A stretch of DNA of 64,000 nucleotides from an uncultured Planctomycetaceae bacterium (GCA_963813715.1 CAWFAK010000005.1:1152001-1216000), one strand, 5' to 3'. Shown: positions 1-64,000, counted from the stretch's first letter. Notes: generated by a model from the sequence alone, not told the origin. Translations and numbers: made by a program.

Positions 1-736
1 CCACTTTGAACTTCGAACGCTCGGCCGGGCGATCGGCTTCGTGGGCCGCCTTCTCGTAGGTCTTCCACAAGTCGGCCACAACGTTGCCGGCGATCAGACA
101 GTGGGCGAACGGGTTGAAGCCCATCCGGCCCGCGTATTTCATGCTGTACGAATCACGGCTCATGCCGGGAATCGAGATCGGCGGATGCGGCTGCTGCAGC
201 GGCTTGTGGATGTAGCCGATGCCCGTTTCCTCGTCGACGGTTTTGCTGAGCCGCACGGTCCAATACTTGCCCTCGATCTCGTAGGGCGGGTCGTTCGCCC
301 AGAGCTTGAGGATCATGTCGGCCGCCTCAAAGCTCATCGCGCCGCCGTCTTTGGGGTCGACGCCGAACAGTTCCTGGTCGGAGGTGACGCTGCCCGGGCC
401 GAAGCACAGGTTGAGGCGGCCCTTCGACAGGTGATCGAGAAATGCCAGCCGGCCGGCAACGTGGGCCGGATGATGCTGCTGCAGGCAGACCGGCGCCGGT
501 CCCATGCGGATGTTTTGTGTTTCGCCCAGAGCGCGGCCGATGAAGATTTCGGGCATCACGATCGGCTCGTATTTCATCGTGTGATGCTCGCCGATCCAGA
601 ACTCCTCGATGCCCAGCTCGTCGGCCCGGACGATGAGCTCGAGGTCTTCGTCGAAGCTCTGCGCGAGGGGCTTGGACGGATCGTGATACGGCATGATGAA
701 CACGCCGGACTGGATGTGATCGAAGCGCTCGGTCAT
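1..736 (-). CDS. LLM-class flavin-dependent oxidoreductase (luciferase-like monooxygenase), 3' end outside window
   Basis: Manual minus-strand translation from ATG 736: MTERFDHIQSGVFIMPYH...RADELGIEEFWIGEHH...LDHLSKGRLNLCFGPG. WIGEHH and LDxLSxGRL are LLM motifs. Absent from the ORF track; the + ORF 41-754 is its shadow. Confidence 0.85.
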   Translation of the reverse strand, partial: MTERFDHIQSGVFIMPYHDPSKPLAQSFDEDLELIVRADELGIEEFWIGEHHTMKYEPIVMPEIFIGRALGETQNIRMGPAPVCLQQHHPAHVAGRLAFLDHLSKGRLNLCFGPGSVTSDQELFGVDPKDGGAMSFEAADMILKLWANDPPYEIEGKYWTVRLSKTVDEETGIGYIHKPLQQPHPPISIPGMSRDSYSMKYAGRMGFNPFAHCLIAGNVVADLWKTYEKAAHEADRPAERSKFKV

Positions 737-1086
737 CCGGGTTCCTTCGCGTGAGGAGGCGAGAGGGGAGGCTTCCTACCGGTGGGCGACGAGGCGATCA
801 GTGCGGCAAATCGAAGGAGATTCACTGTACATTCGCCCGGAGGGGGTCACAAGCACTGGGTGCCACGGGTGCTCTTCGAGCGCGCGGCATGATGCCGTTC
901 AGTTCACCAACGGTCTTTAGCAGTCGTAAGAGCACGGCTGAGTCGAGGCACTCAGCCGTGGCACTCGAATGCGAAATGAAACCTGTAAGCCGCTACGGCG
1001 ACTTGTCAGATCTGAGCAAATCGGAGGCAACTATCGGACCTTGCAGGGGTTGGGGGTGTCAGATATGTTGTGCGCCGTTAACCCAT

Positions 1087-1161
1087 GGTGGGTATAGCTC
1101 AGTTGGTTAGAGCGTCGGTCTGTGGCACCGAAGGTCGCGGGTTCGAGTCCCGTTACCCACC
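1087..1161 (+). tRNA. tRNA-His(GTG), with G-1; CCA not encoded
   Basis: Acceptor stem GTGGGTA/TACCCAC with extra 5' G, D-arm AGCTCAGTTGGTTAGAGC, anticodon arm TCGGT-CTGTGGC-ACCGA, T-loop GGTTCGAGTCC. Confidence 0.95.
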
Positions 1162-1442
1162 CGTTTTGTTTTTATAGAGTGGACAGCCGCATCGGATCGC
1201 GGCTTCGCACGAGACGCTCGCCTGCCACGAACAATCGCCGCCCCCTGAATAACTGACGCCGGCCCGCTTTTGACGGCAGCACGGCGCTCGCCTGCCGCGA
1301 ACTGGCCCCCACCCAAAACGACGTTTCCGGCCCGATAACTTCCCCAGCAATTTGTCAGAATCCGTCCCTCGGCCGGCGGACGCCGGTCCATCCCGCGCTC
1401 TAGAATGACAGCGGGTCGATACGGAAGCGGGAACAGAGCCTG

Positions 1443-2414
1443 ATGGGCACGTTGATCGAATGGGCGGCGTTCAACGTCTTCCTGATCGTGCTCGTCGCGA
1501 TTGATCTGGGCGTCTTCAGCCGCAAAGCCCACGTCATCCACGTCCGCGAGGCCATGATCCGCTCGGCCATCTGGGTGGCGGCGGCACTGGCTTTTGCCGG
1601 CTTCATGTGGTGGCGCAAAGGGGCGGGCTCTGCCCTCAACTACCTCAACGGCTACCTCGTCGAGGAAGTGCTCAGCGTCGACAACCTGTTCGTGATGCTG
1701 ATCATTTTTTCGTACTTCCAAGTGCCGCGGCATCACCAGCATCGCGTTTTGCTCTGGGGCATCTTCGGCGCGCTCGTGATGCGGGGCGTGTTCATCGTTT
1801 GCGGCGTCGAAGCGATCGAGCGGTTTCACTGGCTGCTTTATCCGCTGGGAGCCTTGCTTGTCTACACCGCCCTCAAGCTGCTGGTGAGCGAGGAGCAGTA
1901 CGATCCCGAACGCAACTGGTTCCTCCGTTTTTCGCGGCGTTACCTGCCCATCACGAAGACGTACTGCAAGGACCATTTCTTCACCCGCGTCGACGGCCGT
2001 TGGATGATGACGCCGCTGTTCGTGGTGCTGTGGGTGATCAACACGACCGATCTGCTCTTCGCCATCGACTCCGTGCCGGCGGTCATTGGCGTGGTCAAAC
2101 CGCCCGACGCGTTCATCGTTTACTCGTCGAACGCGTTCGCCATCGTCGGCCTCCGCAGCCTGTACTTCGCCCTGGCGGGCATGATGGACGCGTTCCATTT
2201 CCTGCGGTACGGCCTGGCGGCCATCCTGGCGTTCGTCGGCGTCAAAATGATGATCGACAAATGGGTCGACGTGCCGAACTGGATCGTGCTGGCCACCGTC
2301 GGCGGCTGTCTGGGAATCTCGATCGGCGCCTCGCTGCTGTTCAAGAAGCCCGAGGCGCCCCCCGAAGGCGAATCCCTCGGCACCACGGGCGAGCGGGTTG
2401 AGACGGCCGGCTAG
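1443..2414 (+). CDS. TerC/Alx family integral membrane protein
   Basis: Motifs GYLVEEVLSVDNLFV, QHRVLLWGIFGALVMR, DLLFAIDSVPA, SNAFAIVGLRSLYF. Confidence 0.92.
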   Translation: MGTLIEWAAFNVFLIVLVAIDLGVFSRKAHVIHVREAMIRSAIWVAAALAFAGFMWWRKGAGSALNYLNGYLVEEVLSVDNLFVMLIIFSYFQVPRHHQHRVLLWGIFGALVMRGVFIVCGVEAIERFHWLLYPLGALLVYTALKLLVSEEQYDPERNWFLRFSRRYLPITKTYCKDHFFTRVDGRWMMTPLFVVLWVINTTDLLFAIDSVPAVIGVVKPPDAFIVYSSNAFAIVGLRSLYFALAGMMDAFHFLRYGLAAILAFVGVKMMIDKWVDVPNWIVLATVGGCLGISIGASLLFKKPEAPPEGESLGTTGERVETAG

Positions 2415-2555
2415 TCGGTGACCGGCTGGTGCGGACGCGAATTCGAGGCGTCCCGTCCGAATCAATCCCGTCCCAGTCCCGACGGTTCGAGTCCCGTCCC
2501 ACTCTTTAGTCCCTGCCCGGGGTCATTTCGGCTGGGGAGGAGCCGGGGGCGTGAG

Positions 2556-2790
2556 GGGCGATTTTGCCGGGGATTTCTCAGTGAAACAACGTGTCCCGTC
2601 CCGTCCCACCGCGGGGTGGGCCGACTCAAGCCGGCGTCCCGCGTCCAATTCCGACGGGAGGGTCTCGATTCCGATCTCCCTGTCGCCCGAGAACGGTCCG
2701 AGGCGATTTCGCCGGGATTTTCTCGGTGAAACAATGTGTCCCGTCCCAGGGTCCCACGTCCGGTGGGGCAGACTCAAGCGGGTGTCCCGA
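2556..2790. repeat. Two imperfect direct repeats about 146 bp apart, each containing GTGAAACAAYGTGTCCCGTCCC
   Basis: 2556-2640 and 2702-2790 align (GGCGATTT..GCCGGG..TTTCTC.GTGAAACAA.GTGTCCCGTCCC..GACTCAAGC.GG.GTCCCG); third partial copy near 2931-2951. Confidence 0.8.
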
Positions 2791-3168
2791 TTGCGAGTCG
2801 TTCCCAAGCCGAGGTGGTGGGGCATTTTCCCTTAGTGAAAAAGGATCCCCCACCAGCAGGGATCTCTTTTGCCCCACGGCGAAATTTAATCCCCACCGCC
2901 GCGCCCCGTCCGATCCCGACTATGCAACGAGCGAAACCCGTGTCCCGTCCCACCGTCCAGATGTTGTTCGGCACCGGCGCGCACCCCGAACGACTCCGCC
3001 ACAAGCGGCTTCAGTCAACCTACCGCGCCGAGCAGCGGGCAAAGAACCCCGAGTTTCTACGCGCCTGGAAACAACTCGGAAAATTTCCGACGGCGGCGAG
3101 TGAGAGTTCCCCAGGGACCTGCCCTCGAGGCTGGTCAGGCGGTGTCCACCGCAGTCCGTTCGCCACGG

Positions 3169-3609
3169 TCACCGGTTCAAGTACATCAGTGCGTCGTACG
3201 CCAGCAGTCCGAGGAATTTCAGAGCGATATTCCAGATGACCGCCTCAGTTAAGTTGAGCGGCTCAGACCTGAGGGACGAGAAGGCGTCGATGCAAAGCCA
3301 GATCAAGAAGAGTGCGAAGACAAAGGGGTACAGCCTCCTCAGCCAATTTTGGCGAGAGATGCTGCTGGGACGGCAGTCGGGGCATTCGATTCCGATCGGC
3401 CCGATCTCTGAGAGTCGCCAGAGCGGATCGTATGCGTGTTGGCGACGAAGCAGCGAGGCAACGAGCGCATACACCACCAAGCCGAACCAGGGCTCAACAC
3501 CACCCGCCATGTAGGGGAGCGACCCGACGACCCCAAGCGCGACAAAGCCCGCAAAAATCCAATTGACTGAGCGTTCGCGAGCCGATGGGATCGATTGCGC
3601 GTTTGTCAT
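3169..3609 (-). CDS. Hypothetical membrane protein (about 4 TM)
   Basis: ORF from MTNAQS with four hydrophobic segments and a CPDC pair. Confidence 0.5.
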   Translation of the reverse strand: MTNAQSIPSARERSVNWIFAGFVALGVVGSLPYMAGGVEPWFGLVVYALVASLLRRQHAYDPLWRLSEIGPIGIECPDCRPSSISRQNWLRRLYPFVFALFLIWLCIDAFSSLRSEPLNLTEAVIWNIALKFLGLLAYDALMYLNR

Positions 3610-3749
3610 TCGCACGTTCCTTCGATCGCGGCTGCCCTTTAAATACCCGACAAACTCGGCCCAGTGACGTCCAGAATTGGCGAGAGCCGCGACCGGAGGT
3701 TGTCTCACCCCGTTGGGACTCAAGACGGGCCGCATTGGTTCGGCGAGAT

Positions 3750-3805
3750 CCCAGGCCTGCGCTGCGCTCCGACCTGGGCTATAAATGTCTCGCCCCGTTG
3801 GGGCT
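3750..3805 (+). repeat. REP-like repeat family A (CCCAGGCCTGCGCTGCGCTCCGACCTGGGCTATA...CGCCCCGTTGGGGCT)
   Basis: Near-identical copies at 51893-51947 (reverse) and 56013-56069. Confidence 0.85.
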
Positions 3806-3876
3806 AAAGGCCCGGGTCAACACCGTCGGCGTGCCCGGGCTGCGCTATCGACTCTCGTCCCGCCCAGGTCTCTGCC

Positions 3877-6660
3877 CTACCAGCCCATCCAACCCAGGCA
3901 GCACGGGATCTCCGGGCTCGATGTGTAGATCCGGTCGGCCAGCGAGACCGGCTTGTGTTGCGAGCGGTCGTAGACCAGTTTGCCGTCGACGAGCACCGCG
4001 ACCACGTGCGTCGAGTACTCGAACGGATCGCCGTCGTAGAGCACCACGTCGCCGATCTTGCCCGGCTCGAGGCTGCCGTATTGCGAGTCGACTCCCAGGA
4101 TGCGGGCGGCATCCAGCGTGATCGACTTCAGGGCCGCGTCGCGTCCCAGGCCGTACACCATGGCCATGGCCGCTTCTTGCCGCACGACGCGCGTCTTGGG
4201 CACGTAGCCTTCGGCCCCGGCGCCGATCGCGATCGGAATGCCGGCGTCCGCCATGCTCGCCGCGTTGCCCAGATAGCTGTTGATCGTCTCGATCGACTCG
4301 GCATGCTGCATCGTCGGATGCACGATCAGCGGCACCTTGGCGGCCGCGATTTGGTCGGCGACGAGATAGGCCTCGGCACCCAGGGCCAGCTTGCCGTCGA
4401 GATGAAACTCGTTGATCAGCCGCAGCGCCGTCATCAGGTCGTCGGCCTTCTGAGCGGCAAACAGGGCCGAGACCTTGTGGTCGAGCACGGCCCGCAGCGA
4501 TTCCATCTTGAGGTTGGTATCGAGCGGCGGCTCGCCCGCCTTGGGCGACTCGCGCTTCCGCCGATAGTTGACCGCGTCGGTGAAGGCTTTGCGGACGATG
4601 GCGGCCGTGCCCATCCGCGTTCCCGGTTTTGCGCCGCGGTAGGCCCGCTTGGGCGCTTCGCCCAAGTTGAACAACAGCGACTCGGGGAATTTCACGGCCA
4701 TCGATTCGACGTTCGTGCCGTGCGTGCGGAAGACGCCTGTCACGCCGGCGATGACGTTTTCTCGCCCCGGGCAGACGTGCACCACGGTGACGCCTTGCTC
4801 GAGCAAGAAGCGCAGCAGCGGCTCAGCCGGATTGAACCCGTCGAGCACGCGCACCTCGGCCTGGTCCGGGATCCGACATCTCGTCGGCGTCCTGGTCGGC
4901 GGCAATGTTGTATTGTCCGGAAAGCGGCACGATGCTGTTGGCGTCGATCAGCCCGGGCGTGACCGACACGGCCGAGATCACCGGAAAGTCCGGCCGGAAT
5001 CTCCACGCCGGCCCGCGGTCCGACGGCGGCCACTTTGCCGTCTTTGATCACCACGACGGCGTCTTCGATCGGCTTCTTCGCGACCGTGATAGAGTCGGCC
5101 GGCCAGAATCACCGCGTTGTTTCCCGCCGCGCCCGGGCGCTGCGCCTTCTCCGGCACGGCCGGCGCTTTGACGGCGGGCAGCGCGTGCACCATCGGCTTG
5201 GGCGCGGGGAACTTGACGCGGTTGCCCAGCAAGAATCCGCCCACCTGGTAGCGGCGGTCCTTCTCGTCGGCCAACCGGAAGACGGGCTTGCCGTCGATGT
5301 ACGTTTCGAGCACGCGCGAATAGACGCTGAACGGTTCGCCGCTCAGGACCACGAAGTCGGCGTCTTTCCCTTTTTCGAGCGAGCCGATCTTGCTGTCGAG
5401 GTGCAGGGCCTGCGCGGGGGCGAGCGTCACCGATTGGAGGGCCAGCTCGGGCGACAGTCCGCCGCGCACCGGGATGGCGGCCGTCCGCAGCAGGAAGCGG
5501 CTTTCGGTCACCGGATCGTCGGTGTTGACGAGTACCTTGATGCCGGCCTTGGCCAGGTCGGCGCCGCAGTTCTCGGTCAGCTCGACGACCTCGGCCTTGC
5601 CGCCCGGGCTGTCGGGAATGGTCATCGAGACCGGCACGTTGTGTTTGGCGATCTCTTTGACGACTTTGTACGACTCGGTGCCGTGCTGGATCACCAGCTC
5701 GAAATTGAATTCGTCTTTCAGCCGCAGCACGGTGAGAATGTCGTCGGCCCGGTGCGTGTGGAAGTGGACCGTCCGCTTGTGCTGCAACACTTCGACCAGC
5801 GGCTCCATTGCGAGATCGACGTCCGGCGCGGAGGCCTTTTCGCCCGCGGCCAGCTTTTTGCGGTAGGCGTCCCACTTGGCCATATAGTTCTTGGCCGCCA
5901 GGAATTCGCCGCGCTGCAGGGCGGCGACTTTCATTCGCGTGCCGGGGGCCTTGGCCTTGCCGCCGTACGCCCGCTTGGGGTTTTCGCCGTTGGCCATCTT
6001 GAGTCCGCCGAGCACGTCCGGCGACTCGATCCACATCTGCTCGGGCGTGTACCCGCGGAGCTTGACGTAGATCGTCTGCCCGCCGATGACGTTGCCGCTG
6101 CCGGGCATGATGTTGGCGGCCGTCACGCCGCCGGCGTTGGCCATGCGGATCCCGGGATCGTAAGGGTTCACCGCGTCGAGCGCCCGGACGATGCCCTGAA
6201 CGGGTCCGGTCATCTCGTTGCCGTCGCTGTTGGCTTCGACGGCCGGTCGCGAATAGACCCCCAAGTGCGAGTGCGTATCGACGAGTCCCGGAATGATCAC
6301 CTTGCCGGCCACGTCGATGACTTGTGCGTGGGCGGGGACGGTCGTTTTGCCGACCGGGCCGACGTCGAGAATCTTGCCGTCGGAAACGACCAGGACGCCC
6401 GGGTCATAAATCGGCCCGGCCGCCGTCAGGATTCGGGCCCCCTTCAAGGCGAACACGGGAGCTGTCACTTCGGTCGCGCTTCCCGTGCTCGTCATCGGAG
6501 ATGTCGGGGTGGCCGGAGCCGCTTGCTTGCTGCGGTCCGCCTTTTTGCGCGCCTTCTTGCCCGCCGATTTGCTGCTGCTGGGCGGTCCGTCGTCGGCGGC
6601 GAAGGTGAAGGTGGTGGCCGCAAGGAGGGCGAGCAGCGACATCAACAACCGGCGGGACAT
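3877..6660 (-). CDS. Secreted amidohydrolase-family protein, probably two tandem amidohydrolase domains; frameshifts at about 4900-5090
   Basis: Signal peptide MSRRLL; PGLVDTHSHLG, KMANGENPK, FHTHRADD, NTDDP, GSLEKGKDAD in ORF 4978-6735; second domain with FNLGEAPK and GSLEPGKIGDVV in ORF 3877-4905; bridging VVIKDGKVAAVG in ORF 4740-5054. Confidence 0.8.
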
Positions 6661-6833
6661 ACCAGGCTCCAAACTGCGCGGGACAAAGAATCTGTGTAAT
6701 TCCCGAGTATGAGGCAGAAGACGCAGACTTTGCAACTCGATTCGCCCCCGTCCTTGAACTGGGTGCTTGAACCATTAGGATGAAACGCGCCTGTCGCCGC
6801 ATCGACCGATTCGCGCACCCGAGAGATGCCACC

Positions 6834-7886
6834 ATGCACATCCCCGCCCCTTCTGCCGGCCGTACACCCGTGTTCGCGCTCCTGCTTGCCGCCCTCGCCG
6901 CGCCGAGCGTCTTCGTCGCGCCGGCGCATGCCCAGGCGACGCGGAACTTCCCCGTGATCGGCACGATTCATCGGCTCGATCCGAAGCTCGATGAGCTGAT
7001 TCCCAAGGACGCCAAGATCGAGGTGCTTAGCAGCCGCTTCCAATGGGCGGAGGGACCCGTGTGGGACAAGGCGTCCGGCACCCTCTTCTTCTCCGACGTG
7101 ATCGCCAATCAGACCATGCATTGGAAGGAAGGCGAGGGGGTCAGCGTGTACCTGCGACCCTCGGGGTACACGGGGCCCATTCATCCGCGCTACAGCAAAG
7201 AGCCCGGCGCGAACGGCCTGATGATCGACCACGAAGGCCGGCTCATCTCGTGCGAGCACGGCGACCGCCGCCTCTCCATCCTCACCAAGGGGGGCGGCAA
7301 GCGGACGCTCGTCGACAACTACGAAGGCAAGCGATTCAACAGCCCCAACGACGGCTGCATCAAGTCCAACGGCGACATCTATTTCACCGATCCGCCGTAC
7401 GGTCTGCCGGAGCAAGAAGGCCCGCCGCGCGAGCTCGACTTTTGTGGCGTCTACCGGCTGGCGGCCGACGGCAAGCTGACGCTGCTGACCAAAGAGATGA
7501 CGCGTCCCAACGGCATCGCCTTCTCGCCCGACGAAAAGACCTTGTACGTCGCCCAGTCCGATCCGAAGGAGGCGATCTGGAAGTCGTTTCCCGTGCTCGC
7601 CGACGGCACGCTTGGCCCGGGCAAAGTCTTTTTCGACGTCACGTCGAGCGCCGGCAAAATGCCGGGGTTGCCGGACGGCATGAAGGTCGACAACCAGGGC
7701 CACCTGTTCGCCACGGGCCCCGGCGGCTGCTACGTCTTCACGCCCGAGGGGAAGGTGCTGGGCCGCATCGAAACGGGCGAAAAGACGGCTAACTGCGCCT
7801 GGGGCAACGACGGCACCGTCCTTTATCTGTGTGCCGACATGTACCTGTGCCGCGTGAAGACGACGACCAAGGGCGGCGGGTGGTAG
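6834..7886 (+). CDS. SMP-30/gluconolactonase/LRE family protein
   Basis: WAEGPVW, NSPND, YFTDPPYG, RPNGIAFSPD, PDGMKVD motifs; signal peptide. Confidence 0.93.
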   Translation: MHIPAPSAGRTPVFALLLAALAAPSVFVAPAHAQATRNFPVIGTIHRLDPKLDELIPKDAKIEVLSSRFQWAEGPVWDKASGTLFFSDVIANQTMHWKEGEGVSVYLRPSGYTGPIHPRYSKEPGANGLMIDHEGRLISCEHGDRRLSILTKGGGKRTLVDNYEGKRFNSPNDGCIKSNGDIYFTDPPYGLPEQEGPPRELDFCGVYRLAADGKLTLLTKEMTRPNGIAFSPDEKTLYVAQSDPKEAIWKSFPVLADGTLGPGKVFFDVTSSAGKMPGLPDGMKVDNQGHLFATGPGGCYVFTPEGKVLGRIETGEKTANCAWGNDGTVLYLCADMYLCRVKTTTKGGGW

Positions 7887-7920
7887 CGGGGAGCTGACGT
7901 TGCGCAGTCTGTCCGTCCGT

Positions 7921-8214
7921 GTGGTGCCCATCAATCGCCCAGAAGTCGCTCCGTTCGCGATGCCGGACCGCTTTCGGCACGACATCACTTATTTTGTGAC
8001 GTCGCCGGGCGAGAGCGGGGCGCCGGCTTCGCTCGGGGAGAATGAGTGGTGGGTGCGGCTGGCCGATGCGCGGGAGTTCTATGACGAGGGCATTCTGCGG
8101 ATTGTGTCGCCGCTCGACAGCCAGTCGACCGCCGAGCTGGAAATCACGGAAGAGCAGGAAGCGTGGCTGCGGTGGATGATCGATAACCAGATCGAGCACA
8201 TCAGGCTGGCATGA
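7921..8214 (+). CDS. Hypothetical protein
   Basis: Acidic ORF with good codon usage; its stop overlaps the next ATG (ATGA); start uncertain. Confidence 0.65.
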   Translation: MVPINRPEVAPFAMPDRFRHDITYFVTSPGESGAPASLGENEWWVRLADAREFYDEGILRIVSPLDSQSTAELEITEEQEAWLRWMIDNQIEHIRLA

Positions 8215-9029
8215 TCGATTGGGTGTTTTTGGACGTCGGCAACGTCCTCTTCAACGACGATCCGCAGAACTTCGAAGGCTATCGGCTGCTCTTCGACACG
8301 CTGCGGATCCGCCATCCCAGCTATTCGTTCGACGAAATGATGGCCGAACGGGAACAGCGGGCTCGCGTGGGCGAGAATTTCATCCTGCACACGATCGCCA
8401 AGCGGATGCTGCCGGAGGACGAGGCGAAATTGAGCCTCCGCAACATTCGCCAGCTGTTGATCGAAACTTACGACCGGCACAACGTGTGGGACGAGCAGCA
8501 TCGCGGCGTGCTCGAACAGCTCCGCGCCCGCTGGCGGCTGGGCATTATCGCCAACCAGCCGGCCGAATGCCGCAACAGCCTGGTCCGCCGTGGGCTGCTC
8601 GAATTCTTCGACGTCGTGGCGATCAGCGACGAACGGCATCTGCACAAGCCCGACCTCGCCCTCTTTGCCTGGGCTCTCGAGGAAGCGGGTTGCGATCCGG
8701 CGCACAGCGTGATGATCGGCGACCGCCGCGACAACGACATCGATCCGGCGAACCGCTCGTCGATGCGCACGATTCTGTACCGCTGGCCCGACTGCCGCAG
8801 CAAAGGGTGGAACCCGGACAGTCCGCTGGCCCAGGCGTTTCTCGATTCGTGCGACCGCGTGGCCCTGTTTTCGGCCGTTCCGCGTCGGAGCCGAGCCCGA
8901 CCGCACGATCGCCGCGCTGGCCGAAGCGCCCTCCGCGGTGGCCGCACTCGACGGTCGGGACTGACTGCGGCGGCTCTGATACAATCCCGTCGCTCGTGTG
9001 ACAGAATGCCGCCTGGAATATCTGAATGA
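8211..9029 (+). CDS. HAD-family hydrolase (C-terminus probably frameshifted)
   Basis: FLDVGNVL (motif I), IIANQ, HKPD, MIGDRRDNDI. Confidence 0.88.
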   Translation: MIDWVFLDVGNVLFNDDPQNFEGYRLLFDTLRIRHPSYSFDEMMAEREQRARVGENFILHTIAKRMLPEDEAKLSLRNIRQLLIETYDRHNVWDEQHRGVLEQLRARWRLGIIANQPAECRNSLVRRGLLEFFDVVAISDERHLHKPDLALFAWALEEAGCDPAHSVMIGDRRDNDIDPANRSSMRTILYRWPDCRSKGWNPDSPLAQAFLDSCDRVALFSAVPRRSRARPHDRRAGRSALRGGRTRRSGLTAAALIQSRRSCDRMPPGISE

Positions 9030-9183
9030 CGAAGCACGAATGACGAAAGAAGCCCTAAGCACGAAACCCGAAGTGAAAGCTATCTGCATTCGGGCTTAGG
9101 TTATTCGATCATTCTTTCGTCATTCGTGCTTCGTCATTCAGGCTTCCCAATTTCGGCTGGGCTCCGGGACGACTCACACCACC

Positions 9184-9958
9184 ATGTTTCCGTTCTTCGG
9201 ACTGCATCAATTGCTGAACTGGGAGACCTCGGGGCCGTTCGGGCTCTTTGTCACCGGTCTGACGGTCTGGATGCTGATCGAGTGCCTCCGCCGCGATCCC
9301 GAGCGGCAGATGTGGTGGTGGATCATCATGTTTCTGCCGGGGATCGGTCCGCTCGTTTATTTCTTTGTCCGCTGGCTGCCGACGCACAACGTGCCCGCGC
9401 CGCGGTGGGTCGCCGGACTGCGGCGCGGGACGGAAATCCGTCGACTCGAGTCGTCGGCCCGCCAGATCGGCAACGCCTACCACTTCGTGCACCTGGCCGA
9501 CGCCCTGCGGGAGACGGGCCAATTCGACCGGGCCGCCGACGCCTACGCGCGGGCCATCGAAAAGGAGCCGGCCAACCTGGCCGCGCTCTGGGGCGCGGTG
9601 CAGGTCGACATGCACTTCAAGGATTACGACACGGCGCGCGCAGCGGCTGGAGCAGGTGCTCAAGATCGATCCGCAATATAAATTCGGCGACGTCTCGCTG
9701 CTGTACGCCAAAGCGCTGCTGGAGCTGGACCGCGTCGAAGAGGCAACCGCCCATCTGCAGAAGCACATCCGCCGCTGGCGTCACCCCGAGGGGCTCTACC
9801 TCCTGGCGTGGCTCGACTCACAAGCGGGCCGCACCCAAGACGCCCGCGACAACCTGCAAGCCATGCTGATGGAAATCGAATCGAGCCCGCCCCCCATCGC
9901 CCGCAAGCAAGGCTCGTGGCGCCGCCGCGGGCTGGCGCTCCTGCGAAAGATCGGCTAG
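9184..9958 (+). CDS. Membrane-anchored TPR protein; frameshift near 9640
   Basis: Two N-terminal TMs (WWWIIMFLPGIGPLVYFF), then TPR helices continuing in ORF 9365-9958. Confidence 0.75.
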
Positions 9959-10023
9959 GGCGGAAGAGCTTGTTTGTCATAATAGTCAGGCCAGCCACGC
10001 CATTTGCGGTATGGAAATTCAGG

Positions 10024-11013
10024 ATGGCCGAAAGCTCATACCCTAAGCCGGTCGCCAACGTCGTTGCCACGCTGACGGAAATCTGCCGGCATCAGAAAGA
10101 AACGCAGCTGGTTGAACTACTTGAGATTCCCATTCGCGTTTCGATGAAACTGGGTATGACAATTGGAACGGCGGTACGACAACCTGGCGCTACGCCTCGA
10201 AGTACCGACCGCCATGTTTGCGTCGGTTCAACCCCGCCTTTCGGATGTCGAGAAAAGCCTTCTGCAGAAGCTCGATTTCTTAGACAGGCTGCACCCAAAT
10301 GACCCGATCGGTGAAGTTGCAATTTCTCCCATTAGTGCCTTGAGACAGCCCTTGGCCAGCGCATGGCACCGTCCGATGTCGACGTACATCGGCTGTGGAA
10401 GGATGGTCATCTCCGCCTCTTCTTGAGCCACATTTCTCGGTACAAGATTGAAGCGTCCGCCCTCAAAGATACACTCGCGAAACTAGGCATTGCCGGCTTC
10501 GTCGCACACCAAGACATTGAGCCCAGTCTCGAATGGCAAAATGAAATCGCGTTAGCCCTAAGATCGATGCATGCACTGGCTGCACTATTGACCCCAGATT
10601 TCCACCGCAGCAACTGGACCGATCAAGAAGTGGGATGGGCCCTCGGTCGAGACATTTCCGTGTTACCGGTGCGATTGGGCACCGACCCATACGGTTTTAC
10701 TGCGAAGATACAGGCAATCTCGGGGTCGCTCGACGACCCGGTGGCACTCTCAGAGCGCGTCATGCAAGCGTTGCTTCTCAATCGACAGACGCGCGGGCAC
10801 ATGCGGCGTGCGCTTGTCGGAAGATTTGAGCAATCGGATTCCTTTGCCGAAGCCAAGCGACTGAAGCAAATTGTCGTAGCAATTAATGATTTCAGTGAGG
10901 AAGAAAAGGATCGCCTTCGGAAGGCCTGCGTAGAGAACGATCAAGACGCGGAATCGGGGAGTGGCGGACGCCATCTACGAGGCATTTGGAAGGCCAAGAG
11001 AAATGCCTCATGA
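10024..11013 (+). CDS. TIR-domain protein with an N-terminal YDNWNGG-containing domain; several frameshifts
   Basis: LFLSH, GFVAHQDI, EWQNEI..AL and SNWTDQEVGWALG (catalytic Glu position) in ORF 10363-11013; N-terminus MAESSYPKP and YDNWNGGT in other frames. Confidence 0.8.
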
Positions 11014-11355
11014 CGACGTTCCCTTCTGATCTCGCTGGCGTTTGAACCGACTCTGCCAGAACACTGCGGAACTCTCGCCAGATGAAATGCCGTGGCACTG
11101 GCCAACCCCTCACGGCTTTTCGCTTCGTATCCAGTCCGCTCCGGCATCGACATCGCTGCACTGTACTTCACCGAGCCTGACCTCACCGCAAATCGATTTT
11201 TTTGTGGCTTTCTCTCGTCGCGATGTGGTCTTATTGCGATTAGGGCCACTTAGACCCAGCTCCCTTTCCCTCGATGGGCCCAAAAGTTAACTCGATCAGG
11301 TCTTCCTCAACCATCTCGGAAGCCCGTCAATGAGAACGATACTGGTGAGGAAAAC

Positions 11356-12896
11356 ATGGCTAGGAAAGGTGGACCCACCGCTAAGCTGAACGTGATCCTG
11401 CTGAAAACCTCGGTCAAGAAATTCGTCGAAGTGCTCAAAACGGATCACGGTCTATCGCCAATTAAACTCAGTAAGGCGATCGGCGATTCCTCGGCGCTCT
11501 ATGTCAAGAGGCCTCAAAACGACCCACCGGCGTGGCAGAAGTTCTTGCGCTGGTGACGGACGAGCCACTGAAACTCGGCAATGCATCGAGTTCGGCGGTT
11601 CTTTTTGTAGAGGCTGAAGGCCGGCGACTGGCGTTTTGTTTTGGTCACGGCCGTAGCGAGCTCTCGCCGGACGTCATCGAAGGTGGCTTCGGGCTAAAAG
11701 TTGCCCTCAACCGCGTTGATCCAACCAAGCTGCGGAGTGTCGACGCACGCACGATTGAAAATGGCGTCACGACGAAGCGACTCCGAACGAGTCGCGACGC
11801 TGAACTGTCATCGTTTAGGTTAGACATCGCCCGCGACCTGCTTCGGAAGCTTGTCGGCCAGCCAGATGATCCATCCTTTGCGACGAAAGTCGTCGGGTCA
11901 GACGCATTGACAATCCACGCGCGGCATGATCACGGCTGGCGGTCTCGGTGCAAAGGGCAAGCAGATTCTCGCAGCATACAAGGATACTAAATACAAAAAG
12001 CACTTTGACTGGGTCGTCGTCTGGCGGCGGTCACCGATCCGGGACTCAAGGCAGAACTTGATGCAAAACTGGCACGCTCTCTATCGAAGCGGCACCTAGA
12101 CAACATGCACGTGGCGGAATTAGATCGCCGATTGGAATCTGGCAAGGTCACGGAAAGCAGGGAACAGATTTCCCCACCTTGCCCTAGAATTAGCTTGAGG
12201 TATTGGCGATGCTTCGCGATCACGGCAAAAGCTTAGGTCATACCAAGTAAGAGCGCAATTCGCCGGAACCGAAAGTTTTTTGCGCAGGGATCGATTTACT
12301 CGTCGCTTGTCTGGGAGACCAGGCACAAATCCCAGCTCTACGCCTTGGTTGATGGCAACTGGTACGCGGTCGAGGCCAAGTATTCGGAAAAGGTGTCCAA
12401 GTTTGTTCAAGCCATCCCGTGCGTAGCCGGTCTCTCACTTCCAGACTCAAAGGCAGGCGAGAAGGAAGGTGACTATAACAGTCGCGTTGCAAAGGCTTCT
12501 TCCGATTTGTTCTTGCTTGATCGACGGTGCGTCACGCCAGATGGCAGTGCAACGGAAATCGAATTCCGTGACCTCCTTCCGACCACAAGCACCTGATCTG
12601 ACGGACGGTCAGTCGTGGACCGTGATGTTGGTCCGTTACTGGTCAGGCCCCGTGGGCTCAGTTGCGTCCAGACCAATACGGAGCGACCCGGAATTATTCC
12701 GCAGGGTCACGGTCGAGCTATGGCAGACCCTCTGCTGGACCGGGCAATGTCGACCTCTACGCCATCGTTGCCAAGCCGAACCCCAAATGGCCGTTGTCTC
12801 TTCCATTTTTCAGCCAAGTCAACTTGATGCACAGTTGTAGGCTTCTCGACGGGCTCGGCTTCAGGTATGGCGCTTGCGCTCATCAAAGAGGTATAG
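11356..12896 (+). pseudogene. TIGR04141/DUF6119 sporadically distributed protein, fragmented
   Basis: Fragments SSSAVLFV..AFCFGHGR, FGLKVALN, LRSVD, LVDGNWYAV, EGDYN, LLDR, IEF.DLL, YAIV...LPFFSQVNL across at least five frames. Confidence 0.75.
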
Positions 12897-12974
12897 TCGG
12901 TGCCGGGCGCATGGGCCAACTTGCGCAGAAACAGTCGTGTGCACTCGACACAGCAAAGGTTCCGCGAATTTCCG

Positions 12975-13503
12975 ATGAGCACGAACATAGTCATCGTTGG
13001 GCCATTTAAGGTCCCCTTCCGCCACGCGACGGTCGGACTTGCCAAACACGTCGGCACTGGGGAGGCCAAGGAATTCTGGAAACAACCGGATTCCGAAGAG
13101 AATTTCTAAGAAGCAAGGATGCTATGTCTTTGCAATGCGTGCCTCGAAGGGATTCAAACGTGGTACGTCGGATACGAACAAGTTCTCTGGAATGGAGCGC
13201 TGCGAGCATCACAAGCTGAACGAAGCAACGAGGTTCTGTTCCAAGGCCCAAGGGAACTCCGGTGATGTTTTTCGCGGTCCTTCCCGGCAAAAGAGTGAAA
13301 ATCGCCAAGGGTGTGATTGCAGACGTGGAGAAGTTCCTGATCCAGTCGGCAGTTTACCGAAATCCCGATCTCAAGAACGTGCAGATGGCCAAGGTTCCAG
13401 AATGGACGATTCAGGGAGTGGTGCGGAGTCAAAAGGGCAGCCACCCAAAGTGGCGGTGCGATTTCGAAAAATGATGGGGCTTGAATTACCGCGGCGGCGG
13501 TAG
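12975..13503 (+). pseudogene. Possible GIY-YIG nuclease-like protein, frameshifted
   Basis: MSTNIVIVGPF start; GCYVFAMRASKGF followed after a frameshift by TGGTACGTCGGA (WYVG); later VEKFLIQ...NPDLKN. Confidence 0.5.
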
Positions 13504-13641
13504 ATGGTCCGGTTGCCGCGGAAGTTGGGCTAGCTGTTCGCCCGGAGGGCGGCAGTCGAAGGGTCTCGCTTGCTGCCAATCTCAATTGCATGCAAGCCGC
13601 GTCGATATTGGGGTAGGACAGTGGCTGCGAGGGGAAGCGGC

Positions 13642-15369
13642 TTAGCGGTTCGCGTTGTACAGCGAGCCCATCAGTTGTCGCAGCTTGTCTTCCGGATAGA
13701 GGCTGAAGGCGAATTCGCGATCGTGTAACAGCGAGTGGGTCGCCAGGCGGCGACGGATTTGTGACAGCTCGTCGGACGCGTCGGCCGTTAACGAGGCGGC
13801 CTTCTCCGCCAGGCGGTGGTTGATGTCCTGCATTTGGCGGAACCGCTCGAAGTTGCCGGCCGGCTGGCGGAACGGGCGCGCGTGACTCGCCTGGTCGTTC
13901 TTCGGAGTGGCGGAGCTGGCGGCCATCGCGGACAACAGGGCCGACTTCTGGGCGATGAGTTCGCGCGTTTCGGCGTCGCCGGTGGTCGCCAGATGTCGAT
14001 CGGCGTTCCAGCGCAATTCGCGGAGCAGTCGCACGCGGCGGGTTTCGTCCTCGGTGGACACGGAGCCCTTCTCGGTCAGCGGCAAGTACAGGCTGGCGGT
14101 CAGCGTGAGGAAACCGGGAGGCGTCACGCCGAGGAACCGGCACATGATGCGGTCGGTCATCTCGTCGTACTTCGCCCCGCCGATGCCGTGCACGAACAGA
14201 TCGGCCAGGCAGAGTCGCGAGAAGAGGGTCGTGGTGAGGGCGCGGGCGCGGAAGCGAATTCCCTGTTCGGGCAGCTTGCGGAGCACTTCGACGGCACAAC
14301 ACGCATCGCAGCCGGGAGAGAGCCGCAAGCGGGCGAACTCGGCCTTGCCGTCAGAGAGCACGATCTCGCGCCCCTCCTGCCCGGCAAAGACCCGCGAGCG
14401 GACCGAATCGCCTTTTCGCCAAACCCAGAACGGCGCTTCGTAACAGTCGCCCTTGCTCTTCAGCTCTGGGACCGGATGAGTCTTGCTGCGAATGTGGTTC
14501 ACCTGGCGGAATTCGGCCAGGACCTCGTTGTGCACGGCGACGAAGCGAGGCAGGTGAGCCAGGATGTGGCCGGCGAACCAGAGGAATGGATCGAGCTCGC
14601 ACATGCGGCTGATCGGCAACTCGAGATTCGTGACGCCCCACCGCCGCTCGAGCCGCAGCCGCGAGGCGATCAGACAGTCTTTGAGCAACGGAGACTTCTG
14701 CGAGGCGCGCACGGCGTACGGCCATTGCTCGCGGAGCAGAGGATCGACCTGCCACTCGGCCATCTTGTCGCAGACCCGCTCGCCGAAGCTCTCGAACAGC
14801 GGGCGGTCGAGGATGGCGTTTTCTTCCCACGGTCCGCGCGGGCGGTCGGTGTCGAACGGCACGCGCTCGATCCGCGGCTCAGCTTGGCCCGATTGGACGG
14901 GCACGCGGATCGAATTAGCCGACATGAGATCGGTGTCGACCGACAGATTGAGCGACATGCCGCCGGTGCGCGTCGCCATTTCGTGGACGGCGAAGTTCTT
15001 CGCCCAGACGCCCGGGTGATAGAGCGCCGGCTGGTGCCCGGCCACAAACAACAGGTCAATGGTCGAGGCGGCCGTCAGATCGGGCTCGCCGGCGCCGTCG
15101 GCCGAGGCCGTGGCGTTGAGCAGCTCAGCCGTGTAGTCGCGGGCCGCGCTCAGCACTTCCTCGCGGGTCCAGGCCCGCATCTGCGCCAGCGTTCGCCCCT
15201 GCAGGTTGAAGTCGCCCGCGAGCGCCGCGTGGTTGTGCTTGGCGACGTCGAGCGCAGCAGGCAGCGGCGGATCGGCCAATACGGCGAAGTCCTGCCGGGG
15301 CGTGCGGAGCGACCGGCCATGCCAGGACGGTTCGCTCACATTGCAGGGTATGGGAGGAATGGCAGGCAC
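13642..15369 (-). CDS. Uncharacterised protein, BshC-like
   Basis: VAGHQP..YHPGVWAK resembles the BshC TGQQ motif; VDTD; HGIGGAKYD; C-terminal coiled coil ending REF. Confidence 0.55.
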   Translation of the reverse strand: MPAIPPIPCNVSEPSWHGRSLRTPRQDFAVLADPPLPAALDVAKHNHAALAGDFNLQGRTLAQMRAWTREEVLSAARDYTAELLNATASADGAGEPDLTAASTIDLLFVAGHQPALYHPGVWAKNFAVHEMATRTGGMSLNLSVDTDLMSANSIRVPVQSGQAEPRIERVPFDTDRPRGPWEENAILDRPLFESFGERVCDKMAEWQVDPLLREQWPYAVRASQKSPLLKDCLIASRLRLERRWGVTNLELPISRMCELDPFLWFAGHILAHLPRFVAVHNEVLAEFRQVNHIRSKTHPVPELKSKGDCYEAPFWVWRKGDSVRSRVFAGQEGREIVLSDGKAEFARLRLSPGCDACCAVEVLRKLPEQGIRFRARALTTTLFSRLCLADLFVHGIGGAKYDEMTDRIMCRFLGVTPPGFLTLTASLYLPLTEKGSVSTEDETRRVRLLRELRWNADRHLATTGDAETRELIAQKSALLSAMAASSATPKNDQASHARPFRQPAGNFERFRQMQDINHRLAEKAASLTADASDELSQIRRRLATHSLLHDREFAFSLYPEDKLRQLMGSLYNANR

Positions 15370-15636
15370 GAGTTCGGAGGGGGCACAGTGTGACGTGGCT
15401 AGGCTCGCTATGTAGAAGGTCGTTGAATTGTAGAAGGTCGTTGAATTCGGATGGAAACACCAGGGTCGGCCTCAGCGACGCAATGCCTAAAAGCGAATTG
15501 CACCGGAGGCAGATTGCACTTGTCAGTCCAACCCGCGTCCCCGCGGACGCAGAATGTCACCCTCCCTCAAAAACAAACGGGTCACCGAACTGGGTGCCGC
15601 GGACCGCCGCCTCCCCGGGTGGTCATTCTTCAACCA

Positions 15637-16504
15637 TCAGCTCTTGGCGTCGCAGCGGGCCTGACGACCCTCCCGTGCGGCGGGGCAGAAACCGAGGGCC
15701 TCGATCTCTTTGTCGAGCACCGATTGATAGTGGGCCATCCGCCGGCGTCCGTCGTCCAACGAACCGCCGAAGGAACGGCGCCTCGTCCAGATAGACGAGG
15801 GGAACGGCAAACTCCACGATCCTCATGCCGAAGGCCGCCGCCTGCACCCACAACTGCAGCGGCATGGCATAGCCCGTGTCGGTGATTTTGAACTGCTTGA
15901 GCGATTCGACTCGATAGGCCTTGAAGCCGCAGAACGCGTCGGTCAGATCGAGGCCGAGCCGGTCGTTGACAAGCTGGGTAATTTCCGCGTTGATCTTGCG
16001 GCGTTCCTCGGGGGGCTTGCTGTTCCCCTCGAAGGTGTGCAAGTAGCGGCTGCCGGAGATGATGTCGATCGGCCGCTCGCTGGGGGCCGCGTTGAGGGGA
16101 AACACGGCGGCCGCCAGCTCGGGAATCAAGCGCGGCTGATGTTGGCCGTCGCAATCGATGGTTACGAGAACGTCATACTGATGTGCGATGGCGTAGTCGA
16201 AGGCTGTGCGCAGGGCCGCGCCGTAGCCTAAATTGTGCGGATGCGTGAGGACCGTGATGCCCGGCTCGCGGGCCAGCACGTTCGGCGTATCGTCTTTTGA
16301 GCCGTCGTTGACGACGAGAACATCCTGGCTGTAGCGGCGGACTTCCGCCAGCACGTCGGGGATGTGTCGCGCTTCGTTATAAACGGGAAGCGCGGTGAGG
16401 CAGCGAAGGGTGCCGCCAGAAATGGAGCCGCCCGGACACGGGCTGGGAGAGGCCTCGTCGGAGGTTTTACATGGAGGGTCGCTCGAAAGAGGTTCTGGCG
16501 TCAT
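15637..16504 (-). CDS. Glycosyltransferase family 2 (DPM1-like); frameshift near 15780
   Basis: LPVYNE, VNDGSKD, NLGYGAAL, IDCDGQH, TDAFCGFKAY; C-terminus continues SFGGSLDD...DAKS* to 15637. Confidence 0.88.
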
Positions 16505-16880
16505 GCGTCGTTGGTCCCTTTCGAGTCACCTGTTGAGGAAAAACCGTCACGATCGGCACTGTGGACTGTCGTTGCCTGTGGAAACGTGGTTGGGGAATGT
16601 CGCCTTTCCGACTGATCCGTTTGTCCGGGAATGTTCAGTTTTTAGCCCGGAAACGCCATTTTAGACGCACCCAGAGGTGAGTCAACGAGCCGGTTCGCGC
16701 ACAAGGCAAAGAGGCGAATTTTTCAACCGCTCGCCGGCAGATTCGATTCTCTCGCGATTGTTGCTGATTCGATGCTCGAAGTGATATCATCCCGCGCCGT
16801 CTGACAAGGGCCCTGGTCTGCCGTCACGCGAGCCAGCGGCGGACCTGGTTCGGACCCGTTTGCATGAGCCGCCCGAATTC

Positions 16881-18198
16881 ATGAAGCCGCTCGAACAGGC
16901 CATTCTCGACAAATCGGCGCGAGTGGGAGTGATCGGGCTGGGCTACGTCGGCCTGCCGCTGATCAACGCGTTTGTGTCGGCCGGCTTCCGCACGCTTGGC
17001 TTCGACGTCGACCAGCGCAAGGTCGACGCGCTGAACGACGGCCGCAGCTACATCAAGCACGTCGACTCGACGGTCGTCTCGAAGTGGCGCAAGGCGCAGC
17101 AGTTCGAGGCGACGGCCGACATGTCGCGCCTGGCCGAAGCCGACGCTTTGCTGATCTGCGTTCCGACGCCGCTCAACGACAGCCGCGACCCGGATCTGGT
17201 CTTCGTCGAGAAAACGGCCGACGCGATCGCCGCCGCCCTGCGGCCCGGGCCAGTTGATCATTCTGGAGAGCACGACCTACCCGACCACCACGCGAGACGT
17301 CGTGCTACCGATCTTGGCTCAAAGCCGTCTCAAGCCGGGGACCGACTACTTTCTGGCCTACAGCCCCGAGCGCGAGGATCCGGGCAACCCCGATTACACG
17401 GCGGCCGGCATTCCCAAGGTGGTGGGCGCGCTCGATGCGGCGAGCCTCAAGCTGGCCCAGCAGCTCTACTCTCAGGCCATCGTCAAAGTCATTCCCGTCT
17501 CCAGCCTCGAAGTGGCCGAGGCCTGCAAGATCCTCGAGAACACTTACCGCGCCGTGAACATCGCGCTCGTCAACGAGCTGAAGATGCTCTACGACCGCAT
17601 GGGCATCGACGTCTGGGAAGTGATCGACGCGGCCCGCACCAAGCCGTTCGGCTTCCAGGCGTTTTATCCCGGCCCGGGGCTGGGCGGGCACTGCATCCCG
17701 ATCGACCCGTTTTATTTGACGTGGCTCGCCCGCAAGCAGGGGCTGCCGACGCGATTCATCGAGCTGGCCGGCGAGATCAACTCGCGGATGCCCGAATACG
17801 TCGTCATGCGTCTGGCCGAGGCGCTCAACGACGTGGGCAAGCCGATCAACGGCAGCCAGATTTGCCTCTTGGGGATGGCGTATAAGAAAGACGTCGACGA
17901 TCCCCGCGAGAGCCCGTCGTTCGTGCTGATGGAAATGCTGCTGGGCCGCGGCGCCAAGGTCACCTACAACGATCCGCACATCCCCCGTCTGCCCGCGATG
18001 CGGCACCACAAGGTGCCCGACATGACCAGCACCGAGCTGACGCCCGAGTTCCTGGCCTCGCAGGACTGCATCCTGATCGCGACCGACCACTCGGCCTACG
18101 ATTACGACTTCATCGTCCAACATGCGAAGCTGGTGATCGACACCCGCAACGCGACGAAGAACGTCAAGCAGGGCCGCGAGAAGATCCGCAAGGCGTGA
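16881..18198 (+). CDS. Nucleotide-sugar dehydrogenase (UDP-GlcNAc/UDP-glucose 6-dehydrogenase family); frameshift near 17250
   Basis: GLGYVGLP, ICVPTP, ESTTYP, SPEREDPGN, KILENTYR, GGHCIPIDP, AYKKDVDDPRESP. Confidence 0.92.
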
Positions 18199-18223
18199 AG
18201 GGCGCTGGGCTCTGGCCGAGCGG

Positions 18224-18365
18224 CGTAGGGTGTGACAAGTCCGCACGGCGGACGCAGGCACACCATCTGTCGTGATCGATCGTAATCGGATAGGACGGTC
18301 GCGCGCGACCGTAACCAGATGGTGTGCCAGCGGCCGCGCGGCGGCCTCGACACACCCTACGGGAT
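18224..18365. repeat. GTAG-type REP doublet with nested inverted repeats
   Basis: CGTAGGGTGTG...CACACCCTACG outer arms, GGCACACCATCTG...CAGATGGTGTGCC inner arms; right half repeated at 19541-19585. Confidence 0.8.
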
Positions 18366-18398
18366 TTAATCATTCATTCTGCGCCGCGATGACCCGCC

Positions 18399-19518
18399 AT
18401 GGCCCTCACTGAACTCCGGGTCGCCGGTTACCGCTCGTTGAGAGACGTGCGGCTGCCGCTGACACAGCTGAACGTCGTCGTCGGCCCCAACGGCTCGGGG
18501 AAATCGAATCTTTATCGCGCGCTTTGGCTGATTGCGGAGATTTGCGAAGGGGGCTTCGCGCGGGCGATCTGTCGCGAGGGAGGGCTCGTGTCCGCGATGT
18601 GGGCCGGCCCGCGCACGAACACAAAACCCCTGCGGATGGAGCTCGGTTTCGGGACCGAGGACCTTAGCTTCTTGCTCAGCTGCGGCTTTCCACCCCCGCC
18701 GCCGCCTCCGACCGCCTTCGGCTACGACCCCTATATCAAAGAGGAGGCCGTGTGGATCGGCCGAAAGCGGAAACCAACCACGACGCTGCTTGAGCGGTCC
18801 GCGGGGATGACTTCGATCCGCGACGTCGAGGGGCGCCGCGTCGAGTATCCACTGGTGCTTTCCGAGAACGAATCGGTCCTCGCGCAATTCCGCGAGCCCC
18901 ATCGATTCCCTGAACTCTTCGCCTTGCGCGAGGCCGTGCGCGGCTGGCGCTTTTACCATCAGTTTCGCACCGACGAGCAGGCCCCGCTGCGATCACCTCA
19001 AGTCAGCGTGCGGACGCCGGTGCTCAGCCACGACGGCAACGATCTGGCCGCTGCGTTGCAGACTATCACCGAGGTCGGGGATCGCGATCGCCTGTACGAG
19101 GCCATCTCCGCCGGGCTGCCGGGCCGCATGTTGAGGATTCAAGCAACGGGCTCGGCCGGGGCGCACAAGTCGCCGCAGGCCACCGAACTCTCGGTCGCTC
19201 TCGATACGGAGGGTTGCGCGGCCCCTTCTGGCGCGAGAACTCTCCGACGGGACGCTGAAATTTCTCTGCCTGGCGGCCGCCCTGCTGAGCCCGAGACCAC
19301 CGGCTCTGATTGCGCTCAACGAACCCGAGTCGAGCCTCCATCCAGACCTGTTGCCGGCGCTAGCCCGAATGATCGTCGACGCGGCGGAATTCTCGCAAAT
19401 CTGGGTCAGCACGCACTCCAGTCAGCTGGCCGCTTCGATCCGAGAGATCTCCGGCACCGATCCGATCGAACTGGAGCTCTTAGACGGCGAGACTCGGATC
19501 CGGTCGTCGGACGACTGA
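18399..19518 (+). CDS. AAA_21/SMC-like ABC-type ATPase; frameshift near 19225
   Basis: GYRSL, Walker A GPNGSGKSN; after the shift ELSDGTLKFL, LNEPESSLHP, VSTHS; stop TGA 19518. Confidence 0.88.
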
Positions 19519-19691
19519 GATCCGCGTGTCAGCAACGGACGGTGTGCCAGCGGCCGCAAGGCGGCCTCGAGACACCCTACGGGATGCAATTCTGCGGCTT
19601 GCGGAGGCACGCCTTGGCAAGGCCTTGCGCGAGAGATTACGGTATCCATTGGCCTTTCCCGTCTGTCCCGCGCAGAGAATCACGAGCGCTC

Positions 19692-22600
19692 ATGCTCCCG
19701 CCAAGTTCCGAGCTCGGAACCGGATCGAACTCCCGTCTTGCGCGATTCGGCATCTGGATCGTGGTCGGGCTCTACCTCGTCGCGGTGCTGGCGGTCAATC
19801 CGTTCCGCGAATGCCCCGTGCGGGACGACTGGGCCTACGCCTGGTCGGCCTGGCGGCTGTTGGCGACGGGCCACTATCTGGCGCACGACTGGGCGTCGGC
19901 CAATACGCCCTTTCAGGCGGCCTGGGGGGCCGCGTTCTGCCTGCTGTTCGGCAATTCGTTCATCGCGCTGCGCTGCTCGACGATCGTGCTGGCCGTGCTG
20001 GGGCTATTCGGCCTTTCGCGCTCTGGCACGCGAGCACGGCTTGAGCCGCGGCGCGGCCGATCTGCTGAGCGCTGTGCGTCGCGTCGTGCTCGATCTTCTT
20101 CAAGCTGAGCCTCAGTTACATGAGCGACGTCCCCTTCGCGGCGCTCGTGACCATCGCCGTTTTGTTCTACACGCGGGCCGTCCGCGGCATGCGCTGGACC
20201 GACTGGATCGCCGGCTCACTGGCGGCGGCGGCGACCGTCGGCACGCGACAATTCGGCGTGGTGCTCGTCGCGGCGGTCGGGCTGGTCTGGCTCTTCGATC
20301 GCCGCCGTTGGACGCAATGGAAAGAGTATGCGGTCGGCATTTCGTTGCCGGTGTTGGCCGCGGCCTGGCAAGTCAACCAGGGCTGGAACCATCCGAACTG
20401 GGCGGCCGGTTTTCAGGTCTACCGGGCGCGAAACTATTTCGCGTCGGGCGCGTTTTTCAAACAGTTGCCCTGGCGTCCCGGAGCTATCGTCGAATATCTC
20501 GCCTGGTTTCTGGTGCCGCTCGTCATTCTGGCGGCACTCGGTGTCGTGCGCGAAATTCGCAAAGACCGCAGTGACGCGCCCGGCGCCTCGCCGCCAAGTC
20601 GACGGCCGCTGGCGACGCTCGCTTTGTGGATCGTCGTCTTTTCCCTGAACGTCGTGTACGGCTGGAAGGTTTTGGGCTACGCGTACCACACGCCCAACTT
20701 TCAGGGCTCGCACGCGCTCATGCCCTTTCTGCCCGATTGCTACGACATCCTCGAGGTGTTGGGCGAGCCCGTCCGCTGGGCGGCGACGCTCTTTGTGATC
20801 GTCGGAGCCGCGCTGTTTGCCCGATTGATCGTGGCCCGCGTCGCGCGGCTGGGGCACCGGTGACGCGCATCAACTGGCTTACTGCGTGCTCGACTTCACG
20901 GCCCTCTTCCTGGCGGCGATCAGCCTGGTCTTCAATCAGTTCACCGACAATTATCTGGTCCCGCTTGTGCCGTACGCGGCCATCGCCGTCGGCCAGCCGC
21001 TGGCGGAACTGCTGTGGGCGCGGCGGCGGGCGGTCGTCGCCTGTTGCCTGCTGCTGTTTGTCGGCGCGGCGATTTGGACGCGCGAAGATCTGGCCAAGGA
21101 CGAGGCGATGTGGAGCCTGTCCGCTCGGTTGCACGACCAGGGCATTCCGCCGCAACAGATCTTCTCGGACTGGAAGTGGTTCTTCTTTTGGAACTTCGAG
21201 GACGCGGCCGAGCAGGGCCTGTTTCATCCCGACACCTCTTATGCGTACTTCTTCGACGAGTGGATGGCCCCCGACCGCCAGTTCGCCGAGTATCGCGTCG
21301 TGCATGAGTTGACGCCGCCGCCCGGCGAACGTTGGGAAGTGGTCGACACGGCACACTATTTCAGCGTCTATGCCCGCGGCCAGGAAACGTTTTACGCCGT
21401 GCGACGAACGCGCGACGAACCGGCCGTGCCTTCCCGCGCCGCATCGTCTGCTCTGCCCGCCGCCTCCGGCAACACGGCCGTGCCGAAAGCCCCGCCTGCC
21501 GCGCCGAAAGGCGCCACGTCGAAAGGCGGAGCGAAGCCATGCAGCGCACCTGCGACTTCGCCCAGCGTTGTTGCTCGCGCGCCATCCGGCCTCAGCGGCT
21601 GGCCCGGCCTGTGCCTGGTGATCGGCCTGTATCTGGCGGCGGTCGCGGCCGTGAATCCGCTCCGCGAGTGCCCCGTGCTCGACGACTGGGCCTACGCGTC
21701 GACCGTGCGGCACCTGCTGCAGACGGGCACATACAAGCTCGACGATTGGGTGGCGCCCAACATGCCGTTTCAAGCGTTGTGGGGCGCGGCGTTCTGCCTG
21801 GTGCTGGGCGATTCGTACATCGCGCTGCGGCTGTCGACCGTCGCGCTCACCGTGATCGGGCTGATCGCCTTTCGAGCGCTGGCTCGCGAGCACGGCCTGA
21901 ATGGACGGGCGGCCAATTTGGCCACCTTTTGTCTCGCCTCGTCGTCGTTGTTCTTCCGCATGAGCCTGACGTTTCAGACGGACGTTCCCTTCCTGGTCAC
22001 GCTGATCGTGGCCCTCTGGCTCTACACCCGCGCCCTCCGCGTGATGACAGTGCCCGCGTGGGCGGCGGCCGCGGTGGCGGGTTCGGCCAGCATTCTGACG
22101 CGACAGTTCGGCGCCGCTTTGGTCGCCGCGCTCGGCGTGTTGTGGATGTTCGATCGTGGGCGATTCGCTCGCTTCAAGTACTACGCGCTCGGCATCTCGC
22201 TGCCGGTCCTCGCCGTTGTGTGGCAGTTGTATCGCGGTCTGTTCTATTCCAACTGGGCGGCCGAGTCGGTCTTGTTTCGCCAAAGGCTCTTTTTCTCGCG
22301 AGGGCATTTTCTCCGCGTGCTTCCCTGGCGGCCGCTCGTGCTCGTCGAATACCAGGCACTTTGGCTCGTGCCGTTGGTGCTGTTGGCCGCCTGGGCGACC
22401 GCTCGCATGCTTTTCAACCGGAACGCAAAAGATTCGCCGGCGGAGGGCCCGCTGTCGCGAAGCGCGTCACTGGCCTGGCTGGGCGGCTTCTTGCTGTTGT
22501 TCACGGCGGGCGTGGTCTACGGCTGGAAGACGATCGGCTACGGCTACAACTCGTCCGACTTTCATGGCAACACGGCGCTGATGCCGTTCCTGCGACACAC

Positions 22601-23321
22601 GTACGATCTGTTGCTCGTGCTGGGTGAGCCGGTGCGCTGGGCGGTGACGATCTTCGTCGTGGTCGGCGCGGCGCTCATCGCTCGCGTCTTCGTCGAGCGT
22701 TACGCCAGCCTGTTGACCGCGGCGCCGGGAGCCGTCCCTCCGCCGACGCCCCGTGAATTGCTACTCGACTTGACGTCGCTCTTTCTGCTCGGCGGCAACC
22801 TGGTTTTCTTTCAGCAGTGGGATTCCTATCAGCTGCCGTTTCTGCCGCTGGCGGCCATCGTGCTCGCGAAGCGATACGAAAGACTGTTGCTCGCGCGGAG
22901 TTGGGCCGTGGCCGGCTGTTGCCTGGCGATGCTGGCGGGCTCGGCGATTTGGACGCGCGAGGATCTGGCGAAGGGCGACGTGCAATGGATTCTGGCTGAG
23001 CGACTGCGCCAAGAGGGGATTGCGCCACAGAACATCGCCTCGAGCTGGGAGTGGTTTGCCTACTGGAACTTTCCCGAGTTCGTGCGGCAGGAAGGCAAAC
23101 GGGCCAGCACGGAGATCCCCAAGTTCCTTGGCGAAGACGGCTGGCAGGGGCGCAATCGCATTGCCGCCGAATACTGGATCGTCCACGAGCCGCGGCCGCC
23201 GGCAGGTTCACCGGAAACCTGGACCATCGTTGGCGAGGCCGACTACTTCAGTGTCTACGCTCGTCGCCGCGAACGGTTTTACGCCGTACGACGCTCGCCG
23301 GCACCTGAGCAACGCTTTTGA
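19692..23321 (+). CDS. Tandem-duplicated GT39/ArnT-like (GT-C) glycosyltransferase; frameshifts in the first unit
   Basis: Both units contain NPxRECPVxDDWAYA, PFQAxWGAAFCL, (S/T)DVPF, TRQFG, WTREDLAK, YFSVYAR; an Ala/Pro linker joins them in frame in ORF 20886-23321. Confidence 0.75.
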
Positions 23322-23346
23322 GTTCGCCCAAGCGCGAAAGCGCATC

Positions 23347-23362
23347 CTTTGTATTGCAAAGT
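23347..23362. promoter_or_regulatory. Palindromic operator, copy 1 (CTTTGTATTGCAAAGT)
   Basis: CTTTG-N5-CAAAG inverted repeat, AT-rich, about 65 bp upstream of the ATG at 23427; near-identical copy at 24459. Confidence 0.7.
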
Positions 23363-23426
23363 CTTCGGCCTGACGGTATCCTGACACCAGTTCGCCGTGA
23401 ACACGTTGATTGCCGGGGAATCTCGC

Positions 23427-24038
23427 ATGGAACTTCAGGAAGCCTTGGCTCAGATCGCCGAGATCCGCGACCACCTTGCCCGCACCGAGACGTTCGAGGG
23501 TTATCGCTCCGCCACGGTGGCGGCGTCCGGGCTGATGGCGATTGCCGCCGCCGGCGTGCAGGCGGCCTTCGTTCCCGATCCTCTGGGCCGGCTCGATGCG
23601 TACCTGGGGCTGTGGGTGGGCGTGGCGGTGGTCAGCATTGTGCCGGTGGGCATCGAGATGCTGATCCGCTGCCGCCGAGCGAACTCCGAGACGGCCGCGC
23701 GACTGACGCGGATGGCCGTCGAGCAGTTCTTGCCCTGCCTGGTCGTGGGGGCGCTCATCACGGTGGCGATTGCCGTCGTCGCTCCCGAAACGGCCTGGAT
23801 GCTGCCCGGACTCTGGGCGCTGGTGTTCGGGCTCGGGGTTTTTGCGTCGGCCCGGCTCTTTCCGCGGCCCGTCGTGTGGGTGGCCGCCTACTACCTCCTG
23901 GCTGGGACGGCGTGCCTCGCCAGCGGCAAGCGGTTCGAGCCACTCTCGCCTTGGATGATGGCCGCGACCTTCGGCGTGGGACAGTTGCTGGCGGCGGCGA
24001 TTGTCTACCGCTGCGTGGAGCGCAAGCATGTCTCGTGA
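23427..24038 (+). CDS. Hypothetical multi-pass membrane protein
   Basis: About six hydrophobic segments; overlaps the next gene's start. Confidence 0.8.
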   Translation: MELQEALAQIAEIRDHLARTETFEGYRSATVAASGLMAIAAAGVQAAFVPDPLGRLDAYLGLWVGVAVVSIVPVGIEMLIRCRRANSETAARLTRMAVEQFLPCLVVGALITVAIAVVAPETAWMLPGLWALVFGLGVFASARLFPRPVVWVAAYYLLAGTACLASGKRFEPLSPWMMAATFGVGQLLAAAIVYRCVERKHVS

Positions 24039-24429
24039 TCGCAAGCCGGCGCGGCGCGACTCGGGGCGTTTTGCCTACGAGGGGCTCGAGCGGGCCATCC
24101 ACGAAAAGGCCCGCCTGGGCATCCTCACGTCGTTGATGACGCGCCGCGAGGGGCTGCTCTTCACCGAATTGAAAGCACTCTGCTCGCTGACCGACGGCAA
24201 TCTCAACCGCCATCTCAAGGTGCTGCAGGAAGCCGGGCTGGTCGACGTCTGGAAGGGCTCGCAAAAAGGGAAGCCCCAAACGCTCTGCCGGCTGACCACC
24301 GACGGCCGCCGCCGTTTCCTCGAGTATGTCGCCGTGCTGGAACAGGTTATTTCCGACGCCGCGGCCGCTCGGACGGCCACCTCGAAGTCGACCGCCCGCG
24401 ATCTCCTGGGAGGCTGGTCGCCGGCCTGA
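24028..24429 (+). CDS. Winged-helix transcriptional regulator (HTH_34/ArsR-like)
   Basis: IHEKARLGILTSL, FTELK...LTDGNLNRHLKVLQEAGLV, LTTDGRRRF. Confidence 0.9.
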   Translation: MSRDRKPARRDSGRFAYEGLERAIHEKARLGILTSLMTRREGLLFTELKALCSLTDGNLNRHLKVLQEAGLVDVWKGSQKGKPQTLCRLTTDGRRRFLEYVAVLEQVISDAAAARTATSKSTARDLLGGWSPA

Positions 24430-24457
24430 GAATCGCCGTCAAATTTTTTTGGCTCAT

Positions 24458-24476
24458 AACTTTGTAATGCAAAGTT
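24458..24476. promoter_or_regulatory. Palindromic operator, copy 2 (AACTTTGTAATGCAAAGTT)
   Basis: 7-bp arms around a 5-bp spacer, upstream of the RBS AAGGAGGT of the ispH fusion. Confidence 0.75.
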
Positions 24477-24525
24477 GTTGAGTAAGGCTTGTGAATCGGA
24501 CTGTGGCGGACGAAGGAGGTCACCG

Positions 24526-26178
24526 ATGAAAGTCTTGCGTGCCGATGCGATGGGAATTTGCTTTGGCGTTCGCGACGCCCTGGCGATGGCCGCTGCCCTG
24601 CCCGATCCGGTCAACACCACGATTCACGGCGAGCTGGTGCACAACGAGACCGTGCTCGTCCAGTTGCGCACGCGCGGCTTTCGCATGACGGCCGAGACCG
24701 AACGCGACTCGCTGCCGCCCACCCAGGACGTACTGATCACGGCTCACGGCATCAGCGACCGCGAGCGACGGCGACTTGAGGGAGCAGGCAAACGGCTGAT
24801 CGACACGACCTGCCCGCTCGTCGAACGCGTGCACCGCGCGGCCCAGGCTCTGCAAGCCGACGGATACCACGTCCTCGTCCTCGGGCGGCGAGCGCATGCC
24901 GAGGTCCGCGGCATCGTCGAAGACCTGACCGCGTACAACGTGCTGGAGAGCCTGGAGGATGTTGTCGACTTCGGACAGGCGAAGCTCGGCCTCGTTTGTC
25001 AGACGACCACTCCGCCCGATCTGGCGAAGCAGATCCTCGCCGCCGTCCGTGCTCGCAATCCGGCTTCCCAGGTCCGCTTTGCCGACACGATTTGCCAGCC
25101 GACGCGCGAACGGCAGCAAGCGCTCGAGCGGCTGCTTTATAAGGTCGACGCGATGGTCGTCGTCGGCGGCAAGAACTCGAATAACACGCGACAGCTCGTC
25201 GAGCGCTGCCGGGCCGCGAACGTTCCGGTCTGGCACGTGCAGGACGCGGGCGGGCTTGCCGAGTGCCGTTTCGACGGCCACCAGGTCATCGGGCTGACGG
25301 CCGGCACGTCGACGCCGGACGAAACCATCGATGCGGTCTACGTCGCGCTGTGCCGGTTGCCGTCCGGGGTGCCGAACACGTCGCGACAGTGGGTGCGGCA
25401 TTTCCACGCGAATGCCGACACGCCGGCCGACATTCCCTGGGACGATCCGCGGCGACTCTCGGCCGTCGAGCGGAGGGCCGTGCTCCGCTCGATTCAGATT
25501 TTCCAGCTCGGCGAGAGCGGGGGCGGCAGTCGGCTGTTGCGGGCGGCCGAGACCTATTGCCGGCAGACCGGCGATCGCCACTATCTCAAGGCGCTACGGC
25601 TCTTCATTCGCGAAGAGCAGCACCATGCCGAATTGCTCGCGCGCTTCTTGAGGCGGGAGGAGACCGAGCTTATCGGCCGGCAGTGGACCAACGGCATCTT
25701 TCGCCGCTGCCGCAATCTGGTCGGGCTGGAGTTGATGCTGGCGGTGCTGTTGGCCGCCGAGCTGATGGCCCGCGTGTATTACGCCGCGCTCAGCCGGGCG
25801 ACGGACGATCCCGTGCTGCGAGCGATCTGTGGGCGGATCCTTCGCGACGAGCGCTGGCACGTGCGGTTCCAGTGTGATCGCCTGGCACACATGCGGGGCG
25901 AGCGCCGGCGATCTCTAGGCCTGTTGACTGGCGCGGCCGAGCGGATCGGCTTTAGGGTCGTGTGCGTCGCGGTCTGGATGAATCACGCCCGCGTGTTTCG
26001 AGCGACGGGGATCGGCTTTGGAGCGTTCTGGCGGCGGACGGGACGCGAGCTTGATCTGGCCCGCCGGCTCATCGGTGCGACGACGCGGCAAGCGGCGCGA
26101 GTTAGTTCGATCTTGCCGGCGGCTGCGACACGCGGTGAATCGATCGTCGCAGGAAGCCCAGCACTGTCCAGCCGGTGA
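24526..26178 (+). CDS. ispH: 4-hydroxy-3-methylbut-2-enyl diphosphate reductase fused to a C-terminal ferritin-like diiron domain
   Basis: GICFGV, VHN, TAHG, DTTCPLV, HAEV, CQTT, DTICQPT, GGKNSNNT, TAGTSTP; then FQLGESG, EEQHH, AELMA, DERWH. Confidence 0.85.
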   Translation: MKVLRADAMGICFGVRDALAMAAALPDPVNTTIHGELVHNETVLVQLRTRGFRMTAETERDSLPPTQDVLITAHGISDRERRRLEGAGKRLIDTTCPLVERVHRAAQALQADGYHVLVLGRRAHAEVRGIVEDLTAYNVLESLEDVVDFGQAKLGLVCQTTTPPDLAKQILAAVRARNPASQVRFADTICQPTRERQQALERLLYKVDAMVVVGGKNSNNTRQLVERCRAANVPVWHVQDAGGLAECRFDGHQVIGLTAGTSTPDETIDAVYVALCRLPSGVPNTSRQWVRHFHANADTPADIPWDDPRRLSAVERRAVLRSIQIFQLGESGGGSRLLRAAETYCRQTGDRHYLKALRLFIREEQHHAELLARFLRREETELIGRQWTNGIFRRCRNLVGLELMLAVLLAAELMARVYYAALSRATDDPVLRAICGRILRDERWHVRFQCDRLAHMRGERRRSLGLLTGAAERIGFRVVCVAVWMNHARVFRATGIGFGAFWRRTGRELDLARRLIGATTRQAARVSSILPAAATRGESIVAGSPALSSR

Positions 26179-26335
26179 TCATGCCGACTCCGTAGGTGGC
26201 CCCGATCAACACGGCCACGGTGGTGGTCACCGTCCGATCGAGATACTTGAGCGTCACCTCGTCGCGGTTTTGCAGCACGAACAGTCCGACGGCCCCCAAC
26301 AGCACCACCAAGATGAATCCGTAGATCATCTTCAT
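26102..26335 (-). CDS. Small LapA/DUF1049-like membrane protein
   Basis: TM-FVLQNRDEVTLKYL-TM pattern. Confidence 0.65.
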   Translation of the reverse strand: MKMIYGFILVVLLGAVGLFVLQNRDEVTLKYLDRTVTTTVAVLIGATYGVGMITGWTVLGFLRRSIHRVSQPPARSN

Positions 26336-26362
26336 CGTGTCAGTCTCCTGGTCGCTTGCGCG

Positions 26363-26593
26363 TCACAAGTTCCACGAGAGCAAAAACAGGACCGCGAACA
26401 GCGCCGCCATCGAGACCAGAATCGTGACGAACAATCGGGCCGATCGCCGCAGGATCTGCGGCGGATACTCGAACCGGGTGGCGCTGTAGACCAGGCTGAC
26501 CGTCAGCGCCAGCGGCAGCAGGTACCAGCTGGCGTGGGTTTTGTCGGCCAGGATCAAAAACGACTGCATGCTGCAGATTCCTTGAGGCGTCAT
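26363..26593 (-). CDS. Small hypothetical membrane protein
   Basis: LPLALTVSLVYSATRFE plus a second TM; same-strand cluster. Confidence 0.6.
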   Translation of the reverse strand: MTPQGICSMQSFLILADKTHASWYLLPLALTVSLVYSATRFEYPPQILRRSARLFVTILVSMAALFAVLFLLSWNL

Positions 26594-26608
26594 TCGCGGA
26601 GCCGATTA

Positions 26609-27512
26609 TTAAACCTTAGGCGCTGCGATCGGGGGAGGCGCCGGCGGAGGCTGGGCAGGCGGCACGGCTTTGACCGTCTTCTCGGCCGACGAGCTGGCGG
26701 CGGCCTTTTGTTCGGCGTCGCTGCCGTCTCCGTAGCCGTAGGCCGGACCTTCCACCGCGTCCAGAATCACCAGGATGTTGAGCAGGCCGGCGATCATCGT
26801 GAAGGTCATCGCCAGCTCGTGAAACTTGCCGAGTGTGCGGTGCAGCGAGAGGTAGTATTCGTCGTCGGGCGGAGCCTCGAAGCGATCGACGAGCTTGCGC
26901 GGAAACTTGCCGCTGAGCCGGCCGATCTGTTTGAGGCGGATCGCTCGCGTCGACGACGTCGACTGAGAGAAGCTCGCGTTCGGGATCGGCCGAGACGGCT
27001 TTGCCAAACTTGGGAGTGCCCCCCAGTGACAGCGTGATCTCTTTTTTGTCCTGGGTGCCGGTGAATTTGCCCTGCACCACGCGGCCTTCGGCGGGCTTGG
27101 TCCCCGCCCTAAGTTCGATCTGCCCCGTTACCGCGCCGTCGGCCAGGTTGGCGGTGCGGTCCTGCATGTGCAACATTCCGTGAAAGGGAGCGTTGAGCGG
27201 CGCGGACAGGCTGATTTCATCGACGTTCGTGCGACTCTCGTAACGCCGCGCCTGCATCAGGGACGGCAGCGCCGGCAAACCGACGAAGACTTGCGCGTAA
27301 TAGGGATTCAGAAAGTTCGTGGGGTCCTTCTTCCAGTAAACGACGCTCCAGTTCCCGAGTGCCATTCCGTAGAAGAAGGTCACCAGCACGCAGGTGCCGC
27401 AAAGGATGCCTTTGAAATAGCGGCCCTGGTAGACGTGTCCCGCGCCGGGAAACAAAAAGGCCAAGACGCCGGCCAGATACCGGTTTTTAAACGGGATGCG
27501 GGGATCAAGCAT
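26609..27512 (-). CDS. DUF6677-like membrane protein; frameshift near 26935
   Basis: LAFLFPGAGHVYQGRYFKG N-terminus; FTMIAGLLNILVILDA C-terminus in ORF 26609-27007. Confidence 0.65.
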
Positions 27513-27702
27513 GCGAATCAAATTTCCGGGCAAACCGGCGTTTTTTTGGCGGAACACTGCTTCGAGTGGGAACACCGCGGCGGGCCAAGCGTAGAACCGG
27601 CCGTATTTTAGGCGCAAGCCAGATTGGGGCTAGGGAGGGTTCGACGCATGCCCCTCCCGAGAGGCACGCCAGAACGCGCAGTGCGCACTGCGGTCGGCGG
27701 CC

Positions 27703-29136
27703 TCAGGCCGACTGGGAGCGCAACACCACGTTCGGCCGATAGAGCAGCGCGACCGGCAGCATCACGGCGGCGGACATCGCGAAGATCCAGCTCTCGCGAA
27801 TCTGCAGGATTCGGCAAGCCTCGATGACCAGCAGATAAAAGACGGCCGCCAGCATGATGCCGATCCAATTGATGAGATTCATCGCGCCGATCATGCGTCC
27901 TTTTTGCTCGGCCGGCGGACGAACCTGCATGATCACGGCCAGCGGCACATAGAAGAAGCCGGCGAAGAAGCCAACGCCCACCAGCAGCACGCGGCAGGCG
28001 ATCTCGAACAGGCTGGTCGGCCGCAGCATTTCCACGACCGACTCGGGAGCGCGGACGGGAAGCGATGTGGCACTCGTCTCGCCGGCGGGAATCTCCGCAG
28101 CCTTCGCGGTTTCGGACGAGCCGGCTTCCGAGGCCGCCTTGCTCGGGGTCAGAGAAACGCCGGCGACGCTGCCGATCACCGCCAAACCCGACAAGCAGAC
28201 GACGATGCCCCACGCGCCGAGCTTCACGAAGCCGACGCGAATCTTGCCGCGCGCCGCTCCGCCAGCCCACAGACAGCCGACCATGATGCCGACGGCCATG
28301 CAGACTGACAGCAGACTCGTGCGTCCGTCGCCGTAGTTCATCTGCAGTTTGCCGAAGTCGTTGACCGAAGGCTGAATCACGCCGCCCAGAAACCAAAACA
28401 ACGACGAGATCACCAGCACCAGCATCAACGGCCGGTCGGCTTTCAACATCCGCCAGGTCTCGCCGCTGATGAACAGGGCCGAAGGCGTGAATTTGAGTCC
28501 CGGCTGCGCGATGGGCGTGCGGCGAATGACCAGCGACGTCAGCGTGCCGGTGACGGCGATCCCGATGCAGACCGCGCTGCCGATCCAGAGGCGATCGTTG
28601 TACCACTCCTTGATAAAGCCGGCGAGCGCCATCCCCAGGATGATCGACAGAAACGTCGTCATCTGAATCATGCCGTTGACCTGCGGCAAGTCGCGCTCGC
28701 GAAACAGCTCGGGCAGGATGCCGTATTTCGGCGGCCCGAAAAACGCGCTGTGGGTGCCCATCAGAAACACGACGGCCAACAAAAAGATCATGCGGCCGTC
28801 CGTCGAGTGCAGTGCCAGGAGCCCGGCCGTCATCACACCGATCTCGGCGACCTTCATCGCCACGACGATGTGCACCTTGCTCATGCGATCGGAGAGAAAA
28901 CCGGCAAATCCGGAGAAGAGCACGAAGGGGAGGGCGAACAGCAGCAGCGCGGCCCCCTGATCGTTTTTGCCCGTCTCGCGGAAGTAATCGACGCAGATCA
29001 GCAGCACGAGCTGCTTGAACAGGTTGTCGTTGAAGGCCCCGAAGAACTGCGTGAAGTTCATCCCGTGGTACGAGACGTCGTGCCACAGGGGCGGGCGGGG
29101 ATCGGGCTGGGAGAGGTCGGGGTTCGCCGAAGCCAT
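27703..29136 (-). CDS. MFS transporter (LplT/Aas-associated type)
   Basis: TQFFGAFNDNLFK, LPFVLFSGFAGFLSDR, HSAFFGPPKYGILPE. Confidence 0.9.
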   Translation of the reverse strand: MASANPDLSQPDPRPPLWHDVSYHGMNFTQFFGAFNDNLFKQLVLLICVDYFRETGKNDQGAALLLFALPFVLFSGFAGFLSDRMSKVHIVVAMKVAEIGVMTAGLLALHSTDGRMIFLLAVVFLMGTHSAFFGPPKYGILPELFRERDLPQVNGMIQMTTFLSIILGMALAGFIKEWYNDRLWIGSAVCIGIAVTGTLTSLVIRRTPIAQPGLKFTPSALFISGETWRMLKADRPLMLVLVISSLFWFLGGVIQPSVNDFGKLQMNYGDGRTSLLSVCMAVGIMVGCLWAGGAARGKIRVGFVKLGAWGIVVCLSGLAVIGSVAGVSLTPSKAASEAGSSETAKAAEIPAGETSATSLPVRAPESVVEMLRPTSLFEIACRVLLVGVGFFAGFFYVPLAVIMQVRPPAEQKGRMIGAMNLINWIGIMLAAVFYLLVIEACRILQIRESWIFAMSAAVMLPVALLYRPNVVLRSQSA

Positions 29137-29359
29137 AAAGCCCTAACGTGGGGGGGTGTGGGGCGAAGTCGCGATGATCCTACCGGATTGTCATCGCGGG
29201 CGGAATTGCGGAGCCTTCGCTGAGTTAACGACACACGGTTAGGAACGGGCGCACACAGTTAAGAACGCGGGTGAGAACGTGGGCGATGACAGGGCGTCCG
29301 CGTGCGGATACAGTTGAGGACAGCCCCACCCCGATTCCCACCTCTTATACAGGCGACGA

Positions 29360-30409
29360 ATGATGGCTCGCGCAACGCCACTCGCCGCGATTTTTTTGGG
29401 CTTGTGCCTGTCGCCGCACGCCCAGGCCGACGCAGCAGCCCCGGCTCCTCCCGTGCCCCGGGAGCAAGTCCAGCGGGCGGTCGACCGCTCCATCGGCTAC
29501 CTGCAAACCGAAAGTGGCAACTGGCTGAACACGCGCCGCTGTGCGGCCTGTCATCATGCCGGCATGCCCCTCTGGGCGCTCAATGAAGCCGACAAGCTGG
29601 GCTACGCCATCGACAAGAAGTTCATGGCCGACAAGATCGAAGCGACACTCGGAAGCCCGGACAAGCTGATCGCGGTCAAGCTTGTGCCCGGCCCGAAAGA
29701 TCCTCCGGACACGCGACCGCTTGCCCGAGGCCTCAACATGGGGCTTCCGTTCCTGGCGGTCGCCGGACGTTCGTTCCCGACTTTAAGCGAGGGCCAGAAA
29801 CAGAGCCTGAGCTTTATTACCGAGGAGATCCTCAAGAAGCAGATGAAAGACGGCTCGTGGGAGTTCTTTCTCAGCCGGCCGCCGATCAACGAGACGCAGC
29901 TCACCGACGTCGGCTGGATCCTGATGGCGCTGCAGGCCGATCCGGCCAGCGTCACGTCTCAGCCGCAGCGTGTCGCACTGCAAAAAGGGGTCGCCTGGCT
30001 CGCCGACACCAAGCAGCCCGACACGTACCAGAGCAAGGTTTTGAAACTGTTGCTGGCGATCCGCGCCGGCAAAGCCACGAGCGATCTCCAGCCGCAGATC
30101 AACGAATTGCTCGCCGCACAACAGCCTGACGGTGGCTGGCGACAACTCCCCGAAATGAAGAGCGACGCCTTCGCGACCGGGCAGACGCTGTACGTGTTGT
30201 CGCTGGCGGGTTATACGGCCGAGCGCCCGCAAATGAAGCGTGCCATCGCCTTTCTCGTGACGACGCAAAAGCCGGACGGCAGCTGGCCGATGACGTCGCA
30301 CGCCTCTCCAGACGGGAAGCCCGGCCACGCCAAGCTGCTGACACCCATCACGTGCGGGGCAACTTCCTGGGTGACGCTCGGCTTGTCGCGAGCCGTGCCG
30401 AAACGCTAA
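29360..30409 (+). CDS. Secreted prenyltransferase/squalene-oxidase repeat protein
   Basis: QW-like repeats QMKDGSW, QQPDGGW, QKPDGSW; signal peptide; CAACHH. Confidence 0.8.
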   Translation: MMARATPLAAIFLGLCLSPHAQADAAAPAPPVPREQVQRAVDRSIGYLQTESGNWLNTRRCAACHHAGMPLWALNEADKLGYAIDKKFMADKIEATLGSPDKLIAVKLVPGPKDPPDTRPLARGLNMGLPFLAVAGRSFPTLSEGQKQSLSFITEEILKKQMKDGSWEFFLSRPPINETQLTDVGWILMALQADPASVTSQPQRVALQKGVAWLADTKQPDTYQSKVLKLLLAIRAGKATSDLQPQINELLAAQQPDGGWRQLPEMKSDAFATGQTLYVLSLAGYTAERPQMKRAIAFLVTTQKPDGSWPMTSHASPDGKPGHAKLLTPITCGATSWVTLGLSRAVPKR

Positions 30410-30768
30410 TGGAACCGCGAACCGAGCTGCTAAGGGTCGACGAAAGTTTTCACATCCAGGGGTACGGGCTCGTCGTCCACCCGGATTTCTCCGTCCCGAA
30501 CGGCTGGAAAAACCAGGTCGAAACAGTCGTCGTGGAAAAGCCCGACGGGCAGAGGTATGAGTCAATCGCTCAATTCAACGCGGTACATTTCAATGTGGCA
30601 TTCGATTCGACGGACGTAATGGGTGCGATTGATCGACGTTGGCGAGTCATCGCGTTGTTGCCGAACACAGCAAAGGATGATCTGCCGGCGGGCAGCAAGA
30701 TATTCGTTTCGCGCGAACTCAGAGACAAGCTCCATTCAGTCCAAGCGATCGAGAATTCCGAGGAGTAG
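30409..30768 (+). CDS. Hypothetical protein
   Basis: ATG overlaps the upstream stop (TAATG); globular-looking sequence. Confidence 0.6.
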   Translation: MEPRTELLRVDESFHIQGYGLVVHPDFSVPNGWKNQVETVVVEKPDGQRYESIAQFNAVHFNVAFDSTDVMGAIDRRWRVIALLPNTAKDDLPAGSKIFVSRELRDKLHSVQAIENSEE

Positions 30769-30830
30769 CAATCCTCGGTCTTGCGAGTGTCGCCTTCAAG
30801 GAGCCCCGCACTTCCGTGCGATGCTCTTAA

Positions 30831-33715
30831 TCACTCGATCGTCTCCACGTCGAGCCAGTTGTCGCCGGCCGACAGGTCGACGACGAGCGGCACTTCCAGC
30901 TCCATCGCGTGCTCCATTTCGTGCCGCACCATGTCGGCCAGCTCGCGGACGTGCTCTTCGGGCACCTCGAAGACCAGTTCGTCGTGAATTTGCAGCAGCA
31001 GCTTGGCGGGAAATGAGGCGGCGCGGAGGCGGTCGGCCAGTCGCAACATGGCCCGTTTGATCAGGTCGGCCGCCGAGCCCTGAATCACCGCGTTGATCGC
31101 CGTCCGCTCGGCCAGGTTGCGTTGCATGCGGGTGATCGCTGCCGGACGAATGCCGGAGATCGGACGGCGGCGGCCGAGAATCGTATGCGCGTAGCCCGTC
31201 CGATGGCAGTCGCGGAGAATCTGCTGCAAGTAGCGGGTCACGCCGGCGTAACGCGTGAAATAACTGTCGATGAATGCGCCGGCTTCGTCCGGATCGATGC
31301 CCAGCGCGGCGGCAAGGCCAAACGGGCTCTGGCCGTAGATCACGCCGAAGTTCACCGCCTTGGCGATTCGCCGCATGTCGGACGTGACGTCGGCTTCCGC
31401 CACGCCGAAAACCTCCTGAGCGACGGCCGAGTGAATGTCGGCCCCCTCGCGGAAGGATTCTTGCAGGGCCTTGTCGCGACTGAAGTGAGCCAGCATCCGC
31501 AGCTCGATCTGCGAATAGTCGGCGCACAAGAGCTTCCAGCCCTCGGCTGACGCGAGAAACGCTCGGCGGACACGGCGGCCTTCTTCTGTGCGGATCGGAA
31601 TGTTTTGCAGGTTGGGATCGCTCGCGCTCAGTCGACCCGTCGCCGCGACGACCTGGTTGAACGAGCAATGAATCCGCCCCGTCTGCGGGTTGACCATCTT
31701 GGGCAGCGCGTCGAGATACGTGCCCTTGAGCTTCGAGAGCTGCCGTTGCTCGATGATCTTGGCTGGCAGCGAGTGTTGCAGGGCCAGTCGCTCGAGCACA
31801 TCCTGATCGGTGCTGGGGCCCGTCTTCGTCCGCTTGAGGACCGGCAGCTTCAGTTGCTCGAACAGCACCTTGCGGAGCTGCAGCGGCGAATCGATGTTGA
31901 ACTCGCCCCCCGCCTCGCGATAGATGTCGTTAACGATGGCGGACAGGCGGCGCGTGACGTCGGCGCTCTGCCGGGCCAGCTCGTCGCAGTCGACGCGGAT
32001 GCCTGCGGCCTGCATATCGGCCAACACGCGGATCAGCGGCCGCTCCAGCTCCCAGTACAAGTCCCACAGCTTTTCCTGCTTGAGCTCTTGCTCGACGACC
32101 CGCGCGAGCGAGAAGGCGACCTGCGCGTCCTCGGCCGCGTATTCGGCGGCCTTGGGGATGTCGACCTGGTCCATCGACAGTTGCTTGGAGCCCGTGCCAA
32201 TCAAGTCGCGGATCGGAATCGTGTGATGGCCGAGGAACTTTTCGGCCAGCACGTCCAGGCCGTGAGCGCGGGCCCCGGCATCGAGCAGGTAATCGCCGAC
32301 CATCGGGTCCAGGCCGATTTCGCCCAGCTCGATGCCCTGCTGCCGCAGCACCAGGATCTCGTACTTGATGTTTTGGTTGACGATGACGTTCGCTGCGTTC
32401 TCCAGGTGCGGCTTCAGCGCCGCGAGCACGCGTTTTGGATCGAGCGTGCGTTGCCCTGCCGGGCTGCGCACAGGCAAGTAGTACCCCAGGCCTTCCTGCC
32501 AGCTGAAGGCCCAGCCGACGATCTCTGCCCGGAGCGGGTCGACGTTGGTCGTCTCCAGGTCGACGGCAAACGTCCGCTGCCCGGCGAGCTCTCGCACAAA
32601 GTCGGCAAGCGCCGCATCGTCATCGACAATCTTGAAGCCGCGATAGCGCGACGGATCGACGTCGGTGGGGACGGTGCGCACCGGCGCGGGGATCGGCTTT
32701 GCGGCGGGCGGTTTCTTTTTCACGGGCGAGTCGTGCGGTTCGCCCAACACGAAGGGTTCTTCCTCCGCGTCCGACTCGCCGAGCAACGCGGGCTCGCTGC
32801 TGGCGGGCGCTTTGACCTCGCTGGGGTCAGGCAACAGGGATTGCTGCGTCGCGCGGACGGGGGCTTCGCTTCGCATTTCGTCGGCGAACCGTCGAAAGCC
32901 CAGATCGGTAAAGAGAGATCGCAGCCGCGCGCGGTCGGGCTGTTTTATGCGGGCCGCCTCCCAGTCGACGTCGATCGGCAAGGTGGTATTCAGCTCAACC
33001 AGCTTGCGGCTGGTACGGGCCTGGTCGGCGAAATTTTTCAGGTTTTCTTTGAGCTTCGCCCCCGGCGCTTTGTCGGCGTTCTTCAACACTTCTTCGAGCG
33101 TGCCGAACTGCTGCAGTAGGGCGGACGCTTTCTTCGGGCCGACGAGCGGAATGCCGGGGACGTTGTCGACGGCATCGCCCACGAGCGACTGAAAATCGAT
33201 CACCTGGTCGGGCCGCACGCCCCAATCGAGATCGAGCGAGGACGCGTCGTAGAACGTGTTCTTGCGGACGTTGAAGATCTGGACGAGGGGTCCCAGCAGC
33301 TGGCGAACGTCTTTGTCGCTGGTGACGATCCGCGACTCGATCCCGCGCTCGCTGGCCAGCCGCACGACGGTGGCGATGACGTCGTCGGCTTCCCAGCCCG
33401 AATAGCCCAGGGCCGGGATGCCGAAACCTTCCAGCACCTCGAGGATCCGCGGGATCTGCGCCGTCAGGTCGACGGGCATTTCGGAGCGGTTGGCTTTGTA
33501 CTCGGCAAAGACCTCGTTGCGGGTCGCCGGTCCGGATACGTCGAGGCGCAGATCAGATGGGTGGCGCCGGGCAGGGCCCGGATTGTCTGCAGATCGCGGG
33601 TGAAGCCGAAAACGGCGTTCGTCGGCTGCCCGCTCGGTCCGGTCATCTCCGGGATCGCATGGAAGACCTGGAAAACGAGCGAATACATGTCGACGATAAA
33701 CAACGTCTCGGGCAT
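30831..33715 (-). CDS. polA: DNA polymerase I; frameshift near 33545
   Basis: 5' nuclease PTNAVFGF, YKANR, EADDVIAT, GDAVDNVPG; 3'-5' exonuclease DLETT; polymerase TGRLSASDPNLQNIP, DYSQIELR, AKAVNFGVIYG, QIHDEL. Confidence 0.97.
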
Positions 33716-34190
33716 CAAGTCCTCGAAGGGGTTGGCGGGTCGCCGGCGGTTTGGCGACTAGGGTTTGGCCGACGGTTTGAGATTTTCCCAATCTCGCCGC
33801 TTGTTTTCGAGCGGACGGGGTCGAAGAATCGCTTCAGGCCGGTTTTGCGTGGTCGCTTGCGTCCTGGACTCGACCCGGGGGGCGGATTGGCGACCGTTCC
33901 CGCACGCAAAACCTGACCGCGCCGGCAGATCGGTTGAGCGGGGATCGCGGAAACCGCTTGACTTGCCTTCAGGCCCCTTTACACTCGTAGGATAGGGGTC
34001 CGCGGGCGCGAAATCAGCCCCCAAATCCGCTTACAGCAGCACCGTAGACAGCAACAACGTCGACACTGTCCTGCGAACCGGCCCGCGTCCGATCCCGAGT
34101 GGGGCGCGGACTGTCGTTCTCGACGGTCGAATTCCCGAACACGGCCTCTCGTCGCACGCTCAAGCACGTCTTTCCGAATCGGAGTGAGTA

Positions 34191-35711
34191 ATGCCGGCTG
34201 CCAACAAGTCCACCGGTCTGCAGATCGCGCTCGTGTTCACCGTCATGGGCATGATCATCGCGTTCGTCGTCGCCTTCCTCCAGTATCGAGCGGCGGCCGA
34301 TGCTGACGCCCAGAAAGCAGCCGAAATCGAAAAGAAAAACGCGGCCGAAAAGAGTCTGCAAACCGCGACCGCCAACTTGCAGAGCCTGCGGCAATTCCTC
34401 GGCTATCCGAACACCGACGAGATCGGGAAGACCGACGCCGAGGGCGAGAATTCGGTGATCGGCCAGTTGCGGACGCTGATGGTGCGCGTCGCCCCCGGCG
34501 AGCTGACGATGCCGACCGTCGCTGCCACGCTGCAGCGCGTCGGACAGGAACTCGACACTCTGCAAAAGGACCGGGCCACCTTCAACGCCCAGACGATCGA
34601 CCTCAATAAGCAAATTCTCGCCTTGCGCGGCGAATACCAGGGCATGGTCGACGCTCACACGCAGGCCCAGAAGAAGGCCGAGGGGGATCGCCAGGACGCC
34701 CAGACGAGCAAGGAAGAGGCGGTCACCAAGAAGGAAAAGGAAGTGAACGACAGGCAGGCGGAGATTCAGAGGCTGCAGTCTGAGAACCAGCAGGTCCGCT
34801 CGGACGCGGTGAAGGATAAAGACGCCAGCACGGCGCGCATCACCAAACTCGCAACGATCAACCAAGGCTTGCGGACGGAGAAAGACGCCCGTGAGAAGTG
34901 GAGCTTCGAGGTCCCCAGCGGCAAGATCGAATGGGTCGATCTCGACACGGGGCAGGTGTGGATCAACCGCGGCAGTCGCGACAACCTCCGCAAAGGGACG
35001 ACCTTCAGCGTGTATAAGCAGGTCAACGAGGGCGTTGCCCGTGGCCTGAAGGACATCAAGGGAGCGATCGAAGTCACTAGCGTCGACGGCGACATGGCGC
35101 AGGCCCGCATCACCCGCCAGCGGATCAGCGATCCGATCGTGAAGGGGGACGAGGTCTACACGCCGCTGTGGGCCCCGGGGCGCAAGGAGAAGTTCGCATT
35201 CGTCGGCCTGTTCGACCTCGACAACGACGGCGTCAACGACCGCGAAGTGCTGCACGACCTGGTGGCCGCCTCCGGTGGCGAGATCATCGACGAAGTGGAC
35301 GACAAAGGCGCCCGCCATCCGACCAACGGCAGCATCAACGTCGGCACCAAGTTCCTCGTCGTTGGCAAGATTCCCGACACCTACGAAGCCAAGCCCGAGG
35401 ACAAAGAGGCCGATCGGCTGATTGGCGAAGCCCACAAGAAGATGATCCAAGAGGCGCAAGAGCACGGCGTTCGCATCGTCACCATCGAGGACTTCCTCAA
35501 CTACATCGGCTACGAGCCGGGCCGCCGCATCTGGCGTCCGGGTGTGACGCAGGCCTGGAACCTGCACCAGGGTATGCAAGGGAACGTGGCCCGTCCGGAC
35601 GCCAAGAAACGTCCCGAATCGATGGGTCGCACGTCGCGGGCCTTCACCAACCCGAACGCCCCGCAAACGGAGTCAACGGGCCGGACCTCGCAGATCTTTA
35701 ACAGCAAGTAA
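34191..35711 (+). CDS. Membrane-anchored coiled-coil hypothetical protein
   Basis: N-terminal TM, long coiled coil, VWINRGSRD beta domain. Confidence 0.8.
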   Translation: MPAANKSTGLQIALVFTVMGMIIAFVVAFLQYRAAADADAQKAAEIEKKNAAEKSLQTATANLQSLRQFLGYPNTDEIGKTDAEGENSVIGQLRTLMVRVAPGELTMPTVAATLQRVGQELDTLQKDRATFNAQTIDLNKQILALRGEYQGMVDAHTQAQKKAEGDRQDAQTSKEEAVTKKEKEVNDRQAEIQRLQSENQQVRSDAVKDKDASTARITKLATINQGLRTEKDAREKWSFEVPSGKIEWVDLDTGQVWINRGSRDNLRKGTTFSVYKQVNEGVARGLKDIKGAIEVTSVDGDMAQARITRQRISDPIVKGDEVYTPLWAPGRKEKFAFVGLFDLDNDGVNDREVLHDLVAASGGEIIDEVDDKGARHPTNGSINVGTKFLVVGKIPDTYEAKPEDKEADRLIGEAHKKMIQEAQEHGVRIVTIEDFLNYIGYEPGRRIWRPGVTQAWNLHQGMQGNVARPDAKKRPESMGRTSRAFTNPNAPQTESTGRTSQIFNSK

Positions 35712-35878
35712 GGCCCGGCAAGAATTAGGCCCGGCTACAAGCCAGGCCCCGGCACCAAGCTAGTTCCTGGCCACAAGTCAGGCACGAAGCACGAACGACG
35801 AAGCTCGAATGAGAAATGCCGCTTGAGCGCAAAGGAAGTACGCTTCCCGCGGGCTTAGGTCATTCACTCATTCCTTCG

Positions 35879-37590
35879 TCATTCGTGCTTTGTCATTGGC
35901 TGCTCACTGTCCTGCTGGTAGAGGCCGGCCAAAAGCACGCCGCCGCGACGTTCTTCCACGAGCGGGCTGTGCTCGGCAACGAGTTGCTGCAATTGGGGCG
36001 AGAGGTCGGCCAGCCGACAGAAGACGAGCAGGTACCCGGCGTGCCGCGGCTGATCGGCGTCGTAGGCGTGCAGTCGAATCCCGCGCCGCCGCAGCACGGG
36101 CGATTGCGTGAGCATCTCGTCGAGCTGGAAAGGGTGGAGCACGGGGGCGACGTCGATCTCCGCTCCGTCCGGCACGGCCTGAGCGGCCCGCTCGAGAAAA
36201 TCGCGGGTCACGGACGCGCCCCAGTAGTCGAGTTCGAAGCCGAGCCGGTGCGCGCTGCTCAACCCGCCGACCGCTCCGTTGTAGGCGCTGAGGAAGCAGG
36301 GCCACGTCGCCACGATGCCCCAACTCTGCCCGACGAGAAACAGGCCGGCCACCGCAAGGGCGGCGCGTCGCGGCAGCCGTCGGCAGAGCCAGTCCCAGGC
36401 TACCGAGCCCCCGCGACCGATAAAAATCGCCCACAGGGGAAACGAGACCAGAAACAGCCGTGCCCCGTCATAGACCGCAATCCGCGGAATGCTGAAGAGC
36501 ACGAGCGGAAAGAGCAGAGCTCCCAGCACCAGCTGTTCGTGCCGCGCGAATCGCAGCCGCGTCCGGCCGGCAAACAGCCCCAGTCCGCCAAGGGCTTGCA
36601 GGCCGAGCGGAACGGTCGTGAGAAACAGGACCGCACAATAGTGCCAGGGATGGCTGCGATCCGCGTAGCGCGTGCCGAGGTACCACAGGTAGAGCGTCGG
36701 CCGGTCGGTGGTCCGGCCCAGGTATTTGAGGAAGTTGGTGACCGGGTGCCACCAGAGCCAGGGCCAGCAGAGAAAAAAGACCGCCAGCGCCACGCATCCG
36801 CAAATTGCCAGGGGCACCACAGCCCGCAGCCGCCAATTGGCGAGCGCCCAAATCGCCAAGGGAACGGGTAACAGGGCGCCCTGAATTTTGGTCAGCATGG
36901 CCGCCCCCAAAGCCAGACCGGCCAGCACGGCCCACGGCCAGCGCACGCCCGCATCGCTCGTCCACGTTCGCGCCACGACCAGCACGGCCACCAGATAGGT
37001 GCAGCCAATGCAACGTCTCGAGCGCGGCCAGGTGCGCGTGTCCGAAAACTCGCGGCATCAGCACGACGGCGAGTCGCCGCCACAACTCCGGCCGTGCGGC
37101 CGTACCAGAGCGTGGCGGTCCAGCCGCACAAGAAGACTGTGATCGCGAAGGCGGCGGCCGACCCAACCCGGGCGGCACTCGTCACAAACGCGAACGCCCC
37201 CGGGTGATTGCGGGGCGGCGCAACGGCAATCGTCGCGTTATGCCAAACCCCGAGCCAGACGCGGCCGAGCGGCGGATGATCGGGATTGTGGTAACCGTTT
37301 TTCCAGTCGGGTCCCAAGTCATCAAAGTCGCCGAAGACCTGCCGAAGCGTGAGGATCCGATCGCCCGAGATCCATCCGAGGGCCCAGACCTTGAGCTCCT
37401 CGACGAGCCGCACGCCCTCCTGCACGTTGAACGATTCGTCGATCGTGAGTCCGGGCCCTTGCGGCGCGTCGGGATAGTCTCCGGCCGCGTCGATGGCAGC
37501 GACAACGACCACGAAGGCACAGCCGGCGAGCAGCGCGGGAATGAGCCACGCGCGCGGCGGTCGAGCGGAAGCAGAGGGCGAAACGGCCAT
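35879..37590 (-). CDS. GT39/ArnT-like glycosyltransferase; frameshifts near 37000-37080
   Basis: LTIDESFN, DHPPLGR, GHAHLAALET, LTKIQG, WPWLW, YDGARLFL, GFELDYWG. Confidence 0.8.
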
Positions 37591-37691
37591 TCCGCTACTC
37601 TATGACGCGGTGCGCAGGCCGGACAATGCGAGCCTGCACCTACCGACCAAAATGGTCGTAGGCCTGCGCGACACGTCAATGCGCCCAACGC

Positions 37692-37737
37692 AAAAACCGA
37701 TGCCGGCCGCTAGGGTTGTTCGCGGCCGGCATCGGTT
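37692..37737 (-). terminator. Probable intrinsic terminator downstream of the HTH-receiver gene
   Basis: 16-bp stem AACCGATGCCGGCCGC/GCGGCCGGCATCGGTT ending in a T-run on the minus strand. Confidence 0.65.
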
Positions 37738-37981
37738 GATTTCTGGGGTCGACTTTTGGGGGGTCGAGCGATCGGGGCGGGGCGTTGGTCCCGGGTCTTG
37801 TCCTTAAGACCCGGCGGCCGACTCTCGTCGGATGAACTCGCTGTGCTGGGTCGCACGGACGGCTGGTCCGCCGGTTGGGTGGCTCCGGCGACTTGTCCGC
37901 CCGCTTGGGCGACCCTCGCGGCTTGTCCGCTTGGTGGGTGGCCCTGGCGGCTATCCGCCAGTGGTTGCGGGCGGATCCGTC

Positions 37982-38554
37982 TTAGGCGAGCTGCTTCTTG
38001 CGTCCGACGAGCGTCCGAATCCGTTCGGCCAGCAGGGCCGCGTCGAACGGTTTGCGGAACGTCTCGCTGAAGACCGTCCGATCGAAACCGCTGGCGTTGT
38101 CATCGTCGTTCAGCAGTCCGATCAGCACCGTCTCCGTGTATTCCGTGTTCTTGCGGAGATTCTGGGCGATCATCAGCGATTCGTTGCGTCCCATTGCGAA
38201 GTCGATGACGACGCAATCCGGGTGCAGCGACTCGGCCTGAATTCCGGCCTCGAATCCGCTCACGGCCGACTCGATTTTGAAGTCGTCCGTTCCCATCATT
38301 TCATGCAAACTGCTGCGGACGGCATGGTCGGCGCCGACGAGCAAAATCTTGCCCATCGCTTCGTCTTCCAGCTCACCCAGCGGCATCCCGTGTTCCTTGA
38401 GGAAGCGAATCAGGTGCTCGCGGGGAATCCGCCGGTCCTGGGAACCGGGGATCCGATAGCCGCGTAGCCGGCCCGAATCAAACCACTTGCTCACGGTGCG
38501 GGGTGCCACTTTGCAGATCTTTGCTACTTGTCCAGTAGTGAAGATCGTCCTCAT
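37982..38554 (-). CDS. Excisionase-like HTH plus atypical receiver-domain regulator
   Basis: IFTTGQVAKICKVAPRTVSKWFDSGRLRGYRIPGSQDRRIP; receiver-like PDCVVIDF and FRKPFD. Confidence 0.9.
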   Translation of the reverse strand: MRTIFTTGQVAKICKVAPRTVSKWFDSGRLRGYRIPGSQDRRIPREHLIRFLKEHGMPLGELEDEAMGKILLVGADHAVRSSLHEMMGTDDFKIESAVSGFEAGIQAESLHPDCVVIDFAMGRNESLMIAQNLRKNTEYTETVLIGLLNDDDNASGFDRTVFSETFRKPFDAALLAERIRTLVGRKKQLA

Positions 38555-39609
38555 TGCGGGCTCTCCAATCGGTATCTCTAGGCCAACTCAGAGGGTTCGT
38601 CGGGCCCTCAGGATCTTCACCCCTAGCACGATGGCCGGCTCTCCTAGCCACTCGGTCCGTGACATACAAGAACCACCGCGGTCTTGGGTCGGGGTCCGCA
38701 ACAATCCGCGCGAGAGCACCCTGAGAGGAGCCCCCGCTCGTCCCGTTGCGTGCCTGATCATCAGGCTCTGGCAATACGTCGGGATCGTCGTCGAACAAGC
38801 GCTGTGCGAGACAGAACTGTCGACGAGGGGGCAAAGGACCGGAGAGGTCCTAGCGCACGAACTTCCGGCTCGCGCGGCAGGTCGAATCCGAGTTGTCCAT
38901 CCCCCCTAGGACGTCTCTCGTCCGCTCATCAGCCGCGTCCTGCGACTTCACGGGGCGACCGTGCGACGAGCCAGCCAAAAAACGTCTGACGTATTGTTTC
39001 GACAGCCTCCGTATGAGGACTTTAGGTTCTTTACCGGCGGTGCCTGAAACGCCCGTTGTCCGAAATGCAAGACAGCTTTTCGCCTTCGTCGACCGTCGCA
39101 TCCCGATCTGGCGGCTCAATCGACGCCGTCGCGCGCGGTCCTAGCCATTCGGATCCGCATCCTTGGCGCGCAAGGCATCCTCGCGCACGGGCGGACTCGG
39201 CAATCTTGGCGGCGGAATTGGAGCCGGAAGTCGGCAGATTCTCGGCGAGCGGGTTCCCAGAGCGACGGGCGACTGGCGCGAAATCTGCGCCTGCGAAGCG
39301 GACCGCGGAACGCTCCTAGCGCTCGGCTACACCCAATACCGCTTCTCAATATTGTACGCAGTGGGACCGTCTAGACGAGGGGGGTGATTTATTGACAGTC
39401 GCCCGCCACAACGGTTCGCTGCGCCGATCGACCGCCGGGCAGAAAGTTACCTCGCGCGAAGCGATGCGTGACTCTGGCTGCAACCCACCGGGATTCTGGC
39501 ACCGCTCGCGATTGGCGGCGGAACGCCCACTGCGCCAGGGCGGCATGTTTGCGGCGGCCAGGCTTCCCTAAGGCCCGAAATCGCGAGAGGCTTGATCTCC
39601 CTGCGCCGT

Positions 39610-42009
39610 CTACGTTGTCACTTGATTCGCGCCCACGCTGAACGGGCCGGCGAACGGCAGCAGGTTGCTGTAGAAGTCCGTGGCCGTATCGGCGAAGTAG
39701 CGGTCGATGAATCCATCATCGCCAAAGTGGTACGGGTCCCACGTGAGTCCGAACGCGCTCAAGTCCAGTCCCGCATCGGCGAGCGGTGAATTGGGCTGCA
39801 ATTCGTAGGCGGTCAGAGTGATGAGCCGGTTCGCGTTTCCGATGGTCCCGCCGCCGCCCGCGTCGGTCAGCCCGGGTTGCACGTTCAGGCCGGAAGGCTG
39901 GCCGTGGACGGTCTCCTGGCCGGTCGCAGCCCGCCAGCCTGGCAACGTCTGATAGGTGACGCCGTTCCAATCGATTGCCAGCGGCGACTTGCCCGACCAA
40001 TAGTCGTTTCCCTGGAAGAGCACGCCCGTCCCCGTGCCATCCCACGAGACGACCGGCACGCCGCCGGTCGTCTCGAAGATGTTGTTGCGGACGTCGATCG
40101 TACTGCCGAGCAGGCCCAGCAGCCGGATGGCCGCCGGGCTGCTGGTGGCCGAGGCGTCCATGAAGACCGTGTTGTTGTAGATCTGGGCGTTGATGACGTC
40201 GGCCCCGACGAAGATGCCGCCGTAGGTATTCTGCTGCGTGCGGGCGTCGTCCTGGCTGATGTTGTCGCGGATGATGTTATTGGTCGAAGTCGCCCCGGTT
40301 TCGGCGAAGAGAAACAGCCCGGCACCGTCGTTGTCGTGTGAGTAGTTGAATTGCATGATCGAATTGTTGGTGACGTCGAGAATGATGCCGTCGCCATCCG
40401 AGTTGCCTGCGTGGTTGCTGTAGGACTCGTTGTACTGCAAGAGCACGCGGTTGTCGGCAATGGCTTCGATTCCGCCCGTCTCGCCGTGGTTGCCGGGCAG
40501 CCACCCGTTATCGCCGGTCACCGAGCGCTCGATGACGACTTCGTTGGCACCGAACACCAAAATGCCGTAGCCGGAATCGATGCTCGCCGAGCCGGCGTTG
40601 TGGATCGCCGTCACGTAACCGATATAGATATCTCGGGCTTGCCCCTGCCCCTGAAGTTGCACGCCGCCGTTGCCATTGTTGTTGGCGGTGACGAACGTGA
40701 CCGAGACATTCTGAAAATCGCGGGAGCCATTGCTCCCGAGGAAATTGACGCCGGTCTGGCCGAAGCCAGTTGCTGACACGTTGCTGACCGACAGTCCGGA
40801 TTGAGCGACACCGGGGAGGTCGCTCGTAAATTCGATGCCGTCGCCCGTGTTCGTGGCAAAGCCGCTGCCGAAAAGGTCGAGATCGGCGATCGTGAAGTGG
40901 CTGCTGTCAGCGACGGAAATCGCCGTGCCCTTCCCGGCGTCAATGTTCGCCGCTCCGTTGCCGTACGAACCAACCGTAATCGGGCCGATGTCCTGGCTGT
41001 TGAAGGCGAGGTTGCCGTCAAATGTGGACCCGCCTTCAAACAGGATCTGGTCATCCGGCTGAAACTCGACGCTGTTCACATGACTGATCGTGCGCCAGGC
41101 CGTCGCGGCCGAAGTCCCCGCGTTGCTGTCATTCCCCGTGGGACTGACGAAATACGTGGTGTTTGGCTTGGCGACGATTTGCGGCGCCGCCGTGCCGCTA
41201 ATTGCCAGGTCACCGAAATAGTCGGCCTGTACGCCGGCCTCGCCGCTGCCGGTGTAGTCCTCGAGCGTCACGTAGTTGGTCGAGTAGACGCCGTGCGTGC
41301 TTGAGAAAATTGTCTTGCCGTCGATCGACAGCGTGAAATGGCCGTTGGCGGGATTAATGGCGAAATCGATCGAATAAAACTGCCCCGGAGAAGTCTTCGC
41401 AGCCAGGAAGCCGCTGGTCAGCTCGGTGTTGTTGCTCCACAGCTCATACTCGCCGTTGTTGCGGACGAGCAGGCCCGTGCCGGGATTGATTACGAAGGAG
41501 CCCGGCGCGGCGCCAAAGACCACGGCCGCCCAATGATCCGCGGCCGATCCGCTCCCGGGACCGAGCGGGTCGATGTCGACGGAGAGATGTTGCATGCTCA
41601 AGCCATTGGCGGCGAAGTCGCGATCAGGCGAGACAAACGTGAATGTCTGATTCGCCGACGGCTCGGTTGCAAGGCGGAGCGTGTTGGGAAGGGCCGGGTT
41701 GTTAACCTGCGTCAATGGATCCAGCGTCCCGCCGGCTCCGGTTGCGATGCTTTCCACATAGGGGATCGGCGCCAACGATCCGCTTTGCCGACCGGCCAGC
41801 CCGTGATTCACATCGTTCCAGCCGCCGCCCGCGGGATTCGCAGTCGTCGTGAACGTGTCCGCAAGCAGAGTGGCGGAGAGCAGCCAGCGACATTCGAGCG
41901 CTTCGGCATTCAAATGACGCCGACGCCGCGAAGAACTGCGACCGGCCGAGATCGAAATCGATCGCCAGACGTTGGAGACGCGCGCGAGCCAAAAGTTGTA
42001 GCGGCACAT
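39610..42009 (-). CDS. Extracellular right-handed beta-helix (pectin lyase-like) protein with LEPR-XLL-type N-terminus
   Basis: RRRHLNAEALECRWLLS; TYFVSPTGNDSNAGTS..AWRTI; DGDGIILD; G/N-rich beta-helix repeats. Confidence 0.8.
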   Translation of the reverse strand: MCRYNFWLARVSNVWRSISISAGRSSSRRRRHLNAEALECRWLLSATLLADTFTTTANPAGGGWNDVNHGLAGRQSGSLAPIPYVESIATGAGGTLDPLTQVNNPALPNTLRLATEPSANQTFTFVSPDRDFAANGLSMQHLSVDIDPLGPGSGSAADHWAAVVFGAAPGSFVINPGTGLLVRNNGEYELWSNNTELTSGFLAAKTSPGQFYSIDFAINPANGHFTLSIDGKTIFSSTHGVYSTNYVTLEDYTGSGEAGVQADYFGDLAISGTAAPQIVAKPNTTYFVSPTGNDSNAGTSAATAWRTISHVNSVEFQPDDQILFEGGSTFDGNLAFNSQDIGPITVGSYGNGAANIDAGKGTAISVADSSHFTIADLDLFGSGFATNTGDGIEFTSDLPGVAQSGLSVSNVSATGFGQTGVNFLGSNGSRDFQNVSVTFVTANNNGNGGVQLQGQGQARDIYIGYVTAIHNAGSASIDSGYGILVFGANEVVIERSVTGDNGWLPGNHGETGGIEAIADNRVLLQYNESYSNHAGNSDGDGIILDVTNNSIMQFNYSHDNDGAGLFLFAETGATSTNNIIRDNISQDDARTQQNTYGGIFVGADVINAQIYNNTVFMDASATSSPAAIRLLGLLGSTIDVRNNIFETTGGVPVVSWDGTGTGVLFQGNDYWSGKSPLAIDWNGVTYQTLPGWRAATGQETVHGQPSGLNVQPGLTDAGGGGTIGNANRLITLTAYELQPNSPLADAGLDLSAFGLTWDPYHFGDDGFIDRYFADTATDFYSNLLPFAGPFSVGANQVTT

Positions 42010-42221
42010 TGCTGAGACCTCGTGAGGGCTTGGCCCGCGCGGCAATCGTAGGAGGTCTCGTGCTGAGGCGGCAACACGAACCTGGTGAATTACTCGCAAG
42101 GTGGGGCGATCCACGCGCAAGTGCGTGCTTGTCCCCGGTGCCGTGGTGGTTAAACAAGTCGCGAATCGAAATCCGCATTGGACGGGTTCTTTAGTGCGGT
42201 CCGGCGCAGTAATCTCTGGGG

Positions 42222-43122
42222 ATGCATCCAGAGATCCAACGGCTGATGGAGGCGCTTCGCTGCCGAATCGCGGCCAACGCTGACCTGGCCGGAGTGGACG
42301 TCCTGTCGCTGGCGAGGCCTTCAATCCGGTTAACGGCGAATCGCGTGGCCGACGGCTCGCTCGAGCAGGGCGCGTCGAGAATTGGCGGCACGCCCGATGT
42401 GCCTCCCCAATGGGATTGGCCCCGTTGGATGCCGACGAAGACTTCCAAGTTGCGATCCCATCCGGGTCACCCCGCGCCGCTGGGCTTCATTGCGCAAATC
42501 GACCTGTCGACCTTGCCGAGCTTCGACGACTCGTTGCCCGACGCAGGCTGGCTGTACTTTTTTTATGACCGCTACTGCGAGCCCTGGGGCTTTGACCCGG
42601 ACGATCGGGGCGCGTGCCGGGTTTTCTATGTGACGGGCGAGCGCTCGAGACTCGTGCGAGCCGAGTTGCCGTCGGACCTGGACGAAGGGCATCGGGCGCA
42701 GCCGTGCGCCGTCGAGTCGCGGTTGGACCTGACGATCGCCGACAGTCCAGAGGATCTCGATTGTCAGAGCCCGGCCTTCGATGCCTATTTCAACTTCGTC
42801 GACGAGTTCACCACGGAACTAGGCCCGGCACAGCATCGAATGCTCGGTCCGGCCCAGAACATTCAAGGAGAAATGGAACTCGAGTGCCAATTGGCATCGC
42901 ACGGGATCTACTGCGGGAACGCTGACGGATTCGAGTCGGAACTGCGCACAGCGTTTGCGAGAAGGGGCCCGCGACTGGCGGCTTCTGCTGCAGATCGACA
43001 CCGACGAAGAGGGGCCGCGATGGATGTGGGGAGACGTCGGTCGCATCTACTTCTGGATCAAGCAACAAGACCTGCGTTCATTTCGATTCGACGATGTGTG
43101 GCTGATTCTCCAATGCGGCTAG
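42222..43122 (+). CDS. YwqG/DUF1963 family protein; frameshift near 42950
   Basis: SRIGGTPDVP, FIAQIDL, GWLYFF, HRMLG..NIQ; then WRLLLQIDTD..MWGDVGRIYFWI...LQCG*. Confidence 0.85.
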
Positions 43123-43336
43123 GCACTGATTCGGCTAGGCACTGTGGCCGATCCTGCAGTGGCACCCAATGCCTCATCGTCGCGTGCCGCGGATCCTTTC
43201 CCCGTCTCGGCGAATTCGCCGGGATCCGCTCGATGAAACAACAAGTCCCGTCCCGTTGCGTATGGATCTCAAGACAGTCCCACGGTCCAAAGTCCAAAGT
43301 CAGGAATGCGAGGCTCTGATTTTCGACCTTGGAGCG

Positions 43337-45074
<1,738 letters not shown>

Positions 45075-45106
45075 AACTGGCGATCCGTCTGTTACTTGGT
45101 TTCGAC

Positions 45107-46670
45107 TCAGCCCAGACGGCTGAGGGCCCGATCGATGCGGTTGAGCGAACGCTGCCGCCCCAACAAGCCCAGGCATTCGAACAAGCCGGGGCCGGTCGAC
45201 TTGCCTGTGACGGCCACGCGCAACGCATGAATCAGGTCCGCCGGCTTGATCTTCTCGGAATCGACGAACGTGCGAAAGGCCTCTTCGATCGGCCCGGCCT
45301 CGAACGGCTCGATTGACGTCAGCCGCTCGCGAAAGCGCTGCAGCCTATCGGGCGTTCCTTCCGGCGTCATTCGCTTCTGGAACGTGGCTTCATCGTATTC
45401 GAGCGCCTCGTCGGCAACGAAGAAGTCGCGGGCTTCCAAGATGTCGCTGGAAACCTTGAGCCGTTCGCCCAGCGTCTGCACCACGCGGGCCACGTACTCA
45501 CGCTCGGCCGCATCAGGCGAATGGAGCGACGAGCTTCGCCGCGATGAGATAGGGCAGCACGCGGGCGATTTTCTCCTCGAGCGTCAGTTGCCCCATCCAG
45601 TGCGTTTGAAAGCTGTAGAGCTTATCGGGGTCGAGGCCGGCTGGATTTTTCACGATGCGGTCGAGTGTGAAGTTCTCGACGATCGTCGCGCGGGTCATGA
45701 ACTCGGTGCGATCGTCGAGCGACCAGCCCAGCCGGGCCAGCGAATTGAAGACGGCGTGCGGCAGGAAGCCGATCTTCTCGTAGTACTCGACCATCACCGG
45801 GTTGAGCGTTTCTGAATTGCCCAAGCCGATCTGCGGAAAGACCCGGTCGGCGTCCTCGAACATTTTGCGGAACTTGGGGTTCTCGCGATATTTTTTGATC
45901 TCGCGTTTGCTGAGCTTTTTCGTCGTGCCGGGAGCCGTGACGAACGGGATGTGGGCGAAGATCGGCAGCGTGTGGCCCAGCGCCTGGTGCATCAGAATCT
46001 GCGGAGGCGTATTGGACAGGTGCTCTTCGGCCCGAATGACGTGCGTGATTTCCATCGCCGCGTCGTCGACGACCGTGGCGAAGTTGTAGAGCGGCGTGCC
46101 GTCGCCCCGCATGATCACGGGATCAGCAATCAGCGACGCGTCCCATTCGACATGACCACGCACAACGTCGTCGAGCGCGACCGTGGTGCCCCGCGGTACG
46201 AGGAAGCGAATCACGTACGGCTTCCTCTCGGCGACGAGTTTCTCCACCTCGGCATCGCTCAGCTCGAGCGACTTGCGGCTGCTGATAAAGGGTCGCTTCT
46301 CTTTGTCGGCCGCCTCGCGCTGCTGCTGAACTTCGGCCGGCGTCTCGAAATCGCGATACGCTTTCTTGTCCTTTAATAGGCGGTCCGCGGCCCGCTGATA
46401 GATCTCGCCGCGCTGCGACTGAAAATACGGCCCGTGCGGCCCGCCGATCTCGGGGCCTTCGTCCCAGCCCATGTCGAGCCACTTGAACGCAGCCAGAATC
46501 GGCCGCAGGGCCTCGTCGTTATTCCGCTGGCGATCGGTGTCGTCGATCCGCAGGATGAACTTGCCGCCGGTGTGCCGGGCCCACAGCCAATTAAACAGGG
46601 CCGTGCGCATGCCGCCGATGTGCATGTACCCGGTGGGGCTGGGGGCAAAACGAGTGCGAACTTCGGACAT
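45107..46670 (-). CDS. gltX: Glutamate--tRNA ligase; frameshift near 45515
   Basis: [36 protein letters not shown]; anticodon domain LRVAVTG..GPGLF in ORF 45107-45493. Confidence 0.95.
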
Positions 46671-46877
46671 GCGTTTGGTCTAAGGCAGCGCTTGCAAGCG
46701 GACCGGATTGAAACGATCAAGCACCATCGGGCTCACGCCCGACGCTCGCCGGGTCGCTGAGCTTGGCGAGCCGCCAGCGTGAGCTGGCGGGTGCTTCGCG
46801 TTCGTAAGGCAACAAGGCCGGCGCGATGATAGGAGAGCAACAATTGTCGGGCAAGAGCGTAGGAAAGGGGAGTGCGC

Positions 46878-47477
46878 TTAGGCGTCCCGAGGAATTGACG
46901 GCGGAATTTCATCGTTGCGTGGTTTTCTGACGTGGTGCAGGCGCGAGCGATCGCTCGCGCCGAACGTCCGGTAGTTCTGTCTGGCTTGGCTCAGGCTCAG
47001 CGCAAGATTCGGTCCGCCAAAAACGACGTCCGCATCGACGTCACCCTGGCCGTCGTCTTCCCAAAAGCAAACGGCACAGATCTCGTACCCGCCGCGTTCG
47101 CCCAAGGTCAGATACCCGCAGCAGGGACAGGGATAGACGAAACGAAAGCTCCAACTCGCGTCCGTGTCCGAGCGATCCAGGGACGCCACACCCGCAAGCC
47201 GACGACCGCTGAAACTTACGAGGACGCGATCAGGTGCTAATACGATGACCTCATATTCTCCCGCATCCCAGCGCTCGACGGTCCCCCGGCCGCCGCTCAC
47301 CCGGCCCTCGTAGTCGAGGTACGTCAGTCGATGGTCGGGCAGCGCCTCGGCAACGATCGAGCCCTTGGAATCAGGTGGTTTCTTCAGTCGCCATGTTCGC
47401 AGAGAATCCCCCTGTTCCAGCATCAAATCCCAATGCAGGAACGGATGATCGTGGGTCAGGACGACGAAGCGGGGCAT
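46878..47477 (-). CDS. LigD 3'-phosphoesterase-like domain fused to a CPCC cysteine-rich domain
   Basis: MPRFVVLTH..HWDLMLE..LRTW..DHRLTYLDYEG..GRGTV..WDAG, then YPCPCCGYLTL..YEICAVCFWEDDG..GPN..LSLSQARQNY. Confidence 0.75.
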   Translation of the reverse strand: MPRFVVLTHDHPFLHWDLMLEQGDSLRTWRLKKPPDSKGSIVAEALPDHRLTYLDYEGRVSGGRGTVERWDAGEYEVIVLAPDRVLVSFSGRRLAGVASLDRSDTDASWSFRFVYPCPCCGYLTLGERGGYEICAVCFWEDDGQGDVDADVVFGGPNLALSLSQARQNYRTFGASDRSRLHHVRKPRNDEIPPSIPRDA

Positions 47478-47500
47478 CGGTTTTGGAAACGAAGAATTGA

Positions 47501-47590
47501 GGGTGGCACTGGCGGCTCGTCCGCCAGTGTCTTCCTGTATTCGGGCACAAACCACATAAGACACTGGCGGACGAGCCGCCAGTGCCACCC
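47501..47590. repeat. Perfect 33-bp inverted repeat (REP doublet) between divergent genes
   Basis: GGGTGGCACTGGCGGCTCGTCCGCCAGTGTCTT at 47501-47533 and its exact reverse complement at 47558-47590; degenerate copies at 37860-37965. Confidence 0.9.
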
Positions 47591-47711
47591 AATGCAACTT
47601 CCCCGAACTCGCCGCAGGGGGCGACCGAGGGTGCTGGTACACCCTTTGCACCCCGCTTATCATAAACAACTGTGACAGTCGGGGTGCGCGCGTTTGATTA
47701 GCCGAGGGCGA

Positions 47712-49121
47712 ATGACTCCCAAAGAGGTTTTGGCGCTGTGCCGCGAACGTGAAGTTCGCGCCGTCGATCTGCGGTTCATGGATTTTCCGGGGATGCCCAA
47801 GCATTTCACCATCCCCGTCCAGACCCTGAATGAACGCAGTTTCGAGGAAGGTTTCAGCTTCGACGGGTCCTCCCTCCGCGGCTGGCAGGCCATCAACGAG
47901 AGCGACATGCTCGTCGTGCCACAGCCGGAAACGGCGATGGTCGACCCGTTCATGCATCACACGCTGGCGATGACCTGCAACATTCAGGACCCCATCACCC
48001 GCGAAGATTATGCCAAGGATCCGCGCAACGTTGCCCGGAAAGCAGAAGCCTACATGAAGTCGACGGGCATCGCCGATCTGGCGAATTTCGGCCCGGAGGC
48101 GGAATTCTTCGTCTTCGACGGCGTCCGCTTCGACCAGAACGAACACGAATCGTATTACCACATCGACAGTGCCGAAGGGCAGTGGACGCGCGGGAAAACT
48201 GGCAACGGCAACGCCGGCTATAAAATCCGCTACAAGGAAGGCTACTTCCCCGTCCCGCCGGCCGACACGCTGCAAGACGTTCGCACTGAGATGATGCTCG
48301 CCCTGCAAGAGTGCGGCGTCGAGGTTGAGGCCCAGCATCACGAAGTCGCCACCGCCGGCCAGTGCGAAATCGACATGAAGTACGGCCCGCTCCTGCGCAC
48401 GGCCGACAACCTCATTCGCTACAAGTACGTCGTCAAGAACGTAGCCGCCCGCCACGGCAAGACGGCCACTTTCATGCCCAAGCCGGTCTGGAACGACAAC
48501 GGCTCCGGCCTGCACCTACATCTGTCGCTGTGGAAGAAAGGCGAGTCGCTCTTCGCCGGCTCGGGCTACGGCGGCTTGAGCCAGATGGCCCTCTACGCCA
48601 TCGGCGGCATCCTCAAACACTCGGCCTCGCTCTTCGCCTTCTGCTGTCCGACGACCAACAGCTACAAGCGGCTCGTCCCCGGCTTCGAGGCGCCGATCAA
48701 CCTCACCTACAGCTATCGCAATCGCTCCGCCGCCATCCGCATTCCCGTGCACGCACCGAGTTCGGCCAACAAGCGAATCGAATACCGCTGCCCCGACTCG
48801 TCGTCGAATCCGTACCTCGCCATGTCCGCCGTGCTGATGGCGGCCCTCGACGGCATCCAGAACAAAACCACGCCCGGCCCGCCGCTCGACAAAGACATCT
48901 ACGACCTGGCCCCCGAAGACCTCGCCGGAGTCCCCGGCGTTCCCATGTCGCTCGAAGAAGCCCTCGCCGGTCTGCGGAAGGACCACGACTACCTCCTCCG
49001 CGGCGACGTCTTCACCGAAGACGTGATCGACACGTGGATTTGGTACAAAACCACCTACGAAGTCGAAGCCCTCCGCCAGCGACCCCACCCCTGGGAGTTC
49101 GCAATGTATTTCGACATCTGA
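47712..49121 (+). CDS. glnA: Glutamine synthetase type I
   Basis: FDGSS, FGPEAEFF, HHEVA, ATFMPKP..NGSGLH, NSYKRLVPGFEAP, NRSAAIRIP, RIEYRCPD. Confidence 0.97.
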   Translation: MTPKEVLALCREREVRAVDLRFMDFPGMPKHFTIPVQTLNERSFEEGFSFDGSSLRGWQAINESDMLVVPQPETAMVDPFMHHTLAMTCNIQDPITREDYAKDPRNVARKAEAYMKSTGIADLANFGPEAEFFVFDGVRFDQNEHESYYHIDSAEGQWTRGKTGNGNAGYKIRYKEGYFPVPPADTLQDVRTEMMLALQECGVEVEAQHHEVATAGQCEIDMKYGPLLRTADNLIRYKYVVKNVAARHGKTATFMPKPVWNDNGSGLHLHLSLWKKGESLFAGSGYGGLSQMALYAIGGILKHSASLFAFCCPTTNSYKRLVPGFEAPINLTYSYRNRSAAIRIPVHAPSSANKRIEYRCPDSSSNPYLAMSAVLMAALDGIQNKTTPGPPLDKDIYDLAPEDLAGVPGVPMSLEEALAGLRKDHDYLLRGDVFTEDVIDTWIWYKTTYEVEALRQRPHPWEFAMYFDI

Positions 49122-49143
49122 GATCTGAGCGGAGCGGAACATT

Positions 49144-49181
49144 CCGGGGGCTTCCGCAGAGCGGAGCGCCCGGGCCACCCG
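49144..49181 (+). repeat. REP-like repeat family B (CCGGGGCTTCCGCAGAGCGGAGCGCCCCGGCCACCCG)
   Basis: Further copies at 51262-51298 (reverse), 51387-51423 and 52053-52088. Confidence 0.85.
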
Positions 49182-49415
49182 TCGCGCAGCGCACGTACTC
49201 CAGTCTCGCGAGCGCGCACGTAGCCCGGCGAGCCTCCAGCGTCAGCTGGAGGGTGCTTATTCTTTATCTTCCTCTCCCACCGCGCCCTTCAGCCTCCGCA
49301 AAGCTTCGCCGCATCTGTCACACGCATCGAACGAAATTCTTGGGAAAACCCGCCCAGCGGCGATACGATAAATCGCGCCGCCGGTTCGTTCGATCCGTGA
49401 AGAGGAGGACTCGCC

Positions 49416-51131
<1,716 letters not shown>

Positions 51132-51173
51132 CCGCCGCGGGCCGAATCATCGACGCCGTCCGCATTTCATCTT

Positions 51174-51214
51174 CCCCCCTCTCCCCTTGCGGGAGAGGGG
51201 CCGGGGGTGAGGGG
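51174..51214 (-). repeat. REP family C, empty IS110 target site
   Basis: Reverse complement reads CCCCTCACCCCCGGCCC-CT-CTCCCGCAAGGGGAGAGGGG. Confidence 0.9.
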
Positions 51215-51972
51215 TAGGCTGCAGAGCCCGCGAGCGTCCCGTCTCATGTGCCACTGGCGACCGGGTGGCGGGGGCGCTCCGCCTTGCGGAAGCCCCCGAG
51301 GCCTGGCGGGTTAGATTCCTGGACTCGGGTGATACTCCGCTTTCAACGGAGCACGCATTTCCTTGGCCGTCGTCGAATCGAACCCTCCGGGGCTTCCGCA
51401 GAGCGGAGCGCCCCGGCCACCCGTCCACAGAGCGGCCCAGCCCCGCGTCCGCTCAGTCCCCGTTGATCCGCCCGAAAAGAGCGTCGCGCATCCGGCCGTC
51501 TTTGCCGGCACTGGCCCATTTCGTTCGATACTCGGTGGCCAGCGCGCGACGTTGGACAATCTCGTAGTCGCTCGTCGGCACGGGAAGCCGGGCAAAGGAG
51601 GTCAGGTCCGCTCGAATCGAGTCTTTGCGGGCTCTGGTCATTCGTGGCCGCAATTTGCTGATCAGCGCCCTCGCGGAGTTCCTTCTTGAGCGTTTCCCAA
51701 TCTTCCGCCGACATCGACAGTCCTCTTAATGGCATCTCGCGGAATTGTCCGCGTTTCGAAGGCCGAATCATATCGCCCCCGTTCTACGCCCGCCATGACA
51801 GGGTGGTCGCACGTGGACACCCAGCGCGGCTGCTAACAGACCCGGCGAGCCCGCAGTGTCAGCTGCGGGGTTCTTATCTCGTCTTCTCCTGAGGCCGAAC
51901 GGGCCGAGACAGCTATAGCCCAGGTCGGAGCGCAGCGCAGGCCTGGGAACCCGAGCCACCACCATTTCATTT

Positions 51973-52014
51973 CCCCCCTCGCCCCTTGCGGGAGAGGGGC
52001 CGGGGGGTGAGGGG
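51973..52014 (-). repeat. REP family C, empty IS110 target site
   Basis: Reverse complement reads CCCCTCACCCCCCGGCCC-CT-CTCCCGCAAGGGGCGAGGGG, essentially identical to the joined flanks of IS copy 2. Confidence 0.9.
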
Positions 52015-52110
52015 TCGTCGCTGTAGATGTCCACGTCGCCGAAGCGTAAATTCCGGGGCTTCCGCAGAACGGAGCGCCCAGCCACCCGTCCGCCCGCGTC
52101 AGGAGTGATG

Positions 52111-52335
52111 ATGCCGAAGAAGCCGAGAATCAGGGCCTTAGTCAAGTTCGACTTCGACCAAGTAGCGGTGGAATATCATCGGAAGTATCCGTTCTCCAGC
52201 GAGGACCGGTTCGTTTATTTAGGAGACATTCTGCAAATGGGAGGGCACTCGATCGTCGTGCGGCTGAGCGACGGCCGAGTTTTCTGCGGTTACCACACCG
52301 AGAATTTCGTCGAGCTCAAGGAGGACGAATGCTGA
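52111..52335 (+). CDS. Small hypothetical protein
   Basis: RBS AGGAG at 52101; sequence YPF..FVYLGDILQMGGHSIVV..GYHTENFVEL looks globular. Confidence 0.6.
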   Translation: MPKKPRIRALVKFDFDQVAVEYHRKYPFSSEDRFVYLGDILQMGGHSIVVRLSDGRVFCGYHTENFVELKEDEC

Positions 52336-52565
52336 CCGCAATTTTCGAATGTCGCCGAGCAACACACCTCGCACCCACTACTGCCGCATCGATATCCGCG
52401 CCAAGGAAAGTTGGTCGCTCTGGTTTCCGACGCTGCTTGCAGTCAAGAATTTGCACTAGGTCGCTGGCGTTCGTGAGCGATTTTCCGGAGGGCGGCCGAA
52501 CATAATGCGCTGGTTCTGGGTCAAAGTCTCAGCGGCTCGGCTTCTCTTACAGCAAAGGTGCTGAA

Positions 52566-53675
52566 TTGCTATTTGACGACATCCAGCGGTCCCACCTCGG
52601 GACCAAGCGGGATCGCGAACCGCCCTTCGAGTTTCTTAATCGCAGTGCGCGCCCAGCGGTCGCAAAAGTGCGGAACCTCCTTGAGTCATGGTTCGCCAAT
52701 CTATCCGAATGCGACAAAAATAGGCTGAAACGCGACTTTCAGAACAAAGACGATCGCCAATTCAAAGGCGCCTTCTTCGAACTTTATGTCCATGAGTTGC
52801 TTAAAAAGACCGGCCATTCGGTCGCCGTTCATCCCTCTTTGAAGAACACAACACACAACCCGGATTTTCGGGCGACGCCTATCGTCGGTCCGCCCACGAT
52901 CGTGGAAGCCACTGTTGTAACAGAACAATCGAATGAGGCACGCCGTCTTGAATCACACACGAAGTCGGTCGAGGACGAGATAAACGAGCGGTTGCATTCC
53001 AGCGATTACCTGCTCCAACTGGAGATCAATGGGTCACTGAGTGAAAGTCCCGCTATGGGAAAATTGTGCCGCTCGATTGGCAAGCATCTGGAGTCCCTCA
53101 ACTACGAAGAGGTTCTGTCGCGATTCGACGCTGGGGTGCACGAAAGGCTCGAGTTTCGATTGAATCGCGATGGGTCGACGGCAAGTGTCACGGTCATTCC
53201 TAAACCACGAACGATTCGTGTCATCAGCCCCAACGAAAATATAGTCGCATTTCCCCAAATCAAATGGTTCTGTGTCACATCCCGCGCCGCGATCCGCAAC
53301 GCGCTGAAAAGGAAGGCACGCCACTATGGTACGATCGCAGAGTCCTACGTTATCGCTGTCAACGTGGTGAGCGAGGAAAGCGACGAGGAAGAGCTTGTCA
53401 AGGCGATTTACGGCCGCGAGGGCCTCTGGCCGTCGGGGCGCGCAGTGCATACGCGTGTAAGTGCAGTGCTTGTCCTTGCTCACTTAAACCCGTATTCCGT
53501 CGCAACGTCACAGCCACGTCTATTTCACAACCCACATGCGTCCACGCCTTATTTCGGGCCCCTTGCGATTGTGACGCAGGTATTCGTTCATCGTGGCCGT
53601 CTTCGTTCAATCGAGGGCACGGCGGCGTGGCAAATCTTCGGACTAAGCCGCAACTGGCCGCGAGGCGGCGTCTAA
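52566..53675 (+). CDS. Lower-GC hypothetical protein with a possible PD-(D/E)XK nuclease fold
   Basis: 369-aa ORF; FFELYVHELL...NPDF..IVEAT; visibly AT-richer than flanks. Confidence 0.65.
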   Translation: MLFDDIQRSHLGTKRDREPPFEFLNRSARPAVAKVRNLLESWFANLSECDKNRLKRDFQNKDDRQFKGAFFELYVHELLKKTGHSVAVHPSLKNTTHNPDFRATPIVGPPTIVEATVVTEQSNEARRLESHTKSVEDEINERLHSSDYLLQLEINGSLSESPAMGKLCRSIGKHLESLNYEEVLSRFDAGVHERLEFRLNRDGSTASVTVIPKPRTIRVISPNENIVAFPQIKWFCVTSRAAIRNALKRKARHYGTIAESYVIAVNVVSEESDEEELVKAIYGREGLWPSGRAVHTRVSAVLVLAHLNPYSVATSQPRLFHNPHASTPYFGPLAIVTQVFVHRGRLRSIEGTAAWQIFGLSRNWPRGGV

Positions 53676-54743
53676 CCTCCAACGTACCCGTCCTAATCGT
53701 GAGTCCCAACCGGCAGAGATCTCTTGCCCAGGGTCAGCGTAGGAGGTTTTCCCGAGCCGCCCGATCCATCTTCTTGAACCCCAGCGGGGCGACAGAGGAT
53801 AGCCCGGTGTGTAACCCTGGGATCTCGGACGGTGGATTTCGCCTTGAGCCGCGCGAGGGGCGGCAGAGGCAACGTCGGGCCGGTGCGCCTTCACGCAACT
53901 CGTCGCAAAACAAAACTCTGTCGCCCCTCCCGGGGCTTTGGAGATTCTCTTCGGCCTCCGTTACCCAGCGTTGAAACGCTGGGCTATTTTCTGACGCCCC
54001 TGGGCGGGGCTCGAATTCAGATTCGATGCGGCAGTCCACTCGCTGACGGCCCGCGTCGGCGATCCCGGAATCCGAGAAAACTGATCTTGGACGGATCTCG
54101 GTTTTGTGGCTGAATGGAGAGAGCGGATCTCGGCGCGAGCGATTGAGTGCGCACGGAGGGCACAGACAGTCCAGAGTCCAATGTCCAAAGTCCAAGGTCG
54201 AGAGGGACGGGACACAAATCACCCTCACCCCGACTCTCTCCCATCCGCAAAGCGGACGGGCGAGGGGGAAGAGAAGTCCGCAGGCAAGCGCAGCCCGCGA
54301 GGGATAAAGATCCCCGCCGGGGACGAATAAGGACGCCCGCCGCGGGGTGGGGATCCTTTTTTCACACAGAGTCGAGGGAAAAAAGATCCCCGGCGCGGCG
54401 GGACAAGTTGTCCCGCCGGGTCCGCCAAAAGTGGTCCCGCCGTGACGGGACTCTCACAATTGATATAAGGGGGGTGGACCCACCGACGCGAGTCCCACCG
54501 GTCAGTGTCGATCCGTTGAGTGGCGATCCGGCCCGGCAATCGGGACGGGACTCGGGGAAGTCCAATGTCCAAAGTCCAAGGTCCAACGTCGCAATTCCGA
54601 CTTTGGACTTTGGACCGCGGGACTTTGGACCCACGCTGGGACGGGACACGTTGTTTCACCGAGAAAAGCCCGGAGAAAACGGCCCCCTCACCCCGGCCCC
54701 TTGTATGTTGAAAAAAGATCAATCTGCGCATTTGATGGTGACA

Positions 54744-54935
54744 GCTGTGGGAAGGCTTGCGAAGCGTAGCGAAGCAAGGTTTCCCACAGCGGCCGGCGGT
54801 AGATCGTCCGCCCTCAGGTCCAAGAAGACCGTGGGAGAGCTGGATCGCCGCCGGTCTCATGAGATCAGCCCGAACAGCCGTCAGAGCCGTCGTGGCGCCA
54901 GTCGCCGCTCGAGCTCGCATTCGCAAGGACGGGAC
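54744..54935 (+). ncRNA. Predicted bridge RNA of IS110 copy 1 (ends approximate)
   Basis: 5' hairpin 54744-54790; target-binding loop with GGGAGAG (54833-54839); donor-binding loop with ACAGCCG (54874-54880) and GCAAG (54923-54927). Confidence 0.8.
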
Positions 54936-54941
54936 ATCGTC

Positions 54942-55894
<953 letters not shown>

Positions 55895-56294
55895 CTCTTG
55901 AAAAGAAACACAGCCGCTCTCCCGTCTTGCCGGCGTCCGCCGCTTCGGCGGTCAGTGCCGGCGCGGACTCAATACGGGGAGAGGGGGGGAGATGTGGATG
56001 GGGTCTTGGGATCCTGGGCCTGCGCTGTGCTCCGACCCAGGCTATAAGCTGTCGCGCCCCGTTGGGGCTGGAGAAGATTGGGACGGCATGGGACGGGACA
56101 CGTTGTTTCATCGAGCGTATCCCGGCAGATTCGACCGCCGTCCCTAATCGATTGCCGCCGACGGATGGTGGGCGTGCGCCCGCCCGCGGCGGATTTGTCC
56201 CACCCTACGGGATCGCGGATGAGCGAAGAGGCCCCCTCACCCCCGGCCCCTTGTATGTTGAAAAAAGGTCAATCTGCGGCATTTGATGGGGACA

Positions 56295-56486
56295 GCTGTG
56301 GGAAAGCTTGCGAAGCGTAGCGGAGCAAGGTTTCCCACAGCGGCCGGCGATAGATCGTCCACCCCGAGGTCCCAGAAGACCGTGGGAGAGCCGGATCGTC
56401 GCCGGTCTCATGAGATCAGCCCGAACAGCCGTCGGAGCCGTCGTGGCGCCAGTCGCCGCTCGAGCTCGCATTCGCAAGGACGGGAC
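56295..56486 (+). ncRNA. Predicted bridge RNA of IS110 copy 2 (ends approximate)
   Basis: Same fold as copy 1; GGGAGAG 56384-56390, ACAGCCG 56425-56431, GCAAG 56474-56478; compensatory stem change. Confidence 0.8.
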
Positions 56487-56492
56487 ATCGTC

Positions 56493-57444
<952 letters not shown>

Positions 57445-57817
57445 CTCTTGAAAAGAAACACAGCCGCTCTCCCGCAAGGGGCGAGGGGAAAAGCCTCGGG
57501 GGACGGGACGGGACACGTTGTTTCACCGAGCGTGGCCCGAGGAATTTGGCCCTCACCCATCGGAAGCCGACGGGCGAGGGGGAAGAGACCCAACTCGCCA
57601 AAGGGCGGGAGAGTCAGGTGCTCCGCGCGAAGGGTTGGGTGTTTCGGCTGGTTGGCCAAAGACTGACGTCTGCGGGCCCTTTGCCGCAGATTCCGAACGG
57701 GTAAGACGATGTTTATGAGGTCGGCGCTGTCGGCGGACGTGGCTGATTTTGCGGCCCGACATTCGACACGCGGTCGGTCGCACGGCCGCCTGCGAGCGCG
57801 GCTCGGCCGATCTCACG

Positions 57818-58761
57818 ATGGCTCAACTGACCGAAGCACAAACCCAGCAAATCATCGACCAGTGCCGCGACCACGTCGGCCAGCTGGCCGAGACGTTTCG
57901 CACGGCGATTGGGGTGCGAGATTCGTCTGTCGGCCGGAGAGCCGAGCAGCGTCGGCGAGGCGGGCGGGCTGGCCGAGTTTCAGGTGCCGGGCCTGGCCGT
58001 GGGGATTGCCGTCGGCGATGAGGGGCTGATCGTCCTCATTCCGCAGACGTTGCCGCTGCCGGCGTGGTATCGCCAGCCCGACGTCAGCCAGAACAATCAG
58101 CTGCAGACGTTCGCGCACGAGCTGTCGACGGTGCTGCTGCCGGCCGACCTGGAGTCGCAACGCTTTGCGGCGACGGCGACCGAGAACCTGATCGAAGTGG
58201 CGCAGAGCGCGAAGGCCACGCCCTCGGCCAAGATGATCGAGCTTTCGGTCTTTCACACCGACGGCACTCACGAGGCGGCGGTGGCCAAGTTGCTGGTGAT
58301 CGTGCCGGTCGCCGAGCCGCCGGTGACGCAGCCGGCAGAAGGCTTGGGAGCGGGCGCACTCGAATCCATCGAAGAGTCGGAAGAGTTCGACGAGGGACTG
58401 GCGGAGGATGGCGAGGAGTTGATTCGACGAGGCCGGCGACGACGGCTCTGCTCAAGAGGCGGCCGCGTCGGCCGATGCGGCGCTGCGGGCCCTGCGAGTT
58501 CTCAACGTGCCGGTGACCGTCAGCGTGCGGCTGGCCGAGCGAAAGATGTCGTTGGGGACCGTGGTGGCGCTGGTGCCGGGATCGCTGGTGACGTTCAACA
58601 AGTCGTGCGAGGCCCTGCTCGACCTGTACGTGAACAATCATCGCTTCTGTCAGGGCGAGGCGATCAAGATCGGCGAAAGCTTCGGCCTGAAAGTGTCGAA
58701 GGTCGGCGTGGACGAGGAACGCCGCGAGCGGATCGTTGAAGGCCGAGGCTCCCGGGACTGA
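57818..58761 (+). CDS. FliM/FliN C-terminal (SpoA) domain protein; frameshifts near 57910 and 58440
   Basis: C-terminal VPVTVSVRLAE..PGSLVTFNK..LDLYVNN..GEAIKIGESFGLKV; acidic linker. Confidence 0.75.
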
Positions 58762-58808
58762 CGTCCCAGGCTCGGGTGCGATCGATCCTCGCTCGTAGAC
58801 ACGAGCGG

Positions 58809-60570
58809 TTAGTAGCCGACGGCGGCGCCGTCTTTGCGGGGCTCGGTGCCGCCGTGCAGCGTGCCGTGCTCCTGGTCGATACGGATGCCCTGATAGCCGC
58901 CGAAGCCGTCGTCCGCTTTGTGGACGATGTGATGGCCTCGCTTGGTCAGCTCGTCGAGCGTGGCCTGCGGGATGCTCGATTCGACGTCGACCTCGCCGCC
59001 GCCCGACTCCATCGGCCGGCCGGTCGGCGTCTGCGAGCCGTCGTGCCGCACGCGGCCGGCGTCGCCCGCGGCCTGCACGTCGAGGCCGAAGTCGATCATG
59101 TTGAGCAGCACCTGCACGTGCCCCTGCGGCTGCATGTCGCCGCCCATCACGCCGAAGGCCAGCCAGGGCTTGCCCTCCTTCGTGACCATCGCGGGGATGA
59201 TCGTGTGGAAGGGCCGCTTGTGCGGCTCGAGCGAGTTGAGATGCTTGGGGTCGAGCGAGAATTGCGAGCCGCGGTTCTGCATCACGAAGCCGACCTTGCC
59301 CGGCACGAGCCGCGAACCGAAGCCGGCGAAGTTGCTCTGAATGAACGAGCAACAGTTGCGATCCTTATCGACGACGCAGAGATAAATCGTGTCGCCCCCC
59401 TTCGCCAACAGGGGATCACCGGGATCGACCGAGTTGGCCGCCCGCTGGGGATCGATCCGCTTCCGCTGCCGGGCCGCGTATTCCTTGGAGATCAGCTGCT
59501 CGACGGGCAGCTTGGCGAAGCTGGGATCGGCGAAGTACTTCGCCCGGTCGGCGTACGCCAGCTTCTTCGCCTCGATGAACAGGTGCAGATAGTCGGGGCT
59601 GTGCCGGCCCATCGAGCGGAGGTCGTAGCCCTCGAGGATGTTGAGGATCTGCAGCACGGCGATCCCCTGCCCGTTCGGCGGCAGTTCCCACACGTCGTAG
59701 CCGCGATAGTTGGTGGAGACCGGCTCGACCCAGTTCGAGGTGTGGTCTGCAAAGTCCTTCTTGGTGAAGTAGCCGCCGTGCTTCTGACTGTACGAGACGA
59801 TCTGCTCGGCGATGGGCCCGCGGTAATAGGCGTCGCGGCCTCCCTCGGCAATCGCCCGCAGACTGGTGGCCAGGTTCGGATTGCGGAACAACTCGCCCAT
59901 GACCGGGGCGTGGCCGTTCGGGTAATAGGTCGCACCGGTATCCGGATAAAGGTGGGCCAGCGGCTCGCCCCGCTTCCAATAGCCGGCGATGATCTCGGTG
60001 ACTGGAAAGCCTTCCTCCGCATATTGGATGGCCGGTGCGACGAGTTTGCGAGAGGGGCATCGTGCCGAAGCGCTTGCCGAGCTGGTCCCAACCGTCGACG
60101 CAGCCGGGCACGGACCAGGAGAGGATGCCGTTGCCGGGAATCTCTTTGAGTCCCTTCTCCTTGAAGACCTCGCGATTGAGGGCATACGGACTGCGGCCGC
60201 TGGCGTTCAGGCCGTAGAGCTTCTGCGTTTTGTCGTCCCAATAGATGCAGAACAGATCGCCGCCGATGCCGCAGCTCATCGGCTCGACGAGGCCCATCAT
60301 GGCGTCGGTGGCGATGGCGGCGTCGGCCGCGTTGCCCCCCGCCTTAAGGATGTCGAGCCCGACCTGCGCGGCCAGCGGCTGGCTCGTGGCCACAATCCCG
60401 TGGCTGGCGACCGTGGCCGAGCGGCTCTGATGCGGAGTCTTCGTGGGCCGATCGTATTCGCCGGCCGACGCGGCCGTTCGGCCCGCATCAAAGGGCAGCT
60501 CCAGCATCATCGATCCCGAAACGAAAGCAGCCAGCAACGGCAGGGCAAGGCGAGGAAGCGATCCGGACAT
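58809..60570 (-). CDS. ggt: Gamma-glutamyltransferase; frameshift near 60050
   Basis: TSQPLAAQVG..GGNAADAA, EPMSCGIGGD, LNASGRSP, ELPPNGQG, GDTIYL (nucleophile Thr), KRPFHTIIP, GVMGGDMQPQG. Confidence 0.93.
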
Positions 60571-60940
60571 TTCTGAGCCCCTCGAGCGCAACTCATGAGA
60601 ATCAGGCCGCCAGTCATCTCGCGGAAATGTGGCAGTTTTTTGAAATGACGATCTCCAAGATACCCCGCCGTGTGTCTGGACGAAACCGGTCGTGACGAAT
60701 TGGGTACGGCCGGTCAGGCTGAGCGCCGCCGCAGGGGCAACTGCGGCGAATCGACGAAAAGCGGCCAAGTGACCGTGCCTCGTCAGCCAATCTGCCGTAG
60801 ACTACAGTATTGGTCCAAAACAGGATCACGGCCCAAAAGCCGCGGGTGCCCTGGCCCGCTGAACGGATGCGTCAGGAAAGTCCCGCTGTCCCGCCCCGAT
60901 CTGAACCCGCCACTGCAACGCCCTATCGAAAGAGCCATTC

Positions 60941-62737
60941 GTGTCGACGCGACCCCAACCCAAACCGGCCAAAACTCCCGCCCAGCAACAGAGCTATAAC
61001 GGCGCTGAAATCCTGGTCGAGGCGATTGTCCGGCAGGGGGTCGATTGCATCTTCGCGTACCCGGGCGGGGCGAGCATGCCCCTGCACCAGGCGCTGCTCA
61101 AGTTCAAAGACCAGATCCGCACCGTGCTGCCGCGTCACGAACAGGGGGGCGGGTTCGCCGCACAGGGCGTGGCCCGCTCGACCGGCAAGGTCGGCGTCTG
61201 CATGGCGACGAGCGGACCGGGGGCGACCAACCTGGTGACGGCCCTGGCCGACGCCAAGCTCGACAGCGTGCCCATCGTTGCCATCACCGGTCAGGTGGCG
61301 CAGGCAGTCATCGGCAGCGACGCGTTTCAAGAAACGCCGACGATCGCCATGTGCCAGTCGATCACCAAACACCATTACATGATCACGCGGCTGGAAGACG
61401 TGCCGCGGATCGTGAAAGAGGCGTTTTACGTCGCCGGCTCGGGGCGGCCCGGTCCGGTGCTGATCGACTTTCCCAAGGACGTGCAATTGGCCCGGCAGGA
61501 CGAAACGCCCGACTTCGATCCGCCGATGAATCTGCCCGGCTATCATCCCGAGGCCCAGCAGCACCATCCCGAGCAGATCCGACAGGTGATCGCCGCGGTG
61601 AAACGCGCGCGGCGGCCGATTCTGTACATCGGCGGAGGCGTGATCAATTCGGGAGCTTCCGAGGAGCTGCGCAAGTTCGCCCTGCGGACCGGCATTCCCG
61701 TCACGTCGACCGTGATGGGGATCGGCGCGTTCCCGGGCGATCATCCGCAGTCGCTGCACATGCTGGGCATGCACGGGACGGTGTACGCCAACTACGCGAT
61801 CAATGAGGCCGATCTGCTGTTGGCTTTCGGCGTGCGGTTCGACGACCGGGTGACCGGCAAGCTGGAAGAGTTCGCCCGCCACGGCAAGATCGTGCACGTC
61901 GACGTCGATCCGTCGGAGCTGCACAAGAACAAAGAAGCCCACATCCCGATCATTGCCGACGTCAAAGGCGTGCTGGCCGACCTCAATCAGGCGATCACCG
62001 ACGACGACCTGCCCGATCTCCGCGAGTGGCAGGCGCAAATCGCCGAGTGGAAGGCACGCTATCCGCTCCGCTACAAGGAGTCGGGTGACGAGATCCTGCA
62101 GCAATACGCCATCGACGAACTGTGGCGGCAAACCCGCGAGCGCGACACCTACGTCGCGGTCGGCGTCGGCCAGCACCAGATGTGGGCGGCCCAGTTCTAC
62201 AAGTTCTCGCGTCCGCGGCACTGGCTGAGCAGCTCGGGCCTGGGAACGATGGGCTTTGGACTTCCCGCCGCGATGGGCGTGCAGGCCGCGCTGCCCGACA
62301 AGCTGGTGATCGACATCGACGGTGACGGCTCGATGCTGATGAACGTGCAGGAGCTGGCCACGCTCAACTGCGAGAAACTGCCGGTGAAGATCCTGCTGCT
62401 CAACAACCAGCACCTGGGCATGGTGGTGCAGTGGGAAGACCGCTTTCATGGCGGCAGCCGAGCCCACACGTATCTCGGTCCGATCGACGATCCGCAAGCC
62501 GTCGGCCAGGGGGACGGCACGCACGCCGAAGAGACGTATCCGAATTTCGTCAAAATCGCCGAGGGTTTTGGCCTGAAGGCCGCGCAAGTCCGCAGCAAGG
62601 CCAAATTCCCGGCCGCGCTGGCGGAGATGCTGGCTTACGACGGCCCCTACCTGCTCGACGTCATCTGCCCGTACCAGGAACACGTGCTTCCGATGATTCC
62701 CAGCGGCCGCACCGTGCGGGATATCATCACTGAATAG
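60941..62737 (+). CDS. ilvB: Acetolactate synthase large subunit
   Basis: [65 protein letters not shown]. Confidence 0.96.
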
Positions 62738-62796
62738 CTTTACTGCATAGCTTTCGCCTCGATCAACCACTCGAATCCGGCACTCAGTATCCAGCC

Positions 62797-63045
62797 ATGG
62801 CCAGCTACAACAAATACGATCCGCGGCTCGAATCGCTCGTGATGGAAACGCGCACGCTGTGGGATCCGGAGGTTGCCAATCTTTCGGCCGAGGATAAGCA
62901 CTGGCTCGCCGAACAAGTGCAACGCCACCCGGAGCGGGCGGCCAAGATCAACTACGAACGGTCGCACACGGGGTTTGCCCGCGAGATTACGGTGACCCTG
63001 GCCGACGTCGAGCGGGTCTACGACGAGCGCCTCGCCTCGTCATAG
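62797..63045 (+). CDS. Small hypothetical protein
   Basis: 82-aa ORF with typical codon usage. Confidence 0.55.
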   Translation: MASYNKYDPRLESLVMETRTLWDPEVANLSAEDKHWLAEQVQRHPERAAKINYERSHTGFAREITVTLADVERVYDERLASS

Positions 63046-64000
63046 GATCAATCGCCGGAGTGGCACGTCCGGCCGTGCGGCCTACGCGCCAGGGGATCGG
63101 CAGCTTCAGGCTGGTGGCGACTTCTTCGAGCTTGTGGACGTGGTCGCAGTGGAGAGGAATGCCCTCGCGCCGCCAGCGGTGCGAGCGCTCCCACTCGAGT
63201 TCGCCCGGCAGACGCACGACGTCGAAGCCTTCGACCGGCGGCAGCGCGCGGATGCCGGCGACCGTCGCTTCAATTTCGGCGTAGAACTCAGCCAGATCGA
63301 CGAATTGCCGGATATCGATCGCATAGAAGAAGTGCTCGGAGCCGTCGACCGTATAGCTGGCGCTTTTGCGAAGGGGCATGCGAGCGCCGACCAGGCAGCC
63401 CGCCAGCACCGACGACAGAAAGGCCATCCCAGAGCCGCGGGCCCCCGCGAAGGGCAACAGCGTCTTGGCGGCGTGGGGATCGTCGGTCGGCTGGCCGTCG
63501 GCGTCGAGCCCCCAATTCGGCGGCATTTTATAGCCATACATCTTCCAGCTCTCGACCTTGCCCCAGGCCGACACGGCACACGCCATGTCGAGCACGAACG
63601 GGGCCCCGGACCGCGTGGGCACGCCCCAGGCGACGGCGTTGTTGGCCGTGCCCGGCTTGTTGCTGCCGTACGCCGCCACCGTGGCCATTCCCGTGCTGGT
63701 GGTCGTGAAGCCGATCATCTCCGCTTCGACGGCCATCATCGCGTAGACGGCAGCGGCTCCATAATGCTGGCCCTGGCGGACGGCTACGGTCCCCGTGCCG
63801 ACGGTCCGCGCCTTGTCGATCGCCATTTTCATGGCCTTCGTCGCCGCGACGTGTCCCAGTCCTTTGCCGCCGTTGAGGACGGCGATCGCCGGCGTTTCCC
63901 GCTCGACGATGATCTGGGCCCGCGGATCGATGCCGCCGTTGTCCATCCCTTCGAGATATTTCCAGAGCGCTCGGCTGCCGTGCGAGTGAATGCCGCGCAG
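62987..64000 (-). CDS. Ldh_2 family (malate/L-lactate dehydrogenase-like) oxidoreductase, 5' end outside window
   Basis: LRGIHSHG at the window edge, GLGHV, HYGAA, VLDMACA, LLPFAGARG, RLPGELE. Confidence 0.88.
   Translation of the reverse strand: MRGIHSHGSRALWKYLEGMDNGGIDPRAQIIVERETPAIAVLNGGKGLGHVAATKAMKMAIDKARTVGTGTVAVRQGQHYGAAAVYAMMAVEAEMIGFTTTSTGMATVAAYGSNKPGTANNAVAWGVPTRSGAPFVLDMACAVSAWGKVESWKMYGYKMPPNWGLDADGQPTDDPHAAKTLLPFAGARGSGMAFLSSVLAGCLVGARMPLRKSASYTVDGSEHFFYAIDIRQFVDLAEFYAEIEATVAGIRALPPVEGFDVVRLPGELEWERSHRWRREGIPLHCDHVHKLEEVATSLKLPIPWRVGRTAGRATPAIDPMTRRGARRRPARRRPGSP

Follow-up and report, generated by a model that had tools for sequence, protein, structure and literature searches.

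An IS621-type bridge RNA predicted in the left end of an IS110-group element inserted in REP-like repeats of a soil planctomycete

The closest described relative of the system reported here is IS621 of E. coli, in which, according to those parts of the primary accounts that cover its organisation (PMC11208160, PMC11208158; PDB 8WT6), the bridge RNA is encoded in the left end of the element, on the recombinase strand, and consists of a 5' stem-loop followed by a target loop and then a donor loop, with CT as the core. The 5' strands of the loops read the DNA's bottom strand, whereas its top strand is read by the 3' strands; the right donor is CTTGTAT and is read by AU, a 2-nt bulge, a G wobble and CAAG; there are handshake positions; and the promoter is split across the circle junction. 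Each of these has a counterpart in the planctomycete element described here, the promoter as a consensus match and the left target guide as a tentative assignment, and a bulged A in an outer stem and the G residues flanking the guides on both sides may correspond to the flipped-out A and syn-G positions of IS621, a correspondence drawn by inference rather than by alignment. The recombinases are homologous (E about 3e-42). Unlike IS621, the planctomycete system has a right target guide of 7-8 nt rather than 4, left guides that in both loops appear to read only the first core base, via a U, a GC-rich REP-like target, a recombinase of 317 aa and a soil planctomycete host, and it is known from sequence alone.

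Three further systems bear on the comparison. ISCro4/IS622 (PDB 9T56; preprint 10.1101/2025.05.14.653916) has a homologous recombinase, the comparison being one of proteins. ISPpu10 and ISPpu9 of Pseudomonas putida are presented, in the relevant portions of their sources (Durrant Extended Data Fig. 10, PMC11208160; 10.64898/2026.03.19.712850; PMC12288879), as IS110 elements that insert into REP sequences under bridge RNA guidance, as we propose here, but with another host, repeat family and guide sequences. IS1111-group elements with a seekRNA or bridge RNA share the recombinase family and the two-loop logic, but in the figure that depicts them the RNA comes after the gene in a long right end (PMC11208160, Extended Data Fig. 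10b), whereas here it precedes the gene and the right end has 22 nt. According to passages of the same paper (PMC11208160), RNAs of this sort, numbering in the thousands, were predicted in 2024 across the IS110 elements; our literature search found no paper joining 'bridge RNA' and 'Planctomycet'.

The window, by which we mean the whole 64,000-nucleotide stretch analysed, contains two of the nine full copies of a 1.2-kb element that are present in this genome at 95-100% identity. Ends were defined by aligning the copies with 80 bases of flank each: 9/9 start with CT-TGTATGT and end with ACAGCCG-CT, followed by CTCCC(A/G), and 9/9 share the CT core at both junctions. Copy 1 is 1217 bp long counted with one core, intact copies being 1218 bp, and copy 2 lies 330 bp downstream of it. 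The element and its ends are laid out as follows.

54700 to 55918, plus strand: IS110-group element, copy 1, ends set by aligning the genome copies.
56250 to 57468, plus strand: copy 2 of the element, 95% identical to copy 1.
54700-54701 and 55917-55918: core CT of copy 1.
54693-54706: left junction, CCGGCCC-CT-TGTAT.
54693 to 54699, plus strand: left target CCGGCCC, inside a REP-like repeat.
54702 to 54708, plus strand: right donor TGTATGT.
55910 to 55923, plus strand: left donor ACAGCCG, core CT and right target CTCCC.

The non-coding left end extends over 54700-54941, 242 nt from the core to the ATG, and the right end is short, its left donor ending 22 nt after the stop codon. A sequence-only reading of this DNA had given the length of the left end as 240 bp; the ATG is at 54942, not 54943. 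Every string quoted in that reading does lie where it was said to lie.

Within the left end we predict an RNA composed of three modules.

54744 to 54790, plus strand: 5' stem-loop of the bridge RNA, main helix with compensatory change in 16/16 pairs (alignment A4).
54793 to 54854, plus strand: target-binding loop module, made up of an outer stem (A54801 bulged), two guide strands and an inner hairpin at 54817-54830.
54869 to 54933, plus strand: donor-binding loop module; outer stem CCCG/CGGG (54869-72/54930-33) and an inner hairpin at 54884-54916.

The outer stem of loop 1, CCGGCGG(U)/(G)CCGCCGG (54793-54800/54847-54854), is lengthened by GAUC/GAUC and its inner stem is GGUC/GACC (54817-20/54827-30); the inner stem of loop 2 is GAGC/GCUC. 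With stems in square brackets, loop 1 reads [GAUC] G UCCGCCC U CA [GGUC..GACC] GU GGGAGAG CU G [GAUC] and loop 2 reads [CCCG] A ACAGCCG U CA [GAGC..GCUC] GC AU UC GCAAG GA [CGGG], the 5' strands of both loops being alike in having one linker base, a 7-base guide, a U facing the core C, and CA. In RNAfold predictions for the free RNA, parts of the two target guides pair together.

The proposal of a 5' hairpin and two stem-closed internal loops is upheld by folding and by covariation across homologous left ends. A MAFFT alignment was made of eight left ends, those of both copies in the window, of copy 6 and of five relatives whose protein identity goes down to 59%. In it 95% of cells are paired, compared with 34-50% in slid controls, and both-side changes occur in 14/50 pairs against 4.7+/-1.6 in shuffles (0/500 reach 14). 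A covariance model built from this alignment was used to assemble alignment A4, in which, among 38 distinct sequences, 93.7% of cells are paired and 44/50 pairs show compensatory change (slid controls, 32-43%); because A4 was fitted to the structure of the model its pair counts lean toward that structure, and the independent eight-sequence alignment points in the same direction. The bridge RNA of copy 2 (56295-56484) carries the left target guide variant UCCACCC and a compensated stem change, and all helices are kept in the RNA region of both window copies. Separately, one contig from a metatranscriptome run (X17, depth 6) has a 45-nt skip joining 54740 to 54786, which removes the 5' hairpin (54741-54785); either the 5' stem-loop is missing from a natural variant, or an inverted repeat has given rise to an assembly artefact.

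The putative guides within the two loops are assigned as follows.

54807 to 54814, plus strand: left target guide, UCCGCCC, with U54814 facing the core C (wobble).
54832 to 54839, plus strand: right target guide, (U)GGGAGAG, pairing with top strand CT+CTCCC(+A/G).
54840 to 54841, plus strand: target-loop handshake guide, in which C54840 is complementary to donor position 7 (G55916) but not to target position 7 (C54699).
54874 to 54881, plus strand: left donor guide, ACAGCCG, with U54881 facing the core C; equal to the right end at 55910-55916.
54919 to 54927, plus strand: right donor guide, AU-[UC]-GCAAG, in discontiguous pairing with CTTGTAT.
54928 to 54929, plus strand: donor-loop handshake guide, in which G54928 is complementary to target position 7 (C54699) but not to donor position 7 (G).

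The right target guide gives the clearest correspondence with a flank. GGGAGAG (54833-54839), proposed as the exact complement of the core plus right target, pairs 7/7 with CT-CTCCC in all 9 copies, and U54832 extends the pairing to the next base, which is A or G. Among 20000 dinucleotide shuffles of the left end, ACAGCCG occurs in 430, GGGAGAG in 735 and both in 11, a test that did not demand placement within the correct loop strands. For relatives of the element, guides were read from fixed columns of the model and the right end was taken as the first occurrence of the element's own donor-guide 7-mer 900-1250 nt downstream; from 39 aligned rows, removal of two duplicates and of ten in which the donor 7-mer was absent (four of these lacked sequence room or a donor loop) leaves 27 distinct elements in which it is found. 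CT follows the donor 7-mer in 26/27, the exception being a chance first match in the relative L075, whose second match is followed by CT-GTCCC and is 7/7 to its guide. The right target guide is 7/7 Watson-Crick paired in 20/27 and has at least 6 positions paired in 24/27, the misses being L071 (4), L026 (4) and the first match of L075 (3). There are 21 different right-target 5-mers among the 27 relatives, and the guides match 4.48 of the 5 non-core positions at their own sites compared with 1.42 at the sites of other elements, where 1/684 cross-pairs is perfect. Guide and target therefore covary among homologues, the right target guide tracking the flank through 21 sequences.

The donor loop behaves in the same manner. 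The identity of ACAGCCG (54874-54880) with the left donor, noted from the first, is exact (55910-16), and relatives have seven different donor 7-mers, each matched by its own left donor guide. For the right donor guide, GCAAG (54923-54927) had been described as complementary to CTTGT with one wobble, which is correct as far as it goes; the pairing extends beyond this, in that AU (54919-20), separated from the G wobble and CAAG by a two-base bulge, adds pairing with the AT of TGTAT, so that the whole of CTTGTAT is read discontiguously. The published cryo-EM description of IS621 has A157-U158 paired, U159/U160 flipped out, G161 in a wobble with dT12 and C162-G165 paired (in the relevant section of PMC11208158). 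Right donor guide and right donor change together in L053 (ACGAG/CTCGT) and L075 (AUAUUAG/CTAATAT).

Handshake guides are an addition to the earlier account. The cognate handshake partners are mismatched in this element (C:C and G:G), and the base following each 3' guide would instead pair with the other DNA. Among relatives the target-loop handshake base pairs with donor position 7 in 27/27 (C:G, A:T and U:A all occurring), and the donor-loop handshake base pairs with target position 7 in 22/27. Such an arrangement favours strand exchange, according to the passages on this point in Hiraizumi et al. 2024 (PMC11208158).

The assignment is weakest at the left target guide, the least secure of the guides, whose support lies at the level of the family. 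In this element UCCGCCC makes 5 Watson-Crick pairs and 1 wobble of 7 at each main type of occupied site (4 Watson-Crick and 1 wobble for UCCACCC of copy 2), so that the 6/7 counted in the sequence-only reading, with one G:U, is arithmetically right; it does not rise above background for C-rich sequence, the level of pairing being no better than in cross-controls when guide and target are both C-rich. Registers one base to either side score about equally in this element. Left ends of relatives were located by the last four bases of the right donor guide, giving 27 distinct elements; L017 and L052 (left end decayed), L058 (TT core), L057, L070, L074 and the contig-edge loci L055, L076 and L024 were left out of this count, as was L032, which was mis-picked by the end-finding rule and scores 8/8 by eye. 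At least 5 of 7 Watson-Crick pairs are present in 18/27 elements compared with 111/698 cross-pairs, and offset 1 is the commonest register. The closest relatives with other loop sequences (L025, L065 and L077) also favour offset 1, with mismatches mostly distal, and the register originally chosen (offset 1) is thus the one favoured by relatives without being proven for this element. Scoring by best register across elements was tried and dropped (diagonal mean 7.2 of 9, off-diagonal 6.2); because it does not discriminate, Watson-Crick-only counts on more elements were used.

One of the relatives omitted from these counts, L058 (G029:C32), has the left junction CCACC-TT-TGTATG, and in its left target guide UU takes the place of the CU that serves as core guide in others. 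No right end was found for it within its locus. It is a possible natural TT-core element.

The insertion sites belong to REP-like hairpin repeats, as had been proposed. The target unit can be written CCCTCACCCC(G/T)(G/A)CC(C)-CT-CTCCC, loop, GGG(A/C)GAGGG, with insertion occurring within the 5' arm of the hairpin, and within the window the family is represented at 54660-54699, 55919-55990, 56225-56249 and 57469-57500. The seven bases preceding the left CT in the nine copies are CCCGGCC (three copies), CCGGCCC (two, both window copies), CCCGACC (two), CCCCGAC (one) and CCGTCCC (one). One search pattern finds 44 unoccupied ..CC-CT-CTCCC repeats in the genome, with CTCAC just upstream in 34. A single genome site, CCCGCCC-CT-CTCCC, would pair perfectly with the left target guide, and the element therefore appears to tolerate one mismatch. 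In 17/44 empty sites the 3' arm of the hairpin is GGGAGAG, identical to the right target guide, and the guide would thus compete with the hairpin partner. A conserved motif, GGGACGGGACACGTTGTTTCACCGAGAAA, is located about 40-60 nt upstream of 6/9 insertion sites and downstream of some; in the window it is found at 54640-54665, 56090-56115 and 57500-57530, and it is also present in the flanks of other copies, from which the REP target seems to be part of a longer composite repeat unit.

No empty orthologous site was obtained from two same-genus genomes (the copy 6 site is occupied in G125 too, and the flanks are repeats), and paralogous empty repeats were therefore used instead. Soil contigs place the element beside other flanks, including one site that is empty in this genome. 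Some relatives depart from the usual arrangement of ends. L018, with 84% protein identity, conserves the recombinase gene and the right end ACAGCCG-CT-CACCC, and its left end is swapped for unrelated sequence with long inverted repeats, retaining only the last ~10 nt before the ATG; it may be another insertion, or a copy without the RNA, and it was excluded from the comparison. In L017 and L052 the gene and the right end are ~130 nt farther apart than in the other elements, a GC-rich hairpin forms part of the right end, and the left terminus is no longer CTTGTAT, yet the guides are intact.

An alternative interpretation of the left end is that it is a mere leader controlling expression of the recombinase through promoter, translation or stability, and that the loop matches are by-products of short terminal repeats and of a C/G-rich target. 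The background-level match of the left target guide would fit such a leader, as would the frequency of GGGAGAG near insertion sites, where it forms the hairpin 3' arm at 17/44 empty repeats. A leader does not account for the 3' strand of loop 1 changing with the flank in relatives with unrelated targets (21 sequences, 20/27 at 7/7), nor for the 5' strand of loop 2 changing with the right end through seven donor 7-mers, and the handshake covariation is not predicted by it; we regard it as highly improbable. Observed here are the anatomy, helices that covary, guides that covary with flanks and ends, the catalytic motifs of the recombinase and the many insertions in one repeat family. With a probability of about 0.9, an IS621-type bridge RNA is encoded in the left end, on the strand that also carries the recombinase gene. 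The target-loop and donor-loop layout first read from this DNA thus holds, including in relatives where loops and flanks change together.

The gene that follows encodes a recombinase of the expected type, having a RuvC-like DEDD domain at its N-terminus and, at its C-terminus, a Tnp domain with the catalytic serine.

54942 to 55894, plus strand: recombinase gene (DEDD_Tnp_IS110 + Transposase_20), stop codon at 55892-94; frame broken, with a base missing after 55534.

Pfam searches with the intact copy L006 identify DEDD_Tnp_IS110 (PF01548, E 3e-25) and Transposase_20 (PF02371, E 3e-17), both above cut-off. The transposase chains of ISCro4 and IS621 are the best solved relatives, at E about 3e-42 each, with ISCro4 (PDB 9T56) the best PDB match (E 2.9e-42, residues 7-307 aligned). 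Motifs that line up with the ISCro4 chain are GID (D12), EAT (E56), KTDxxDA (D98, D101) and SG (S237).

The 317-aa frame is intact in 3/9 genome copies and broken in 6/9, both window copies included, which confirms the broken frame implied by the earlier reading. One base is missing after 55534 in copy 1, and two are missing after 56679 in copy 2. It is possible, if rather doubtful, that the RNA gene is real and the system is dead at this locus, the two window copies being decaying, immobile relics. Besides the two gaps, this is suggested by the left target guide of copy 2, which has drifted (UCCACCC; 4 Watson-Crick and 1 wobble), and by the extra G at 55534 in contigs of all four public runs examined, from which the break in copy 1 is either private to that copy or an assembly error. 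Weighing against decay, every helix is kept in both copies, with a compensated change in copy 2; the element is found beside other flanks in soil contigs, including at a site that is empty here; and the three copies that retain the 317-aa frame could act in trans. If the frameshifts are real, the window copies could act only with recombinase from one of those three. The 1-2-base indels in 6/9 copies lie at differing places, and they may be assembly errors rather than decay, the genome being 82.6% complete in 18 contigs and its relatives long-read MAGs.

Assignment of the RNA to the plus strand is favoured by several features. Joined in silico, the ends of the element form a candidate promoter, TTGAAA-17-TATGTT, across the joint, with a 9/12 consensus match.

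55898 to 55903, plus strand: TTGAAA in the right end, candidate -35 of the junction promoter, a consensus match only.
54704-09, plus strand: TATGTT, candidate -10 of the junction promoter, complete only at the circle junction.

Such a candidate promoter is present at the same position in 6/10 elements examined, or 7 if an 18-nt spacer is allowed, and a scan of 54600-55000 found no sigma-70 consensus promoter in the integrated left end. An internal candidate in the left end, TTGAAA-17-TTTGAT (9/12), was dropped, having no A at position 2 of the -10 and being negative in the promoter scan.

Public runs give some view of where the element occurs. It is present in 20 runs from 17 studies, all of soil or rhizosphere, and 6 of these are metatranscriptomes. 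In 3 metatranscriptome runs, each from a different study, contigs span both the left end and the gene; such contigs give no strand, ends or level, and DNA carry-over into RNA libraries is possible. No circle-junction joint was seen among the contigs of the public runs examined, where contig gaps prove nothing. A joint of 54678>55918 in two RNA runs was considered as excision and set aside, as it looks like other repeat copies.

It could be argued that the functional transcript derives from the opposite strand as an sX15-like antisense RNA, and that the plus-strand structure is merely its mirror image. The Rfam family sX15 matches the minus strand of both copies weakly (E 0.29 and 0.91, below gathering score), both strands of a homologous remnant have been detected as RNAs in Xanthomonas pXCV183, and the minus strand folds well too (z -3.3 for the minimum free energy of 54744-54933). 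The z-score is lower on the plus strand (-4.6), and U:G and G:U pairs of the helices, such as the U:G at column 57/105 in 7/8 sequences of the MAFFT alignment, would become A:C on the other strand. Only on the plus strand do the split donor guide and the polarity of the guides (5' strand in the sense of the left flank, 3' strand antisense to the flank on the right) fit IS621, and the candidate junction promoter points rightward. For these reasons the plus strand is favoured as the RNA strand and a minus-strand transcript in its place seems very unlikely, while an antisense RNA could exist beside the bridge RNA.

The sX15 match has a bearing on the Xanthomonas RNAs themselves. When 54000-58000 was scanned against Rfam 15 at E up to 10, no bridge RNA family came up and all matches were sub-threshold, the sole ones being to sX15 (RF02234) on the minus strand at 54780-54894 and 56328-56480. 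In Xanthomonas, sX15 is encoded on plasmid pXCV183 at 116378-116536 (+) and its complement asX7 at 116528-116459 (-); both were seen on northern blots in 2011, and ten homologues in Stenotrophomonas maltophilia K279a were noted by the authors. Our covariance model matches pXCV183 (NC_007507; L078 899-1054) on the minus strand at 116398-116553 with 35.5 bits (E about 8e-9, in a 3.3-kb search), and in that match a target loop is present together with a donor loop (ACAGTTG) and a left end reading CT-TATCTG. After it comes an open frame starting MNGIGIDVCKAKL, which stops early and whose start looks, by eye, like an IS110 recombinase N-terminus; a separate annotated 98-aa protein at 390-686 of L078 gives no Pfam call. 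asX7 corresponds exactly to the target loop, from outer stem to outer stem. Taken together, the minus-strand match, the loops and the span of asX7 indicate that sX15 appears to run antisense to a bridge RNA remnant of the IS110 kind, and asX7 appears to be a fragment of the bridge RNA, observed on those blots. A literature search found no paper linking sX15 or asX7 to IS110. The Xanthomonas remnant, with sX15 and its complement asX7, is also a lead toward an antisense control layer for bridge systems, comparable to RNA-OUT of IS10, which we consider unlikely. To our knowledge a control layer of this kind is so far undescribed for bridge systems. For annotation, the result would mean that one of the sRNA families in Rfam represents a bridge RNA's reverse strand, which is a small but practical point.

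By analogy with IS621, transcription, the ends of the RNA, protein binding and recombination can be envisaged as follows. The excised circle would assemble a promoter across its joined ends, from which the bridge RNA would be transcribed; the first internal loop would bind a REP-like genomic site, and the second would bind the joined ends of the element itself (ACAGCCG-CT-TGTAT). Strands would then be swapped at the shared CT by a DEDD/serine recombinase tetramer, with the base after each 3' guide pairing in a handshake with the incoming strand of the other DNA.

The lineage is a common one. The covariance model matches 33/151 sampled genomes of the bacterial family to which the window belongs, in 28/92 genera, and finds the same RNA upstream of relatives in several other phyla, in an Elusimicrobiaceae MAG, a Nitrospinaceae MAG, a gut MAG and Microbulbifer. 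The locus had been put forward as a new bridge recombinase system; judged by its sequence, it is instead one more member of the IS621-type family, a known kind, in which features of IS621 are matched one by one save for the left target guide and those features accessible only at the bench. Understanding of the bridge mechanism is unchanged by this element. Its contribution is a natural, well-documented bridge RNA whose target is GC-rich and whose right target guide has 7-8 nt, together with a compact recombinase of 317 aa. Its ~27 relatives with matched guides, flanks and ends constitute a natural guide-target table, including one in which a possible TT core is read by UU.
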